In this document: piece after piece, positions 1 through 54,830 of the stretch
How the letters are laid out: each line of letters begins with the position of its first letter
Numbering within the stretch: position 1 is the stretch's first letter
NCBI GenBank assembly: GCA_964635905.1
Contig: CAZWPK010000004.1
Location: 91,012 to 145,841, forward strand
Direction of reading: 5' to 3'
DNA length: 54,830 nt
Origin: an uncultured Pseudomonadales bacterium
GTDB taxonomy: Bacteria; Patescibacteriota; Microgenomatia; UBA1400; UBA12028
The notes under the pieces: generated by a model
What the model was told of the DNA's origin: nothing
Databases searched by the model: none
What the model saw: the letters and a program-made list of their open reading frames with translations, nothing else
Translations under genes and position numbers: made by a program

Positions 1-2
1 CT

Positions 3-215
3 GAGGGTAACTTACGACGAGTCATTCGTGAAAACATTGAACGACTCAAGCGTATTGGTGCCTATCGTGGGGTTCGTCATATTCACAATCTTCCAGTTCG
101 TGGACAGCGCACCCGTGTCAACGCCCGTACCAAGCGTGGACGCCGTATGACAATCGGTGCAATGAGTAAAGAAATGGCCGCAAAACTAGATACTGCTAAG
201 CCAGCAGCGAAATAA
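3..215 (+). CDS. rpsM: 30S ribosomal protein S13, C-terminal part (5'-truncated by window edge)
   Basis: Manual translation from nt 3: [46 protein letters not shown]; S13 signature, directly before rpsK. Confidence 0.97.
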
Positions 216-237
216 GAAAGTATAGAAAAATCAAGTT

Positions 238-618
238 ATGCCTACTGTTCAAAAACAAACGATCAAAAAACAAATTCCCCGCGGACGTATTTACGTCCAG
301 GCAACCTTTAACAATACCATTGTGACGATTACCGACGAACAGGGAAACACCATTTGCTGGGGTTCCTCTGGAAATTCAGGGTTCTCCGGATCCCGAAAAT
401 CAACTCCATACGCAGCGACCGTTACGGTTGAAAAAGCTATTGATAAATCCAAAGACCATGGTGTCAAACACATGGACGTCTATATTAAAGGCCCAGGCCC
501 TGGTCGAGATGCGGTTCTCCGTGTCATTCGTGCAAAAGGCATTCGCGTGGGTATGATTGCTGACTTAACTCCTATTCCGCATAACGGAACGAAGCCGAGA
601 AAGCGCAGACACGGATAA
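238..618 (+). CDS. rpsK: 30S ribosomal protein S11
   Basis: ATFNNTIVTITD, GFSGSRKSTPYAA, GPGPGR, TPIPHNG motifs; operon position. Confidence 0.99.
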   Translation: MPTVQKQTIKKQIPRGRIYVQATFNNTIVTITDEQGNTICWGSSGNSGFSGSRKSTPYAATVTVEKAIDKSKDHGVKHMDVYIKGPGPGRDAVLRVIRAKGIRVGMIADLTPIPHNGTKPRKRRHG

Positions 619-630
619 CAAAGGATATTT

Positions 631-1236
631 ATGGCACGCTATACAGGACCAAAACAACGATTACAACGATCCCACGGAGAAGACTTGGGGCTTAAAACCA
701 ATTCGGTTAAAGTTCAACGTCGTCTTAATGTTCCCGCAGGCCAACACGGAGCCAAAGGACATAAAAAGATCTCCGATTATGGAATGCAGTTAAAAGAGAA
801 ACAAAAATTGAAGGTAATTTACGGTGTACTTGAAAAACAAATGCATCGTTATTACGAAGTTGCGACCAAGACTCCTGCCTCAACGGGTGCAGCCTTGTTA
901 AAGCTTTTAGAGCGACGTCTTGATAACGTCATCTTCCGACTAGGGTTTGCTCCTACACGAGCAGCTGCCCGACAAATGGTGGTTCATAATCATGTCCAAG
1001 TGAATGGCAAGAAGAATACGATTCCGTCGTACTTAATCAAGCCAAATGATGTGATTTCCTTAAAGAATAAAGCCTTAAAGATTCCGGTCGTTGAAGCCTT
1101 ATTAAAAGACCAGAAAGCTGTTCCCGCATGGTTTGAGCGCCAGGGAAACAGTGGCAAAGTCGTTCGATACCCCGAACGTGATGAATTGGATTCAAATATT
1201 AATGAACAACTGATTGTAGAATTCTACAGTCGCTAA
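631..1236 (+). CDS. rpsD: 30S ribosomal protein S4
   Basis: MARYTGP, QLKEKQKL, LERRLDNVIFRLGFA, NEQLIVEFYSR. Confidence 0.99.
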   Translation: MARYTGPKQRLQRSHGEDLGLKTNSVKVQRRLNVPAGQHGAKGHKKISDYGMQLKEKQKLKVIYGVLEKQMHRYYEVATKTPASTGAALLKLLERRLDNVIFRLGFAPTRAAARQMVVHNHVQVNGKKNTIPSYLIKPNDVISLKNKALKIPVVEALLKDQKAVPAWFERQGNSGKVVRYPERDELDSNINEQLIVEFYSR

Positions 1237-1287
1237 TTATTCGGATACAGAGCTTCGAAATTTCGAAGCGGTGAAACGGAGAATTGT

Positions 1288-2208
1288 ATGACTCAACCAA
1301 CTTTTAGCATTCAGGCCCAAGACGAAACCGTCGGGTTTGCAACCTTAGTCTTTGAACCATTAGAGCGTGGATATGGTCAAACCTTAGGGAACGCACTCCG
1401 ACGTGTATTGTTAAGTTCACTCCCTGGATTTGCGATCACTTCCATCAAGATTGACGGTATCTCGCACCAATTCTCGACATTAGAGGGAATGAGTGAAGAT
1501 ATTGTGGAATTTATCTTAAATGTAAAACAAATCCGACTGCGTTCCACCACGTTGGAGCCCGTGACATTATCACTGGATGCCAAGGGACCTGGTGAAGTGA
1601 CTGCAGGAGATCTTACCGTTACCTCCGGCGCCGTAGAAGTTGTGAACAAAGATTTGAAGTTAGCAACCATTTCTTCAAAATCATCACTCTCCGTAGAAAT
1701 GACTGCTGAAACAGGCATGGGATACAGTATGGCCGAAGAGAGAAAATCATCCAGTATCGGGGTCATTCCCGTCGATGCCTTATTTAGTCCGATTGAAAAA
1801 GTATCCTTTAAAGTGGAATCTACTCGTGTTGGACGCAAAACAGACTTTGATAAACTGATCATGAACCTGTGGACCAATGGAAGCATTGATCCAAAGACAG
1901 CCGTTGAAGAAGCAGCGAAATTGTTAGTCGCTCAATTCACCCAAGTTTACAGTCCAGTTGCAGCTCCTACCGATCAGACGCAAGCAGCTCCTTCCTATAG
2001 TAAACAAGATGAAGTCATGAAGCTTACGGTTGAAGAATTAGATCTTCCAACTCGAATTGCGAACGCACTTCGAAAAGGTGGATTTAAGACCGTCGGTGAC
2101 ATTATGGCTTCCAGTAAGTCAGAAATCTCTAAGGTCAAGAACTTAGGTGGGAAATCTATTGAAATCGTCGAAGAAGCCGTGAGTAAAAAAGGATTAACAT
2201 TATCCTAA
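1288..2208 (+). CDS. rpoA: RNA polymerase alpha subunit
   Basis: EPLERGYGQTLGNALRRVLLSS, VESTRVG..TDFDKL, alpha-CTD (VEELDLPTRIANAL, KNLGGKS). Confidence 0.99.
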   Translation: MTQPTFSIQAQDETVGFATLVFEPLERGYGQTLGNALRRVLLSSLPGFAITSIKIDGISHQFSTLEGMSEDIVEFILNVKQIRLRSTTLEPVTLSLDAKGPGEVTAGDLTVTSGAVEVVNKDLKLATISSKSSLSVEMTAETGMGYSMAEERKSSSIGVIPVDALFSPIEKVSFKVESTRVGRKTDFDKLIMNLWTNGSIDPKTAVEEAAKLLVAQFTQVYSPVAAPTDQTQAAPSYSKQDEVMKLTVEELDLPTRIANALRKGGFKTVGDIMASSKSEISKVKNLGGKSIEIVEEAVSKKGLTLS

Positions 2209-2240
2209 GCCGACAGCATTTGGATTGAGGAACGAATTTT

Positions 2241-2684
2241 ATGCGACATCGATCAGCTACAAAACACTTTAACCGTGATACCGAACAACGAAAATCGTTG
2301 TTTAAGAACTTGCTTCGCGCATTGTTCGAACACGGCCAAATTGAAACCACCGAGCCTAAAGCAAAAGCCCTCAAAGGGATTGCCGATAAACTCGTGCATC
2401 GAGCACAACAGGGAACCATCCCTGCTCGACGATTATTACAACGCTTTTTTGGAACTCGAGCAATTGTGAATCGACTCGTAGACGAAGTCGCTCCCGCAAT
2501 GAAAGATCGCAACAGCGGATATACACGCATCGTGCGACTTGGAAAACGCCGTGGGGACGACAGTATGATGGTAAAAATGGAACTGGTGGTAAAGCCAGTT
2601 GCAAAAACGGAAGGTGAGCCTACCAAGGAAGCGAAAGCTCCAAAGACCGAAGCCAAACCCGTTGAAGCAAAGAAAGTAGAGTAA
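2241..2684 (+). CDS. rplQ: 50S ribosomal protein L17
   Basis: MRHR, IETTEPKAKAL, SGYTRIVRLGKRRGD. Confidence 0.99.
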   Translation: MRHRSATKHFNRDTEQRKSLFKNLLRALFEHGQIETTEPKAKALKGIADKLVHRAQQGTIPARRLLQRFFGTRAIVNRLVDEVAPAMKDRNSGYTRIVRLGKRRGDDSMMVKMELVVKPVAKTEGEPTKEAKAPKTEAKPVEAKKVE

Positions 2685-2690
2685 GCGTGT

Positions 2691-3110
2691 ATGAAAACGA
2701 CTCAAATCAAACCCAGTGATGTAGTCCGTAAATGGCACTTAATTGATGCTAAAGGAAAAATCTTGGGACAAGTATGTACCCAAGCGGCAACTCTTCTGAT
2801 GGGTAAACACAAAGTATCCTTTACTCCCCATGTGGATTCTGGAGATTACGTCGTTGTCATCAATGCAAAAGACGTCGAAGTAACGGGAAACAAGCGTGCA
2901 GACAAGAAATATTATTCCCACTCCATGATTCCTGGTGGATTTAAAGAAATTACCTTTGAAAAACTCATGGATAAAGATCCACGCAAAATTATTGCCCATG
3001 GTGTCAAAGGAATGCTCCCAGGAAACAAGATGCAAGATCTGCGTATGGCCCGCTTAAAGATCTTTACAGAAGAGACTCATCCGTATTCCGCACAAGTAGC
3101 ACAAGAATAA
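2691..3110 (+). CDS. rplM: 50S ribosomal protein L13
   Basis: WHLIDAKGKILG, GKHKVSFTPHVDSGDYVVVINA, VKGMLP. Confidence 0.99.
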   Translation: MKTTQIKPSDVVRKWHLIDAKGKILGQVCTQAATLLMGKHKVSFTPHVDSGDYVVVINAKDVEVTGNKRADKKYYSHSMIPGGFKEITFEKLMDKDPRKIIAHGVKGMLPGNKMQDLRMARLKIFTEETHPYSAQVAQE

Positions 3111-3114
3111 ATTT

Positions 3115-3597
3115 ATGGCAGTTTTAAAGAAAAAATCATCTACCGTCCAAAAAATTGTAAAGAAGGTAGCCACGGGAAAACCGGTTGCTCGTACAACCGC
3201 TGCTTCCAAGGATTACATCTACTCAGTCGGACGACGGAAGACCGCTGTTGCTCGTATCCGCTTATTTGTGGGTACTGGTGACAACATCGTCAATTCCAAA
3301 TCAATCAAGACATTTTTTCCTGGAGAAGTATTACAGGAAATCATTTTCCGACCTTTCGAAACTGTCGGAAAACGTGAGGGCTTACATTTTTCCGTTAAAG
3401 TCTTAGGTGGCGGTGTCAATTCTCAAGCAGAAGCAGTCTCCCATGGATTAGCACGTGCATTAGTCAAAGCTGATGAAGAGCACAAAAAGGCTCTTCGTGA
3501 TGCTGGACTATTAACTCGAGATCCACGAATGCGAGAAACCCGTAAAATGGGAACCGGTGGAAAAGCACGACGTGCCAAGCAATCTCCAAAACGATAA
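3115..3597 (+). CDS. rpsI: 30S ribosomal protein S9
   Basis: GRRKTAVAR, GGGVNSQAEA, LLTRDPRMRETRK, C-terminal QSPKR. Confidence 0.99.
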   Translation: MAVLKKKSSTVQKIVKKVATGKPVARTTAASKDYIYSVGRRKTAVARIRLFVGTGDNIVNSKSIKTFFPGEVLQEIIFRPFETVGKREGLHFSVKVLGGGVNSQAEAVSHGLARALVKADEEHKKALRDAGLLTRDPRMRETRKMGTGGKARRAKQSPKR

Positions 3598-3617
3598 ATC
3601 TGTATACTATTCAAAAT

Positions 3618-4037
3618 ATGTTTGATGCCAAACGTGTGGAGCATCGTATTTTGTCTGGCCTAAAAAACCTTTCTTTACCCCGAGAAACGAATTGTTTGGG
3701 GTATGTATGGTGGTGTCTGGATTGGGCAGATCCAGAACAATACATCTCACCCGACACTGCTGGTCAAGAACTGTTTAGTTTTGATTCTCAACCTTTTCAC
3801 CCTAATCAAAAGTATTCCTGGGAACAGGGATTTCTGGGTCTAGTAGTTGCAAAGTTGCCTAGAGAAAAAGTGGTGCATGCAGCTCTGCTGCATCCAAATA
3901 AACCAAATATTTTCGTAGAACGGAAAGGATACAACTCAAGAGTTCGCGAAGTAGCAATCGCCCAAATCAGAAACAGCTATGAAAAGAATAGGGAAGATGT
4001 GTACTCCTATTTACTGTTGAGACAGCCACGTGAATAA
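3618..4037 (+). CDS. hypothetical protein
   Basis: 139-aa ORF filling the gap after rpsI and followed by a terminator; no recognised motif. Confidence 0.6.
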   Translation: MFDAKRVEHRILSGLKNLSLPRETNCLGYVWWCLDWADPEQYISPDTAGQELFSFDSQPFHPNQKYSWEQGFLGLVVAKLPREKVVHAALLHPNKPNIFVERKGYNSRVREVAIAQIRNSYEKNREDVYSYLLLRQPRE

Positions 4038-4070
4038 GAAACCCGACTGTTTCCAGCCGGGTTTCTTTCT
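4036..4070. terminator. bidirectional intrinsic terminator
   Basis: AAGAAACCCG...CGGGTTTCTT inverted repeat between convergent ORFs. Confidence 0.75.
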
Positions 4071-4086
4071 GATTGTTCGAATCGAA

Positions 4087-4626
4087 TTAGAACCGATCCG
4101 TTGTGATCACTTGAACGTCTTCCGCACCATGGGTGGTCAAAATATCTTGTGAAGAAGCACCAGAGTCTAAATCTGGAACTGCTATAAGAATCGCTCCTTC
4201 TTTTACTCGGTCTTCATAATGTTTAGCATCAGTGGCTGAGATTCCCAATCCAGAAAGACCTCCCACTAAACCACCGGCCAGGGCTCCAGTCATCGCGCCT
4301 GCTGCAGTAGTGGCAGCAGTTCCTGTGAGTCCCAATGCCGCAGCTAAGGGGCCTGCGATTAATAACGCACCCACTCCCGGAATTGTAATGGCCCCGATAC
4401 CAATCAATAGCCCTGCAATTCCGCCGATAATTCCACCCGTAGTAGCCCCAGAAACGGCTCCTTCAGCAACCGTTGCACCCGTGGACTCAGCGAGTTCCTT
4501 TCCCTCAGCTACATCCTTCATGACAATGGAAATGTCCTGTGGTGAGTATCCAGCTTCCTCTAGTGCGTTGATTGCGGTTTCTGCCCGATCTCTACTGGAG
4601 AATAATCCTAATGATACTGTTGCCAT
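4087..4626 (-). CDS. general stress protein-like membrane protein (YflT/17M-like N-terminus with Gly/Ala-rich glycine-zipper helices)
   Basis: GLFSSRDRAETAINALEEAGY..DISIV, GAVSGATTGG, GPLAAALG, YEDRVKEGAILIAV. Confidence 0.75.
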   Translation of the reverse strand: MATVSLGLFSSRDRAETAINALEEAGYSPQDISIVMKDVAEGKELAESTGATVAEGAVSGATTGGIIGGIAGLLIGIGAITIPGVGALLIAGPLAAALGLTGTAATTAAGAMTGALAGGLVGGLSGLGISATDAKHYEDRVKEGAILIAVPDLDSGASSQDILTTHGAEDVQVITTDRF

Positions 4627-4814
4627 ACTGGCTCCTTTCTTTAACTAATACAGAAGGGGATTGTTTTTTTTGATGGCAGAAACGAAGAGGATTACTTAAT
4701 AGAACGGTAAGGAAGAAAAGATGCAGGGAAATGTAGTGCCTTTTTATTGAGCAGTTATGCATAGATGCCAGATGAGAGTGGGAAAAAAAGATGATACAAT
4801 TGCATCCTTGCTTC

Positions 4815-4898
4815 GCCGCGGTGGTGAAACTGGCATACACGAGAGACTTAAAATCTCTTGCTCGCAAGGGCGTGAGGGTTCGACCCCCTCCCGCGGCA
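4815..4898 (+). tRNA. tRNA-Leu(TAA)
   Basis: Acceptor GCCGCGG/CCGCGGC, anticodon arm AGAGA-CTTAAAA-TCTCT, long variable arm, TTCGA T-loop; CCA not encoded. Confidence 0.95.
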
Positions 4899-4904
4899 CA
4901 TGTT

Positions 4905-4981
4905 CGGGGTGTGGCTCAGATGGCTAGAGCGCCTGCTTTGGGAGCAGGAGGTCCCCAGTTCGAGTCTGGGCACCCCGACCA
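4905..4981 (+). tRNA. tRNA-Pro(TGG)
   Basis: Acceptor CGGGGTG/CACCCCG, CCTGC-TTTGGGA-GCAGG, GTTCGAGT, ends ACCA. Confidence 0.97.
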
Positions 4982-6504
4982 TTTAAGACAAGTGGGTCTT
5001 TGAGCAGGGTATCAAAGGGTTCTTTTAGCCTGTACATCTTCACTTTTTCTTCATCAATCCATAAGTTCAAGAAAATAATTCTGACAATTTGGTCTTTGAC
5101 TTCGGGTGTGCCTGCTTTGACAGATAATCCAGCGTTTTTAGACAAGTTCAAGAAGTCTTCCAGCGTTAACACGTCCTGTTCTAGGTCAGGCATGGCTTCC
5201 TTGAGTTTGGTGATTTCTGCCTCCAGTTGGGACTTTTGATTGTCCAGTTCTTTCACTCGTTCCTCACCAATCTTTCTGACTGTCGAGCCTATTTCCTGCT
5301 TGATGACTTGGAGAGCGGTTGTTCGCAACTCATTGTCAGTAGCTTTCAGGTGTCCTTGCTTGGAGTGCAGTTCAACCTCAAGTTTGGCTTTCTGCTTAGT
5401 TAGCACGTCAGTCATTTCTTGCAGGTAAATTTGATAATCTTCCTCAGTGAAGTTGAGTCCATCCTTGAGAAACTCATACAACCAATCAAGCACAACTTTC
5501 ACTCTGACTGATTTCTTAGCTCGTTTGCACCCTGTGGTTTCACACCTGAAGTTAAGATACCGTTTGCCACTCCCACCAGTGGATGGACCAACAGTCATAT
5601 TGCCATCACAAAACGAACATTTTACAAAGGACTTAAAGGGGTAAAAAGTATAGCGGTGAGTGTTAATTGGCATCAGTCGAGTTCTAGTTTGGGTTTGGAT
5701 TTGGTAAAACTCTTCCTCACTGACCGCAGGTACAAAGTCATACTTGGTACGCAAATCAATCTGGTCATCAGCTTGTACCAATACACCAAAGTAAAACGAA
5801 TCTCGGAAGATGATACTCAAGATACGCTTGTCCATGTTCACTTTGCGTCCTGTAGCTTTAATCAAGCGGTGGTAGCCAAGAGAGTTGATTGTTTGGGCAA
5901 TTTTTTCCAGTGACTCACCTTTAAGCTTCATCTGCCATGCTTCCTTGATAAGTTCATGGTTATTACCATCAGGTTGATATCTACCAAACTCATCAATCAC
6001 ATATCCATGTTTAGGAATGTGACTCCTGCCTTCACTAGCTTTTCTGACCATCCCACGAGTCACGTCAGCAGAGAGTTTGTCTGAGTATTGTTTGGAAAGC
6101 ACAAAAGCAAGTCCCAGCATCATCAAACCATTTGCATCTCGAGTGAAGTGGTGAGTAACAAACTTTAAGTCCTTGATGATGTCCTCATCAATCATATCAA
6201 TGACTTCGCCACCTTCTTTCATGTTGCGAGCAAGGCGGTCAGGATTCCAGCACAGAATCCCATCGTATTTACCAACCTGAATATCTTTGAGCATCTGCCG
6301 AAAAACAGGTCTTTTACCAGGTTTCTTAGCGGACTTCTGTTCTGTCAGTGGAGAGCCAACAATGGTCAAATTGAGGCGTTTAGCAAGCTGGAGACACTCG
6401 GCTATTTGGTCAGGAATAGACCGAGCTTGACGCTCTGGGTCATCGGTAGATTTGCGAGCGTAGAGGACATATTTGAGCTTGGTGTGGTCAACTTCATACT
6501 CCAT
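4924..6504 (-). CDS. large serine recombinase 1 (526 aa in integrated state; last codons read antisense through tRNA-Pro)
   Basis: Resolvase catalytic YARKST..RQ..SI..Q, DRLARN, recombinase domain, Zn ribbon CSFC...CETTGC, coiled coil; ATG at 6504 matches paralog start. Confidence 0.95.
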   Translation of the reverse strand: MEYEVDHTKLKYVLYARKSTDDPERQARSIPDQIAECLQLAKRLNLTIVGSPLTEQKSAKKPGKRPVFRQMLKDIQVGKYDGILCWNPDRLARNMKEGGEVIDMIDEDIIKDLKFVTHHFTRDANGLMMLGLAFVLSKQYSDKLSADVTRGMVRKASEGRSHIPKHGYVIDEFGRYQPDGNNHELIKEAWQMKLKGESLEKIAQTINSLGYHRLIKATGRKVNMDKRILSIIFRDSFYFGVLVQADDQIDLRTKYDFVPAVSEEEFYQIQTQTRTRLMPINTHRYTFYPFKSFVKCSFCDGNMTVGPSTGGSGKRYLNFRCETTGCKRAKKSVRVKVVLDWLYEFLKDGLNFTEEDYQIYLQEMTDVLTKQKAKLEVELHSKQGHLKATDNELRTTALQVIKQEIGSTVRKIGEERVKELDNQKSQLEAEITKLKEAMPDLEQDVLTLEDFLNLSKNAGLSVKAGTPEVKDQIVRIIFLNLWIDEEKVKMYRLKEPFDTLLKDPLVLNGRGAQTRTGDLLLPKQAL

Positions 6505-6661
6505 CACACTCGATTATCCCACGAAAAAACAAAAACAGGAGTCCACACCATGCTTTTCCTGTACTCCAACCAGCCCCCCCTTGACCCGTTTCTGCCACAG
6601 CAGGGGTGGCACTACAAACTATCAAAACCTAACATTAACTAATATATAGAAAGAGCCTATA
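6505..6661 (-). promoter_or_regulatory. conserved 157-nt region upstream of LSR1 with two hairpins and a -10-like GATAAT
   Basis: Aligns by eye to 17208-17364; hairpins at 6594-6610 and 6536-6561. Confidence 0.55.
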
Positions 6662-6715
6662 GTATATGACTTTTGTGGTGATGTCACCGTACTCACTGCG
6701 TTATATAATACCTAC

Positions 6716-7162
6716 ATGGGAATCAACGAACGAACAGCCAATATTGACTTCTTGTCTTCTACATTTGATGACATACTCACAATGTATCCTGCTGAGTCAT
6801 TAAAGTTGATGTTCCGTGGTGCTAGAAATGACAACTCGCCTTCTGGTGGAAACTGGTGGTCTGAAGATGCCTATTATGCATTGGGTTGCAGCAGTGATAA
6901 CAGACTTTTTGTAACAGCTGTACCGATAGATTTAATTGCGGAGTTGCAAGAAACTAATCAACTGACTAATGAAAGCGACCACGAAGGAAACAAATGGAAA
7001 TTTAGAAGATTCAATTTACCTCATCGACAGGTTAATGATGCCGAACTGACTGAGTTACTTAGTCAAGCTCGTATAACTAAGCTAGGTGCAACGCGAGCTA
7101 TAAAAACCAGACTTGGAACACAGGCAAGAATTGATTTCTCAAAAAGTGTTATTGTCGGGTAA
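6716..7162 (+). CDS. cargo hypothetical protein, weak ADP-ribosyltransferase-like motifs
   Basis: 148-aa ORF; LMFRG...GNWWSEDAYYA pattern; no counterpart in element 2. Confidence 0.55.
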   Translation: MGINERTANIDFLSSTFDDILTMYPAESLKLMFRGARNDNSPSGGNWWSEDAYYALGCSSDNRLFVTAVPIDLIAELQETNQLTNESDHEGNKWKFRRFNLPHRQVNDAELTELLSQARITKLGATRAIKTRLGTQARIDFSKSVIVG

Positions 7163-7171
7163 ACGGCATGA

Positions 7172-7441
7172 CTACTGTTTTAACAGTTCAAACACCTTCT
7201 TCTTGATATACCTGAAAAAGGCTAAAAGCCGATTCTTCTTGAGTAAGACATACAGAATCTCACGTCCCTGACTGTCCCGCATTGCTATTGCATTTCTGAC
7301 ACCATCCTCACCGAGCTTCTGTTGCTCGTCTATAGCTTTGAGTGCCATCATGATATCAGCACGATTGGCATGAGGTCGTTTGAGCTGTTCTGTCAGTAAT
7401 CGCTTATTCAGTGCTAGGTCTTCTTCAAAGGAAAGTGCCAT
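7172..7441 (-). CDS. conserved small element protein (89 aa), candidate directionality factor/regulator
   Basis: 53 of 89 residues identical by manual alignment to 16424..16711; shared upstream GGTACAAT..CGGTCAAATTATG. Confidence 0.85.
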   Translation of the reverse strand: MALSFEEDLALNKRLLTEQLKRPHANRADIMMALKAIDEQQKLGEDGVRNAIAMRDSQGREILYVLLKKNRLLAFFRYIKKKVFELLKQ

Positions 7442-7479
7442 AATTTGACCGCTATTGTACCTTTTTTACCCGAGAAAGC

Positions 7480-7626
7480 CTAGTACAGGTACACCAACCC
7501 CGCATTGTTTTCACCACGAATGAAGTAGTCATCAGAGATATCCGATTGTGTAACAATTTGAAATGGCTTCCAAAATGCTACAATCGCATTGGCAAGGCGT
7601 TCAAAGTTTGTCGCCTTCACTCGACA
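7480..7626 (-). other. displaced C-terminal coding segment of LSR1 (CRVKATNFERLANAIVAFWK...GENNAGLVYLY*)
   Basis: Ungapped 48-codon match (21/48 identical) to 16239..16385; in frame with LSR1 across the GTCG core. Confidence 0.7.
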
Positions 7627-7660
7627 CATATCGCGTTCTTGAGAGCTTGTAAACAGCTCT
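7609..7660 (+). repeat. junction A: element-1 left arm + CGACAC core + cassette right arm
   Basis: 7609-7626 is the exact reverse complement of 16239-16256 (18 nt); 7622-7660 matches 8179-8217 at 34/39. Confidence 0.85.
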
Positions 7661-7697
7661 TGCTTCTTGTTTTTCTTCCTATAAAATATCCCTAATT

Positions 7698-8117
7698 ATG
7701 TCAAACGTTGAAGCAACTAAATCAAAGTTAGCTGGAAAACATTTCCTGGTGGTGGAAAGTGGCGATGCTGATTGGAAATTTGTATTTGGGAATTACTTTG
7801 ATGTAATGGATGCTACTTTCGACTATGTAGATGAAGAAGATTTTTTAGGATCAGGGATGGATGAGGTTGATACTTATGTAGGAAAATTTGATGGCATCGT
7901 CTTACATTTAGTAGCAGGTGGTTATTTCGATACTTATAAAGAAAAAGCTTTGGAAACAAAACTGAAAGGACTTCCAGTAGTTGTTACAGCATCAGCAACA
8001 TTTACGCCTGACGAAAAAGTAATTGAATTAAACTCACTGGGTATTGGAGTTGTAATAAAAGGCAAAGACTTTAACTTCAACTCAATTTTGGAATTGTTAG
8101 CTGCGCAGATGAGCTAA
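7698..8117 (+). CDS. stand-alone atypical receiver (CheY-like) protein
   Basis: FLVVE (b1), FDGIVLHL (b3, His at the Asp position), PVVVTAS (b4), VVIKGK (b5). Confidence 0.65.
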   Translation: MSNVEATKSKLAGKHFLVVESGDADWKFVFGNYFDVMDATFDYVDEEDFLGSGMDEVDTYVGKFDGIVLHLVAGGYFDTYKEKALETKLKGLPVVVTASATFTPDEKVIELNSLGIGVVIKGKDFNFNSILELLAAQMS

Positions 8118-8133
8118 AAACATAGCAACTTAT

Positions 8134-8217
8134 AGGATCATTGATCTGGAAGTGAGTTATTATTTCATTCCATAGATCCGACACATATTGTGTTTTTGAG
8201 AGTTTGTAAACAGCTTT
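8134..8217 (+). repeat. junction B: hairpin left arm shared with C + CGACAC + right arm shared with A
   Basis: 8134-8184 vs 8692-8742 = 46/51; 8179-8217 vs 7622-7660 = 34/39. Confidence 0.9.
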
Positions 8218-8284
8218 GAATTGCTGGTCGTAAATTCTTCTTCCCGACTTTAGTATACGGTAATATAATTGCTGGAGATGATAT

Positions 8285-8683
8285 ATGTCTGCAGAAAAAC
8301 CTGTTGTAGTACTTGTCGATAACAATAAGACTTATCTCGATACAGTGGCTTTGTTTTTTCAACAAACTGGTATGCATGTGGTTTGTTTTTTATCTGATCT
8401 GGGTAGCAATACAGAAGATTTGGTAGATCGGATACAAAAGAATAGTCCCGACATTGTTGTAACAGGTGTTCGTAATCGAATCGACAGAGATGATGGAGAT
8501 ATGAGTGGGATAGTATTGGCAAATGCTCTAAAATCCAAAGGTATTAAAGTTTTAGTAACATCTTCACCAGAATACCAAGGAATAGCTGAGCAAAATGGTT
8601 TACCTTTTATCGGAAAGCATCTTGGAGCACCTGAGTTTGTCAGTCATATTCAAGCACTTATAGGTCTATCCTTTAAATCATAA
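8285..8683 (+). CDS. stand-alone atypical receiver (CheY-like) protein
   Basis: VVLVDNN (b1), SPDIVVTGV (Gly at the Asp position), MSGIVLANALK, VLVTSS, FIGK. Confidence 0.75.
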   Translation: MSAEKPVVVLVDNNKTYLDTVALFFQQTGMHVVCFLSDLGSNTEDLVDRIQKNSPDIVVTGVRNRIDRDDGDMSGIVLANALKSKGIKVLVTSSPEYQGIAEQNGLPFIGKHLGAPEFVSHIQALIGLSFKS

Positions 8684-8691
8684 AATGCTAA

Positions 8692-8756
8692 AGGACTACT
8701 GATCTGGAAGTGAGTTACTATTTCATTCCATAGTTCCGACACTTTTGATATTCTTG
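8692..8756 (+). repeat. junction C: hairpin left arm + CGACAC + diverged right arm
   Basis: 46/51 to junction B left arm; TTCTTG at the same offset after the core as in junction A. Confidence 0.85.
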
Positions 8757-8903
8757 GAAAATCCTGTTAGATTTGACTACGATTACCATACGCTTATAAT
8801 CAGTGCTGACTCTCCTAACATACTAGAAGTAGTCAAGATGCCATTAATAAAGTGGTGATCAAAATACCAATTGTTCAAATTTTTGTTTAAGGAGATTTCT
8901 CAT

Positions 8904-9341
8904 ATGGGCCCAGTAGAACGTAGAGACGTCACAATTGTAGATACGAACGTTGACCCGAGACTGGCAGAGGTCACTCAGGTAACTATACTAGAACAACTCA
9001 ATGATCGTAAATTTCTTGAAGAACTAATTGCTCAAGGAAGAATTGTCTCTCACGAATTCGGACAGCAGGGGTGGGCAGCCGATATGCGACCTGTGTGCAG
9101 AGTGACGATCTCTCCTATTTCCGAACAACACTATTCTAGAAATGAGGAAGATAATCCTTATGATAGGAGTATCATCTGCGTAATAGTCGATGGAAAAAAA
9201 TATCCTTGCACTACATTCGTTGTCGATGAAGAAATTGGAACCTTTATTAGAGGCATGCTTAGAAGGCGACGTCTTTTGAAGCCTTTCAAAGAGTTTGCTT
9301 CGGGTCTGAAAGATGGACTGCGTTCTGCATTCCGAGGTTAA
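8904..9341 (+). CDS. hypothetical protein
   Basis: ORF 8871..9341; ATG 8904 preceded by AAGGAG. Confidence 0.65.
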   Translation: MGPVERRDVTIVDTNVDPRLAEVTQVTILEQLNDRKFLEELIAQGRIVSHEFGQQGWAADMRPVCRVTISPISEQHYSRNEEDNPYDRSIICVIVDGKKYPCTTFVVDEEIGTFIRGMLRRRRLLKPFKEFASGLKDGLRSAFRG

Positions 9342-9386
9342 CGGAATCATTGCAATTTTTAGGATTTGCAACGCTATACTACGAAA

Positions 9387-10073
9387 ATGGTAACCATTAT
9401 TCATGGTGATGATGAACTCAAAGTCCACCAAAACCTTTCTGCATTATTAAAGACCTACCGTGCGGATAACTTCACAATTGTTCGTTTAGATGCCAAAGGA
9501 CTATCAATCTCCGACTTAGAAACAGCAGTGGGAACTGAGGAGCTTTTTGCCGTAAAAAAAGTTGTCGTGATTGATCGAATTCATGCGCTGCCAAAAAGCA
9601 AGCAGAAAGATCTTCTTTTAAGTTGGCTCTCAGACTTTAAGTCTTCTACTACGGATGTGATTTTAGTCGAACATAAAATTCTTACTCCCACACAATTAAA
9701 AAAATTTCCAAGCGCTGATGTCAGATTATCTAAACTTCCCTCACTACTGTTTTCGTTTTTAGAGACGATTGGAACACAGCCAGCATACAAAAGTGTAACG
9801 CTGTTTCATCAGGTGCTAGAAAATCAGGAGCCAGAGCAAGTCTTTGTGATGATTATTCGTCAGTTTCGCTTGTTACTGCAATACAGTAGTGATGGAGTGT
9901 ATAACGGACCTCCATTTGGTCGATCAAAAATTCAAAAACAGTCGGATCGGATACCAAGAGAAAAACTTTTGCTGCTTTACAACCGACTACTACAAATCGA
10001 TTTGGGACAAAAAACCTCGACATCCGTCTTATCACTAACCCAAGAAATTGACCTTTTCCTGCTAGAGATCTAG
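9387..10073 (+). CDS. holA: DNA polymerase III delta subunit (short form)
   Basis: MVTIIHGDDE, EELFAVKKVVVID, IIRQFRLL, LLQIDLGQKTS; TATACT 6 nt before ATG. Confidence 0.8.
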   Translation: MVTIIHGDDELKVHQNLSALLKTYRADNFTIVRLDAKGLSISDLETAVGTEELFAVKKVVVIDRIHALPKSKQKDLLLSWLSDFKSSTTDVILVEHKILTPTQLKKFPSADVRLSKLPSLLFSFLETIGTQPAYKSVTLFHQVLENQEPEQVFVMIIRQFRLLLQYSSDGVYNGPPFGRSKIQKQSDRIPREKLLLLYNRLLQIDLGQKTSTSVLSLTQEIDLFLLEI

Positions 10074-10175
10074 AATCGAGAAGTGTTTCTTACGCAGTTC
10101 TTAATTTAAATAGTGCACAATAGTTTCGGTTGTGGTTGATGATCAGTCATCTATCCGTCTATACAAGGAGGCAGC

Positions 10176-11591
10176 ATGCAAGTTGTTCCAGTTCCATCAG
10201 TGATTTTTCGTGGATACGATATCCGCGGAGTAGCAGGGAGTGAATTATCAGAGGATGTGTACTATACCCTGGGACGCGCATACGCCACGTTTTTAACGCA
10301 GCGACGAATTAAAGAAGCAAGTGTCGGTCGAGATAATCGTCTGACAAGTGAAGTGTACGCAAAAGCCTTTATTCAAGGTCTCAATGAAGGTGGAATCGAT
10401 ACCATCGACATGGGCTTGTCTCTCTCTCAAATTGTCTATTATTCTTCCTATGAATTCAAAACGAAGGGAAGTGCGATGGTGACTGCTTCCCATAATCCCA
10501 AAGAGTATAACGGACTTAAGCTTGGTGTTGGGTATTCCGATACCATGATCACGGAAGAGATTGCTTACATGAAAGATCTCTGTGACAAAGGAGAATTTTC
10601 TACGGGCAGTGGTACGAACCGCAGTGTGGATGTCTACCCATCCTACAAAGAAACAGTCCTTAAACTATTTTCTTTGAAGAAAGCCTGGAAGGTCGTCGTC
10701 GATACCTGTAACACAACCTCCGGGAAGTTTTATCCCGACTTACTGCGATCCGCCGGATGTGAAGTCATTGAACAAAATACAACCTTGGATGGCAACTTCC
10801 CCCTAGGTGTTCCGGATCCAACAGAGGTAGAAGTCCTTGAACGACTTGCAACGGGTGTAAAAAATGCTGGGGCTGATATTGGTTTTGCCTATGATACCGA
10901 TGGTGACCGAATGGCCGTCGTCGATGATAAAGGGAACACTTTGTGGATGGACTCCATTGTGGCACTTTTTTCAAAAGATGTCTTGGACTTCATGCCAAAG
11001 GCTCCGATTGTCTACAACACGCTCTGTTCTCGTCAAGTCACGGAAGCGATTGAAAAAGCTGGTGGAACACCAGTGATGTGGATGACCGGTCATTCGTTTA
11101 TCAAAGCGAAGATTAAAGAAGTACGCTCTCCCTTTGGAGGGGAATTGTCTGGCCACATTTTCTTCATGGATAACTTCTTTGGACATGATGATGGGGCCTA
11201 TGCGAGTTTGCGACTCCTTCAATATTTGGAACGAAAGAATCAAACCTTGAGTGCAGCAGTCAGTGAACTTTCGATCTACGTCAGTAGTCCGGAGATCAAA
11301 TTTGGATTGGCAGACGACATCAAGTTCAAATTTATCGATACCGTGATCAAAGCTGAATTTGAGAAGCGATGGCCGGATGGTAAGTACACCACCATTGATG
11401 GGGTTAGAGTAGATCTAGCTGATCAAATGGCAATTGTTCGTGCCTCCCAGAATGGACCCTACATTACGGTCAAGTTTGAGGGGAAAACACAAGAAATCTA
11501 TGATGCCTTAAAGAAAGAATTAAAAGCGATTTTATCCGCTCATAGTGAAATTGACTGGTCAAAGGGTGTGAATACGCACGCCTTAGATTAA
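10176..11591 (+). CDS. phosphomannomutase/phosphoglucomutase
   Basis: IFRGYDIRG, TASHNP, AYDTDGDR, GGELSGH. Confidence 0.95.
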   Translation: MQVVPVPSVIFRGYDIRGVAGSELSEDVYYTLGRAYATFLTQRRIKEASVGRDNRLTSEVYAKAFIQGLNEGGIDTIDMGLSLSQIVYYSSYEFKTKGSAMVTASHNPKEYNGLKLGVGYSDTMITEEIAYMKDLCDKGEFSTGSGTNRSVDVYPSYKETVLKLFSLKKAWKVVVDTCNTTSGKFYPDLLRSAGCEVIEQNTTLDGNFPLGVPDPTEVEVLERLATGVKNAGADIGFAYDTDGDRMAVVDDKGNTLWMDSIVALFSKDVLDFMPKAPIVYNTLCSRQVTEAIEKAGGTPVMWMTGHSFIKAKIKEVRSPFGGELSGHIFFMDNFFGHDDGAYASLRLLQYLERKNQTLSAAVSELSIYVSSPEIKFGLADDIKFKFIDTVIKAEFEKRWPDGKYTTIDGVRVDLADQMAIVRASQNGPYITVKFEGKTQEIYDALKKELKAILSAHSEIDWSKGVNTHALD

Positions 11592-11654
11592 GGGAACCGA
11601 AGACAGATGGCTCCTGTACACGGTCCTCTTGTAGGATCGTGTACAATTGGACCT

Positions 11655-12926
11655 ATGGACAAACCAACAATCCTCATCTTGGCTGGGGGAGAGAATAGCC
11701 GCTTTTTTCCATTAAATACCACGACGCATAAAGGTGCCCTGACACTACTGGGAAAACCGTTAGTTATTCGTACGCTGGAGAACTTAGAAAAGCACGGATT
11801 TCCCCATGTCGTCATGATTGTCTCGAAGAAAGATTTTGATGGGAATGGACTGTCGGGATTTATTAAAGAATTTGACTTTAAACTGAAAATTGATTTTGTG
11901 CTTCAGCCAGATGCTCAGGGAATGGGAAATGCAGTGCTGTGTGCTAAAGACAAGATCAAAGGCTCCTTTGGAGTTGTTTTCCCCTCATCGTTAGATGCAG
12001 GGGAGCTTATGGAAACGTTGATGAAACAGGCAGGAAACGGTGGAAGTCTTGCGGTTCGCTATACCCAAGAGCCTTGGCTGTATGGAATCGTCACCCTCGA
12101 TGGTCAACACATTACCTCGATTGTGGAGAAACCAACAAAAGGGACGGAACCCTCCAACCTTATGGCAACCGGTGTCTATTATCTTTCCCATGAATTCTTA
12201 GAATTCTTGCAGGTCGCACCACAGACACAATACAACTTTGAAGAAAGTCTGGACAAGTTTGTTCAAGTGTATACCGTCACTGCAGTGGAACAATCGCACA
12301 CGTTGCCGTCGCTCAAATACCCTTGGCATCTCTTTGCGTTTCAACAGGTGCTTTTTGCTGACCTTCCCAATTATATTTCTCCCTATGCAACGGTTGCCAA
12401 GACTGCAGTCATCGATGCGAAGAATGGACCCGTCTATATTGAGAATGGAGCGACCATTGGCCATGCCGTAAAGATCGTCGGTCCTGCCTATATTGGAAAA
12501 GATGTGTTCATCGGTGATTTCTCATTGATTCGACACTCCTCCTTTGAGCAAGGTTCTTCGGTTGGAGTCCATTCGGATGTGACCCGATCCATCATCATGG
12601 AAGATTCGTCCATGCACAATGGTTTCCTAGGAGATTCCATTGTGGGTCGCGATGTGCAGATTGGAGCCGGGCTGATTACTTCGAACAAGCGCATGGATCG
12701 AGCCCCTATTGAAGTTGTGGTCAAAGGTAATAAAGTAGCTAGCCGTTTAACCGGACTTGGAACCGTGATTGGTGATCATGCCAAAGTTGGAGTACGGGTT
12801 ACCATCATGCCGGGAAAATTTGTAGGATGTCGAGCAATTGTGTACCCGGGCATAACGGTGTGGGAACATGTCCCTCATGACCATCGTGTAAAATCCCCGC
12901 AGACTATTGAATTGGTGGAACGATAA
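11655..12926 (+). CDS. sugar-phosphate nucleotidyltransferase with hexapeptide-repeat C-terminus (GlmU-like, archaeal-type architecture)
   Basis: ILAGGENSRFFP, HKG, VEKP, left-handed beta-helix repeats, GTVIGDHAKVG; ATG 11655 after TACAAT. Confidence 0.85.
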   Translation: MDKPTILILAGGENSRFFPLNTTTHKGALTLLGKPLVIRTLENLEKHGFPHVVMIVSKKDFDGNGLSGFIKEFDFKLKIDFVLQPDAQGMGNAVLCAKDKIKGSFGVVFPSSLDAGELMETLMKQAGNGGSLAVRYTQEPWLYGIVTLDGQHITSIVEKPTKGTEPSNLMATGVYYLSHEFLEFLQVAPQTQYNFEESLDKFVQVYTVTAVEQSHTLPSLKYPWHLFAFQQVLFADLPNYISPYATVAKTAVIDAKNGPVYIENGATIGHAVKIVGPAYIGKDVFIGDFSLIRHSSFEQGSSVGVHSDVTRSIIMEDSSMHNGFLGDSIVGRDVQIGAGLITSNKRMDRAPIEVVVKGNKVASRLTGLGTVIGDHAKVGVRVTIMPGKFVGCRAIVYPGITVWEHVPHDHRVKSPQTIELVER

Positions 12927-12929
12927 TCT

Positions 12930-13727
12930 ATGGTTGATCCAACATCTGCAAAAGCTTTCCTCTTTGACGTGGACAAAACATTAACGAACTCCTCTCGAGA
13001 ATGTACGCCTGCAACCCAAGCAGCCATAAAAAAATTGCGAAGTCTGGGGAAAAAGGTGGGAGTGTGTACCGGTCGACACTACACGACCTTACATCAAGAG
13101 ATTTTACCCTTGTTTGAACCAACTGACATCCATGTCGTATCCGGAGGGGCACAAGTCATTTCAACGGATGGAATCGTAGTGTGGGAGCAATGTATTCCCC
13201 GAGCTACTGTCGATCAGCTTCTTCGTTCGCTCGATGGTCGTGCCACAAGAATTTACGTTCAAGAGGGGACGTCGATCTATGGAAACGCTCAAGCGATTGC
13301 CGAGTGGAAGATCGTGATCGGAGCGAAACACCAGCTATATATTAAACCGCTCTCAGAGCTTCCAGCCGTAGACATACCCATTATCGTGGTGCATGAGATC
13401 GATGAAACGGTCTTTAATTCCATCGTAGAGCATCCAGATTTAAATGCGAAATACATGCAAAATTACACTGGAAAGTATTATGCAGACATCACTGCAGCCG
13501 GTGTAAGTAAAGAAACGGGAGTTCGTGAATGGTGTACACGTCAGAATGTATCCCCAACTGAAGTCGTTGGTTTTGGTGATAGTGCAAATGACATCGAGTT
13601 TCTAACAATGGTCGGCTTCGGTGTGGCAATGGGAAATGCTACCGAGGACGTAAAAAAGATTGCACAAGAAGTCACCTTGACGCTGGATGAGGATGGGATT
13701 GCTGCTTGGGTAAATGCCCATTTCTAA
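12930..13727 (+). CDS. Cof-type HAD hydrolase
   Basis: FDVDKTL, CTGR, GVSKETG, GFGDSANDIEFL. Confidence 0.92.
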   Translation: MVDPTSAKAFLFDVDKTLTNSSRECTPATQAAIKKLRSLGKKVGVCTGRHYTTLHQEILPLFEPTDIHVVSGGAQVISTDGIVVWEQCIPRATVDQLLRSLDGRATRIYVQEGTSIYGNAQAIAEWKIVIGAKHQLYIKPLSELPAVDIPIIVVHEIDETVFNSIVEHPDLNAKYMQNYTGKYYADITAAGVSKETGVREWCTRQNVSPTEVVGFGDSANDIEFLTMVGFGVAMGNATEDVKKIAQEVTLTLDEDGIAAWVNAHF

Positions 13728-13763
13728 GGTATTTTAAGTGAAGATTACAGTTGAAAGGAAATT

Positions 13764-14843
13764 ATGTCGACGATTCTAGATTCTCGTGATGAGTTACAAA
13801 AAAATGATCCAAAATTTGCCATTCGCTCGCTGGAGCAACTGGGTAGCCAGGTAAAGCAAATCTGGGAACTCACTTCAGCGTTGCAATTGGATACCTCGTA
13901 CTCATCGATAAAAAATGTGGTTGTCGCTGGTATGGGAGGATCTGCATACGGCACACATGTGATCACCACCGTATTTAAAGAACAATTATCAGTCCCAGTG
14001 ACGGTAGTTCCCGATTACACGGTACCCGCCTATGTCGGTCAGGATACTTTAGTGATTGTGTCCAGTTATTCTGGCTCCAGTGAAGAAACCTTAGCTGCAG
14101 CAGAGGATGCCCGAACTAAGGGAGCTAAGATTATCGGTCTGACTTCTGGTGGTAAATTAGGCGCCTGGTTAACTGAACATTCCTTTCCATTGATTCAATT
14201 TGATGGAAGTTTTAATCCCTGCGGAGTAGCCCGATTCGGGTACGGTTATTCGCTCTTTGGTCAGATGGCAATTTTTGCAAAAGTTGGTCTAATCACGATA
14301 AAGCAATCCGACGTTGATGCCATTCTAGCAGTAATCGCAGATGCGCAATTACGCTGTAGCGCTGATATCCCACAAGATGACAATGAGGCAAAATTATTGG
14401 CATTTGAACTAGTACAGCGCGCCCCTGTATTTACAGTGGCAGAGCATCTGGAAGGGATTGCACATGTGGTTGCCAATGCGATGAATGAAAATGCTAAAAC
14501 GTATTCGGAGTATCGCAGCATCCCAGAACTCAATCACCATCTCTTAGAGGGATTTCAATTTCCACAAACGAATGAACAACACTATCTTTTTCTCACCACG
14601 CTATCTTCCCGATATGCAAAGTCAAACCAACATCGAATGGAACTAACGCAAGAGGTGTTAGAAAAGCATCATATTGAATGGAAAGAACTTCCGGTAAACG
14701 GGAAATCAAAACTAGAAGAAGTCTTTTCCTATTTAATGGTCGGTGTCTATGCATCCTATTATTTGGCGGCTCTCTTGCAGGTAGACCCTGCGGGAACCCC
14801 AGAAGTAGAATGGTTTAAGAAGGAGTTGGCAGCAAAGGTATGA
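13764..14843 (+). CDS. bifunctional phosphoglucose/phosphomannose isomerase (SIS fold)
   Basis: VVAGMGGSAYG, VSSYSGSSEET, TSGGKL, ENAK, PELNHH. Confidence 0.9.
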   Translation: MSTILDSRDELQKNDPKFAIRSLEQLGSQVKQIWELTSALQLDTSYSSIKNVVVAGMGGSAYGTHVITTVFKEQLSVPVTVVPDYTVPAYVGQDTLVIVSSYSGSSEETLAAAEDARTKGAKIIGLTSGGKLGAWLTEHSFPLIQFDGSFNPCGVARFGYGYSLFGQMAIFAKVGLITIKQSDVDAILAVIADAQLRCSADIPQDDNEAKLLAFELVQRAPVFTVAEHLEGIAHVVANAMNENAKTYSEYRSIPELNHHLLEGFQFPQTNEQHYLFLTTLSSRYAKSNQHRMELTQEVLEKHHIEWKELPVNGKSKLEEVFSYLMVGVYASYYLAALLQVDPAGTPEVEWFKKELAAKV

Positions 14844-16012
14844 TCCTACGTCCCTATTTCATCGTTCCCAAATTGATTCCGCAACCAACCTGGGGAGGAG
14901 ACTACATTCGTACCTATAAAGGGATCGCTGATTCCCAAGTGACTAGTCAGCTTATTGGTCAGTCCTATGAGTTAAGTGTGGATTCCATGCTGTCTGAGGG
15001 CCTAGATTCAGCCGTAGTGCCGGTGGAGCTGGGTGATCCAAAAACAGGGAATACGACGAGATTGATAGGGAATGCCGATCAACTTTTTTCATTGCAATCG
15101 CTCATTGATCAGAATCCCGAGGAAACCTTAGGAGCCAAGTCGGTTCAAGTCCATGGAAAACGAATGAATGTCTTAATAAAGTTTACACAGGCTAAAGGAA
15201 ATTCGTTTCAAGTTCACGTGATCCCTGGGAAGGAATTTGGTCATTGGAAACCCAAACCTGAAAGTTGGTATTACTTTGAGCCTGGAAAAGCAACGGTGGG
15301 GTTGCACCAACCCACACTTGAAAGACTCGCTTCATACAAGAATGCTTGCGAAAAGATCGCCCAGTTTGCAGAGCAGATGCAGGAGGAAGTAGCAAGTAAA
15401 AACAAATCGATTGATGCAGCGAAGAAACTGCTTTTGGAACTTGTTTCTACCGAAAATCCATGGCAATACGTCAATGAAGTGATGGTAGAGAAAGGGGCAG
15501 TGATCGATCTATCCGGCGGCGGAATCCATCATTCCTGGGAAGAAGGGGAGTCTATTCCGCTAGGGAATGTCGTGTATGAAGTGCAAGTTAATGTCATGGA
15601 TAACGAGTGCACGATTCGCTCCTTTGATAAGGGAAAAATTGGTTCGGATGGAACTGTTCGTCCAGTTCACATACATGACTATTTCACCGCTCTTAATACC
15701 GATCCTAGCCACAACCAAGTCTCAAAAATTCTGCAACAACCGGAGACTAGGGATGATGATGGCGCGCAGCATACGGATTTGTTTTCAACTCCCTATTATT
15801 CAAGTAAAGAGATCGCGTTTTCGGGAACATATCATGGAACTACGAACACCAGTTTCCACCATGTGTTTGTGAAAGAAGGCAGCCTCCAATGCAAATCAGG
15901 AGAAACCTCGTTACAAGCTGCAAAGGGAAGCTCTTTGTTTATTCCAGCTGAAGTTACTGACTACTCTCTTCTCTCAGATTCAGCCACTGAAGTGATAATC
16001 ACTTCAGTCTAG
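14840..16012 (+). CDS. class I mannose-6-phosphate isomerase-like cupin protein
   Basis: PTWGG, QSYELS, LIKF...SFQVH, KPESWY, GGIHH, YEVQ. Confidence 0.75.
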   Translation: MILRPYFIVPKLIPQPTWGGDYIRTYKGIADSQVTSQLIGQSYELSVDSMLSEGLDSAVVPVELGDPKTGNTTRLIGNADQLFSLQSLIDQNPEETLGAKSVQVHGKRMNVLIKFTQAKGNSFQVHVIPGKEFGHWKPKPESWYYFEPGKATVGLHQPTLERLASYKNACEKIAQFAEQMQEEVASKNKSIDAAKKLLLELVSTENPWQYVNEVMVEKGAVIDLSGGGIHHSWEEGESIPLGNVVYEVQVNVMDNECTIRSFDKGKIGSDGTVRPVHIHDYFTALNTDPSHNQVSKILQQPETRDDDGAQHTDLFSTPYYSSKEIAFSGTYHGTTNTSFHHVFVKEGSLQCKSGETSLQAAKGSSLFIPAEVTDYSLLSDSATEVIITSV

Positions 16013-16204
16013 TCTGATTTTATTGAAGGTACTTTTTTACAACGAACGAAGTTCTTGGGAATAGGGTTGATTCTCTTCTTCTTCTTCTTCTTTGCCAGAT
16101 CGAAGAATACAATCTCACGGGCTGAAAGTGCTTTCTTATTACTGCTCTATATTATTTTTGTCTGTTTTGAGATTGTGTTTGTACTGTAGCAAGAACTAAA
16201 AAGT

Positions 16205-16271
16205 GAGAGGATGTTTATGCCCTCGAAAGCGTGCTCTATGTCGAGTGAAGGCGACAGACCTTGAACGCCTT
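16205..16271 (-). repeat. junction D: element-2 left arm + CGAC core + diverged cassette-type right arm
   Basis: Minus strand AAGGCG-N12-CGCCTT-CACT-CGACA followed by GAGGGCATAAACATCCTC, similar to GAGAGCTTGTAAACAGCTC of junction A. Confidence 0.75.
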
Positions 16272-16385
16272 ACAGAAGTGATTTTAGCACGCTGGCAGAG
16301 AGTCGAGTTCACTATTCCCGAATTGATGAATACTGATAACTTCACTCATGGTGAAAATAAGATAGGGCTATCGTATGTGTACTAG
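16239..16385 (+). other. displaced C-terminal coding segment of LSR2 (CRVKATDLERLTEVILARW...GENKIGLSYVY*)
   Basis: Ungapped homolog of 7480..7626; the Met of copy 1 is CTA here; in frame with LSR2 across GTCG. Confidence 0.7.
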
Positions 16386-16423
16386 GATTACTCGACGGAA
16401 ACGGGTACAATGACGGTCAAATT

Positions 16424-16711
16424 ATGCCATCCACACCAGAGGAGAGACTAGCTGAAAACAAGCGATTATTACAGGAGATGCTCAAGAATCCTAAGTATCA
16501 GCGGGCGGAACTTGTCGAAGCACTCAAAGCCGTAAACGAGGAACAAGCTCTCGGTGTCGATGCTGTCCGTAACGCGATAGCCATGCGTAATGCGAAAGGA
16601 CAAGAGATTTTGTATATGCTCCTCAAGAAAAACCGAGTCCTCACCCTTTTCCATAAGATAAAGAAGTGGGTCTTTGAACTAGTGTATAATATGCCTATTA
16701 AATCAAAATAA
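16424..16711 (+). CDS. conserved small element protein (95 aa), candidate directionality factor/regulator
   Basis: Paralog of 7172..7441 (NKRLL, ALKA, VRNAIAMR, EILY.LLKKNR). Confidence 0.85.
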   Translation: MPSTPEERLAENKRLLQEMLKNPKYQRAELVEALKAVNEEQALGVDAVRNAIAMRNAKGQEILYMLLKKNRVLTLFHKIKKWVFELVYNMPIKSK

Positions 16712-16720
16712 GGAGCCAAT

Positions 16721-17173
16721 ATGTCAGAAATCCTTTCAGATTTTGGTAAAGAAGCAAATGAGACACCCAAAGTGACAGCAGATGCTCAACCGCAACCAGC
16801 TACAATTTCTCCAAATAGATTGCAGAGCATTGCAGACTTGATGGCTCAACCTGCTGAATCTACGGATACTCCTGTTGCGAAGACTGAGACACCGAAAGCA
16901 GAAATCTCTGAAGTTTTAGTTCTCAAGCAAGGTTTGAATGCTGTCATAATGCCTGAACTTAGAGACGTATTTAAAGACGAGAGATTTGGTGACTCATTTG
17001 GTGACGTGAGTGCAGAGGTTGCAAGAGATAGGCTCCAAAAGTTTCTTGATGAAATCCAAAAACAAGGTGGTAAAGTCCTTTCTACTGTTAGCCAAATGAC
17101 CAATGAAAATCCTAGTGAAATGAATGGTGATGACCCAAAGCTGACTACGTTCTTTATAGTAGAAAAATCGTAA
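16721..17173 (+). CDS. cargo hypothetical protein
   Basis: 150-aa ORF with AGGAG ribosome-binding site; Pro/Ala/Thr-rich N-terminus. Confidence 0.7.
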   Translation: MSEILSDFGKEANETPKVTADAQPQPATISPNRLQSIADLMAQPAESTDTPVAKTETPKAEISEVLVLKQGLNAVIMPELRDVFKDERFGDSFGDVSAEVARDRLQKFLDEIQKQGGKVLSTVSQMTNENPSEMNGDDPKLTTFFIVEKS

Positions 17174-17207
17174 AGACTTACGCTAAAGTAGGTAGCATCT
17201 TTTATGT

Positions 17208-17364
17208 TATAGGGCTACATTCTCCTGTTAGGTATTGTTAGATGTTTGAAGTCTCTAGCCCTACCCCTCTTGTGGCTAAAACACCCTAAACCAGTGGCTT
17301 TTGCTATAGGAAGAGCGTGGTGTGCATACCTGATTTTGTTTTTCCTAGTAGTACAATCAGCGGT
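17208..17364 (+). promoter_or_regulatory. conserved 157-nt region upstream of LSR2 with hairpins and -10 TACAAT
   Basis: Aligns to 6505-6661; TACAAT 17352-17357, 7 nt before ATG. Confidence 0.55.
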
Positions 17365-18945
17365 ATGGATTACGAAGTGGATACCTCCAAACTCAAATAC
17401 GTCATGTATGTCCGTAAGAGTACCGATGACCCAGAGCGCCAAGCTCGCTCCATCCCCGACCAGATTGCGGAGTGCCAGGAGCTCGCTAAACGCCTCAATC
17501 TTACTATCGTTGGGAGGCCTATTGAGGAGACCAAATCAGCCAAGAAACCTGGGAAGCGTCCATTGTTTCGGCAGATGCTTAGAGACCTGACGGCTGGTAA
17601 ATATGACGGTATCCTTTGTTGGAATCCTGACCGCCTGGCCCGAAATATGCGTGAGGGTGGTGAAGTCATCGACATGATTGATGAAGACATCATCAAGGAC
17701 TTAAAGTTTGTAACACACCACTTCACCAAGGATGCAAACGGCTTGATGCTTCTGGGACTTGCCTTTGTCCTCTCCAAGCAATACAGCGACAAATTATCAC
17801 AAGACGTGACTCGTGGGATGGTCCGTAAAGCCAGTGAAGGTCGAAGCCATATACCCAAGCATGGATATGTCATTGATGACAACGGGAGATATCAGCCAGA
17901 TGGACCGAACTTTGACCTCATCAGACAGGCCTGGCAGATGAAATTACACGGTGAGCCACTCGAAAAGATTTCCAATACTATCAATGGTCTTGGGTATCAT
18001 CGCCTCATCAAGTCCACAGGTCGTAAGGTCAATATGGACAAGAGAATCTTGAGTGAATTATTCCATGACTCCTTCTACTTTGGGATGTTGGAGCAAGCGA
18101 GTGAGACGGTTGACCTGCGCACCAAATATGACTTTGTTCCTGCTGTGACCGAGCAAGAGTATGCTCAAGTCCAAGCTCTGACCAGAAGCCGTATCATCCC
18201 ACTCGTCTCACATCGCTTTACCTTCTACCCATTCAAGACGTTTGTTCGCTGTGCATTCTGTGACAACAATATGACTGTTGGTCCTTCGACTGGGAGTACA
18301 GGCAAACGGTACTTAAACTTTCGCTGTGAGACTCCAGAGTGCAAACGTATCAAGAAATCTGTACGGGTAAAAGTAGTCCTCGATTGGTTGTATGCGTTTC
18401 TCGCTGGTGGACTCAACTTCACCGAGGCAGATTACAAACAATATCTAGAGGAGATGACAGATGTCATTACCAAGCAACGAGCGACGCTTGAAGGTGAACT
18501 GCACGCCAAACAAGGATTACTCAAGACGACTGATGCCGAACTCAGGACCACTGCCCTCCAAGTCATCAAACAAGAAGAAGATTCAACTGTCAGACGTATC
18601 GGTGAGGAGCACGTCAAGGAACTGGAGCAACAGAAAGCGCAGCTAGAGACAGAGATTGCCTCTATCAAACAGACCATGCCTGATGTTGCACAGGATGCAC
18701 TTACCTTAGAAGATTTCTTGAACTTGTCAAAGAATGCGGCAGAATCAGTCAAAGCAGGCACTCCAGAAGTCAAAGACCAAATTGTCAGAATTATCTTCTT
18801 GAACTTATGGATTGATGAAGAAAAAGTAACGAAATATCAGGCTAAAGAGCCGTTTCATTCCCTGCTTGCTAACAGGCAACTACCTACTAGTCGGGGTGAC
18901 TGGACTCGAACCAGCGACCTCTTGCACCCCATGCAAGCGCGCTAG
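17365..18945 (+). CDS. large serine recombinase 2 (526 aa in integrated state; tail read antisense through tRNA-Pro(GGG))
   Basis: YVRKST catalytic motif, CAFC...CETPEC Zn ribbon; roughly 75-80% identical to LSR1 by eye, same length. Confidence 0.95.
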   Translation: MDYEVDTSKLKYVMYVRKSTDDPERQARSIPDQIAECQELAKRLNLTIVGRPIEETKSAKKPGKRPLFRQMLRDLTAGKYDGILCWNPDRLARNMREGGEVIDMIDEDIIKDLKFVTHHFTKDANGLMLLGLAFVLSKQYSDKLSQDVTRGMVRKASEGRSHIPKHGYVIDDNGRYQPDGPNFDLIRQAWQMKLHGEPLEKISNTINGLGYHRLIKSTGRKVNMDKRILSELFHDSFYFGMLEQASETVDLRTKYDFVPAVTEQEYAQVQALTRSRIIPLVSHRFTFYPFKTFVRCAFCDNNMTVGPSTGSTGKRYLNFRCETPECKRIKKSVRVKVVLDWLYAFLAGGLNFTEADYKQYLEEMTDVITKQRATLEGELHAKQGLLKTTDAELRTTALQVIKQEEDSTVRRIGEEHVKELEQQKAQLETEIASIKQTMPDVAQDALTLEDFLNLSKNAAESVKAGTPEVKDQIVRIIFLNLWIDEEKVTKYQAKEPFHSLLANRQLPTSRGDWTRTSDLLHPMQAR

Positions 18946-18964
18946 CCAACTGCGCTACACCCCG
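18891..18964 (-). tRNA. tRNA-Pro(GGG)
   Basis: Minus strand CGGGGTG/CACCCCG, CTTGC-ATGGGGT-GCAAG, GTTCGAGT; CCA not encoded. Confidence 0.96.
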
Positions 18965-19138
18965 AAAGGACAAGAACTAGTAGTATACCGCAACTTTCTT
19001 GAAATATCTTTGCTTTTTCTTGAGTACTCATTGAATCTATTCATTCTATTACAATCTCCTTTTTGACAAATGTTTCTAAGTATGTTTCTATGATCCAAAG
19101 GCAACCCAAAACCCAATCCGTTTACTAGAAAGGAATTT

Positions 19139-20230
19139 ATGTCCCCAGCACCTCAAACACGCCCGCAAGCAGCTATTCCTCAAAACGACCGCAGTGAGCG
19201 TTTAGAAGCGGTCAGAATTGCCATGCAGCAGATCGAAAAGCAGTATGGCAAGGGATCCATCATGAAACTAGGGGAGCAAATGAGTACACAGGAAAACATT
19301 CCTGTTGTTTCTTCTGGTTCCATTGCTTTAGATTTGGCACTTGGAGTTGGGGGATTTGCCCGAGGGAGAATTGTGGAGATCTATGGACCCGAAGCCTCAG
19401 GGAAAACCACTGTCTGTTTACATGCGATTGCCGAAGTGCAAAAACAAGGTGGAACTGCCGCGTTCGTTGATGCTGAACACGCTATGGATCCTAGTCGCGC
19501 CAAGGTTATCGGTGTCGATTTGGACAAATTGTTGATTTCTCAACCAGATAATGGAGAACAAGCATTGGAAATTACCGAAATGCTGATCCGTTCCGGTGGT
19601 GTAGATATCGTCGTTGTGGACTCTGTTGCTGCGTTGACGCCCAAAGCAGAAATTGAAGGTGAAATGGGAGATGCAGTCATGGGTGCACAAGCACGGTTAA
19701 TGTCACAAGCGATGCGGAAGCTGACATCGGCTGTCAATAAAAGTAAAACATTGTTGATCTTTACCAATCAGATCCGTATGAAGATCGGTGTCATGTTTGG
19801 TAACCCGGAAACGACAACTGGTGGACAAGCCTTGAAGTTCTATGCTTCTGTACGTATTGATATGCGAAAGATTGGAAATATCACCGAAGCAGAAACGGTA
19901 GTGGGTGGACGACACCGAGCCAAGGTCGTCAAAAATAAATTAGCACCACCATTTAGAGTCGCAGAATTCGACATTATGAATGTGGGTGGAATATCGAAAA
20001 GTGGTGGGATTATTGACGTTGCCACGGAACTGGGTATTCTCCAAAAGAGTGGAAGTTTCTATAAATATAAAGACAAAACGTTGGCTCAAGGGCGTGAAGC
20101 ACTGAAAGCTGAGTTGGAAACGAACACAGGCTTAATGACAGAACTGGATACGCAAATTCGACAGCGTATTAAAGATGGCAAAGCATCTGCGCCAATTGAG
20201 ATTAAAGAATCAGAGGACGCAGAAGAATAA
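19139..20230 (+). CDS. recA: recombinase A
   Basis: [44 protein letters not shown]. Confidence 0.99.
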
Positions 20231-20236
20231 CCACAC

Positions 20237-20713
20237 ATGGGACCCTTGAGAATTTTGGAGCTTTTATTAGGCCGCTATCTTTCCATGCGCACTCGGAGCG
20301 AACAGGAAGTGCGTACTTATCTTGCCAAAAAATCGTCAAAACTACCTGTTGAGCAGGAGCAGATCGACCAGCTCGTAGAGAAGTATCGAGAACTAGGATA
20401 CATTGATGACGTCAAGTTTGCGGAGGTCATGTCGCATAGTACCGTGGTGAATAAAGCTAAGGGAAAGCGAGTCTTACAGATTAAACTGCAACAGGCGGGG
20501 GTCGAAAAATCCCTTATTGAGCAAACGTTACGAGAAATTGATCCACAAGAAACGAACGCAGCTATGGAAAAACGGCTGAATAAGTATAAATCTAGGTTAA
20601 ATAAACTGGATCCTAGAGAAGCCCGCATGAAAGCCTATAGCTATTTACTCAGCTCTGGCTTTTCCTCGAGTGAAATTCGTCCATTCCTTGACGAATGGCG
20701 AAAAAAAAGGTAG
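20237..20713 (+). CDS. recX: RecX regulatory protein
   Basis: YLSMRTRSEQEVRTYL, LGYIDDVKFA, YLLSSGF; directly after recA. Confidence 0.88.
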   Translation: MGPLRILELLLGRYLSMRTRSEQEVRTYLAKKSSKLPVEQEQIDQLVEKYRELGYIDDVKFAEVMSHSTVVNKAKGKRVLQIKLQQAGVEKSLIEQTLREIDPQETNAAMEKRLNKYKSRLNKLDPREARMKAYSYLLSSGFSSSEIRPFLDEWRKKR

Positions 20714-20943
20714 ACTGTGCGGTGCTTTTTGAAAAAGTCATTAGGAAATTATAATCGTATAACTTATGTTCTCTCACACTTCCATCGCACCAGATGTTTG
20801 TGAACGATTACTGCTCATATCAGGGTAGTTTTTGAGATTCTTTTCCTTTTTTGCTTTTTCAAACCAAAGTATGGTCCACGGTTGTGGTACCAGCTGATTG
20901 TATTGATCAATGAATGCAATTGTAGATATGCAAAAGGAGCGTT

Positions 20944-22545
20944 ATGTCTTTTTTTAATCGATTATCTGGATTTTTAGGAAGTTCACAGAAGCCTGGAGTA
21001 GTCAAAAAAACTCCAGCCACAGTCGCTATCCCTCGTCCAGCAGCTCCAAGACCCCAGCCCCAGCCTCAAGCTCAACCGCAGCCTATCGTGCAGCAAACTC
21101 CTCAGGTTCAAAAACCCCAGGTGAGTCAAGCTGAAAATGATGCGATGGTTCGTGAAGCACAAGCTCGAGCACGGGAAATTATTGTCGAAGCCAAAGCATC
21201 TGCGCTTTCTCTTCGAGAAGATGCTGAGCGACAAATGCGTGACGTTCGCGATGAAATCAATAAAGCGCAGCGATCCATCGATCAGAAGTTAGCGAGTATT
21301 GAAATGCGCTTGAAAACGATTGACGATCGTGAAAAAGAGCTCTCGAAACGAAAAGCAGAGCTTGAGAGCCTGACACTTCAAATTGAAGATACCCGTGTGT
21401 CATTGGTACAAAAATTAGAACAGGTTGCTGGACTCACTCGTGAAGAAGCCAAACGTCAGATTCTGGAGAACCTAGAAAAAAGTGTCTCCAAGGATATGGC
21501 CGAAGTAGTGCAAGCCAAGATCAATCAGGCCAAAGAAGAAGCAGATGAAAAAGCCTCAGAGATTTTGATTGATGCCATGAAGCATGGAGCAACCAACTAT
21601 GTTTCAGAATACACCGTCTCGGTCGTTCAGTTGCCTAGTGACGATATTAAAGGGAAAATCATCGGAAAAGATGGACGAAATATTCGTACATTTGAACAAG
21701 TAACCGGAGTAGATGTCGATCTTGATGATCAACCAGGAACCGTCCGTTTATCCTCCTTTGACCCTGTCCGACGTGAAATTGCTCGTGTCTCCTTAGAGCG
21801 CCTCGTCAAAGATGGTCGTATTCAGCCAACCCGTATCGAAGAAATCGTCAAGAAAGTATCGGAAGAGCTCGACAAAATCATGTTCGAAGAGGGGAAAAAG
21901 CTCTGTCACGCTGTCGGTGTGTACAACATGCCACATGAATTGATTCAGATGCTCGGACGATTTAAATATCGTTTCTCCTACGGACAAAACATGATTGCCC
22001 ATACACTGGAAGAAACAAAGATTGGAATTGCACTGGCACATGAATTAGGTGCAAATGTCGACACTGTTCGCTTAGGATGCCTGCTGCATGACATCGGAAA
22101 AGTAGTTTCGGATGAAGAGGGTAGTCACATTGAATTAGGTGTCAAGCTACTCAAGAAACATCGCCTACCCATCGCTGTGATTGATTGTGTGGAGCAACAT
22201 CACGAAGATAAACCATTTAGTAGTAAAGAAGCAGTGCTCGTGTATGTTGCCGATGCAATCTCTGGTGCCCGACCTGGTGCACGCTACGAAAATTACGATG
22301 AGTATGTGAAACGTTTACAGAAATTAGAAGAAATTGCAAAATCAGACCAGAAAGTAAAAGACGCATTTGCAATCCAAGCTGGTCGTGAAATTCGTGTGAT
22401 CGTGCATCCAGAGAAGAGCTCCGATGAGGATGTGGTATTACTCTCGCACAGTATCAAAGATCGAATCAAAAATGAGGTAACGTACCCTGGTACGGTGACA
22501 GTCACTGTCATTCGTGAGTTACGCGCGATTGATATTGCAAAGTAG
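20944..22545 (+). CDS. rny: ribonuclease Y
   Basis: Coiled coil, KH (KGKIIGKDGRNIR), HD (LLHDIGK), ADAISGARPGAR, AIQAGREIRV. Confidence 0.97.
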   Translation: MSFFNRLSGFLGSSQKPGVVKKTPATVAIPRPAAPRPQPQPQAQPQPIVQQTPQVQKPQVSQAENDAMVREAQARAREIIVEAKASALSLREDAERQMRDVRDEINKAQRSIDQKLASIEMRLKTIDDREKELSKRKAELESLTLQIEDTRVSLVQKLEQVAGLTREEAKRQILENLEKSVSKDMAEVVQAKINQAKEEADEKASEILIDAMKHGATNYVSEYTVSVVQLPSDDIKGKIIGKDGRNIRTFEQVTGVDVDLDDQPGTVRLSSFDPVRREIARVSLERLVKDGRIQPTRIEEIVKKVSEELDKIMFEEGKKLCHAVGVYNMPHELIQMLGRFKYRFSYGQNMIAHTLEETKIGIALAHELGANVDTVRLGCLLHDIGKVVSDEEGSHIELGVKLLKKHRLPIAVIDCVEQHHEDKPFSSKEAVLVYVADAISGARPGARYENYDEYVKRLQKLEEIAKSDQKVKDAFAIQAGREIRVIVHPEKSSDEDVVLLSHSIKDRIKNEVTYPGTVTVTVIRELRAIDIAK

Positions 22546-22577
22546 CATTTGGGAATCGAAGAAGAGAGACCTTATCT

Positions 22578-23207
22578 ATGAAGGTATTTATCGTTCGTCA
22601 CGGAGAAAGTGAAGGCAATGTTTCTCGTCGTCATCAGACAGAAACAGAAGTGTTGACGCATCATGGGGAAGATCAAGCCAAAAAAGTCGCAGCGCGTTTC
22701 GCACATATCAAGATCGATCGGATCATTAGTAGTCCGATGACACGTGCCAAACAAACAGCCGAATCAATTGCCGCAGTGACTGGGGCGCACATTCTCTTTG
22801 ATGACCATTTTAAAGAAATTAAACACCCTCAGGTGATCCAAGGTTTGAATCATGAGGATCCCAAAGCGGTGGCAATCAGAAGTGTCCTTGAGCAGCATAT
22901 CGATGACCCCAACTTTCATCATTCGGATGAAGAAAATTATTTTGATTTCATTGTGCGTGTGCAAAAAGGACTTCGTAGTCTAGAACAATGGGAGTCGGAA
23001 GATCATATTGTGGTAACCACCCATGGGCACGTGTTACGCGTACTTTTTGGCCTAATTGTTTTTGGATTCGAGTTTGGAACCCATGAATTTGACCGTATGA
23101 TTCATCACATCAGTACGTCAAATACTGGGATTACAATGGCGGAATTTACCTTAGAACGCGGATGGCAGCTGATTGCCTATAATGATCATGCGCATTTATT
23201 AGAATAA
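22578..23207 (+). CDS. histidine phosphatase family protein
   Basis: IVRHGES, SSPMTRAKQTA, VTTHG. Confidence 0.92.
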   Translation: MKVFIVRHGESEGNVSRRHQTETEVLTHHGEDQAKKVAARFAHIKIDRIISSPMTRAKQTAESIAAVTGAHILFDDHFKEIKHPQVIQGLNHEDPKAVAIRSVLEQHIDDPNFHHSDEENYFDFIVRVQKGLRSLEQWESEDHIVVTTHGHVLRVLFGLIVFGFEFGTHEFDRMIHHISTSNTGITMAEFTLERGWQLIAYNDHAHLLE

Positions 23208-23230
23208 CGGTATCACAATACTCAAACGCT

Positions 23231-25003
23231 ATGTCGACGAACTATCAGTGGGATTTAACACGCATCTATCACTCTTTAAGTGATCCCAAGTTGGAATCAG
23301 ACTTACAAAAATTTGAATCGGAATGCGAGCAGTTTTATTTCACCTTTTCTTCAAACCAAGACTATTTAACCGATGAGAAGGCTTTGCTGTCAATTTTGAC
23401 GGCCTATGAAGGACTTTTAGACTCTGATACGGGGTATCGACCCTTAATGTATCTGTACTACGTTTTAGCCTTAGACGCGCTGGATTCAGAGGCACAGTCC
23501 ATGCTCGTGCGCTTTACGCAGAGAATAACAGAAGCATCGAACAAGCTGGTGTTTTTCACGCTGCAACTTGGGAAAATTACGCCGGAATATCAAACTAAAT
23601 TTCTTTCAAGTCAATCACTCCAACACTATCAGTACTTTTTAGAGCGAAAGTTCCTCACCGCAAAATATGATCTCTTAGAAGAACAAGAAAAAGTCCTACG
23701 CTTATTGTCGCAGCCTTCGTATTCCTTGTGGACCCAAGGTGTAGAAAAAGCCTTGAGTAGCCGATCCATTCCCTTTGAAGGAAAGGATCTTCCTCTCTCC
23801 GAAGCCCAAAATATCGTGTCGAAACTGCCGACTCGAAAACGTCGACAATTGCATCATCAAATCATGCAAAAGTGTGGAGAAGTGATTGAATTTGCGGAAA
23901 GTGAATTAAATGCTATTTTGGCTACCAAACGCATCGAGGATGAGTTACGCGGATATACATCGCCCTATCAAGAACGTATTTTATCCGGAGAGAATGATGA
24001 AGCCACCATTAACAGAATGATTGACATCGTGACGGCACATTTTCATCTCGCGCACCAGTTTTATCGATTGAAAGCGAAGATGTTGGGACTTTCAAAACTT
24101 CGCTATGCGGATCGCAACGCTGATGTCGGGAACATTACGAAAACGTTTACCTATGAGGAAGCAACGTCGATACTTTCGATATGTTTTAAAAACCTTGATC
24201 CAAGATTTACCCAAATACTTGAGACCATGTCAGCCAATGGCCAAATCGATGTCTATCCGCGCAAGGGAAAGCAAGGAGGGGCATTTTGTTCTTCTGGAAA
24301 ATCTACTCCGACACTAGTTCTGTTAAATTATGTCGACACTTTTGATAGTGTTCGAACATTCGCCCACGAAATGGGTCATGCTATTCATTCGGAGCTCTCA
24401 AAATCACAGCCCGTTCTCTATCAAGAGTATTCGTTGAGCACGGCAGAAACAGCCAGTACGTTTTTTCAGAATGTTGTGTTTGATCGTTTGATGGAGGAAC
24501 TCAAAACACCTGAGGAAAAAATAGTAGCACTCCACGATAAGATCGCCGATGACGTCAACACGATCTTCCGCCAAATAGCAGTTTTTAATTTTGAAGTGGA
24601 GTTACATAAACGTGCAAAAGAAGAGGGCTTTATTGCCAAGGAGAAAATTGGGGGCTTGCTCAACGCCCATATGCAAAGCTATTTGGGACCGTTAGTTGAC
24701 CTCACTCCCGAAGATGGGAACTTTTTTGTCGTCTGGCCGCATCTTAGAAATTTCTTTTACGTGTATACCTACGCATTTGGTCAATTGGTAAGCAAAGCAC
24801 TCTACGCTAAAGTCAAAGAGGATAAAAAATTTGTCGAAAAAGTAAGCCAATTTTTATTGGCGGGGGGAAGTGATACACCTGAACATATTTTCCAAGCCAT
24901 TGGAATCGATGTCACCGATCCCGCGTTCTTTAAAGCAGGATTAGATTCTATCCAAGAAGATATTACTTCCCTTGAGGGCTTATTGAAGACTGCGGGCCGC
25001 TAG
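23231..25003 (+). CDS. pepF: M3 family oligoendopeptidase F
   Basis: WDLTRIY, IDVYPRKGKQGGAF, FAHEMGH, AETAS, FYVYTYAFG. Confidence 0.92.
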   Translation: MSTNYQWDLTRIYHSLSDPKLESDLQKFESECEQFYFTFSSNQDYLTDEKALLSILTAYEGLLDSDTGYRPLMYLYYVLALDALDSEAQSMLVRFTQRITEASNKLVFFTLQLGKITPEYQTKFLSSQSLQHYQYFLERKFLTAKYDLLEEQEKVLRLLSQPSYSLWTQGVEKALSSRSIPFEGKDLPLSEAQNIVSKLPTRKRRQLHHQIMQKCGEVIEFAESELNAILATKRIEDELRGYTSPYQERILSGENDEATINRMIDIVTAHFHLAHQFYRLKAKMLGLSKLRYADRNADVGNITKTFTYEEATSILSICFKNLDPRFTQILETMSANGQIDVYPRKGKQGGAFCSSGKSTPTLVLLNYVDTFDSVRTFAHEMGHAIHSELSKSQPVLYQEYSLSTAETASTFFQNVVFDRLMEELKTPEEKIVALHDKIADDVNTIFRQIAVFNFEVELHKRAKEEGFIAKEKIGGLLNAHMQSYLGPLVDLTPEDGNFFVVWPHLRNFFYVYTYAFGQLVSKALYAKVKEDKKFVEKVSQFLLAGGSDTPEHIFQAIGIDVTDPAFFKAGLDSIQEDITSLEGLLKTAGR

Positions 25004-25006
25004 CTA

Positions 25007-26032
25007 CTAAACTTTCTCTCCATAGGATTTAATTTTAGGCACGATGGTTTCTCCGTAGTGAGAAAAATGCCGAATAAACCCATCTTCACCCGCGTGTAAT
25101 CGTCCGACTGTTCCTGCAAGAAATAGTCTTGGCTGTTTTGCAGATTCATGAGCGTCGTTAAGATCAATAAACGTATCATGTCCTTCTATTCGTGTGGTCA
25201 CGAGGGAAGCAATGGGTCCAACAGAAGGCAGAAAACCGATACACACGATCGGTTTGTTCTCCGAATATAGAGTAGTACCGTTCTCACTAGTAATGATGAA
25301 TTGTGTTTCATCATGCTGGATACTCTTCACTCTAAAATCTTCTATAATTTCCACGAGCCCTTGTTTTTCAAACTCTCGTACTAAGACGCGGTTTTCTTTC
25401 CAGAGGCAATCTACTGGTAAGGGAATGTCGAAATGCGTGGTAACTAGTCGAATTTTTCGACCAGGTTTAGCAAGTTGTAAGACCACTTCAGTCGCTCCAT
25501 TTGCACCACCGATCACGGTAACTATCGGATCAGTGATATGTTGCCAATCTTGAATCCTTGAATAATGTACAAAGCAGTTTTTATCGGATAACGACTCATT
25601 GGGTGTTGAATAACTGCCCGCAGCCCAAACCAGAAACTGACAGCGATAGGTCTTTTCGCTCTCTGTCTGAAGGATAAACTCTTGTGTTTGTGGGTCAACA
25701 ACGACGGTACTCACTACACAATGCTCTTGAACAGGAAGCTGGTTTTTGTCTACTACGGTTTGTAAGTAGCGCTGATACATTGCATGCGACGGGTGGGGAA
25801 TATTGGCAAGTATTGTAGTGACCAGAGTTCCTCCAACCTGATTTTCATCCTTCGTTGGACTAGATTCAGAGAGGAGTCGCGTTTCCGGAGGATAATCTTG
25901 CCATGACTGACCAACGACACCTTTTTCAAGGAGAATAAAATCTTTGATTCCAGCTGCTTTAAGATCTGATGCAATCGCAATTCCTCCTGGTCCTGCACCG
26001 ACCAGAATTACTTGATGAAATTCCTCCTGCAT
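25007..26032 (-). CDS. FAD/NAD(P)-dependent oxidoreductase (pyridine nucleotide-disulfide reductase-like)
   Basis: ILVGAGPGG, VWAAG, TVIGGANG, ICIGF, LFLAG. Confidence 0.82.
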   Translation of the reverse strand: MQEEFHQVILVGAGPGGIAIASDLKAAGIKDFILLEKGVVGQSWQDYPPETRLLSESSPTKDENQVGGTLVTTILANIPHPSHAMYQRYLQTVVDKNQLPVQEHCVVSTVVVDPQTQEFILQTESEKTYRCQFLVWAAGSYSTPNESLSDKNCFVHYSRIQDWQHITDPIVTVIGGANGATEVVLQLAKPGRKIRLVTTHFDIPLPVDCLWKENRVLVREFEKQGLVEIIEDFRVKSIQHDETQFIITSENGTTLYSENKPIVCIGFLPSVGPIASLVTTRIEGHDTFIDLNDAHESAKQPRLFLAGTVGRLHAGEDGFIRHFSHYGETIVPKIKSYGEKV

Positions 26033-26105
26033 AGATGGAATCCTTTCGCTACAATGCAACAATTCATTGACACTATCATTCTTTAATCTGTTTTGGAAAG
26101 GTCAA

Positions 26106-26726
26106 ATGAAAGCATTACCTGTTGTCATCGTTCTTACCATTGGATTCATCCTCATCAACGCAACGGCCATTGCCTACAAAATTTCTACGGTTCCAGAAAA
26201 CCCTGTGCATCTTCATGCGAATTTTGCGGTGGTACTCAATGATGTCCCAGTGGATTTTAGTAAGCCCTCCTATATGACCATTCAACCGTGCGGTGATACC
26301 GTTCACGGTGCATCGAAAAAGGATCTCGTACACTTACATGATCAAGTTGGAAATGTTGTGCATGTCCACGGTGCGGGTGTGACCTGGCAAGACTTATTTG
26401 ATAGTGTGCAGTATAACCTGCTCTCTAAACTTAACGAAGCCAGCCCCGGAGCTACACCTCAATATTTTTTGGATGGAGATAAAAAAGAGCAAAGTATACT
26501 TGCCGCACCGATTCATTCAAAAGAGCACCTACTTGTCTATGTGGGTTCTGCCAGTGCAGTGACTCGAGTCGAGGATGATCCACGATTAGTTGCTGCGCAC
26601 CACTTTGTGGGTGATGATGCCATCGATTATGAGACAGGAAAGAAGTCGAGTTCCACCTGCTCTCCGCAAGGTAAACGTTCACTCTTTGAACGATTTAAGA
26701 TCGCCTTTGGATTGATTGCCCACTAA
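26106..26726 (+). CDS. membrane-anchored exported protein with His-rich motifs, function unknown
   Basis: N-terminal hydrophobic segment; VHLHANF, VHLHD, VVHVH. Confidence 0.7.
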   Translation: MKALPVVIVLTIGFILINATAIAYKISTVPENPVHLHANFAVVLNDVPVDFSKPSYMTIQPCGDTVHGASKKDLVHLHDQVGNVVHVHGAGVTWQDLFDSVQYNLLSKLNEASPGATPQYFLDGDKKEQSILAAPIHSKEHLLVYVGSASAVTRVEDDPRLVAAHHFVGDDAIDYETGKKSSSTCSPQGKRSLFERFKIAFGLIAH

Positions 26727-27064
26727 GATTTACTGGTTAACCGATGCAGGATTCCACCAATCACTGACAAGAGTAGTGAGAAGAGTAGGGCATTTAAAAA
26801 TCCTCCTACCGCAAACCCCGGGATGAGTGCGTCAACCAATAAGATCAGGATGGCATTAATAATAAAAGTGAACAATCCTAAGGTCAGTAATGTTATCGGA
26901 AGTGTGAGCAAAAAAAGTAACGGTTTTACCGTAGCATTCACGATTCCCAGGACTACTGCCACCAGCAGCGCTGCCAGATAGTTTTCTAAAAATACACCCG
27001 GCAAAATGTAAGCAGTTAGAAAGATGGCAATGCCTTGAACCAGAGTATGAATAATGAATTTCAT
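26723..27064 (-). CDS. YvlD-like 4-TM membrane protein (phage holin superfamily IV)
   Basis: LGIVNATVKPLL.LLTLPITLLTLGLF..IINA, PGF.VGGF. Confidence 0.88.
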   Translation of the reverse strand: MKFIIHTLVQGIAIFLTAYILPGVFLENYLAALLVAVVLGIVNATVKPLLFLLTLPITLLTLGLFTFIINAILILLVDALIPGFAVGGFLNALLFSLLLSVIGGILHRLTSKS

Positions 27065-27143
27065 AGAATACTAGTGTAGCAGATCACTTCAAGTGTTCTC
27101 CACTAGATGAGTATTGATTTCAAGGAGTATAGTAGTTGTATCT

Positions 27144-28286
27144 ATGAAAAAACTTTTCTTTTCACTCGTAATCTTAGCAATGTTCTTTTTGGGAGTTCCA
27201 ACGCACGCCAGCGCCATGGAAGTTCGTAAAGGAGATACCGTTCGTGTTTCCAGCGAGGAGCAAATTGAAGGAAGTGCTCTTTTGGTAAGTGAAGATGTGA
27301 CCGTTGATGGAATCATCAATGGCGACTTATATTGTGCAGGAAAGCATGTTCGAATTACTGGACAAGTGTTTGGAGATGTTATCTGTGCAGGACAGTTTGT
27401 CGAGATTAGTGGTTCCGTTGATGGAAGCGTTCGTGTTGCCGCACAAGAATTGATCGTAAATTCGGATGTCATGCGCAACGTGACGGTAGTAGGACAATCA
27501 GTCACTATCGCAGCTGAAAGCTATGTCGCAGGTGAAGTGTTTGTAGCAGGTCAAGAAATTCAGTTAAGTGGCGAAATTCAGGACGATGTGGTCGCGTACG
27601 GGAACATATTGTCCGTTGGTGGAACTGTAGGTGGTGATACCCACTTAAACGGTAATAGATTAACGATCAAATCCTCATCCGCACTACTTGGGTCTACCAA
27701 CTATCGAGGACCTGTTGCCGCCACCATTGAGGAAGGAGCAAGCCTTTCAGGTGCAATCAACTATACACAAACCAAAGAGATGAGCGAAAACCGTGGTTCC
27801 AAACCTCGTATGCTAAATGGCCCTGGCATTGGAGGAGTACTTTTCCCAATGATCACCATGGGAATAGCTGCGTTTGTGTTACATAAGTTATTTCCTGGAT
27901 TCATGCAGCGTGTTGATGAGACACTACGAAAATCTCCATTACATGCTGGGTTGTATGGACTGTTGGTTGTGATCGGTGGCCCGATTGCATTAGTTCTCTT
28001 GTGTCTGACACTGGTCGGAATCCCACTCGCATTTATTGCGTTTTTGTTCTGGATAATCTTGGCAATGTTGGCGCATACCTTCACGGTATTTAGTATTGGT
28101 TACTGGATATTAGCGCAGATCAAGCAAGATCAAACACCAGTCAAAGCAGTACTAGCGGGAGCAGTAGTCCTGTCAATCTTAAACGCTTTGCCAATCATCG
28201 GCTTTTTCAGCACGATGTTTAGTTTCTTTGTAGGAATCGGTGCTGCCAGTAAGACATTGCTCTCGTATCGCAAGTTAAATAGTTAA
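27144..28286 (+). CDS. exported beta-helical (bactofilin/polymer-forming-like) repeat protein with C-terminal TM bundle
   Basis: Signal peptide; repeated I.G.V.GDV..AG..V units; hydrophobic C-terminal helices. Confidence 0.75.
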   Translation: MKKLFFSLVILAMFFLGVPTHASAMEVRKGDTVRVSSEEQIEGSALLVSEDVTVDGIINGDLYCAGKHVRITGQVFGDVICAGQFVEISGSVDGSVRVAAQELIVNSDVMRNVTVVGQSVTIAAESYVAGEVFVAGQEIQLSGEIQDDVVAYGNILSVGGTVGGDTHLNGNRLTIKSSSALLGSTNYRGPVAATIEEGASLSGAINYTQTKEMSENRGSKPRMLNGPGIGGVLFPMITMGIAAFVLHKLFPGFMQRVDETLRKSPLHAGLYGLLVVIGGPIALVLLCLTLVGIPLAFIAFLFWIILAMLAHTFTVFSIGYWILAQIKQDQTPVKAVLAGAVVLSILNALPIIGFFSTMFSFFVGIGAASKTLLSYRKLNS

Positions 28287-29231
28287 CTGTGCAAAGAACG
28301 CTTCTTTAATCCGTTCGGTAATGGTAATGACACGCAGGCTTGATGGGGAATACGGATACCCATAGACAACCTTGGTGCCTAACGGTAGCAGGATGACTGC
28401 AGCAACCGTAATCAAGTCTTCCTCTCCGGATACACGCACGACTTGCTGAAGTGAGTCTGTACTGTTGTTAAGTAGATCAGAAACAGTTTCCAGGGAAATT
28501 TGACCAGGTACGTTGGGTATCGAGTACGAAGTGAGCTGATACGGCGGCTCAATCGAAATCGTGATGGTTTCCCGTTTACTGAGTCCATCAATGTATGCAC
28601 GCTCAAACGGCACTTGGTGTTGCATACAGTAGCGAGTTGCGATGTCTCCGACCACTATCATCGGAGCAGAGGATTGTCGTAGTTTTCGGGCTCCCGTGAC
28701 TTTCCCAAACGGTCGTTTGAAAAATGATTTAGCAGAATCTGGAACGCAAATTGTCGAGGAAAACTTTGTTGCATACGTAAGACCTTCTCGATTCACAATC
28801 CCAGCACGAATACGACTGGATGACAGCACTTGATCTGTGTCATCGGTACGTAGCGCACAACGTTCTATCTCTAACGGAGAGAGCCCTAGACGTTGTCGTT
28901 CTTCATTAATTTGAACAGCACCACGTAGGGAGTGCTCAGTCACAAAAATGGCTTCTAGTGAGGTGTCTTGCAATGTTGACCCATACAAACTAGTAATGGG
29001 GATCACCTTCACATCTTTTTCACGCCCATTTAACTGAATAAACAACTCTACTGCAGAATAGCGGAGTGCATAGGGCTGAATCTGATTTGCGAAATGTTTA
29101 TGCCCAGTAAGAGATGCTTTTGTAATCCCAATAGTGAGTTTCTTTGATTTTGCGAGTGCTTGAGCAAGCAGATCACAATGTCCGAAATGCAAATGATCGA
29201 AGGTTCCGCCAATGACTGCGTGTGAATACAT
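28275..29231 (-). CDS. fusion of archaeal/eukaryotic-type phosphopantetheine adenylyltransferase and DUF359 (GTP-dependent dephospho-CoA kinase-like)
   Basis: GGTFDHLHFGH, LSSSRIR; C-half VVGD, IDG, NVPGQI, VSGEEDL, VVYG. Confidence 0.85.
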   Translation of the reverse strand: MYSHAVIGGTFDHLHFGHCDLLAQALAKSKKLTIGITKASLTGHKHFANQIQPYALRYSAVELFIQLNGREKDVKVIPITSLYGSTLQDTSLEAIFVTEHSLRGAVQINEERQRLGLSPLEIERCALRTDDTDQVLSSSRIRAGIVNREGLTYATKFSSTICVPDSAKSFFKRPFGKVTGARKLRQSSAPMIVVGDIATRYCMQHQVPFERAYIDGLSKRETITISIEPPYQLTSYSIPNVPGQISLETVSDLLNNSTDSLQQVVRVSGEEDLITVAAVILLPLGTKVVYGYPYSPSSLRVITITERIKEAFFAQLTI

Positions 29232-29267
29232 GAGGGTAATTATACCTCTGGAGAAAAAAGATTGATA

Positions 29268-29708
29268 TTAGGCCGATGTTGTCTGCGCAAGTTCTTTTAC
29301 CTTCTGTAGGGCTTTGGGGTAACGATCCATAAAAATTCCTTCTAATTCCTCTGGAACGTCAAAGATTACTGTTAGCGTTGTAATTCCACCTAACTCTTCA
29401 AGAGAATAGCTCTCAGTTCCACCTGTCCATTCGTCGTCCCGTTCACTTTCACCACGATCTTTTGTATCTGCTTGGTGACGTAACAAAAGGTAGCTTCCTG
29501 CATCAACCTTCTCAACTTTGCTTGTTACTCCATATCCATTTTCACTGGAGATAAACTGGATTTGTGATCCCTTGTTGAGTTCACCAACCATATAGGTTCC
29601 CGGATCAATGATACCTGCCCACTCTCGAAATGTTTTGTTATTCCATAATGTGTCCCAGACTTTGTCTTTGGAAGCATTGATTTGAACGGAGAAGGTGAGT
29701 TTTTTCAT
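29268..29708 (-). CDS. SRPBCC/activator-of-Hsp90-ATPase-like domain protein
   Basis: INASKDKVWDTLW..KTFREWA, ESYSLEE.GGITTLTV, YPKALQKVKEL. Confidence 0.8.
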   Translation of the reverse strand: MKKLTFSVQINASKDKVWDTLWNNKTFREWAGIIDPGTYMVGELNKGSQIQFISSENGYGVTSKVEKVDAGSYLLLRHQADTKDRGESERDDEWTGGTESYSLEELGGITTLTVIFDVPEELEGIFMDRYPKALQKVKELAQTTSA

Positions 29709-29728
29709 AAAAGTGTTGTCAACAAGTG

Positions 29729-30385
29729 TTAAGTATTTATACGAAAGGTGAATTGATTCCATTTACTTTGAAGACCCTGAATCATTCTTCCTTTTCGTTC
29801 GTGGTACTCGATAAGCGAATACCCGTATACTGAAGTGTGGTGTAAGAATGCTTCCCTTTCCCATAAGGTATATTCTCGTTGAACGATAATGCCGGACAAG
29901 TATTGATCTTCCACGATAATATGGGTGCCGTTTCCACTTTTAAGACTGATAAAAACACAAGCATTTGGGGTACTGATTGTTGTGATATCTTCTAGTATCT
30001 TATCAATGCGAGATTCAGGAATATGAAGAAGTGATGCAGCTGCCCATACCGCATCAAAGGAGTGTGGCTTAAACAGTTCAGGTAGTCTTAGCATATCTCC
30101 CACAATAAAATTCGCGATCTGATCCCCTTGATCTTTCTTTGCCTGAGCAATCATTTGCTCTGAGTAATCTAGTCCCGTAACCTCAAATCCTAACTGAGAA
30201 AACACGGCTGAATGATGTCCTGGTCCACAACCTAGATCCAAGACTTTATGACCACTAATATAAGATGAGAACTTTTTTATGAGATGGATGTGATTTGTCT
30301 CGGTAGCCTTCTTTTTTGCGTACTTTTCTACTAACGAAGGATCTTCGTAAGACTTTTTTGTGAGTAATTGGCCTTCAGTGTCATA
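29729..30385 (-). pseudogene. class I SAM-dependent methyltransferase lacking an in-frame start (apparent frameshift at the first codons)
   Basis: VLDLGCGPG, GLDYS, GDM, FDAVWAAASLLH; frame is open 48 codons above the TTG at 30241 with no ATG/GTG/TTG, while an ATG at 30384 is in another frame. Confidence 0.65.
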
Positions 30386-30419
30386 GGAGGTTCAAATTCC
30401 GTTAGTACCTTGTATAAAG

Positions 30420-31280
30420 CTATAGGAATAACAGTACCAAACCTGCAGTTACTCCAACTATTCCCAGCATTTTCTTTACTGTTAACTCATCTTTAAAAAA
30501 GAAGGCAGACATCAAAGTTAACAACGAAATTGAGGCTGCATTTGCAGCGTTAACATATCCCACATTTGGTGCAAGATTAAAGCCCACCTGCATGAAGTAA
30601 TTAAAACTGGCGCCAAACACACCGATTAGTAATAGTGTGATGAGCTGATCTTTTGAAACCTTCTTCCATTCTACTTTTTTGTAGAGTACTTCTCCAATAA
30701 TAAGCACTGTTGTAACGATCATTGATAGAATTAATCTCGAGAGTATCGGTACACCAGCATTTAGAAGATATTTTGAACTTAATGCCAGGAGCCCCCAGCA
30801 AAAGAATGCACCCATCGTATAGGGGAACCACATTCTATTCGATTCAGATTTGTTGTTATCTTTTTCGATGGTAATTAATGCTGAAAATAAGATGATAAAT
30901 ACAATAGCGATCACGGTTTTCATTGTCAGTGGAGCAGAAAAAATAAAGATTGATGCGATAGCTGTAAATACGACGTAACTTTTTGAAATAATGAGACTAT
31001 AACCAGGATTAGGCGCGTATTCGAGCCCTCTTAAGGAGAACACGTTTCCAAGATAACTAAAAAAGATACCTTGCATGACAATAAGCAAGTATTCAAACGG
31101 TTGAAGAGTAAAGTTTGTTGGGGTTTTGACTGTTAATACTAAATATACGAGAACGGGTACTAGAAACATCGCAAGATTATTGAGTTGTAGAGGGGTTTTT
31201 AGGGCATTGCTCCTTCGCACACAAAGATACAAGGCTACTGAACTGACAAACATTAGTAAGCTGGCAATAATCCAATTCAT
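30420..31280 (-). CDS. EamA/DMT family transporter
   Basis: Two repeats of about 5 TM helices; APNPGY / APNVGY. Confidence 0.85.
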   Translation of the reverse strand: MNWIIASLLMFVSSVALYLCVRRSNALKTPLQLNNLAMFLVPVLVYLVLTVKTPTNFTLQPFEYLLIVMQGIFFSYLGNVFSLRGLEYAPNPGYSLIISKSYVVFTAIASIFIFSAPLTMKTVIAIVFIILFSALITIEKDNNKSESNRMWFPYTMGAFFCWGLLALSSKYLLNAGVPILSRLILSMIVTTVLIIGEVLYKKVEWKKVSKDQLITLLLIGVFGASFNYFMQVGFNLAPNVGYVNAANAASISLLTLMSAFFFKDELTVKKMLGIVGVTAGLVLLFL

Positions 31281-31430
31281 ACTAGTATTCTAACAGCAAT
31301 TACGAAAGGAAATTGGTTCGAAAGTGCCACCTAATCATGAGGAATTTAGCTGAAGAAAGAAGGGGTAAACTGTAGTCGGCTGACCTTCGAACCTGTTTTG
31401 ATTCTACTGTCATCATGAATTAATCCAATC

Positions 31431-32282
31431 TTATGGTTTATAACCTTTCACCACTCCTTCTGCTACCTTAACATTTAAAGACAACTTCTGATTTTTAGTT
31501 ACAAGAAACTTAACTTTTGGAAAGAGACTTGCATATCCCGAGATAAACAATGGGATAACAAGATTTAAAAACTGTACAGCAGTTAATGCCATTCCCTCTT
31601 GAATATCTTTAGGATCTTTCTTGTTGTGTAATTGGTTTGTAACTACCGCGTTTGAATGAACTGTTGAAGAGAGAAAATTATAAACATCAATCCAAAAATA
31701 CTCTGAAATGGGCGCATTTTTTGCAATTCCACGCCATCCATCAGAAGGTTTCCAATCAAATGGCCTTTTCTTTTCTAGATTATGAATCTGTTGTAAGCTT
31801 ATTTTAGCAGCAAAAGTTTTTGACCTAAGTATCTGCCTCCGAAGCCTGAGATATTCGCTTTTTTCCCTTTTTAACATTTTTATCACTCTTGAAGTTGCAA
31901 CCTGTTGCTTCTGTCGTTGAGATAATGAAGAGGCATGCCATATTTTGTGACGAAATATTTTAACTCTTTTGCTAACAGAATAATCGAGGAAAACATAATG
32001 AAGGACTAAGTATGCTTCTAATGCACTACGCACAATGGCATGAATTGATAGGTAATCGATAAAATTGATATTAGTCTTAATAGTAGAAATATGTGGTTTT
32101 GTTCCTTCAAGTAAATCTAAAGTACTCAAAGTGTGGAGAGCGACCTTTTGCACAAGTGGCTCCGAATCGAATATCCAATTATCTTTTTTTTCGACGAGAG
32201 GTCTTTTATTAACTTCGAGTATTTCAAAAAGAATTGTGGCCCAATATTTGAGTTCTTCAACTTCATGGGGAATAGAATTCAT
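31431..32282 (-). CDS. hypothetical protein (helical, DUF5677-like)
   Basis: AIVRSALE...YNFLSSTVH pattern; visibly AT-rich. Confidence 0.55.
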   Translation of the reverse strand: MNSIPHEVEELKYWATILFEILEVNKRPLVEKKDNWIFDSEPLVQKVALHTLSTLDLLEGTKPHISTIKTNINFIDYLSIHAIVRSALEAYLVLHYVFLDYSVSKRVKIFRHKIWHASSLSQRQKQQVATSRVIKMLKREKSEYLRLRRQILRSKTFAAKISLQQIHNLEKKRPFDWKPSDGWRGIAKNAPISEYFWIDVYNFLSSTVHSNAVVTNQLHNKKDPKDIQEGMALTAVQFLNLVIPLFISGYASLFPKVKFLVTKNQKLSLNVKVAEGVVKGYKP

Positions 32283-32319
32283 AGCTTAGACTATGTGAAG
32301 CGTTTTTAAAGAGAATATG

Positions 32320-32393
32320 GGTGCCTGACGGGTTACGATCCCGCTGCCTTCGCTGCCACAGAGCGACGCTCTACCGATTGAGCTACAGGCACC
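32320..32393 (-). tRNA. tRNA-His(GTG)
   Basis: G-1 then GTGCCTG/CAGGCAC, C discriminator, TCGCT-CTGTGGC-AGCGA; atypical T-loop ATCGTAA. Confidence 0.9.
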
Positions 32394-32455
32394 ATGAATA
32401 GGACCTTATTTTATCAGGAGATCAATAATCTTTCCAGACATGGGTAAAAGATACT

Positions 32456-32481
32456 AAAAAGCGCGGTTTCCCGCGCTTTTA
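32456..32481. terminator. intrinsic terminator (A-tract/T-tract, potentially bidirectional)
   Basis: AAAAAGCGCGG-TTTC-CCGCGCTTTTT. Confidence 0.8.
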
Positions 32482-32501
32482 TTATTCTAGTCTACGAAAG
32501 C

Positions 32502-32729
32502 CTATTTTCTCTTTGCTGTTTTCTTTGCTTTCTTCTTTTTGGTGACAGCCTTCACTTTACGGGTGGCTTTTTGAATATCTTTTTCAATCACGTGTTCGAC
32601 TTTTTTTGCTTCGCGAACTACCTTTTCTCGGTTGTCTTTATCGGACAGGAATACGCCAACGGCACCGGCAACAACGCCTGCGGCAGCAGCTAAGAGAGCT
32701 CCCAGTCCCATTGATGATTTTTTACTCAT
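32502..32729 (-). CDS. small YtxH-like protein with Lys-rich tail
   Basis: GALLAAAAGVVAGAVGVFLSDKDNREKV. Confidence 0.7.
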   Translation of the reverse strand: MSKKSSMGLGALLAAAAGVVAGAVGVFLSDKDNREKVVREAKKVEHVIEKDIQKATRKVKAVTKKKKAKKTAKRK

Positions 32730-32902
32730 ATTTCTCCTTTAACAGTAGGGCAGTACTGATTACTATTTTTAGTGTGGAACAAATGATCAGCAATTGCAAG
32801 CAGTAATAGGATCTCTTCCGCACTTCTTACAAGGACTTTATTAAACGGACACGGACTAAAGTTATGGTGTTGTTCTAGTAAAAATAAGTTGAAAGGAGAT
32901 CT

Positions 32903-33214
32903 ATGCAAAAAACACAAGGAAGATCTGATCACCACGACGACGCTTCGAAAACGGCACAAGTCGCAGCGGGACTAGCCGGAGCAGCAGTGGGTGCTGCGGT
33001 AGGGGCAGCTGCAGCCGTCATTCTAACGGATGAAAAGAAGAGAACACAGTTTACTCATACCGTGCAGCAATTACAGGAAAAAGGAAAAGAAATCCAAGAG
33101 AAAGTCCAAGGAAGACTGGACGAGATGGCAGTGGAAGTAGAACATGGTGCCCATGAGGTGCGAAAGCAACTCGATCAAGTGCAACCATCTGCCAAAAAAC
33201 CCACTACAAAGTAA
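32903..33214 (+). CDS. small YtxH-like protein
   Basis: GAAVGAAVGAAAAVILTDEKKR plus coiled coil; AAAGGAG ribosome-binding site. Confidence 0.7.
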   Translation: MQKTQGRSDHHDDASKTAQVAAGLAGAAVGAAVGAAAAVILTDEKKRTQFTHTVQQLQEKGKEIQEKVQGRLDEMAVEVEHGAHEVRKQLDQVQPSAKKPTTK

Positions 33215-33235
33215 GTTAAGAATCACCCTCAAATT

Positions 33236-33262
33236 AGCGCCTCTTTACCGAGGCGCTTTTTT
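33236..33262 (+). terminator. intrinsic terminator
   Basis: AGCGCCTC-TTTACC-GAGGCGCT-TTTTT. Confidence 0.85.
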
Positions 33263-33297
33263 GAATGCCATTTACGGTATAATAGGGTAGTAGAAGC

Positions 33298-33374
33298 GTC
33301 CCCGTAGCTCAATTGGATAGAGCAGTTCCCTTCTAAGGAAAAGGTTGTGCGTTCGATTCGCACCGGGGGCACCA
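33298..33374 (+). tRNA. tRNA-Arg(TCT)
   Basis: GTCCCCG/CGGGGGC, TTCC-CTTCTAA-GGAA, GTTCGATT, ends ACCA. Confidence 0.95.
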
Positions 33375-33379
33375 CCGTA

Positions 33380-34822
33380 CTACTTCTGTTCGACAGTCTC
33401 ATCACTTAGCTTTGGAAATAAGGGTGCTAATTTCTCAATTGTAGGTTTTGAAAAATGCGACTCTAGTTTTGACGATAATCCCGGAAGGAAGGGTTTTAGA
33501 TCCACAATTAATTGTCGGACTTGATGTACGACAGGTTTAAGGAATTTCGCTAATGCTTCAGCCTCCAACTTCCACGGTTCGTTGTCACTTAGCCACTTAT
33601 TTAGGTCCCACATCTTTTTCCAGGTTGATTGTAAGGCAAGGCGTAAATTACCTTGAACAATCAGTGGTTCCAATTCTTTGGACATTTCTAGAGTCGATGT
33701 TTCAAGAGGATAACTTGCTCCAGATTTGGCACATAACGCGGCGACGCGTGAGAGTAAGTTTCCGATTCCGTGAGCAAATTCTGAAGTATAGAGTTCGTTG
33801 GCTCTACTAAACGTGAAATCTCCATCATCCAAAGTGGGGATCTCATAGAGTAAATAAAAACGAGTGAAATCCGTACCGTATTTTTTTACCACTTCATACG
33901 GGTCAATGACATTCCCAATCGACTTACTCATCTTTTGACCACCACTACTGATATGTCCATGCACCCAAAGAGTCGCAGGTAAGGGGAGTTTGGCAGAGAG
34001 CAGCATTCCAATCCAATAAATGGCATGGAAACGTACGATGTCTTTTCCAATCACATGCACATCGGCCGGCCAATACTGCTCCCATTTTTTTTGATCGTAG
34101 CCATATCCAATCCCCGTCATGTAGACCGTTAACGCATCAAACCAGACGTACATTACCTGCGTTGGATCATCTGGAACGGGGACGCCGACACCTCGGGCAC
34201 GCTCGACGGATCTTGAGACAGAGAAGTCCTCTAGACCATTCTCGATAAAATGCAGTACTTCTTGTTTGATTTTTTCTGGGATTACTTTTACGGTGTCCGA
34301 GGCGATGAGGTCTTTAATTTGTTCTTGATAGGCACTCAGTTTAAAGAAATAATTTTCTTCATTGACTAATTCTGGAGCGACCTGATGATCAGGACACAGA
34401 CCGTTTACGAGTTCATTTTCTTTGTAAAAACGCTCGCAGCCCACACAATAGAGTCCTTGGTAGGACTTTTTATAGATATCACCATTTTGGACGCAGCGTT
34501 TCCATAACTCTTGGACACCTGGAAAATGGGTTTCTGGATTAAAACTCCGTTGAAACGCATCGATCTGAATATCTAAGGACTGACTAAACTCTTTCCAAAC
34601 CTGCGTATATTTATCCAGCAACTGAGTGGTAGTAATCCCTTCTTTTTCTGCCGCTCGCACGTTTTTTAGCGAATTCTCATCGGATCCTGTTAACAAAACG
34701 ACATCCTTTCCAAGTTGTCGGTGAAAGCGGGCAAGAGTATCCGCCTGTACAAACTCAAGGGTGTGTCCAATGTGCGGTTTCCCGTTCACATAGGGGATGG
34801 CAGTGGTGATATAGGTTTTCAT
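33380..34822 (-). CDS. metG: methionine--tRNA ligase (short form)
   Basis: AIPYVNGKPHIGH, YCVGCE, YVWFDAL, GKDIVRFH, KMSKSIGN. Confidence 0.97.
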   Translation of the reverse strand: MKTYITTAIPYVNGKPHIGHTLEFVQADTLARFHRQLGKDVVLLTGSDENSLKNVRAAEKEGITTTQLLDKYTQVWKEFSQSLDIQIDAFQRSFNPETHFPGVQELWKRCVQNGDIYKKSYQGLYCVGCERFYKENELVNGLCPDHQVAPELVNEENYFFKLSAYQEQIKDLIASDTVKVIPEKIKQEVLHFIENGLEDFSVSRSVERARGVGVPVPDDPTQVMYVWFDALTVYMTGIGYGYDQKKWEQYWPADVHVIGKDIVRFHAIYWIGMLLSAKLPLPATLWVHGHISSGGQKMSKSIGNVIDPYEVVKKYGTDFTRFYLLYEIPTLDDGDFTFSRANELYTSEFAHGIGNLLSRVAALCAKSGASYPLETSTLEMSKELEPLIVQGNLRLALQSTWKKMWDLNKWLSDNEPWKLEAEALAKFLKPVVHQVRQLIVDLKPFLPGLSSKLESHFSKPTIEKLAPLFPKLSDETVEQK

Positions 34823-35317
34823 TTAGGATCGTTCTCCTTCTTTTCTAAGTGCGATGTAAAAATCAAAACTGCGTAGGATTTGATCTAAGGTTGGCCCATC
34901 AGGGCTTACTTCCACATTTTTGGGGTGGAGTGAGTTTCTCAACCTTTTTAAACGTTTTGAACTTGTGGTACTTAGGTCCATGTTAAAAAACTTTCCCAGC
35001 ATATCAATTGGTAGCAAGCCTTGATCGAAAACATCCAGGTAAGTTTGTGGCTCTATTGTACCTTTTAAAATTCGTTGCGATGTTTCAATAATTTTTTGTA
35101 GTTTATCAAGATCGGCTCTAAACTGTGTTCGTTCTGAAAGGTCAGTATCAGAGCTAAACAACTTTTTTTCGAGCCAAATACGCCGTATTCCCCACATGAT
35201 GTCATTGTCTAGCGACCACAGGTGTGCAAGTAAATAATCTGGATTGATGTAAGGAGTAATTAACTCCCGATTCTGGTTCACTAGATCTCGAAGTTCAGTC
35301 GTATTTAGTCCGGCCAT
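34823..35317 (-). CDS. hypothetical protein
   Basis: ORF between uvrA and metG; no recognised motif. Confidence 0.55.
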   Translation of the reverse strand: MAGLNTTELRDLVNQNRELITPYINPDYLLAHLWSLDNDIMWGIRRIWLEKKLFSSDTDLSERTQFRADLDKLQKIIETSQRILKGTIEPQTYLDVFDQGLLPIDMLGKFFNMDLSTTSSKRLKRLRNSLHPKNVEVSPDGPTLDQILRSFDFYIALRKEGERS

Positions 35318-35376
35318 ATATTGGTATTGTACTTGAGGTATATCCACGGTACAATGGCAGATCAACTTTCAACACT

Positions 35377-38322
35377 ATGACCACTGATCAAAACGTCATT
35401 TCTATTCGAGGAGCAAAGCAACATAACCTAAAAAATGTTGATTTAGACCTTCCTAAAAACAAGTTAGTGGTGCTGACTGGAATGTCTGGGAGTGGCAAGA
35501 GTTCCTTAGCGTTTGACACCCTCTATGCCGAAGGCCAACGTCGCTATGTCGAGAGTCTTTCCTCCTATGCACGTCAATTTTTGGGCGTAATGGGAAAGCC
35601 AGATGTCGATTTCATTGGTGGTTTGTCTCCGGCAATCTCCATTGATCAAAAAACAACGTCTCATAACCCCCGTTCAACTGTTGGAACAATTACGGAAATC
35701 TATGACTACCTTCGCTTGCTTTTTGCTCGAGTAGGAAGACCACACTGTCCCAACTGTGGAGAAGAAATCAAACGCTCTTCCATCGATGAAATCGTCAACT
35801 CTATCCTGGAACGGATTGAACAACGTGAAGAACTTGCTAAGGGTATTCGCTTTATGATTTTGTCTCCCGTGATTCGGGATCGAAAAGGAGAATTTACCTC
35901 ACTTTTTGAAAATATTCGTAAAAAAGGATACAGCCGCGTTCGTGTGGATGGCACGTTGTACGGTATCGAAGAAGATTTTGTGCTCCTAAAGAACAATAAA
36001 CATACCATTAGCGTGGTGATTGATCGTTTAGTGGTCGATAAAACCATTTTACGCAATGAGACCGAATTTAAGGACTTTCGCTCACGGCTGTCGGCGGATG
36101 TGGAACAAGCGTTACAGCTTGCCGATGGCTTAGTCATCGCCTCGTTTGTCAACGATCCTGGATTTTCGTTTCCAGAAAAACCCACGCAATTAGAAGATGT
36201 CCTCTATAGTGAAAAGTTCTTGTGTCCGCACTGTGGAATCTCGATCTCGGAGATCGAACCGCGCATTTTCTCGTTTAACACTCCGCATGGAGCGTGTCCA
36301 ACCTGTAACGGACTAGGAACGCTGCTCAAAGTAGATCCAGAGCGTGTGATAGCACCGGGGTTAACGTTATCCGAGGGAGCAGTCATCCCGTTTGAACGGG
36401 TGATGAGTAATGAAACCTGGTTTACCCGGTTAGTGAACACAGTCGTTCGTGAATACGACGGATCAATGAAAACTCCCTACGATCAACTCTCCAAGGAACT
36501 TCAAACAGTCCTTCTCTATGGTGATGCACCCAAAAAACATCATGTCGAAGGAACAAACCGCTTTGGTCATGATACGGCGATCTCCGAAGTTTTTGAAGGA
36601 TTTATTCCGTATTTGGAAAAGAAGTATGGTGAATCGGATTCGGAATGGGTTCGAAGTGAAATCGAGCGTTACATGCGCCGAGAAATCTGTCCAGAGTGTC
36701 ATGGCAAACGCTTAAAGCAAGAAAGCCTGGCTGTGCACATTGAAGGAAAAAATATCGCGGATGTCTGTGATTTCCCGATTCAGAATGCATGGGACTGGGT
36801 ACAGGAATTAGAGAAATCCGGAGTGGAAAAAAACACCATTACGCCTAAAGAATTATTTATTGCCTCCTCGATCCTCAAAGAAATTTCCCAACGCTTAGAA
36901 TTTTTAGTCTCCGTAGGATTAACCTATTTAACCCTGTCGCGTGAAGCGGCAACCCTTGCTGGTGGAGAAGCCCAGCGAATTCGGTTGGCGTCCCAAATTG
37001 GGACGGGACTCACTGGTGTGCTGTATGTTCTCGATGAGCCTACCATTGGATTACATCCCCGTGATAATGAGCGCTTAATTGGGACACTCAAGCGCTTGCG
37101 TGATCTTGGAAACTCCGTGATTGTAGTGGAGCACGACAAGGAAACGATTCAAGCTGCCGATTGGATTGTCGACTTTGGCCCAAGAGCCGGAAACTTAGGC
37201 GGTGAAGTCGTAGCCCAAGGGACATTGCAAGATATCATTTCCAACAAGAAATCGTTGACAGGAAAATATATTAGTGGCAAAAAATCTGTGTCGTTGCCCA
37301 AGCAACGCGACCCGCAAAAAGTCGTGAGCGGTGTCGTCGCTATTCAAGGTGCCCGCGAGCATAACCTAAAGTCTGTGGACGTAGAATTCCCACTCTCCAA
37401 GCTCATTTGTATTACCGGTGTTTCTGGATCGGGGAAATCAACGCTTCTCCATGAAACCTTGTACATGAATTTGGCCAAAGAGCTGGGTTATGTTGTGCAC
37501 GATACTCCTGGAGACATTGACTCCATTTCTGTAAATCCCGCCGTCAAACGTGTGTCTTTGATCGATCAAAGTCCGATTGGAAAAACTCCACGCAGTAATC
37601 CAGCGACCTACACTAAAGTGTTCGACTTAGTCCGGACGGTGTTTGCATCCTCTAATGATGCGCATGCCAGAGGATACACGGCTGGTCGCTTTAGTTTCAA
37701 CGTTAAGGGTGGACGCTGTGAGGCATGTCAAGGTGAAGGTCAAGTAAAGATTGAAATGCAGTTTCTGCCCGATGTGTACATTACGTGTGATGTCTGCAAG
37801 GGAACACGTTACAACCAAGAAACCTTGGAAGTTCGATACAAGGAGAAAAATATCGCCGAAGTGTTGAGTTTAACGATTGAAGAATCGGTTTCCTTCTTTG
37901 AACACAACCACACCATTCGGCATAAGTTGCAAACCTTGGTTGATGTGGGGTTAGGGTATATGCAGTTAGGTCAAAGTGCTCCGACTCTTTCCGGTGGAGA
38001 AGCTCAGCGAGTTAAACTTGCCAAAGAACTATCACTTCGCTCTAATGACCATGTGATGTATTTGCTCGATGAGCCGACAACGGGACTCCATTTTGAAGAC
38101 GTGCAGAATCTAATGCTTGTCTTACGTCGCTTAGTAGATGCAGGAAATAGCGTCGTCGTCATTGAACACAACCTCGATGTTGTCAAAAATGCAGACTGGG
38201 TGATTGATCTTGGACCTGAAGGCGGTGGTGGTGGAGGAGAAATCGTTGCAGTAGGGACACCACAAGAATTAGCACAGGTCGCGGATTCCTGTACAGGGCA
38301 ATTCCTTAAAGAAGAGCTTTGA
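35377..38322 (+). CDS. uvrA: excinuclease ABC subunit A
   Basis: GMSGSGKSSLAFDTLYAEGQRRY, two ABC cassettes (LAGGEAQRIRLA, LSGGEAQRVKLA), Zn fingers. Confidence 0.99.
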   Translation: MTTDQNVISIRGAKQHNLKNVDLDLPKNKLVVLTGMSGSGKSSLAFDTLYAEGQRRYVESLSSYARQFLGVMGKPDVDFIGGLSPAISIDQKTTSHNPRSTVGTITEIYDYLRLLFARVGRPHCPNCGEEIKRSSIDEIVNSILERIEQREELAKGIRFMILSPVIRDRKGEFTSLFENIRKKGYSRVRVDGTLYGIEEDFVLLKNNKHTISVVIDRLVVDKTILRNETEFKDFRSRLSADVEQALQLADGLVIASFVNDPGFSFPEKPTQLEDVLYSEKFLCPHCGISISEIEPRIFSFNTPHGACPTCNGLGTLLKVDPERVIAPGLTLSEGAVIPFERVMSNETWFTRLVNTVVREYDGSMKTPYDQLSKELQTVLLYGDAPKKHHVEGTNRFGHDTAISEVFEGFIPYLEKKYGESDSEWVRSEIERYMRREICPECHGKRLKQESLAVHIEGKNIADVCDFPIQNAWDWVQELEKSGVEKNTITPKELFIASSILKEISQRLEFLVSVGLTYLTLSREAATLAGGEAQRIRLASQIGTGLTGVLYVLDEPTIGLHPRDNERLIGTLKRLRDLGNSVIVVEHDKETIQAADWIVDFGPRAGNLGGEVVAQGTLQDIISNKKSLTGKYISGKKSVSLPKQRDPQKVVSGVVAIQGAREHNLKSVDVEFPLSKLICITGVSGSGKSTLLHETLYMNLAKELGYVVHDTPGDIDSISVNPAVKRVSLIDQSPIGKTPRSNPATYTKVFDLVRTVFASSNDAHARGYTAGRFSFNVKGGRCEACQGEGQVKIEMQFLPDVYITCDVCKGTRYNQETLEVRYKEKNIAEVLSLTIEESVSFFEHNHTIRHKLQTLVDVGLGYMQLGQSAPTLSGGEAQRVKLAKELSLRSNDHVMYLLDEPTTGLHFEDVQNLMLVLRRLVDAGNSVVVIEHNLDVVKNADWVIDLGPEGGGGGGEIVAVGTPQELAQVADSCTGQFLKEEL

Positions 38323-38338
38323 GGTGTAAGATACAACT

Positions 38339-39535
38339 ATGCCCAAAGTCGTACACTCCAAAAAGACGCCGACAGCATCTCGACAACGGACAAGTGCTTT
38401 TAAATCTCGAGCCCGTAGATCATCGCATTTTCCCATCGAATCAAAGCCCTCCGGGCTAGACTCTCTGTTACTAAAAGCACTACGAATAGCAAGTGTCATC
38501 ATTCGCTATGGAACTGCCTGTTTCTTGGGTGGTGTACTAACGTTAGGAATCGTTCTATTTCTCGTTTTTGTTTTTTATTTGCGAGTGGTTGCATACCATG
38601 GAAACGTGTCGATGAGTCAGCTGGTGACAACAATGATTGCATCGCAATCAGTAGAGCTGACTCAAACGAATGGGCAAAAAAATATCCTCATCCTCGGTAC
38701 GGATCAACTGGGAAACCGAGACGCTTCGGTGGTGCTTACCGATACTATTCTTGTCATGTCGATTGGACTGGATGACGGTACGATCACCAGCTTTTCTTTT
38801 CCTCGTGATCTCTACATTGCGTCGCATTCCGCAAAGATTAATAGTTTGCTTGAAAAGGGGAAGACGTTAAGTCCAACCAAGCCGACACAAGTCATTCAAC
38901 AGACGATTGAAGATAGTAGTGGGTTACCCATTCACCATGTGGTTGTCTTGGATATTTCTACCGTGGGGAAATTAATTGATGCATTTGGAGGCTTAGATGT
39001 GACGATTGATCGATCGTTTATTGACTATCAGTTTCCGCGTTCCGATGTCGATGTGCGCGTGGAAAAGGATCCAGCAAAACTGTACGAGATGGTTGCCTTT
39101 AGCAAGGGGGTTGAACATATGAATGGGGAGCGCGCGCTAAAATTCATTCGTTCGAGAAAGTCCCTGGATCCGATTGAAGGATCCGATGACGGCAGAGTGC
39201 TGCGACAACAGAAAGTGATTTCAGCGCTGTTAAGCAAACTAAAAGATCCTATGCTGCCACGTAATCCGGAGCAACTAGGTAAACTGTTGGCGCTTTTTAA
39301 CACGCATATTGAAAGTCAGTTACCACTTCCGCAAGTGATGGGTCTGGCCCGGACATTTGGAGAGAAACGCATGTTCCCTAGTTTTAGAAGCTTTCAGTTC
39401 TCCGTTTCTTTAGGAAGCGAACCAGCCGATTTTTATCACCCAAACACGCATCCATCGGGTGCCTGGGTGTACCTTCCCGTCGATCCCACGTATTCCTCAC
39501 TGAAGCAAAAAGTCCAAACTTGGATTTTCCCATAA
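38339..39535 (+). CDS. LCP (LytR-CpsA-Psr) family protein
   Basis: TM helix; NILILGTD, TDTI, SFPRDLY, KIN, FIRSR, DDGRVLRQQKVI. Confidence 0.92.
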   Translation: MPKVVHSKKTPTASRQRTSAFKSRARRSSHFPIESKPSGLDSLLLKALRIASVIIRYGTACFLGGVLTLGIVLFLVFVFYLRVVAYHGNVSMSQLVTTMIASQSVELTQTNGQKNILILGTDQLGNRDASVVLTDTILVMSIGLDDGTITSFSFPRDLYIASHSAKINSLLEKGKTLSPTKPTQVIQQTIEDSSGLPIHHVVVLDISTVGKLIDAFGGLDVTIDRSFIDYQFPRSDVDVRVEKDPAKLYEMVAFSKGVEHMNGERALKFIRSRKSLDPIEGSDDGRVLRQQKVISALLSKLKDPMLPRNPEQLGKLLALFNTHIESQLPLPQVMGLARTFGEKRMFPSFRSFQFSVSLGSEPADFYHPNTHPSGAWVYLPVDPTYSSLKQKVQTWIFP

Positions 39536-39542
39536 AAACTCT

Positions 39543-39770
39543 ATGCGCGTCATTACGATCCACGTCTATCCACGAAGTAACCGCGATGAGGTTGTCCAAA
39601 CCGGTACGGATACCTATGATGTTCGTGTCAAAGCTATGCCTGAAAAAGGTAAAGCGAATAAAGACGCTATCAAAACCCTTGCCTACTTTCTCGGACTTCC
39701 ACAGTCACGATTGTTGCTGACTAAGGGAGAAAAATTTCAAGATAAAACCATCGTAGTATTAGATGACTAG
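39543..39770 (+). CDS. DUF167 (YggU-like) protein
   Basis: VYPRS, VKAMPEKGKAN, LLTKGEKFQDK. Confidence 0.85.
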   Translation: MRVITIHVYPRSNRDEVVQTGTDTYDVRVKAMPEKGKANKDAIKTLAYFLGLPQSRLLLTKGEKFQDKTIVVLDD

Positions 39771-39868
39771 TTGGCTTCTCAATAGTGGTCACAGCGCTTC
39801 TCTATTCCCCTGATCATTCTTTGATCTGATAGAATGGGGGACATAGTTGATTTTTTGAAAGGTTTCTT

Positions 39869-40885
39869 ATGAGGTTATTGGTAACGGGTGGAGCGGGGTT
39901 TATTGGCTCCAACTTTATTCAATATTGGTTAGCAGGGCATCCATCCGATCAGATTGTAAATCTTGATAGTCTTACCTATGCAGGAAACCTAGAAAATTTG
40001 GTAACTGTCCAAGAGAATCCCAATTACTCTTTCAACAAAGGAGAAATCGGCGATCCCAAAATCGTACACGAGGCAATGACAGGTGTTGATGTTGTTGTCC
40101 ATTTTGCGGCGGAGACACACGTTGATCGCTCGATTAAAGATCCCACTGCGTTTGTGCGAACGAATGTAGAAGGAACGCTGGTCTTGTTGCAAGAAGCGGT
40201 GCAGTCAAAGGTGCAGCGTTTCCATCACATCAGTACCGATGAAGTCTTTGGTTCCTTACAACTTGGGTCCAATGAGAAGTTTAATGAACGTACAAAGTAC
40301 GATCCCCATTCTCCGTACTCTGCTTCCAAAGCCGGGTCGGATCATCTTGTTCGTGCTTTTGGTGATACTTACAAGCTTCCCTATACCATTTCCAACTGTA
40401 GTAATAACTACGGGCCATTTCACTTTCCCGAAAAACTGATACCACTCACAATCACCAACGTCTTAGAGGGGAAACGCATCCCTGTGTATGGTGATGGCTT
40501 ACAAGTACGCGATTGGCTATATGTTCAAGACCACTGTAGCGCCATCGAAGCGGTGTTGTTAAAAGGCAAAGAAGGAGAAACCTATTGTGTGGGAGGAATG
40601 TCACAAGATGTTCCCAATGTTGAAGTAATTAAACTAATTCTCCAAGAAATGGGTCAGGATGAATCACTGATTGAATACGTCACCGATCGCCCAGGTCACG
40701 ACGTCCGGTATGCCATCGACTGGAGCAAAATTGAACGAGAGCTCTCATGGAAACCGAGTTTGACTCTGCAGGATGGAATTAAGAAAACGGTTGCTTGGTA
40801 TACAGAGCATGAATCCTGGTGGAAGCGGGCGAAGTCCGGTGAATATCAAACCTATTATCAGCAGCAATACGCAGGGAGTGTCTAA
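39869..40885 (+). CDS. rfbB: dTDP-glucose 4,6-dehydratase
   Basis: VTGGAGFIGSNF, HFAAETHVDRSI, ISTDEVFG, YSASKA, NNYGP.HFPEKLIP, DRPGHD. Confidence 0.97.
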   Translation: MRLLVTGGAGFIGSNFIQYWLAGHPSDQIVNLDSLTYAGNLENLVTVQENPNYSFNKGEIGDPKIVHEAMTGVDVVVHFAAETHVDRSIKDPTAFVRTNVEGTLVLLQEAVQSKVQRFHHISTDEVFGSLQLGSNEKFNERTKYDPHSPYSASKAGSDHLVRAFGDTYKLPYTISNCSNNYGPFHFPEKLIPLTITNVLEGKRIPVYGDGLQVRDWLYVQDHCSAIEAVLLKGKEGETYCVGGMSQDVPNVEVIKLILQEMGQDESLIEYVTDRPGHDVRYAIDWSKIERELSWKPSLTLQDGIKKTVAWYTEHESWWKRAKSGEYQTYYQQQYAGSV

Positions 40886-40886
40886 T

Positions 40887-41705
40887 ATGCACGTTATTGG
40901 AACCGGATTATCCGGGCTTGTAGGCTCCAAGCTCGTATCAATGTATTCAGCCGAGCATACGTTCCAAAATTTGGATTTAACTACCGGTGTAGATATTCTT
41001 GATGCTGCTCAAGTCATAGACGCATTTAAAAAGTCCGACGCGCCAGTGGCAGTGCATTTTGCCGCATTTACCGACACCCAGAAAGCTTTTGAACAATCCG
41101 GAGATAAAGAGGGAATGGCCTATAAGGTCAACGTGATTGGAACGCGGAATATTGCCACCGCTGCTAAAGAAACGGGGAAGTATCTGATCCATATCTCAAC
41201 CGCCTATGTTTTCGACGGTACGAAAGAGGGTTTGTATACTGAAGAGGATGCTCCGTCCCCAATTGAATGGTATGGGCAAACAAAAGCATATGCAGAGGAA
41301 GAAGTATTGTCTTTGGATGGAAAGTACGCAATTCTTCGTATCGATCGACCATACCGTAATGATGAGTTTCCAAAGTTGGACATTTTGCATAAGGTTAAAT
41401 CAAAACTGGAAGAGGGAACTCTTCCACCTCAATTCTCTGATACATCGTGGACACCAACATCCATCGAAACCTTTAGTGAATGGTTGATTACAATTGCTTC
41501 TAAGCAACCACAAGGTATCTTCCATACGACCACAGAACCCGTGTTTTCTGACTACAGTTTTGCCCTCTGGGTGAAAGAAAAATATCAACTTTCTGGAGAC
41601 GTTAAAGAGGGAAGCTTAGCAGACTATTTAGCCAATAACCCACGACCCTACCAAAAGAATACTGCGCTCGATACTACAAAAGTGCGCAGGGTCATGGCAC
41701 AATAG
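40887..41705 (+). CDS. rfbD: dTDP-4-dehydrorhamnose reductase-like SDR
   Basis: GLSGLVG, HFAAFTD, VNVIGT, HISTAYVFDG, YGQTKAYAE. Confidence 0.85.
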   Translation: MHVIGTGLSGLVGSKLVSMYSAEHTFQNLDLTTGVDILDAAQVIDAFKKSDAPVAVHFAAFTDTQKAFEQSGDKEGMAYKVNVIGTRNIATAAKETGKYLIHISTAYVFDGTKEGLYTEEDAPSPIEWYGQTKAYAEEEVLSLDGKYAILRIDRPYRNDEFPKLDILHKVKSKLEEGTLPPQFSDTSWTPTSIETFSEWLITIASKQPQGIFHTTTEPVFSDYSFALWVKEKYQLSGDVKEGSLADYLANNPRPYQKNTALDTTKVRRVMAQ

Positions 41706-41738
41706 TTCTTTCAGTACTCTTTCAATCAAAACCTAACT

Positions 41739-42929
41739 ATGGATAAACAAAATACCAGATCCTTATGGATCATCTCGTTTGTGGCAGTCGTGAATGCCCT
41801 AGGGTACGGCATCATTATTCCGCTCCTCTATTCATTTGGGAAAGAGTTTGGAATCACTAATGTGCAAAGTGGGTTATTATTTGCCTCATTTTCTGCTGCG
41901 CAGTTTTTAGCTACACCGATCATTGGACGCCTATCGGATAAGTATGGTAGAAAACCGCTCTTAGTCTTTAGTGTCCTGGGCTCGGCACTCTCATTCCTCT
42001 TATTTGGATTAGCCAATAGTGCGATGATGTTGTTTGCAGCACGTATCCTCGATGGAATTTCTGGTGGGAATATCTCCGTTGCCCAAGCGGTCATTTCGGA
42101 TTTAACCAAGCCAAAAGAGAGAACGAAGTGGTTTGGAATGCTCGGAGCCTCCTTTGGATTTGGATTTTTGTTTGGGCCGGCAATCGGCGGAATCTTAAGT
42201 CAGTACTCTGTACGCTTACCCTTCTTCCTTGCCTCCGGAGTGTCGTTATTTTGTGCAATCTTAGCGCAGTTTGTCCTAAAAGAAACATTAAAGGATAAAG
42301 GCACCGCCAGACTTTCATTGGGTTCTGTGTTTAACTTTAAAAAAGTCTTTGATTCTTTATTTGAACCGTTCGTTGGACTCTTACTGGCAATCACATTCTT
42401 AGTGAACTTTGCTTTCTCCATTTTCATCTTAGGTTTCCAGACTTTTACCAATGATAGTCTGAAACTTCCTCCCAGCACGATCTCGTTACTTTTTGTGATT
42501 TTTGGAACGGTAGGACTGATCATGCAGGGCTTTGTTGTGGGTCGCGTCGTTAAAAAGGTAGCCGAGATGCCACTTCTGATGTTTGGTGTCATTTTAACGG
42601 CATCTGGATTTGGATTAATGGCACTTTCAGCGACACTCTTGCCATTCATCTTAGCGTCGATTGTGGTCTCGATTGGGAATTCATTCTTATCCCCGGTGAT
42701 CACCTCCATTATTTCCAAGCATGCGAAGGCAGAAGATCAGGGTGGAATAATGGGAATTAACCAGTCCTACATGAGTATTGCCAATATCGTCGGTCCAATT
42801 ATTGGAGGGTATTTGACCGTCTTTTCCGATCAAACCGCCATTGTTGGTGCCGGACTTTCTCTCCTGATTGCCACCGTATTTGTCGTGTTGGTCTCTAGAG
42901 AAAAGGGAAGACACACGGTTGATTTATAG
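41739..42929 (+). CDS. MFS transporter (TetA/DHA1-like)
   Basis: GRLSDKYGRKP motif A, ARILDGISGGN, GFLFGPAIGG. Confidence 0.92.
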   Translation: MDKQNTRSLWIISFVAVVNALGYGIIIPLLYSFGKEFGITNVQSGLLFASFSAAQFLATPIIGRLSDKYGRKPLLVFSVLGSALSFLLFGLANSAMMLFAARILDGISGGNISVAQAVISDLTKPKERTKWFGMLGASFGFGFLFGPAIGGILSQYSVRLPFFLASGVSLFCAILAQFVLKETLKDKGTARLSLGSVFNFKKVFDSLFEPFVGLLLAITFLVNFAFSIFILGFQTFTNDSLKLPPSTISLLFVIFGTVGLIMQGFVVGRVVKKVAEMPLLMFGVILTASGFGLMALSATLLPFILASIVVSIGNSFLSPVITSIISKHAKAEDQGGIMGINQSYMSIANIVGPIIGGYLTVFSDQTAIVGAGLSLLIATVFVVLVSREKGRHTVDL

Positions 42930-42983
42930 AGGGTATTCCTTTTGCAGAATCAGTAGAGTTTGCTATACTATGACTCTTAACTT

Positions 42984-43057
42984 GCGGGTATAGTTGATCG
43001 GTTCAATGTCACCCTTCCAAGGTGAAGAGAGGGGTCCGACTCCCCTTACCCGCTCCA
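42984..43057 (+). tRNA. tRNA-Gly(TCC)
   Basis: GCGGGTA/TACCCGC, TCACC-CTTCCAA-GGTGA, T-loop TCCGACT, ends TCCA. Confidence 0.92.
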
Positions 43058-43122
43058 GGCAATTCACTAGTGTGATACAGGGTATTGTTGAAAACAACCT
43101 TAGAGTATTCCATACTAACCGT

Positions 43123-43866
43123 ATGGATAACCAACAAAATCCTAGCCCTTCTGAAACTACATCAGCTAATCTTCCCGCCAATAGTGCGACGCCTCAGGCG
43201 AAAACGAATGTGTTTCTTCCGATGCTTTTAGCTCTAGTATTATGTGGGGTTGTTTTTGGCATTGGTGGTTATTATTTAGGTAAGCAGTTTGTTGCTAATG
43301 AGAAACAATTCAATAGCGGCAGTGAACAGAATAATCTGCTTTCTGCAGGTTCTTCACCTTATACTACGATTCCCACTTCAGAACTAGCATTAGACCCTGC
43401 GTGGAAGACATATGCTGTTTATGATGTTTTTTCTGTTCAGTATCCTGAAGATGCTGAGATCAGAGATATTGGCAACGGAGTAGTCATTACGAAATATGGC
43501 TCAAGTCAAAAAAGCCAAACGGAATTGAACGATGGTATCAGTCTGACAATTACTTTCAGTATGTATGAGGCTAATGAAACTCCTACATCGCACACAACAT
43601 TAAAAGATGTAGCGCAAGGAGAGCTTGAGCTTTCAAAGGAAAATGCGGATATTGTTGAAGGTTTAAATCCCGTTACAGTTGGTTCTTTATCTGGCTACAC
43701 CTATTTAACACAGGGTTTAGGGAGATTCAGACATTATATATTAGGGACTAACTTTAATACTCGTGTTATCTATGTGGTAGATGGAACCACCGATCCCAAC
43801 AATCAAGGATACAACACGATTACTAGCAGAATAATTAATTCTATACAAACGAACACCGATAATTAA
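43123..43866 (+). CDS. membrane-anchored exported protein (PsbP-like C-terminal domain)
   Basis: Disordered N-terminus, TM helix, WKTY...FSVQYP, IINSI; the longer ORF call runs through tRNA-Gly and is not credible. Confidence 0.7.
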   Translation: MDNQQNPSPSETTSANLPANSATPQAKTNVFLPMLLALVLCGVVFGIGGYYLGKQFVANEKQFNSGSEQNNLLSAGSSPYTTIPTSELALDPAWKTYAVYDVFSVQYPEDAEIRDIGNGVVITKYGSSQKSQTELNDGISLTITFSMYEANETPTSHTTLKDVAQGELELSKENADIVEGLNPVTVGSLSGYTYLTQGLGRFRHYILGTNFNTRVIYVVDGTTDPNNQGYNTITSRIINSIQTNTDN

Positions 43867-43974
43867 CAAGTACGCCTTTCTCGACTGTAGAAGCTCCATC
43901 GTTATTCAGTTCGTCTAAACTCGAATTTCGAGTAACTATTTTGACATTTCATTCATCTCTGGTATTATTGCGAC

Positions 43975-44721
43975 ATGAAAAAGAAATCAACAATCACCCC
44001 AAAAGAGCAAGCTACTCGTAAAGTACGGGCACCCAAAAAAATCGACGCCGTCACCAAAACCTTCGTTGAAAATGACGTTGATGAATTGGATGAAGATATT
44101 GAACAACCCGAACGCATGACACCTGTTGTTGAAAAGGAAAGTCGAAAAAAATGGTTTATTCTTGCCGCAGTTTTGTTGATTGCTGGAGTCGCATTGTTTA
44201 GATATCGCTATTTACTTACCCCCGTTGTCGTGAATGGACAACCCATCTATGTATGGCAGTATTTCGGAAAACTCCATGAGCAATTTGGTCAGGAACAACT
44301 CAATGCTATGGCTACTGAATCCATGATCGAACAAGCAGTTCGATCTGCCAACGTCACTGTTCCTACCGAGGATGTGGATAAGGAAATAGCCAAGATCGAG
44401 CTGGAAGCCAGTAGTTCCGGTGGAATCAATGCAATCTTAGAAGCCCAGCAACTCTCCTTAACGGAACTAAAACGTCGAATTGAGCTCCAACTCGCTGTCA
44501 AAAAGATTTTGGCAGATAAGATTACTGTTACCGATCAAGAGGTGAATGAAACATTCACGACCAACAAGGACTTTTATAAATCCATGCCTGAAGCCCAAGC
44601 TAAACAGATGGTCCGACAGCAATTGGAAGATCAAAAGTTTCAGCAAGAAGTCAGCACCTGGATTAACGAGATTAGAAGTAAAGCGAACATCCAAATCAAA
44701 TTTCCAGGAATTGAGAGCTAA
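43975..44721 (+). CDS. SurA N-terminal domain/PrsA-like foldase without a parvulin domain
   Basis: TM helix, VVVNGQPI, MIEQA, ITVTDQEV, WINEIRSKANI. Confidence 0.75.
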   Translation: MKKKSTITPKEQATRKVRAPKKIDAVTKTFVENDVDELDEDIEQPERMTPVVEKESRKKWFILAAVLLIAGVALFRYRYLLTPVVVNGQPIYVWQYFGKLHEQFGQEQLNAMATESMIEQAVRSANVTVPTEDVDKEIAKIELEASSSGGINAILEAQQLSLTELKRRIELQLAVKKILADKITVTDQEVNETFTTNKDFYKSMPEAQAKQMVRQQLEDQKFQQEVSTWINEIRSKANIQIKFPGIES

Positions 44722-46154
44722 CTTGTAAGCTCCTGGGAACGCTTTTTTGCCAACTCTTGGAGATACTCTTTTGTATTATGTGCAGGCTCATCCAGCACAT
44801 CTTCAAGCAGAGCATTGAGGATCTTTCCTACCAGTGGTCCCGGCGTTAGGGACAAGGTACTCATAATATCAGTTCCATCGATAGCTAAATCCGTAATCTT
44901 TAACGGTTGATGCAATTCTGCCCAAATGCGCTCCTTGAGTTCCTCAAGCCTCCAACTGGACGCTTTACTGCCACTACCCACTCGATCTCCAGTTCGGAGT
45001 GCAAACATATCTTCAATATTTTCTAAACCCACACGACGGATAAAGCGACGAATGTAGGCATCGGTTGCAAAACTTTCATAGGTAAACATATGCCAACGAA
45101 CTAAGGTAAAGACTCGATCACAATCGTGCTTGGCTAGCCGTAAGCGAGCAGCAACTTGCTTGGCGACTCGAGCTCCAACGACCTCATGATTATAAAAGGT
45201 GATGGTACCCTGATCTGTTTGCTGGAACGTTAAGGGTTTTCCGACATCGTGGAGAAGGGTAGCTAAGCGAACAACAGGATCCTTGGAGCTACACGCTTGT
45301 AGTGCCCGGATTGAGTGTTCCCAGACATCATAAATATGGTGTCCCGATTGCTTGACCCCTTTCATGGGTAACAGTTCTGGCACAATGTGTTCCAGTAACG
45401 CGAACCGATCCAGGAAGACTATGGCTACAGAAGGTGCGGGACTTGCCAGCATTTTTAAAAATTCACTGCTTTTGCGTTCCCAACTAATAAGAGATAGGGA
45501 GGCAGCATGCGCACTGATGGCATCTCCAGCTTCCTGCTCAATCACAAATCCTAAGGTAACCGCAAAGCGTATCGCCCGTAGCATACGTAAGGCATCTTCT
45601 TCAAATCGTTCACTGGCAACGCCAACCGTTCGAATCTTTTTGGCGGTAAGGTCCTCTTGTCCAGAAAAGGGATCGATGAGCGTACAGTCCACTTCTATTG
45701 ATTGGGACGACTCTGGATCCACGGAGTCTAAGATGCTCTTTTCAATGCGAAGTGCTATGGCATTGATGGTAAAGTCTCGGCGTTGTAAGTCCTCTTCAAT
45801 ACTGGCTCCCCAGGTCACTTCTTCCGGTTGCCGATGATTGCGGTATTCTCCATCAGCTCGATACGTGGTGATATCAAAAACCAGATCTTCTTCACCGGTT
45901 GGACAAGCAAACTTGAATTGCTCACCTACATGCTTTTGTGCCACCATGACCGTGCCATAGTTGTTCTCATAAAAACTTTCTGTAAACAACGGCAGAATTT
46001 CCTCGGGCTTAGCATTGGTAGTGATATCCCAATCTTTGGTGGGAAGATGAAGTAATACATCACGCACAGCTCCACCCACGATTTCGGCGGTATAGCCAGC
46101 CTCTTGCAGGCGTTTTAGGATACAGAGTACGGAAATAGGAAGCTCCAGTTTCAT
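44718..46154 (-). CDS. cca: CCA tRNA nucleotidyltransferase with HD domain
   Basis: VGGAVRD, DWDITT, DLQRRDFTINA, RFEEDALRMLRAIRF, LLHDVGKP, HEVVGA. Confidence 0.93.
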   Translation of the reverse strand: MKLELPISVLCILKRLQEAGYTAEIVGGAVRDVLLHLPTKDWDITTNAKPEEILPLFTESFYENNYGTVMVAQKHVGEQFKFACPTGEEDLVFDITTYRADGEYRNHRQPEEVTWGASIEEDLQRRDFTINAIALRIEKSILDSVDPESSQSIEVDCTLIDPFSGQEDLTAKKIRTVGVASERFEEDALRMLRAIRFAVTLGFVIEQEAGDAISAHAASLSLISWERKSSEFLKMLASPAPSVAIVFLDRFALLEHIVPELLPMKGVKQSGHHIYDVWEHSIRALQACSSKDPVVRLATLLHDVGKPLTFQQTDQGTITFYNHEVVGARVAKQVAARLRLAKHDCDRVFTLVRWHMFTYESFATDAYIRRFIRRVGLENIEDMFALRTGDRVGSGSKASSWRLEELKERIWAELHQPLKITDLAIDGTDIMSTLSLTPGPLVGKILNALLEDVLDEPAHNTKEYLQELAKKRSQELTS

Positions 46155-46202
46155 GAAGGTATGATAGCATGGAGCATCGACAAACAGTTTTTCTTTTTTG
46201 CT

Positions 46203-47852
46203 ATGGAATGGCACATTCTTAACGAAACAATCCCTTCAAGTCTTCAAGAAATTCAAGAGATTTTGCTCTCTAATCGAAGCATCACGGATGCCACCACGTT
46301 TCTGCATCCTACAAAGCCCTCAGAGCTAACCTACGAAATGGTTGGACTTGATACCCAACAACTAACCATCCTGATTTCTCGATTGGAAATTGCTCACAAG
46401 AATAAAGAAACGATTGCTATCTATGGTGACTACGACTGTGATGGAGTCTGTGCCACGGCGATTCTTTGGGAGACGCTGCATAAACTAGGGTTTAAGGTCG
46501 TTCCCTTTATCCCTCATCGAGAACGCCATGGATATGGATTATCCAAAAAAGGCCTCGATGAGTTGTTTGAATCCTGTACGCCAGCAATTTTGATCTCCGT
46601 TGATAACGGAATTGTGGCCCACCGCCAATGGGAGTATCTGAAAGAAAAGGGCGTCTACACCGTTTTAACCGATCATCATCAACCCGATGATCAGTTTCCT
46701 ACTGTTGATGTCAGACTTCATACCACGCAATTATGTGGAGCGACTGTCGCCTGGATGGTCGCAGTCCAACTAGAAAAGCACTTTGCACAGAGCAGCGATT
46801 TTACCCATCAATTGATTGATTTGTGTGCCATTGCTACGATTGCAGATCAAGTTCCACTGCTTGAAGCCAATCGCTCGTTTGCAAAGTATGGTTTGGAACA
46901 ATTAAATAAAACAACCCGAGTGGGATTACTAAAGCTCATCGAATCTGCAGGCTTATCCTTAGGCAAATTAGATGTCTATTCTGTCAATTTTGCAATCGCC
47001 CCCAGAATCAATGCCATGGGGAGATTAGAACACGCGCTTGATGCACTTCGAGCACTCTGTACGCGAAAACCCGACAGAGTGGTTGAACTCATTGGAAGGC
47101 TCTCTGAAGTGAATCAAACGCGTCAAGATTTGACCCAGCAGTTAATTGACAAAGCACTTCTACGAGCCGATGAGTGGAAGGATGAACATATTATTATTGT
47201 CGAGGATGTTGATTTCCACGAAGGGGTAATTGGATTGATAGCAGGCAAGCTTACCGAGAAATATCATAAACCGAGTATCTGCATCAGCCTCGGAGAAATA
47301 ACAAGTAAAGCATCCTGTCGCAGTATTCCGGGAGTAAATATTACGGATCTTCTCCGAGAAATTTCAGATGATTTATTGGAAGTAGGTGGGCATCCCATGG
47401 CAGCGGGATTTAAAGTAGAAACGGCCAAGATTGAACAGGTGAAAGTACGATTAAAAGCACTTACAAAAATCCAAATCAGCGAACTGCACTTAAAACCTAG
47501 TATCGATATTGATTGTATTCTTCCTCCACCGCTTCAGTCATTGGAAACGGCAGAGCAATTGTTGACACTGGCTCCCTATGGAGCTGGTAATCGGGAACCG
47601 GTATTTCTGTTACAAGACATGCAGGTGCTTGCCTCTTCAGTCATAGGGAAAGAAGGAAAACACCTCAAAGTCAGTTTTCTTCCCAAAGAGGGGAAACCGA
47701 ACCAAGTAGTCTCGGCAATTGGATTTGGAATGGGACCCAAGATTGAAGAATATAGTCCCCAATCCTGGGTCTCACTGGTAGGCCACTTACAAATTAATCA
47801 GTGGAATAATAAGAAGACACTCCAGTTTGTGATTCGGAATGCTAGTTTCTAG
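46203..47852 (+). CDS. recJ: ssDNA-specific exonuclease RecJ
   Basis: YGDYDCDG, RERHGYG, SVDNG, TDHH, TIADQVPL, PRINAMGR, GGHPMAAG. Confidence 0.97.
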   Translation: MEWHILNETIPSSLQEIQEILLSNRSITDATTFLHPTKPSELTYEMVGLDTQQLTILISRLEIAHKNKETIAIYGDYDCDGVCATAILWETLHKLGFKVVPFIPHRERHGYGLSKKGLDELFESCTPAILISVDNGIVAHRQWEYLKEKGVYTVLTDHHQPDDQFPTVDVRLHTTQLCGATVAWMVAVQLEKHFAQSSDFTHQLIDLCAIATIADQVPLLEANRSFAKYGLEQLNKTTRVGLLKLIESAGLSLGKLDVYSVNFAIAPRINAMGRLEHALDALRALCTRKPDRVVELIGRLSEVNQTRQDLTQQLIDKALLRADEWKDEHIIIVEDVDFHEGVIGLIAGKLTEKYHKPSICISLGEITSKASCRSIPGVNITDLLREISDDLLEVGGHPMAAGFKVETAKIEQVKVRLKALTKIQISELHLKPSIDIDCILPPPLQSLETAEQLLTLAPYGAGNREPVFLLQDMQVLASSVIGKEGKHLKVSFLPKEGKPNQVVSAIGFGMGPKIEEYSPQSWVSLVGHLQINQWNNKKTLQFVIRNASF

Positions 47853-48114
47853 CGCCCCGATAATCTATCAGCTTCTCAAGAACCTCATTTTTACCGAGTC
47901 TGCTTGGTTTATTTGCTTCAACAATAAGGTAGGCCATGAATGAGTTCGCATAAATTCCAAGTGCTTTAAGAAATTCCGCATGTTCTTCTACAGAGGTGAC
48001 TTCGCCAATCCAGAGTTTACGCGTAGTTATAGCGTTTAATCGGCCGTTAGTTACTGCATTTGCAGCATCTAATTTCTTTTTATAGTGTTCTGAATTTCTT
48101 TGCTCCTGTGTCAT
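47842..48114 (-). CDS. hypothetical protein (90 aa), second gene behind the attenuator
   Basis: GGAG ribosome-binding site before ATG 48114. Confidence 0.55.
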   Translation of the reverse strand: MTQEQRNSEHYKKKLDAANAVTNGRLNAITTRKLWIGEVTSVEEHAEFLKALGIYANSFMAYLIVEANKPSRLGKNEVLEKLIDYRGARN

Positions 48115-48122
48115 AGAAACTC

Positions 48123-48302
48123 CTATTGGCGATTGCCTTTTTGCACATACCAAATGCTTTCAGAATTATCTTCTGTTTCCATTCGGAATAAAGTATTTCC
48201 GTCAATCTGTAGAACTTTTGGCATTTCACCCGTTATCGCACTCTCTCTAGCAGCTTGAATCCAAGCTTCATTTTGTTTTTTATATGGAGTTAAATTTTCC
48301 AT
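48123..48302 (-). CDS. hypothetical protein (59 aa), first gene behind the attenuator
   Basis: AGAAAGGA ribosome-binding site before ATG 48302. Confidence 0.55.
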   Translation of the reverse strand: MENLTPYKKQNEAWIQAARESAITGEMPKVLQIDGNTLFRMETEDNSESIWYVQKGNRQ

Positions 48303-48320
48303 ATTTTCCTTTCTCACAAC

Positions 48321-48347
48321 AAAAAACCCCCGGTTTTTAAGCGGGGG
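48321..48347 (-). terminator. intrinsic terminator/attenuator upstream of the 59-aa gene
   Basis: Minus strand CCCCCG-CTTAAAAAC-CGGGGG-TTTTTT. Confidence 0.85.
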
Positions 48348-48375
48348 TGTTGTGTTTTTAATTAATGTTACTTCA

Positions 48376-48447
48376 TTACTCCACACAAACCCCCAGTCCG
48401 CGAAGGACAGTGAGAGTGTTAATGGTAATGACGTGTTGGTTCTGCAT
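48376..48447 (-). CDS. putative 23-aa attenuator leader peptide MQNQHVITINTLTVLRGLGVCVE
   Basis: ATG 12 nt after a consensus -10; stop about 28 nt before the terminator; covers a predicted antiterminator strand. Confidence 0.55.
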   Translation of the reverse strand: MQNQHVITINTLTVLRGLGVCVE

Positions 48448-48459
48448 AGAACAAGAGGA

Positions 48460-48510
48460 ATTATAGGAAACCAGAGTCCCATTGTCAATCAGGCGATCTT
48501 TGTTTACAAT
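48460..48510. promoter_or_regulatory. divergent sigma70-type promoters with overlapping -35 boxes
   Basis: Minus TTGACA(48488-48483)-17-TATAAT(48465-48460); plus TTGTCA(48482-48487)-17-TACAAT(48505-48510). Confidence 0.8.
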
Positions 48511-48524
48511 AAAGATACGTTTTT

Positions 48525-48668
48525 TTGCTACGGTAGGAGCTAAGGTGACGCTTAGTGAGTAGTAACGGGTAAGCCCGAAATCGCTGGAACAAGAAACACA
48601 AAGGTGGCACCTCTTTTGCAGAACCTGCAAAGACCTTGGATTCTCAGGGTAGAGAGGTGTCTTTTTTT
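48525..48668 (+). ncRNA. T-box riboswitch (Asp specifier) with transcriptional terminator, upstream of aspS
   Basis: Antiterminator AAGG-[TGGCACC]-TCTTTTGCA/TGCAAAGA-CCTT; terminator GGCACCTCTTT/AGAGAGGTGTC+T7; GAC at 48547-48549 in the loop of CTAAG/CTTAG. Confidence 0.88.
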
Positions 48669-48693
48669 ATACGTTGTGGGGTAAGGAGAAACT

Positions 48694-50094
48694 ATGGAAC
48701 GCACGCTGATTAAAGCTACAAGTTCACAAATTGGAACCGTGGTGACACTGATGGGATGGGTCGATACAAAACGTGATCATGGAAAACTAACCTTTATTGA
48801 TTTGCGTGATCGAACTGGAATGATTCAGTGTGTCGGCTATCAAATGATGGGAGAATTGAGTACAGAATCTGTTATTTCCTTGACCGGACTCATCAACGAA
48901 CGCGGAGAAAAGTACGTCAATCCCAACACTCCAACCGGGAAAATAGAAATCGAAGTGCAGTCGTATGAAGTGCTCAATAAAGCAAGTGAGCTCCCGTTGC
49001 ATGTGCAAGGCGATGGCTTGGATATCAACGAGGAACACCGATTGCGTTATCGCTACTTAGATATTCGTCGAGAACGCATGAGTACAACATTACGATTACG
49101 CTCCCAGTATTTCCATGCGCTACGACAAGCCTTGGTCCAAAAAGACTTCTGTGAGGTGGAAACTCCCATTCTCTCGAAAGCAACGATGGAAGGGGCGCGA
49201 GACTTTTTGGTCCCCAGTCGTTTTCAACCGGGGAAGTTCTACGCATTACCCCAAAGCCCACAGCAGTATAAACAGTTATTAATGGTCGGCGGAATTGAAC
49301 GCTATTTCCAGTTCGCTCGCTGTTTTAGAGATGAAGATTTGCGAGCTGATCGAGGATTTGAATTCACACAATTGGATTTGGAAATGAGCTTTGCCAGTCG
49401 GGAAGATGTCATGGAAACGGTAGAATCTGTGGTCAAGGATGCAGTAAGTGAAGTCGGTGGGAAGCTCAAAGATGCAACCTTTCCAATCTTTACCTATGAG
49501 CAAGCAATGAAGCAATTCGGGGCTGACAAATTTGACTTGCGCTCCGAGCAAGAGAAAAAAGATGGCGTCCTTGCCTTTGCCTGGGTGATTAACTTCCCAT
49601 TTTTCAAAAAGGTGGATAAGGGCGATGCGGCCGAAGTTCGTGATGGGAAAAGTGGCTGGACATTCACGCATAATCCCTTTAGCTCTCCGTTACCTGAACA
49701 CATGGAATGGCATCTTGGCGGCACCAATATCGACCAAATCTTGACGACCCAGTATGATTTGGTGTGTAACGGCTATGAAGCTGGTGGGGGAAGTATCCGT
49801 GCCCATCGTCCAGAGCTCTTAGAGGCTACGTATAAGATCATGGGATACACGCCGGAAGAAACAATCGCGAGTATCGGGCACATGTTGGAAGCCTTCTCCT
49901 TTGGCGCGCCCCCGCATGGAGGAATTGCCTTGGGCTTAGATCGACATGTCATGATCCTTTCTAAGCAGCAAGCCTTAAAGGAAGCAATTCCATTTCCAAT
50001 GTCATCAACTGGCAGAACTTCCATTATGGATGCGCCAGCGACAGTCAGTGCGGATCAACTCAAAGAATTAGGATTGAACGTATCTACGATCTAA
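48694..50094 (+). CDS. aspS: aspartate--tRNA ligase, short form without GAD insertion
   Basis: RDHGKLTFIDLRD, RLRYRYLDIR, GARDFLVPSR, LPQSPQQYKQLLM, FRDEDLRADR, PPHGGIALGLDR. Confidence 0.97.
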   Translation: MERTLIKATSSQIGTVVTLMGWVDTKRDHGKLTFIDLRDRTGMIQCVGYQMMGELSTESVISLTGLINERGEKYVNPNTPTGKIEIEVQSYEVLNKASELPLHVQGDGLDINEEHRLRYRYLDIRRERMSTTLRLRSQYFHALRQALVQKDFCEVETPILSKATMEGARDFLVPSRFQPGKFYALPQSPQQYKQLLMVGGIERYFQFARCFRDEDLRADRGFEFTQLDLEMSFASREDVMETVESVVKDAVSEVGGKLKDATFPIFTYEQAMKQFGADKFDLRSEQEKKDGVLAFAWVINFPFFKKVDKGDAAEVRDGKSGWTFTHNPFSSPLPEHMEWHLGGTNIDQILTTQYDLVCNGYEAGGGSIRAHRPELLEATYKIMGYTPEETIASIGHMLEAFSFGAPPHGGIALGLDRHVMILSKQQALKEAIPFPMSSTGRTSIMDAPATVSADQLKELGLNVSTI

Positions 50095-50100
50095 ATTCTT

Positions 50101-51042
50101 ATGGCATCCACTGATCTACTCGATCGTTTCTGTCAGAGAGAAGATTTACACCAGTCGTTTGGCTACAAGAAATTGATGGAAAAGATCGGCTGGTCGAGTA
50201 TTTTTGTTTCGGGAAGTTATCTTTCTGTTCGCCAACTTGGTCCAATCTCTCTTGCCAAAATGCAACGTCCCAGCGTCATTGACCTGCCCAAATTGACTCA
50301 GCTTCGGAAACGATTATTGTTAGCCCATTTGATCGTAGAACCTGGTGCCGCAATCACCTTGGTCCCTTTCGTCGGGAAAAAACTCCAGTTAAATTTGTTG
50401 GAACAATCGGATTTGGCACGGTGTACCCAGAAACTAGCAGAAGCTGGACTGCAAGTCAGCAATGAACACTACGCGCACAGCAAGACAATGATTTTGGATG
50501 TTCAGGCGCCAATGCCAGAATTTCTATTAAGCTTGCCTCAGAAAACTCGCTATAACATAAAGCAAGCACTCAAAGCGGACGTTACCTACACCACGACAGA
50601 GTTTACAAAACTACAAGATACTGACTGTAGAGAGTTTTTTTCGTTACATAAACGATGGTCAAAAGAGCGAAAGATATTGGGATTTTCCCAACATTTTCTG
50701 ACTTCGATCTTTGAGGTCTTTCCCGGAAATGGATATCTTATTAGAGCGCGAGTGAAGGATGACCTGGTCGGTGCAATGATTGTTCTGATCCATTCCGGAG
50801 TAGGGTATTATTACTATACCTGTACAATTGCGCCGGGGTTTAAATCTCAGATACCAAGTGGATTGACGTACCATGCGATAACTATAAGCAAAACGCGTGG
50901 TTGTGATATTTTTGATTTTTGTAGTGTATACGATGAACGGTATCCGCAAGTAACTCCACGGTGGAAAGGGTTTAGCGAATTCAAATCCAGATTTAATCCT
51001 GTCGCAGTCTATTATCCACCGACATTCTCGCGCTGGATTTGA
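50101..51042 (+). CDS. FemABX-like peptidoglycan bridge aminoacyltransferase (GNAT)
   Basis: F.QS..Y, TMILD, QKTRYNIKQA, IFDF, GFSEFKSRF. Confidence 0.75.
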   Translation: MASTDLLDRFCQREDLHQSFGYKKLMEKIGWSSIFVSGSYLSVRQLGPISLAKMQRPSVIDLPKLTQLRKRLLLAHLIVEPGAAITLVPFVGKKLQLNLLEQSDLARCTQKLAEAGLQVSNEHYAHSKTMILDVQAPMPEFLLSLPQKTRYNIKQALKADVTYTTTEFTKLQDTDCREFFSLHKRWSKERKILGFSQHFLTSIFEVFPGNGYLIRARVKDDLVGAMIVLIHSGVGYYYYTCTIAPGFKSQIPSGLTYHAITISKTRGCDIFDFCSVYDERYPQVTPRWKGFSEFKSRFNPVAVYYPPTFSRWI

Positions 51043-51082
51043 AGACCATCGACAATCTGTAGAGATTCCTGACAATACCACT

Positions 51083-51985
51083 ATGCATTGGATTTCTGTG
51101 TTTCTTTCTTTGTTGCTATCTTGGCATCATCAACTCTATGAGCCGGTATTCCCCAAGTTACCAATCGTTTCAGAGTTGTCATCTCCGCTCCCGTTGACAT
51201 TGACCGTACCCACGGAAGCGACGAGTTCACCGCCACTACTGCAAGCAAAAAGTTATATCCTCATCGATCAGCAATCTGGCGAGATCCTAGCGGAACGTGA
51301 TGCAGACACCCGATTATTTCCGGCATCTACAACCAAGATCATGACTGCCATGGTCGTCTTAAATCACTTGCCACTAGAGTCCATCGCCTCCGTAAGCGGA
51401 TCGCCCCGTGCGGATGGGAGTCAGATGGGATTGATCGGAGGCGAACAAATCGCAATTAAAGACTTGTTGGCAGGGTTACTCATTCAGTCCGCCAATGATG
51501 CAGCCTTGGTTCTTGCTGCACAGTTTCCGGGTGGACAGCAAGCCTTTGTTAAAGAAATGAATAACACTTCCCAACAGCTTGGCTTACGCAATACCTTTTA
51601 TACCAATCCGATTGGCTATTCTGAGCCAGGGCACGTTACGACCGTTTCAGATCTCGTGATCCTTTCCAAAGAGGCGATGAAGAACCCAGTTTTTGCATCG
51701 TTGGTTAAAACACAACAGCTCACGGTCTATAGTGTCGATGGGAAAATCACCCATCCGTTGCGTACAACCAATGAGTTGCTGGGAATTCTACCGGGAATCG
51801 AAGGCATCAAAACAGGGTGGACCGAGGAGTCGGGAGAATGCTTAGTCGTCTCTACAACGCGCAATGGGAGAACGCTTTATTCTGCGGTCTTAAATAGTCC
51901 AAATCGGTTTTTAGAAACATCAGCCTTAATCGAATGGGGATATCTGTCTTCAACCGCAGTCACTAAACCATTACTTGAATGGTAA
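51083..51985 (+). CDS. D-alanyl-D-alanine carboxypeptidase (peptidase S11)
   Basis: PASTTK (SxxK), SAND (SxN), KTG. Confidence 0.92.
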   Translation: MHWISVFLSLLLSWHHQLYEPVFPKLPIVSELSSPLPLTLTVPTEATSSPPLLQAKSYILIDQQSGEILAERDADTRLFPASTTKIMTAMVVLNHLPLESIASVSGSPRADGSQMGLIGGEQIAIKDLLAGLLIQSANDAALVLAAQFPGGQQAFVKEMNNTSQQLGLRNTFYTNPIGYSEPGHVTTVSDLVILSKEAMKNPVFASLVKTQQLTVYSVDGKITHPLRTTNELLGILPGIEGIKTGWTEESGECLVVSTTRNGRTLYSAVLNSPNRFLETSALIEWGYLSSTAVTKPLLEW

Positions 51986-53059
51986 TTATTGCGTAATCCA
52001 GCGAGGATCGATAGCCGGAACATAGCCAACGTATCCTCCATCGCCTTCTAAGATATAAATTGGCTGCAAATACTGTTGTTCTTTTCCACTATCATAATAG
52101 CCCATTCGAATCGAACGAATAATCGCATCCGTTACACCTTCGGTGATAGCTGAATAGCCCTTTCCTTGAGACAGCATTTGAAATGCCACTTGTGGGCTAA
52201 TAATCGGATAGGTATGCACACTCTGATAATTTACTGGCAGGTAGTTGTATTCCATTGCCGTTAGCTGGATAGCTCGGTCGCGATGTCCGGAAATAATCGC
52301 CCGGACGGTTCCTTTGGAGGGTTTCTCAGTGACGACATCATATTTTGAGGCAATCGGGGAGCGGAAAATATCTACCTGTAAGAAATCGGCTTCTGATAAG
52401 CTCACTGTGTTGGTATAGGAAGTTCCAGATGCCTTTAAGTAGGTCACCTTAGCGCTACTGGTTGCGATATCTTTCTCGAGCAGTCCGGCTTGTGCCAACA
52501 GCTGTCGAGTTGTGCCGATCGCACTATCTTCTGATGGTAAACGGTTTTCAAGTAAATACGTTGGATCTGATTGCCAATCCAAGCGAAGTAAAAAGGTGCC
52601 ATTAATGATGTTGTAATCTAAGACCGCTGGAAGGGGTGTGGTGCGACGGAACCGATATTGTGTTCCATCTACTTTATCGGGGTCAAACAAAAATCCCAAG
52701 ACAGCTGCTTGTTCGCGTGCTTTATCTAATGCAAGCAAACTTGCACGTTTGGACGGCTGAAAGAATACCAAAGCTCGATCGGAGGGAGCTTTCATATTGG
52801 CGGCGTTAACTTCGAGTTTGTAGCGCTCTGGAGCACCACCTACAGCAGGGAACTGCAGTTTTGGCAAGATTCCAAAACCCACGGTGGGTGGAGGTGGCGG
52901 CTCTGGATGTGTTGCTTTCCAGAAGTTAACGGCGGATTCTAAGAACACACGTCCAACAATAAAGACGCCCAATGTAATTCCGCCAACAAGAATCACCTTG
53001 CGCATAAAAAATGCAGCTTGAGTGAGAGTGAGTGGTTTGGCAGGGGTAGAGGATGCCAT
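51986..53059 (-). CDS. membrane-anchored hypothetical protein
   Basis: N-terminal TM helix, Pro-rich linker, C-terminal LQPIYILEG..YVPAI. Confidence 0.7.
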   Translation of the reverse strand: MASSTPAKPLTLTQAAFFMRKVILVGGITLGVFIVGRVFLESAVNFWKATHPEPPPPPTVGFGILPKLQFPAVGGAPERYKLEVNAANMKAPSDRALVFFQPSKRASLLALDKAREQAAVLGFLFDPDKVDGTQYRFRRTTPLPAVLDYNIINGTFLLRLDWQSDPTYLLENRLPSEDSAIGTTRQLLAQAGLLEKDIATSSAKVTYLKASGTSYTNTVSLSEADFLQVDIFRSPIASKYDVVTEKPSKGTVRAIISGHRDRAIQLTAMEYNYLPVNYQSVHTYPIISPQVAFQMLSQGKGYSAITEGVTDAIIRSIRMGYYDSGKEQQYLQPIYILEGDGGYVGYVPAIDPRWITQ

Positions 53060-53124
53060 TGGGTATAGTATAACGGTACTCCCTTTAGGAGACTAGAGGG
53101 CGGAATAGTATAATCGTCCTTACT

Positions 53125-54561
53125 ATGACTGTTCGCACTCGAATTGCTCCCTCACCGACTGGTATCGCCCATATTGGCACTGCCTATATGGCGCTGTTTA
53201 ACTATGCCTTTGCTAAAAAACATGGGGGAGAGTTCATCATTCGGATCGAAGATACCGATCGAGCCCGTTTTGTGGATGGGGCTGAGGAAGTGATCTTTCA
53301 ATCCTTACAGTGGCTAGATATCCCGTATACCGAGGCTCCAACCATAGGTGGACCGTATGCACCATATCGACAGTCCGAGCGACTTCCCAAGTATAAAGCC
53401 GCTGCAGAAGAGCTGATAGAGAAGGGGCATGCCTATTATTGTTTTTGTTCTTCCGAAGAACTAGATCTCATGCGAAAAGAGCAGGTAGCACGGAAAGAAA
53501 TTCCCCGCTATGACCGACGGTGCACGAAATTATCTCCAGAGGAGATCCAAACACGTTTGGATCGGGGAGATAAGCACGTGATTCGGATGCGAATGCCAGA
53601 TCAAGAAGTGATTGCCTGGCAAGATCTTGTTCGAGGTACTGTCGAAATCAATACGAAGGAGTTGGACGATCAGGTTCTCATGAAGTCGGATGGATTTCCA
53701 ACCTATCATCTGGCGGTAGTCGTGGATGACAATGCCATGAAAATTAGTCACGTGATTCGTGGGGAAGAATGGATCAGTAGTACCCCAAAACATATTCTGC
53801 TCTATCGCTATTTTGGCTGGACCGCTCCGGAGTTTGCGCACATGCCATTGCTTCGAAACCCTGACAAAACCAAGATGAGTAAACGCAAAAATGATGTCTC
53901 GATTCCCTCGTATAAGGAAAAGGGATACCTTCCGTCAGCGCTTCGAAACTATCTATGTCTATTAGGCTGGTCTCATCCGGAAGAAAAAGATGTGTTTGAT
54001 TTGCCGGAATTCATCGAGAAGTTTACGACAGAGCGAATGGTAAAAAGTGGTCCCATCTTTGATACCAAAAAACTCCAGTGGATGAATGGAAAGTATATTC
54101 GAGAAAAGTTATCACTAGAAGAACTACTGTCAGCACTGCAGCCATTCCTGCCAGCTGATTATCCTAGTGATCTGTTACCACAAGTCCTTCCATTAGTCCG
54201 TGATCGTTTGGTTGTTTTAACCGATATTGGGCCATTAACAGAGTTTTTCTACAAAGACATCGCTCCAGCTGTTACTGATCTGGTTGGGAAGAAAGTAACA
54301 AAATCTGATGTCAGCGAATTCCTGTTACGCTGTAAAGAGAACTTGGAAGAAGTTGAAGTGCAGGACTGGAAAGCAGAGCAAATGGAAACATTGCTTCGCG
54401 ACTATTGTGACTCCAAGGAATGGAATCGTGGCGCTTTCTTTATGGCGCTTCGTGTCGGCGTCTCTGGAAGAACTACAACTCCACCATTGTTTGACATGAT
54501 TGAGGTACTTGGCAAAGAAAAAACCATCACCCGACTTTCCCAAACAATGAAGCTGCTCTAA
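53125..54561 (+). CDS. gltX: glutamate--tRNA ligase
   Basis: RIAPSPTG.AHIG, RIEDTD, YHLAVVVDD, IRGEEW, KMSKR. Confidence 0.98.
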   Translation: MTVRTRIAPSPTGIAHIGTAYMALFNYAFAKKHGGEFIIRIEDTDRARFVDGAEEVIFQSLQWLDIPYTEAPTIGGPYAPYRQSERLPKYKAAAEELIEKGHAYYCFCSSEELDLMRKEQVARKEIPRYDRRCTKLSPEEIQTRLDRGDKHVIRMRMPDQEVIAWQDLVRGTVEINTKELDDQVLMKSDGFPTYHLAVVVDDNAMKISHVIRGEEWISSTPKHILLYRYFGWTAPEFAHMPLLRNPDKTKMSKRKNDVSIPSYKEKGYLPSALRNYLCLLGWSHPEEKDVFDLPEFIEKFTTERMVKSGPIFDTKKLQWMNGKYIREKLSLEELLSALQPFLPADYPSDLLPQVLPLVRDRLVVLTDIGPLTEFFYKDIAPAVTDLVGKKVTKSDVSEFLLRCKENLEEVEVQDWKAEQMETLLRDYCDSKEWNRGAFFMALRVGVSGRTTTPPLFDMIEVLGKEKTITRLSQTMKLL

Positions 54562-54598
54562 ATAGAGTATCTCTGGTAAAATAGAACTCTAACTTTTT

Positions 54599-54672
54599 TG
54601 CCGGATCTGCTAATGGTAGGCAGCTTGACTCTGAATCAAGTAATCTAGGTTCGAATCCTAGTCCGGCAGCCA
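54599..54672 (+). tRNA. tRNA-Gln(CTG)
   Basis: TGCCGGA/TCCGGCA, CTTGA-CTCTGAA-TCAAG, GTTCGAAT, ends GCCA. Confidence 0.95.
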
Positions 54673-54830
54673 ATATAAAACTCGAGAGTGACCCTACTCT
54701 CTAATAGCCCGAAATGGCTTGCTAAGTGTCATTTTATTTTTAGGAAGTCTCGGACCGTACCCTTGTTATTCAGGGATTAAAACTTGATTTCCCCGCGGCT
54801 TTGCCGCGTGGGACCTTGAAGGAAGGTGCG

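What the first reader, a model, noticed from the sequence alone, without database searches (positions are those of the whole stretch)
47842..48465. Leader-peptide attenuator controlling two unknown small genes
Seen on the minus strand: consensus promoter, then a 23-codon ORF rich in Val/Ile/Thr/Leu (VITINTLTVL), then a GC-rich terminator, then a ribosome-binding site and 59-aa and 90-aa ORFs. The end of the leader ORF (GGGGGTTTGTG) can pair with the terminator 5' side (CACAACACCCCC) or fold into a long hairpin closed by TCATTAC/GTAATGA. Known: this is the geometry of thr/ilv-type ribosome-mediated attenuation. Inference: a starvation or ribosome-stalling sensor wired not to biosynthetic genes but to uncharacterised proteins, possibly dormancy or stress effectors.
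Basis: partly seen in the sequence, partly recalled or inferred. Interest (0 to 1): 0.7.

Follow-up and report, generated by a model that had tools for sequence, protein, structure and literature searches.

The report
Leader-peptide transcription attenuator in CPR bacteria
A 23-codon upstream reading frame and three mutually exclusive RNA hairpins form a classic stop/go transcription switch in front of two fast-evolving orphan genes of a Woesebacteria (CPR) genome. Look-alike switches sit at the same place beside the aspartyl-tRNA synthetase gene in several other CPR lineages.

Summary
On the minus strand there is a perfect TTGACA-17-TATAAT promoter, a 23-codon uORF (48447-48376) and a long hairpin (r1:r2). 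A 12-bp antiterminator (r2:r3, -20 kcal/mol, p about 0.002) competes with an intrinsic terminator (48348-48321). Then come SD-led 59-aa and 90-aa ORFs with no promoter of their own.

The contig is a Candidatus Woesebacteria (CPR) genome. Across five congeneric lineages neutral sites differ by about 50%, yet the leader is about 96% conserved. All its changes fall in loops or bulges, or add base pairs.

Structurally equivalent leaders occur in six distant CPR lineages: four on the same strand close upstream of aspS, two (L038, L044) about 1 kb away. Each has a promoter, a 20-27-codon uORF that usually ends at r2, an r2:r3 complement that tracks the terminator core, and a terminator.

The cargo is orphan and hypervariable. 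The 90-aa protein is only 30-40% identical between alleles at an otherwise about 94% identical locus.

Ribosome-mediated attenuation is the best-supported mechanism (about 0.55), but translation is not shown. Thr/Ile specificity is not supported. It is not a member of Rfam Thr_leader. I class it as a new variant of a known kind, with a new RNA family.

The parts
48460..48488 (-). Sigma-70 promoter TTGACA-17-TATAAT of the leader. Its -35 overlaps back-to-back the -35 (TTGTCA, 48482-48487) of the divergent aspS promoter.
   Evidence: Both hexamers are invariant in 5 lineages; changes occur only in the spacer.
48439..48452 (-). 5'-terminal hairpin GUUCU-AUGC-AGAAC with the uORF start codon in its loop. 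The predicted transcript start is about 48452-3.
   Evidence: The only change (C to A) lies in the loop. L044 has an equivalent hairpin, UUGUUU-AUGA-AGACAG.
48376..48447 (-). 23-codon uORF MQNQHVITINTLTVLRGLGVCVE with stop TAA. It has no Shine-Dalgarno sequence.
   Evidence: It is intact in 5 lineages. Equivalent 20-27-codon uORFs occur in L038, L056, L086, L044, L047 and L018.
48411..48434 (-). Region 1: the 5' arm of the anti-antiterminator hairpin, covering codons 6-13 (V I T I N T L T).
48396..48408 (-). Apical hairpin GUCC-UUCGC-GGAC.
   Evidence: U-A becomes U.G in L088. L086 has CCUCC-GAAC-GGAGG at the same place.
48370..48395 (-). Region 2: the 3' arm of the hairpin. Its first 12 nt (48394-48383, GGGGGUUUGUGU) form the 5' strand of the antiterminator. 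The uORF stop codon lies inside region 2.
48343..48355 (-). Region 3, ACACAACACCCCC. It pairs either with region 2 (antiterminator) or with region 4 (terminator).
   Evidence: It is invariant in 5 lineages.
48321..48348 (-). Intrinsic terminator ACCCCCG-(9-nt loop)-CGGGGGU followed by U6.
   Evidence: Changes occur only in the loop.
48123..48302 (-). pA, a 59-aa orphan protein (SD AAAGGA at 48312-48307). The best AlphaFold model gives a beta-alpha-beta-beta-beta topology.
   Evidence: Public gene calls fuse it with the leader into a 119-aa artefact.
47842..48114 (-). pB, a 90-aa orphan protein predicted to be all-helical (SD AGGAG overlaps the pA stop). Its 3' end overlaps the recJ stop by 11 nt, convergently.

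Best explanation
This is a leader-peptide (ribosome-mediated) transcription attenuator that gates the only route of transcription into a two-gene orphan cassette, pA-pB.

Proposed mechanism:
1. RNA polymerase starts at the consensus promoter.
2. By default the nascent RNA folds r1:r2 (-20.5 kcal/mol). This leaves r3 free to form the terminator with r4 (-17 kcal/mol), so a transcript of about 130 nt ends at 48321.
3. A ribosome that translates the uORF through to its stop codon covers r2, and the result is again termination.
4. A ribosome that stalls or slows within codons about 5-13 (r1) frees r2. r2 then pairs with r3 (-20.6 kcal/mol, stronger than the terminator). The terminator cannot form, and polymerase reads into pA-pB.

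Shown here:
- the promoter, the terminator and the three mutually exclusive helices with their energies;
- their conservation, and their independent recurrence with co-varying G/C cores in distant lineages;
- the conserved presence and placement of the uORF;
- the absence of any other promoter for pA-pB.

Inferred:
- that the uORF is translated;
- that stalling is the trigger;
- that the signal is general translation stress or aminoacyl-tRNA supply rather than Thr or Ile specifically;
- that the cargo is a conflict- or stress-type module (fast-evolving, allelic).
For: 1. Anatomy.

2. Ribosome-mask folds. With the P-site at codons 7, 8, 10 or 13 the 12-bp antiterminator replaces the terminator. 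With the ribosome at the stop codon, or with no ribosome, the terminator forms. The same holds in 4 of 5 congeneric lineages and in L038, L056, L086 and L047.

3. Significance of r2:r3. p = 0.0015-0.003 in the window, and 0.001, <0.001, <0.001 and 0.022 in four divergent leaders. The cores co-vary:
- window: GGGGG / CCCCC / GGGGG
- L038: GCGGG / CCCGC / GCGGG
- L056: GCGGUG / CCCCGC / GCGGGG
- L086: GGGGGG / CCUCCC / GGGAGG

4. Selection on the RNA. Four-fold sites of aspS and recJ differ by about 50% between the five lineages, but the leader shows 96% column identity. All changes are in loops, bulges or linkers, or they create pairs: A81U gives G.U, C35A adds an A-U, and U58A re-pairs with U44.

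5. The uORF.
- It starts at the first AUG of each leader and stays open for 20-27 codons in 5 of 5 divergent leaders, while the other frames carry stops. The product of the shuffle probabilities is 0.004.
- The conserved AUU-AC(C/U) motif (AUU-AAC in L044) is in the same frame in all five.
- The stop lies 0-6 nt after r2 in 4 of 5.

6. Descriptor scan (terminator, plus r2 complement, plus a uORF ending at r2) over 735 kb on both strands. It gave 11-12 hits against 0.6 expected. Ten of the hits lie on the strand opposite aspS, upstream of it.

7. There are only 18 nt between the U-tract and the pA SD, and no promoter-like site on that strand down to 47842.
Against: - There is no Shine-Dalgarno sequence before the uORF, although pA, pB and aspS all have strong ones. 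The AUG sits in a tetraloop about 5 nt from the predicted 5' end.
- The organism does use leaderless mRNAs with a -10 box 6-7 nt before the ATG. Here the spacing is 12 nt, so the uORF is neither canonical nor strictly leaderless.
- Within the close clade the uORF shows 6 nonsynonymous changes and 1 synonymous change. The peptide itself is therefore not under purifying selection, and its composition can be explained by RNA pairing constraints.
- There is no run of a single amino acid.
- No RNA-seq run containing this organism could be found, so neither the short transcript nor read-through has been observed.
- The distant leaders were found with a model or descriptor built from this one, and they scored weakly (19-21 bits).
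Confidence: 0.55

Rival explanations
1. The same three-helix attenuator, but with a trigger other than the ribosome. A protein (possibly pA or pB acting on its own leader), an RNA or a small molecule would bind r1 or the apical hairpin and free r2. The 'uORF' would be an untranslated by-product of homology.
For: - There is no SD, and the AUG is held in a hairpin loop.
- Substitutions follow RNA structure rather than codon position.
- CAUUAC is conserved in sequence while its pairing partner changes, which could mark a binding site.
Against: - The frame stays open and the stop stays at r2 in divergent leaders.
- The hairpin is simple, with no aptamer-like complexity, and matches no Rfam family.
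- The cargo proteins differ completely between lineages while the leader design is kept. This argues against a cargo-encoded regulator.
Confidence: 0.22
2. A stand-alone small RNA of about 130 nt is the real product. pA and pB would be expressed only by incidental terminator leakage, and the r2:r3 complement would have no regulatory role.
For: - The consensus promoter and strong terminator bracket a highly conserved, stably folded RNA.
- The leader is far more conserved than its cargo.
Against: - The r2:r3 complement is significant, and it recurs with matching changes in unrelated-sequence leaders.
- Every example is followed immediately by a gene that has no promoter of its own.
- No paralogue or other copy was found in the window or in viral or metagenome scans.
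Confidence: 0.12
3. The short ORF encodes a functional micropeptide (for example a type I-toxin-like membrane peptide), or the locus is a type III toxin-antitoxin system with an RNA antitoxin followed by a terminator and a toxin.
For: - The L047 peptide MDLNLLVLSLLSLGLLLLGKRQWEVMA looks membrane-like.
- The promoter-RNA-terminator-protein order resembles toxIN (own knowledge).
Against: - The window peptide is polar and short, and it varies at 6 positions among close relatives.
- There are no tandem repeats in the leader.
- There are no PADLOC, Pfam or NCBIfam hits for pA or pB.
- The ohsC match covers only the terminator, at 24 bits against a threshold of 50.
Confidence: 0.05

Closest known systems
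Classical leader-peptide attenuators of amino-acid operons (E. coli thrL, ilvL, leuL, trpL, hisL; Rfam RF00506, RF00512-514)
   Same: - A promoter-proximal short ORF.
- 1:2, 2:3 and 3:4 alternative helices, with r1 inside the ORF and the stop codon at r2.
- An intrinsic terminator directly before the first structural gene.
- 2:3 more stable than 3:4.
   Different: - No tandem run of regulatory codons.
- No SD.
- Non-biosynthetic, orphan cargo.
- The host is a CPR bacterium. That such organisms lack most amino-acid biosynthesis is general knowledge, not tested here.
- Sequence and covariance-model similarity is below threshold (23 bits against 55).
toiL uORF controlling the TopAI-YjhQ toxin-antitoxin operon of E. 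coli (Baniulyte & Wade 2025, PMC12121999), and antibiotic-responsive uORF attenuators found by Term-seq in Firmicutes (own knowledge: Dar et al. 2016)
   Same: - A sensory uORF without an amino-acid run.
- It reports ribosome stalling in general.
- It is wired to a non-biosynthetic (toxin-antitoxin or resistance) module.
   Different: - toiL acts through RBS occlusion and Rho-dependent termination. This locus has an intrinsic terminator and an explicit antiterminator.
- The cargo here has no recognisable toxin-antitoxin or resistance domain.
T-box riboswitch (the neighbour on the other strand, upstream of aspS)
   Same: - Competition between terminator and antiterminator.
- It senses the translation-supply state.
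- It shares a back-to-back -35 with the leader promoter.
   Different: - The leader has no Stem I or specifier.
- It has no 7-nt UGGN bulge flanked by A1 and A2 helices.
- It has an extra anti-antiterminator arm, r1, carrying an ORF.
Type III toxin-antitoxin loci (toxIN)
   Same: The order promoter, small RNA, intrinsic terminator, protein gene, with the terminator setting the RNA:protein ratio.
   Different: - No tandem repeat array.
- No ToxN-like protein.
- An antiterminator is present.

Membership tests
Rfam Thr_leader (RF00506) / thr-type attenuator | Covariance-model score at or above the gathering threshold (55 bits). | tested here: not met
   23.2 bits, E = 0.09 in a 1.1-kb search. Nothing reached gathering thresholds in the whole window.
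Rfam Thr_leader (RF00506) / thr-type attenuator | A leader peptide dominated by tandem Thr/Ile regulatory codons, conserved among relatives. | tested here: not met
   3 Thr and 2 Ile in 23 codons. Codon 13 is Thr, Asn or Trp and codon 10 is Asn or Lys in congeners.
Rfam Thr_leader (RF00506) / thr-type attenuator | It controls the cognate amino-acid biosynthesis operon. | tested here: not met
   The downstream genes are 59-aa and 90-aa orphans with no Pfam, NCBIfam, PHROG or PADLOC hit.
Ribosome-mediated transcription attenuator (mechanistic class) | An intrinsic terminator lies between the promoter and the first structural gene, with no other promoter. | tested here: met
   There are 18 nt from the U-tract to the pA SD.
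Ribosome-mediated transcription attenuator (mechanistic class) | An antiterminator that is mutually exclusive with the terminator and at least as stable. | tested here: met
   2:3 is -20.6 kcal/mol and 3:4 is -17.1 kcal/mol. p is about 0.002. It recurs with matching core changes in L038, L056, L086 and L047.
Ribosome-mediated transcription attenuator (mechanistic class) | An anti-antiterminator (1:2) whose 5' arm lies inside a short ORF, with the stop codon placing a terminating ribosome on r2. | tested here: met
   r1 covers codons 6-13. The stop is 3 nt after the r2 antiterminator strand, and 0-6 nt after it in 4 of 5 divergent leaders.
Ribosome-mediated transcription attenuator (mechanistic class) | The short ORF is translated. 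| not testable with these tools
   The evidence is indirect only: the frame is open in 5 of 5 leaders (p about 0.004) and the motif is in the same frame. Against: no SD. No RNA or Ribo-seq run was found.
Ribosome-mediated transcription attenuator (mechanistic class) | Read-through rises when ribosomes stall in the ORF. | not testable with these tools
   Only constraint folding that mimics a ribosome footprint is available.
T-box riboswitch (RF00230), tested on the leader itself | Stem I with a specifier, and an antiterminator with a 7-nt UGGN-containing bulge. | tested here: not met
   No RF00230 hit up to E = 10. The internal loop of the 2:3 helix is 4 nt on one side and 7 nt on the other, and there is no Stem I.
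Type III toxin-antitoxin | A tandem direct-repeat RNA antitoxin upstream of the terminator. | tested here: not met
   Tandem Repeats Finder found nothing at a minimum score of 30.
Type II toxin-antitoxin / known defence system (for pA-pB) | A recognisable toxin or antitoxin domain, or a defence-system model. | tested here: not met
   - Pfam, NCBIfam, PADLOC and PHROGs: no hits.
- PDB profile search: best E = 0.06.
- Foldseek on the pA model: best E = 0.8.

The most novel reading that the evidence does not exclude
A previously undescribed, widespread family of translation-stress switches in Microgenomates-type CPR bacteria. It would be a uORF attenuator that shares a back-to-back promoter with the tRNA-sensing aspS leader. 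It would gate a 'cargo slot' between recJ and aspS that is filled with rapidly diversifying, allelic orphan proteins, for example toxin/immunity or host-interaction modules of these episymbionts. Cargo expression would then be coupled to the supply of charged tRNA obtained from the host.
Probability: 0.25. Interest if true: 0.8.

Novelty: new variant of a known kind. Interest (0 to 1): 0.6.

Why it matters
CPR/Patescibacteria are uncultured, reduced-genome organisms whose gene regulation is almost unknown. The held literature library returned no paper on transcription attenuation or T-box elements in them.

If the mechanism holds:
- It shows that coupled transcription-translation sensing operates in this radiation.
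- It gives a sequence and structure descriptor for finding further regulated genes.
- It flags a locus where orphan proteins diverge to 30-40% identity among otherwise about 94% identical genomes. That is the signature of an arms-race or conflict module.

It also corrects a recurrent annotation error. Public gene calls merge the leader, the terminator and pA into a single 119-aa ORF.

Tried and rejected
- Rfam at gathering and at E <= 10 gave only sub-threshold leader or terminator look-alikes.
- Pfam, PHROGs, NCBIfam and PADLOC gave nothing for pA or pB.
- tblastn of pB against phage records gave nothing.
- The AlphaFold model of pB is of low confidence (pLDDT 53) and was not used.
- For pA, one of five models reached pLDDT 83 and the others about 57. 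Foldseek against the PDB found nothing below E = 0.8.
- An exact-pattern scan for the r2...r3 pair found only one chance hit in metagenome contigs (high-GC contig L087) and none in viral contigs.
- No RNA sequencing run could be found. Laying DNA contigs from other runs added no new leader alleles.
- The 121-aa ORF (48123-48488) that runs through the leader is not conserved: L004 aa and L006 aa. It was rejected as an artefact.
- The idea that the conserved 200 nt upstream of the leader promoter belongs to the cassette was rejected. It is the aspS 5' leader on the other strand.
- Cargo proteins from distant lineages show no mutual similarity.
- MAFFT could not align the distant leaders structurally, so no family-wide covariation statistic was computed. 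The analysis was done leader by leader instead.
Full report
**1. What is there**

Read on the minus strand, the region contains the following.
- A perfect sigma-70 promoter: TTGACA 48488-48483, a 17-nt spacer, and TATAAT 48465-48460. It is the only 12/12 match in the 4.5 kb scanned.
- A 14-nt hairpin, GUUCU-AUGC-AGAAC (48452-48439), at the predicted 5' end.
- A 23-codon ORF running from the AUG in that hairpin's loop (48447) to TAA (48378-48376).
- A long imperfect hairpin whose 5' arm (r1, 48434-48411) is codons 6-13 and whose 3' arm (r2, 48395-48370) contains the stop codon.
- A 15-nt A-rich linker.
- An intrinsic terminator, ACCCCCG-9-CGGGGGU-U6 (48348-48321).

Eighteen nucleotides after the U-tract come an SD and the 59-aa ORF pA (48302-48123). 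The SD AGGAG and the 90-aa ORF pB (48114-47842) follow. No promoter-like site exists on that strand after the terminator, so pA-pB can be transcribed only through it.

The minimum-free-energy fold is r1:r2 plus the terminator (-42.6 kcal/mol, z = -2.4).

**2. The switch**

GGGGGUUUGUGU in r2 is complementary to ACACAAC-ACCCCC (r3, 48355-48343) over 12 bp with one bulge.

| Helix | Energy (kcal/mol) |
|---|---|
| 1:2 | -20.5 |
| 2:3 | -20.6 |
| 3:4 | -17.1 |

The r2:r3 duplex energy is -20.0 kcal/mol. It is reached by only 0.15-0.3% of dinucleotide shuffles of the upstream sequence.

I masked a 28-nt ribosome footprint and refolded.
- With the P-site at codons 7, 8, 10 or 13, the antiterminator replaces the terminator.
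- With the ribosome at the stop codon, or with no ribosome, the terminator forms.

This is the textbook logic of leader-peptide attenuation.

**3. Whose genome, and what surrounds it**

The exact pB sequence occurs on Logan contigs from wastewater. An 80% relative is annotated in a Candidatus Woesebacteria MAG.

The flanking genes are cca, recJ (+ strand, ending 47852) and aspS (+ strand, starting 48694). The cca-recJ-aspS order is ancestral in this group of CPR bacteria. In some lineages recJ abuts aspS with a gap of only 40-80 nt, and in others unrelated minus-strand genes fill the gap.

The roughly 200 conserved nucleotides between the leader promoter and aspS are the aspS 5' leader on the other strand (see section 8).

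**4. Close relatives: selection acts on the RNA**

Five congeneric lineages were compared: the window, L004, L006, L088 and L089. Their aspS proteins are 93-97% identical. Four-fold degenerate sites of aspS and recJ differ by about 50% in the pairs measured. Despite this, the 138-nt leader has 96% mean column identity.

Every variable position is a loop, bulge or linker, or is pair-neutral or pair-creating:
- A81U turns a G/A mismatch into G.U.
- C35A adds an A-U pair.
- In L088, U58A re-pairs with U44.
- In L089, the triple change ACU to UGG makes G44.U58.

The regions r2, r3 and r4 are invariant.

In the uORF there are six amino-acid changes (Q2K, N10K, T13N, T13W, L18Q, E23A) and one synonymous change. 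The RNA is therefore constrained, but the peptide sequence is not.

**5. Distant relatives: the design recurs**

A covariance model of the leader gave weak hits (19-21 bits) on the strand opposite aspS, upstream of it, in four loci:
- L086 (Gottesmanbacteria)
- L056 (Roizmanbacteria)
- L038
- L044

Read by eye and by folding, each hit has a promoter, a single early AUG opening a 20-27-codon ORF, and a long hairpin over that ORF. Each also has an r2:r3 complement and a terminator, followed at once by a gene.

Three results support the design.
- The r2:r3 complement is individually significant: p = 0.001, <0.001, <0.001 and 0.022.
- Its G/C core changes together with the terminator core:
  - window: GGGGG / CCCCC / GGGGG
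  - L038: GCGGG / CCCGC / GCGGG
  - L056: GCGGUG / CCCCGC / GCGGGG
  - L086: GGGGGG / CCUCCC / GGGAGG
- The uORF stop lies 0-6 nt after r2 in four of five leaders.

The five reading frames stay open although the other two frames contain stops. The product of the shuffle probabilities is 0.004. The conserved AUU-AC(C/U) motif (AUU-AAC in L044) is read in the same frame in all five.

I then ran a sequence-independent descriptor over 735 kb on both strands. It required a terminator, an r2 complement of -16 kcal/mol or stronger, and an ATG ORF of 15-35 codons ending at r2. It returned 12 hits, against 0.6 expected from shuffled upstream sequence for 11 hits under the slightly stricter control. Ten of the 12 lie on the strand opposite aspS, upstream of it. 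Two were new:
- L047 (Curtissbacteria), uORF MDLNLLVLSLLSLGLLLLGKRQWEVMA. Its masked folds switch cleanly.
- L018.

This recurrence is the main reason to prefer a translated uORF.

**6. What argues against the ribosome model**

- There is no Shine-Dalgarno sequence before the uORF. The AUG is in a hairpin loop about 5 nt from the predicted 5' end.
- About 60% of long ORFs in the window have an SD. Several have a -10 box 6-7 nt before the ATG, which indicates leaderless mRNAs. SD-independent initiation therefore exists in this organism, but the 12-nt spacing here fits neither mode.
- The peptide's Ile/Thr/Leu/Asn first half and Gly/Val/Cys/Arg second half follow from a pyrimidine-rich r1 pairing with a G/U-rich r2.
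- Thr or Ile specificity is therefore unsupported. The Rfam Thr_leader match (23 bits against 55) is not membership.
- No transcript data exist.

**7. The cargo**

pA and pB have SDs and are intact in all five lineages. pB carries an in-frame 12-nt indel in L004.

They evolve very fast. Substitutions by codon position are [4,7,9] for pA and [12,12,21] for pB, against [31,5,182] for aspS.

An exhaustive HMMER search found only two further full-length pB homologues. Both sit at the same locus in congeners. pB therefore falls into three allelic classes that are 30-40% identical. In L089, pA is replaced by a 69-aa protein with no clear similarity.

Conservation drops from about 90% to about 40% exactly at the pA start codon in L089, or at the pB start in L088. 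It recovers at the recJ stop.

No family, defence model, phage record, solved structure or fold matches. Cargo proteins in the distant lineages are unrelated orphans.

A conserved regulatory arm in front of a diversifying slot suggests a conflict-type module such as toxin/immunity. This is inference only.

**8. Comparison with known systems, and verdict**

Mechanistically this is the classical leader-peptide attenuator design. In its wiring it is closest to general stalling sensors, such as toiL controlling the TopAI-YjhQ toxin-antitoxin operon in E. coli (PMC12121999).
- It is not a member of any Rfam leader family.
- It is not a T-box.
- It is not a type III toxin-antitoxin locus; there are no repeats.

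I rate it a new variant of a known kind: a new RNA family, a new phylogenetic setting and unusual cargo. Confidence is about 0.55 that ribosome stalling is the trigger and about 0.8 that it is a genuine terminator/antiterminator switch.

The neighbouring aspS leader (48515-48693, + strand) has a T-box-type antiterminator:
- A1 helix AAGG/CCUU;
- 7-nt bulge UGGCACC;
- A2 hairpin;
- terminator CACCUCU/AGAGGUG followed by U7.

It shares the conserved blocks GGGUARGCCC, GCNGGAA and AGGUGGCACC with L008, L010, L012 and L038. RF00230 does not detect it.

Noticed in passing
window 48515-48693 (+); also L008 about 3842-3975, L010 about 3835-3975, L012 about 3700-3872, L038 about 1690-1832: The aspS 5' leader looks like a divergent T-box riboswitch that Rfam RF00230 does not detect. 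It has the conserved blocks GGGUARGCCC, GCNGGAA and AGGUGGCACC, with UGGC matching a G73-CCA tRNA end. Its antiterminator consists of an A1 helix, a 7-nt bulge and an A2 helix, followed by a terminator. The putative specifier hairpin loop reads GGU-GAC-G (Asp) in the window clade. In four other lineages it reads GGGU-NNN-AAC (Asn codon), which would fit a non-discriminating AspRS.
   Followed up: partly
window 48478-48490: The leader promoter and the aspS promoter are back-to-back and share their -35 hexamers: TTGACAA on one strand is TTGTCAA on the other. The same arrangement is seen in L086 (Gottesmanbacteria).
   Followed up: partly
window 47842-48302, compared with L004, L006, L088 and L089: This is a hypervariable cargo slot. 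pB alleles are 30-40% identical and pA is replaced in L089, while the flanking aspS is 93-97% identical. The conservation boundaries are sharp, at the start codons and at the recJ stop. Synonymous divergence inside the cassette is lower than in the flanks (5-29% against about 50%), which hints at recombination between lineages.
   Followed up: partly
window, e.g. + strand ATG at 53125 and 51083; - strand ORFs listed: Several long ORFs have a TAnnnT -10 box ending 6-7 nt before the ATG and have no SD. This suggests frequent leaderless mRNAs in this CPR genome. About 60% of long ORFs have an SD.
   Followed up: no
window 48123-48488 (-); L001 4633-4992, L088 3633-3992: Public gene calls annotate a 119-aa ORF that begins near the promoter and runs through the leader and terminator into pA. 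This start is not conserved (87 aa in L004, 59 aa in L006), so it is probably an annotation artefact.
   Followed up: yes
window 47842-47852 and 46161-46214: pB and recJ overlap convergently by 11 nt (14-29 nt in L088 and L089). The long GTG-start ORF of the CCA-adding enzyme overlaps the recJ start by 54 nt, so its start is probably over-extended; public gene calls give 478 aa rather than 498.
   Followed up: no
L047 3727-3854 (-): The equivalent leader in Curtissbacteria encodes a strongly Leu-rich uORF (11 Leu in 27 codons), reminiscent of leu-operon leaders. It sits in front of an 87-aa orphan gene with a strong SD.
   Followed up: partly

What the first reader, a model, noticed from the sequence alone, without database searches (positions are those of the whole stretch)
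48525..48668. Asp T-box with an ultrashort stem I coupled to a transcription terminator in a CPR-like genome
Seen: a complete antiterminator with bulge UGGCACC, whose variable C matches the G73 discriminator of tRNA-Asp, and a competing 11-bp terminator plus U7. Stem I is only about 40 nt (TTGCTAC..GGAG-CTAAG-GTGACG-CTTAG-TGA-GTAGTAA), with the Asp codon GAC in the apical loop and no distal T-loop module. It is followed by a short CGGG-TAAG-CCCG stem with AGTA/GAA-like flanks (assignment ambiguous). Known: ultrashort stem I T-boxes are described in Actinobacteria ileS leaders, which act translationally; transcriptional T-boxes normally have long stem I. Inference: an unusual hybrid class.
Basis: partly seen in the sequence, partly recalled or inferred. 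Interest (0 to 1): 0.8.

Follow-up and report, generated by a model that had tools for sequence, protein, structure and literature searches.

The report
Minimal tRNA-Asp T-box before aspS
The leader of the aspartyl-tRNA synthetase gene of this Woesebacteria-like (CPR) genome is a very small T-box riboswitch that displays the Asp codon in the end loop of a short hairpin yet is wired to a transcription terminator, a combination so far described only separately.

Summary
Behind a conserved promoter lie five elements. (1) A 41-nt Stem I: basal helix, GA/GA internal loop, 6-bp helix, hexaloop GUGACG. (3) A purine-rich linker. (4) An antiterminator with bulge UGGCACC. (5) A competing Y-shaped terminator with U7, 26 nt before aspS.

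Rfam's T-box model does not detect it. However, about 30 Patescibacteria aspS leaders share the architecture. A covariance model built from four relatives alone finds this site as the only hit in the window (70.8 bits, E 1e-16). In the alignment, 19 of 27 base pairs show compensatory changes. UGAC is invariant in the apical loop, apart from three relatives that carry AAC.

The closest relative (95% AspRS identity) differs at 10 of 144 leader positions, and every change at a paired site keeps the pair.

The window's version has no distal T-loop platform, no Stem II S-turn and no Stem III. It therefore combines the "ultrashort Stem I" known from translational actinobacterial ileS T-boxes with transcription attenuation, for tRNA-Asp, in the CPR.

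I rate it a new variant of a known kind. tRNA dependence is inferred, not shown; no tRNA-Asp gene could be retrieved.

The parts
48482..48510 (+). Promoter: -35 TTGTCA (48482-87), 17-nt spacer, -10 TACAAT (48505-10). The inferred transcription start is about 48517.
   Evidence: Consensus scan, 10/12 matches. Both hexamers and the 17-nt spacing are kept in L164, L165, L167, L169 and L171, and with -10 TAAAAT in L172, while the spacer sequence varies. The -35 overlaps that of a perfect divergent promoter on the minus strand.
48525..48565 (+). Stem I, ultrashort. Basal helix 48525-31/48559-65; 5-nt bulge 48532-36; tandem GA 48537-38 opposite GA 48557-58 (K-turn-like); upper helix 48539-44/48551-56; apical loop 48545-50.
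   Evidence: MFE fold. Model-fitted alignment of 10 relatives: basal helix 6/6 and upper helix 5/5 pairs with compensatory changes. RNAalifold on an unfitted alignment predicts the upper helix. Against L164, C-G becomes U-A and G-U becomes G-C.
48547..48549 (+). Specifier GAC (Asp codon) inside hexaloop GUGACG.
   Evidence: UGAC is invariant in the loop column of the alignments. A hairpin with TGAC[AG] in the loop is found in 23/30 T-box-bearing aspS leaders versus 6/126 aspS upstream regions without a T-box. The identical loop GUGACG occurs in L006, L164, L166 and L167, and inside 8-nt loops in L169 and L171.
48566..48585 (+). Stem IIA/B-like pseudoknot. IIA is 48566-68/48575-77. IIB pairs loop AGC 48572-74 with GCU 48583-85.
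   Evidence: Rfam aligns the homologous hairpin of L024 and L045 to Stem IIA plus F-box of RF00230. Pair counts: 84% paired versus 21-45% with slid partners, 3 pairs with double changes. Relatives have longer IIB helices, for example UGAGC/GCUCA in L086 and UACGC/GCGUA in L099.
48586..48600 (+). Purine-rich linker GGAACAAGAAACACA (family consensus GGAAUAAGUA). There is no Stem III.
   Evidence: GGAAUAAG is nearly invariant in alignments A2 and A5. L165 and L169 insert a Stem III-like hairpin here; the window does not.
48601..48637 (+). Antiterminator. A1 is 48601-04/48634-37; 7-nt T-box bulge UGGCACC is 48605-11; A2 is 48612-21/48625-33.
   Evidence: Direct reading and automated parse of 24 leaders. 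A1 shows compensatory changes at 3/5 pairs and A2 at 5/5. Computed energy -8.6 kcal/mol.
48606..48668 (+). Intrinsic terminator. Outer stem 48606-16/48651-61; inner hairpins 48618-28 and 48634-49; U7 at 48662-68.
   Evidence: MFE of the full leader. Energy -24 kcal/mol versus -8.6 for the antiterminator. The same design (5' strand GGCACCU, 3' strand AGGUGYC, then a U-run) is seen in L164, L165, L167, L171 and L172. It is also predicted by RNAalifold on an unfitted alignment. The inner hairpin keeps pairing in L164.
48683..50094 (+). Shine-Dalgarno AAGGAGA (48683-89) and aspS (48694-50094, 466 aa; bacterial-type AspRS without the GAD insertion).
   Evidence: ORF list. Pfam tRNA-synt_2 plus OB anticodon-binding domain. 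NCBIfam aspS equivalog, 573 bits against a cut-off of 443. The SD lies 15 nt beyond the U-tract and is outside both alternative structures.

Best explanation
This is a tRNA-sensing T-box riboswitch that controls aspS by transcription attenuation.

Transcription starts at about 48517. The nascent leader first forms a 41-nt Stem I whose end loop GUGACG displays the Asp codon GAC. The loop resembles an anticodon loop, and UGACG is complementary to nt 33-37 of a standard tRNA-Asp (U33 G34 U35 C36 A37, with one G-U pair). A Stem IIA/B-type pseudoknot follows directly and probably orients the linker and the discriminator.

If the bound tRNA-Asp is uncharged, its 3' end G73-C-C-A pairs with UGGC of the bulge. 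This stabilises the weak antiterminator (A1/A2), and RNA polymerase reads through into aspS. If the tRNA is charged or absent, the far more stable Y-shaped terminator forms and transcription stops at U7. The terminator's 5' strand is the bulge itself, and an inner hairpin captures the 3' strand of A1.

Shown here: the sequence elements, their conservation and covariation, the two mutually exclusive folds and their energies, and the gene regulated.

Inferred: tRNA binding, its Asp specificity, the extended 5-bp loop-loop pairing, and that termination occurs in vivo.
For: - Elements are at the stated coordinates.
- The downstream gene is aspS.
- Leave-out covariance model: single hit in the window at 48526-48638, 70.8 bits, E 1e-16.
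- Covariation: 92% of cells paired versus 34-45% with slid partners, and 19/27 pairs with changes on both sides. An unfitted RNAalifold prediction agrees for the Stem I upper helix, IIA and the terminator.
- Against the 95%-identity relative L164, the leader has 10/144 changes while the CDS is 84% identical. All 5 changes at paired sites keep pairing.
- A hairpin with TGAC[AG] in the loop occurs in 23/30 T-box leaders versus 6/126 controls.
- The bulge variable base is C in 27 of the 31 leaders and U in 4 (L065, L070, L166, L169).
- Rfam RF00230 gives sub-threshold hits (27-31 bits) at the same place in relatives L058, L020, L024 and L045, aligning the K-turn, Stem II, Stem IIA/F-box and T-box sequence.
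- Hairpin plus T4-8 follows the antiterminator in nearly all leaders.
- Terminator -24 versus antiterminator -8.6 kcal/mol, so the default state is OFF.
- In L038 the same leader type precedes an asparaginase-domain gene followed by aspS, which fits an Asp-limitation signal.
Against: - Rfam's T-box model gives no hit on the window even at E<=10.
- No tRNA-Asp gene of this or any related genome could be retrieved, so G73 and A37 rest on general knowledge of bacterial tRNA-Asp.
- The window's version lacks three elements that published work finds important: the elbow-binding distal T-loops (needed by transcriptional T-boxes), the Stem II S-turn (essential in ultrashort-Stem-I ileS T-boxes) and Stem III (PMC7583486, PMC11297988). 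How enough affinity and speed are reached is unexplained.
- The terminator is branched, which is unusual for intrinsic terminators.
- The third IIB pair is not kept in 5 close relatives (U-U).
- The pair counts come from an alignment fitted to the model.
Confidence: 0.85

Rival explanations
1. The leader is a T-box, but the tRNA read is not tRNA-Asp through GAC. The loop GUGACG also contains GUG (Val) and ACG (Thr). Alternatively, the element could respond to tRNA-Asn, the second substrate of a non-discriminating AspRS.
For: - ACR (Thr) is also kept in all loops: ACA or ACG.
- Three relatives carry AAC instead of GAC in the same loop position: L024 AUAACA, L065 GCAACAU, L070 AAAACA. So tRNA-Asn sensing exists in the family.
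Against: - The regulated gene is aspS in every case.
- The only variation in the triplet frame is G/A at its first base, giving GAC or AAC. These are the two codons whose tRNAs AspRS can charge.
- GUG is absent from the CUGACA-type loops.
- The window has GAC, not AAC.
- Bulge C fits G73 (Asp), not the A73 typical of tRNA-Val or tRNA-Thr (general knowledge).
Confidence: 0.07
2. The element acts on translation or mRNA stability rather than on transcription termination, like the actinobacterial ultrashort-Stem-I ileS T-boxes. The 'terminator' would then only be the alternative (sequestering) fold.
For: - All known ultrashort-Stem-I T-boxes are translational (bioRxiv 10.1101/2023.02.28.530422; PMC7583486).
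- The terminator is branched.
Against: - The alternative fold ends in an 11-bp stem directly followed by U7.
- The SD (48683-89) lies 15 nt downstream and pairs with neither fold.
- Hairpin plus U-run is kept in nearly all 31 leaders while sequences differ.
- No anti-SD sequence is evident.
Confidence: 0.05
3. The leader is a decaying relic of a fuller T-box. It would be a constitutive attenuator or plain 5' UTR that no longer binds tRNA, having lost Stem II, Stem III and the distal Stem I.
For: - Elements shown to be essential elsewhere are absent (PMC7583486, PMC11297988).
- Fuller versions with Stem II (GAA/AGUA) and Stem III exist in other Patescibacteria: L086, L038, L024, L099.
- Many Patescibacteria aspS genes have no T-box at all.
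Against: - The reduced architecture is kept across AspRS divergence of 77-95% with compensatory changes in every helix. The UGAC loop, the UGGYACC bulge and the GGAAUAAG linker are invariant.
- The leader evolves more slowly than the CDS.
- A constitutive -24 kcal/mol terminator in front of an essential gene would be harmful unless relieved.
Confidence: 0.03

Closest known systems
Ultrashort-Stem-I (US) T-box class of Actinobacteria ileS leaders (M. tuberculosis, M. smegmatis, N. farcinica)
   Same: - Short Stem I with the specifier in the terminal loop.
- No distal interdigitated T-loop platform.
- A Stem IIA/B pseudoknot in which about 3 loop bases pair with the linker.
- A UGGN bulge in the discriminator.
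(bioRxiv 10.1101/2023.02.28.530422; PMC11297988; PMC7583486)
   Different: - Known members all regulate ileS and read tRNA-Ile. They act by SD sequestration and depend on a Stem II with an S-turn.
- The window's element regulates aspS and reads GAC. It has a terminator plus U7 with a free SD, and it has neither Stem II nor Stem III.
- The host is Patescibacteria, not Actinobacteria.
Canonical transcriptional T-box (Rfam RF00230; e.g. B. subtilis tyrS)
   Same: - A T-box sequence with a 7-nt bulge between A1 and A2.
- A mutually exclusive terminator.
- A codon for the cognate amino acid.
- A GA-type (K-turn) motif at the base of Stem I.
- Stem IIA/B.
- Default OFF state.
   Different: - No long Stem I, AG bay or distal loop; no internal Specifier Loop with S-turn; no Stem II; no Stem III.
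- The terminator's 5' strand is the bulge plus the A2 5' strand, rather than the 3' half of the antiterminator.
- It scores below any reporting threshold with RF00230.
glyQS-type T-box (minimal transcriptional class)
   Same: Transcriptional, and lacks Stem II.
   Different: glyQS keeps the long Stem I with the elbow-binding platform and Stem III, and lacks Stem IIA/B. The window's element is the reverse: no platform and no Stem III, but IIA/B kept.

Membership tests
T-box riboswitch (general) | Antiterminator: helices A1 and A2 separated by a 7-nt bulge UGGNACC | tested here: met
   AAGG / UGGCACC / A2 / CCUU at 48601-48637. A1 and A2 covary in relatives.
T-box riboswitch (general) | Specifier codon for the amino acid of the regulated gene | tested here: met
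   GAC at 48547-49 upstream of aspS. UGAC is invariant in relatives; 23/30 versus 6/126 controls.
T-box riboswitch (general) | Bulge base N complementary to the discriminator base of the cognate tRNA | not testable with these tools
   N = C would pair with G73 of bacterial tRNA-Asp (general knowledge). No tRNA-Asp gene is present in the window or in about 170 fetched loci.
T-box riboswitch (general) | Uncharged-tRNA-dependent switching | not testable with these tools
   Needs in vitro transcription or binding assays.
T-box riboswitch (general) | K-turn (GA motif) at the base of Stem I | tested here: inconclusive
   GA (48537-38) lies opposite GA (48557-58) next to the basal helix, but with a 5-nt rather than 3-nt bulge. 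The 3' GA is kept in 8/8 and the 5' GA in 7/8 close relatives. Textbook GAU-GA/GA versions occur in L070, L024 and L058.
T-box riboswitch (general) | Stem IIA/B pseudoknot with F-box | tested here: met
   IIA 48566-68/75-77 and IIB 48572-74/83-85. 84% paired versus 21-45% slid, with some covariation. Rfam aligns the homologous element of L024 and L045 to Stem IIA/F-box. The support is moderate.
Rfam RF00230 (class I, transcriptional T-box) | Score at or above the gathering threshold (93 bits) | tested here: not met
   No hit at gathering nor at E<=10 on 48300-48750. Relatives score 27-31 bits.
Rfam RF00230 (class I, transcriptional T-box) | Long Stem I with AG bay and distal loop (elbow-binding interdigitated T-loops) | tested here: not met
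   Stem I ends in a 6-nt loop after 6 bp. The same holds in all close relatives.
Rfam RF00230 (class I, transcriptional T-box) | Terminator hairpin with U-tract competing with the antiterminator | tested here: met
   11-bp outer stem plus U7; -24 versus -8.6 kcal/mol. Conserved in the family. The topology is branched.
Rfam RF00230 (class I, transcriptional T-box) | Stem II with S-turn, and Stem III | tested here: not met
   Stem I is followed directly by IIA (48565/48566). The linker 48586-48600 holds no hairpin. Other Patescibacteria members do have them.
Ultrashort-Stem-I (US) T-box class | Short Stem I with the specifier in the terminal loop, no distal platform | tested here: met
   Definition taken from bioRxiv 10.1101/2023.02.28.530422.
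Ultrashort-Stem-I (US) T-box class | Regulates ileS and responds to tRNA-Ile | tested here: not met
   The gene is aspS and the specifier is GAC.
Ultrashort-Stem-I (US) T-box class | Translational control by SD sequestrator/antisequestrator | tested here: not met
   U7 follows the alternative helix, and the SD lies outside both folds.
Ultrashort-Stem-I (US) T-box class | Stem II S-turn docking on the codon-anticodon helix | tested here: not met
   There is no Stem II in the window or in L164-L172.

The most novel reading that the evidence does not exclude
This would be the smallest natural transcriptional T-box: about 113 nt from Stem I to the end of the antiterminator. It would recognise its tRNA with no elbow contact, no Stem II S-turn and no Stem III.

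Instead, it would rely on an anticodon-loop-like specifier hairpin that forms an extended (up to 5-bp) loop-loop complex with nt 33-37 of tRNA-Asp. Its terminator directly sequesters the acceptor-binding bulge.

If so, the distal T-loop platform is not a general requirement for co-transcriptional tRNA sensing. Patescibacteria would then hold a graded series of T-box reductions, from full to minimal, including tRNA-Asn-reading variants on aspS.
Probability: 0.5. Interest if true: 0.8.

Novelty: new variant of a known kind. Interest (0 to 1): 0.72.

Why it matters
Current reviews hold that transcriptional T-boxes need the long Stem I platform for fast tRNA capture. They also hold that ultrashort Stem I is a translational, ileS-only, actinobacterial speciality that depends on Stem II.

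A conserved, covarying family that joins an ultrashort Stem I to an intrinsic terminator challenges both generalisations. In the Woesebacteria branch this family also lacks Stem II and Stem III.

- It offers a naturally minimal tRNA sensor for structural and kinetic study and for engineering.
- It shows that Rfam-based surveys miss T-boxes in the CPR.
- It gives one of the first concrete cis-regulatory RNAs for Patescibacteria, whose gene regulation is almost unknown.
- The AAC-specifier relatives and the asparaginase-aspS operon link it to Asp/Asn supply in organisms that probably use a non-discriminating AspRS.

Tried and rejected
1. Rfam at gathering and at E<=10 gave no T-box hit on the window. 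Relatives gave only sub-threshold hits.

2. I considered that the window's hairpin is homologous to the second short hairpin (loop GGUNNNAA) of relatives L002, L004, L032 and L006. On that reading, the upstream TTGTCAAT would be a decayed specifier loop. I rejected this for three reasons.
   - TTGTCA-17-TACAAT is a promoter conserved in six closer relatives, with a variable spacer.
   - Those relatives show the same K-turn-based Stem I, with UGAC in the end loop, directly before IIA/B.
   - L006 has the identical loop GUGACG in its first hairpin.

3. A three-way junction closed by AGCUG/CAGCU around the two hairpins is seen in L004 and L083. I rejected it as not conserved; the IIB pseudoknot explains the conserved GCU.

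4. AGTA is part of the covarying basal helix.

5. A search for tRNA-Asp or tRNA-Asn in the window and in about 170 loci found none.

6. Exact look-ups of window proteins to extend the contig failed, or found only other strains.

7. Literature searches for T-boxes in CPR, Patescibacteria, Saccharibacteria, Parcubacteria, Microgenomates and Woesebacteria found nothing in the held library. The Sherwood 2015 and Battaglia 2019 papers are not held.

8. The automatic terminator scan misses the window's terminator because its loop rule excludes branched stems.

Full report
**Observation**

The window region 48482-48693 (+ strand) precedes a 466-aa ORF (48694-50094). This ORF is a bacterial-type aspartyl-tRNA synthetase lacking the GAD insertion: Pfam tRNA-synt_2 plus OB fold, and NCBIfam aspS equivalog at 573 bits against a cut-off of 443.

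- Stem I, basal helix: UUGCUAC 48525-31 pairs with GUAGUAA 48559-65.
- Stem I, internal loop: a 5-nt bulge and GA on the 5' side (48532-38), and GA on the 3' side (48557-58).
- Stem I, upper helix: 6 bp, 48539-44/48551-56.
- Stem I, hexaloop: GUGACG 48545-50, with GAC at 48547-49.
- Hairpin: CGGG-UAAG-CCCG, 48566-77.
- Antiterminator: AAGG / UGGCACC / A2 / CCUU, 48601-37.
- Alternative fold: GGCACCUCUUU (48606-16) pairs with AGAGAGGUGUC (48651-61), directly followed by U7 (48662-68).

The alternative fold is the minimum-free-energy structure of the whole leader. It is a three-way junction, not a plain hairpin. One inner hairpin keeps the tip of A2. The other (48634-49) captures the 3' strand of A1. 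Computed energies for the expression platform are -24 kcal/mol for the terminator and -8.6 kcal/mol for the antiterminator. The default state is therefore OFF, as in T-boxes generally. The Shine-Dalgarno AAGGAGA (48683-89) lies beyond the U-tract and outside both folds.

**Is it more than chance?**

- GGTGGCACC occurs once in 54.8 kb.
- Rfam's T-box model does not report the site, either at the gathering threshold or at E<=10 on the 451-nt region. The evidence therefore had to come from relatives.

**Relatives**

I fetched two sets of 80 aspS loci related to the window's AspRS, from GTDB species genomes and from metagenomes. The named records are nearly all Patescibacteria or uncultured MAGs. 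A protein search showed that the closest AspRS (95% identity) comes from a Candidatus Woesebacteria MAG. Seven further loci at 77-95% identity were fetched.

About 30 of these roughly 170 aspS loci carry a UGGYACC motif 40-250 nt upstream of aspS, or of a short operon ending in aspS.

- The variable base is C in 27 of 31 and U in 4.
- In 22 of the 24 leaders parsed automatically or by eye, the motif sits as a bulge between an A1 and an A2 helix whose sequences differ from locus to locus.
- Nearly all are followed by a hairpin plus a run of 4-8 T.
- Rfam gives sub-threshold T-box hits (27-31 bits, gathering threshold 93) at this place in L058, L020, L024 and L045. In L024 and L045 it aligns the K-turn, Stem II (GAA/AGUA), Stem IIA with F-box, and the T-box sequence.

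**Stem I and the specifier**

In these leaders the first structural element is a short hairpin whose end loop holds UGAC followed by A or G.

- CUGACAA: L020, L058, L085, L099, L034.
- UUGACAA / UUGACAC / UUGACAG: L002, L084, L083, L004.
- CUGACAC: L032, L074, L165.
- CUGACA: L086, L104.
- AUGACA: L038.
- GUGACG: window, L164, L006, L166 and L167; also inside 8-nt loops in L169 and L171.

The stems all differ. A hairpin of at least 4 bp with a 6-9-nt loop containing TGAC[AG] occurs in 23 of 30 T-box-bearing leaders, against 6 of 126 aspS upstream regions without the T-box motif. Of the seven leaders without it:

- three carry AAC instead, in the same loop position: L024 AUAACA, L065 GCAACAU, L070 AAAACA;
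- two are cut by a contig end;
- L172 has only a 2-3-bp upper helix;
- L017 is ambiguous.

The only variation in the triplet is thus GAC or AAC. These are the codons of the two tRNAs an AspRS can charge, which fixes the reading frame of the specifier. Many members have a textbook K-turn at the base, for example GC-GAU-GA...GA-GC in L070 and L024, and AGCC-AUU-GA...GA-GGCU in L058. The window has GA opposite GA with a longer bulge.

**The window's own subfamily**

The Woesebacteria-type relatives L164, L165, L166, L167/168, L169/170, L171 and L172 have the window's architecture in the same order:

1. A conserved promoter: TTGTCA, 17 nt of variable spacer, then TACAAT.
2. A K-turn-based Stem I with an apical UGAC.
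3. The hairpin CGGGUAWGCCCG immediately after Stem I.
4. GCUGG.
5. A nearly invariant GGAAUAAGUA linker.
6. Optionally a Stem III-like hairpin (L165 and L169 only).
7. The antiterminator.
8. A terminator whose 5' strand is the bulge itself (GGCACCU pairing with AGGUGYC, then the U-run), with an inner hairpin that takes the A1 3' strand.

In the other Patescibacteria leaders the terminator starts 17-27 nt after the bulge, as in canonical T-boxes.

A covariance model built from only L171, L167, L165 and L172 gave a single hit over both strands of the window: 48526-48638, 70.8 bits, E 1e-16. It also recovered L164, L169 and L166. In L166 the leader sits before a 152-aa ORF that overlaps aspS. More weakly, the model recovered L032, L083, L085, L004, L084, L006 and L002.

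On the model-fitted alignment of ten sequences:

- 92% of cells are paired, against 34-45% when the 3' partners are slid.
- 19 of 27 pairs show changes on both sides: Stem I basal 6/6, Stem I upper 5/5, A1 3/5, A2 5/5.

Because that alignment is fitted to the structure, I also ran RNAalifold on a plain MAFFT alignment. It independently predicts the Stem I upper helix, the IIA hairpin and the terminator outer stem.

The comparison with L164 is the cleanest. There are 10 differences in 144 leader positions, while the CDS is only 84% identical. Five changes fall at paired sites and all keep the pair, including a full C-G to U-A compensation at 48531/48559. The other five lie in bulges, loops and linkers.

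**The 'ambiguous' hairpin**

CGGG-UAAG-CCCG plus the downstream GCU is the Stem IIA/B pseudoknot. IIA is 48566-68/48575-77, and loop AGC 48572-74 pairs with GCU 48583-85. Relatives have longer or covarying IIB helices:

- L086: UGAGC/GCUCA
- L099: UACGC/GCGUA
- L024: GCGC/GCGC
- L045: GAGC/GCUU
- L002: GGC/GCC
- L085: CCCAGCG/CGCGGG

Formal counts give 84% paired against 21-45% slid, and three pairs with double changes. Support is moderate: the third pair is U-U in five close relatives. A 3-bp IIB formed with the linker is what is described for the M. tuberculosis ileS T-box (PMC11297988).

**How it most likely works**

The element is a tRNA-Asp-sensing transcription attenuator.

- The 6-7-nt specifier loops look like anticodon loops: pyrimidine, U, triplet, purine. 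In the Asp-type loops, UGAC plus A or G is complementary to U33-G34-U35-C36-A37 of a standard bacterial tRNA-Asp (my knowledge of E. coli tRNA-Asp). A loop-loop complex of up to 5 bp is therefore possible. It could compensate for the missing elbow and S-turn contacts. This is inference only.
- In the window's subfamily the terminator directly sequesters the acceptor-binding bulge, a wiring that differs from the canonical one.

The element lacks three parts: the distal T-loop platform, Stem II and Stem III. Reviews state that transcriptional T-boxes generally require the long Stem I platform for fast tRNA capture. [quoted passage not shown] How this RNA reaches sufficient on-rate is unexplained. 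Slow transcription or pausing in these organisms is one possibility.

**Comparison with known systems**

[quoted passage not shown] The present family shares the first feature and differs in the rest: aspS, GAC or AAC specifier, terminator, Patescibacteria.

Fuller Patescibacteria members (L086, L038, L024, L099) keep Stem II with GAA/AGUA and Stem III. The Woesebacteria branch has lost both. L058 has neither Stem II nor IIA/B. This looks like a reduction series.

TBDB was built from Rfam hits plus an Actinobacteria-only class II model (PMC7778990), so it would not have found these leaders. Searches of the held literature for T-boxes together with CPR, Patescibacteria, Saccharibacteria, Parcubacteria, Microgenomates or Woesebacteria returned nothing. 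The library is incomplete, so prior description elsewhere cannot be excluded.

**Limits**

- No tRNA-Asp or tRNA-Asn gene was present in the window or in any fetched locus. The G73 and A37 arguments therefore rest on general knowledge.
- All function is inferred from sequence, structure prediction and covariation.

**Verdict**

This is a new variant of a known kind: a T-box with an ultrashort Stem I coupled to an intrinsic terminator, for aspS, in the CPR. Interest is about 0.72.

Noticed in passing
window 48304-48488, minus strand: A perfect sigma-70-type promoter (TTGACA-17-TATAAT, 48488..48460) shares its -35 region with the aspS promoter. It drives a ~150-nt leader that ends in a strong terminator-like hairpin (ACACCCCCG...CGGGGGU plus U6, 48352..48318), just before the SD and ATG (~48303) of a ~60-aa ORF (MENLTPYKKQNEAW...). 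The blocks GUUCUAUGCAGAAC and CCUUCGCGGAC... are conserved in L164, L165, L167, L169 and L171. This may be an undescribed attenuator or leader. Rfam gives only weak terminator-driven hits.
   Followed up: partly
L024 ~5784-5800; L065 ~5527-5545; L070 ~200-216: Three aspS T-box leaders carry AAC (Asn) instead of GAC in the apical specifier loop: AUAACA, GCAACAU and AAAACA. Two of them have bulge UGGU. This suggests aspS control by tRNA-Asn, as expected if the AspRS is non-discriminating.
   Followed up: partly
L038 5248-6000: A T-box of the same family (loop AUGACA, bulge UGGCACA) precedes an asparaginase-domain gene (PF00710, 68 bits), which is followed by aspS. An Asp-starvation signal would then switch on both aspartate release from asparagine and AspRS.
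   Followed up: partly
L070 554-1144; L166 2722-3180; L065 5791-5946: Other genes sit between the T-box and aspS. L070 has a peptidase C39-like protein, L166 a 152-aa protein with only weak Pfam hits, and L065 a 51-aa Cys-rich ORF.
   Followed up: partly
proteins P0010, P0016, P0017, P0048, P0072, P0092, P0120: Several AspRS relatives at 71-77% identity are ~620 aa long and carry an inserted PF04073 domain (YbaK/ProX-type aminoacyl-tRNA editing domain). Such an AspRS-editing-domain fusion is unusual.
   Followed up: no
window 53125-54561: The glutamyl-tRNA synthetase gene (tRNA-synt_1c) has only a 65-nt upstream spacer and no T-box-like element. The family model finds no second hit in the window, so among the two aaRS genes here only aspS is so controlled.
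   Followed up: yes
L013 ~5830-5990; L017 ~5850-6000 (Dojkabacteria-like): These aspS T-boxes look different. A hairpin with a 11-12-nt loop (AGAUAGUGAGAA) is followed by AGUAGAAGUGACAU. GAC therefore seems to lie in a single-stranded or internal-loop context after an AGUA/GAA-like motif. This may be an intermediate Stem I type.
   Followed up: no
L058 5850-5990: This is the smallest variant seen: K-turn Stem I (AGCC-AUU-GA-UCCA-ACUGACAAC-UGGG-GA-GGCU), a 23-nt linker, then the antiterminator. It has no Stem II, no IIA/B and no Stem III.
   Followed up: partly
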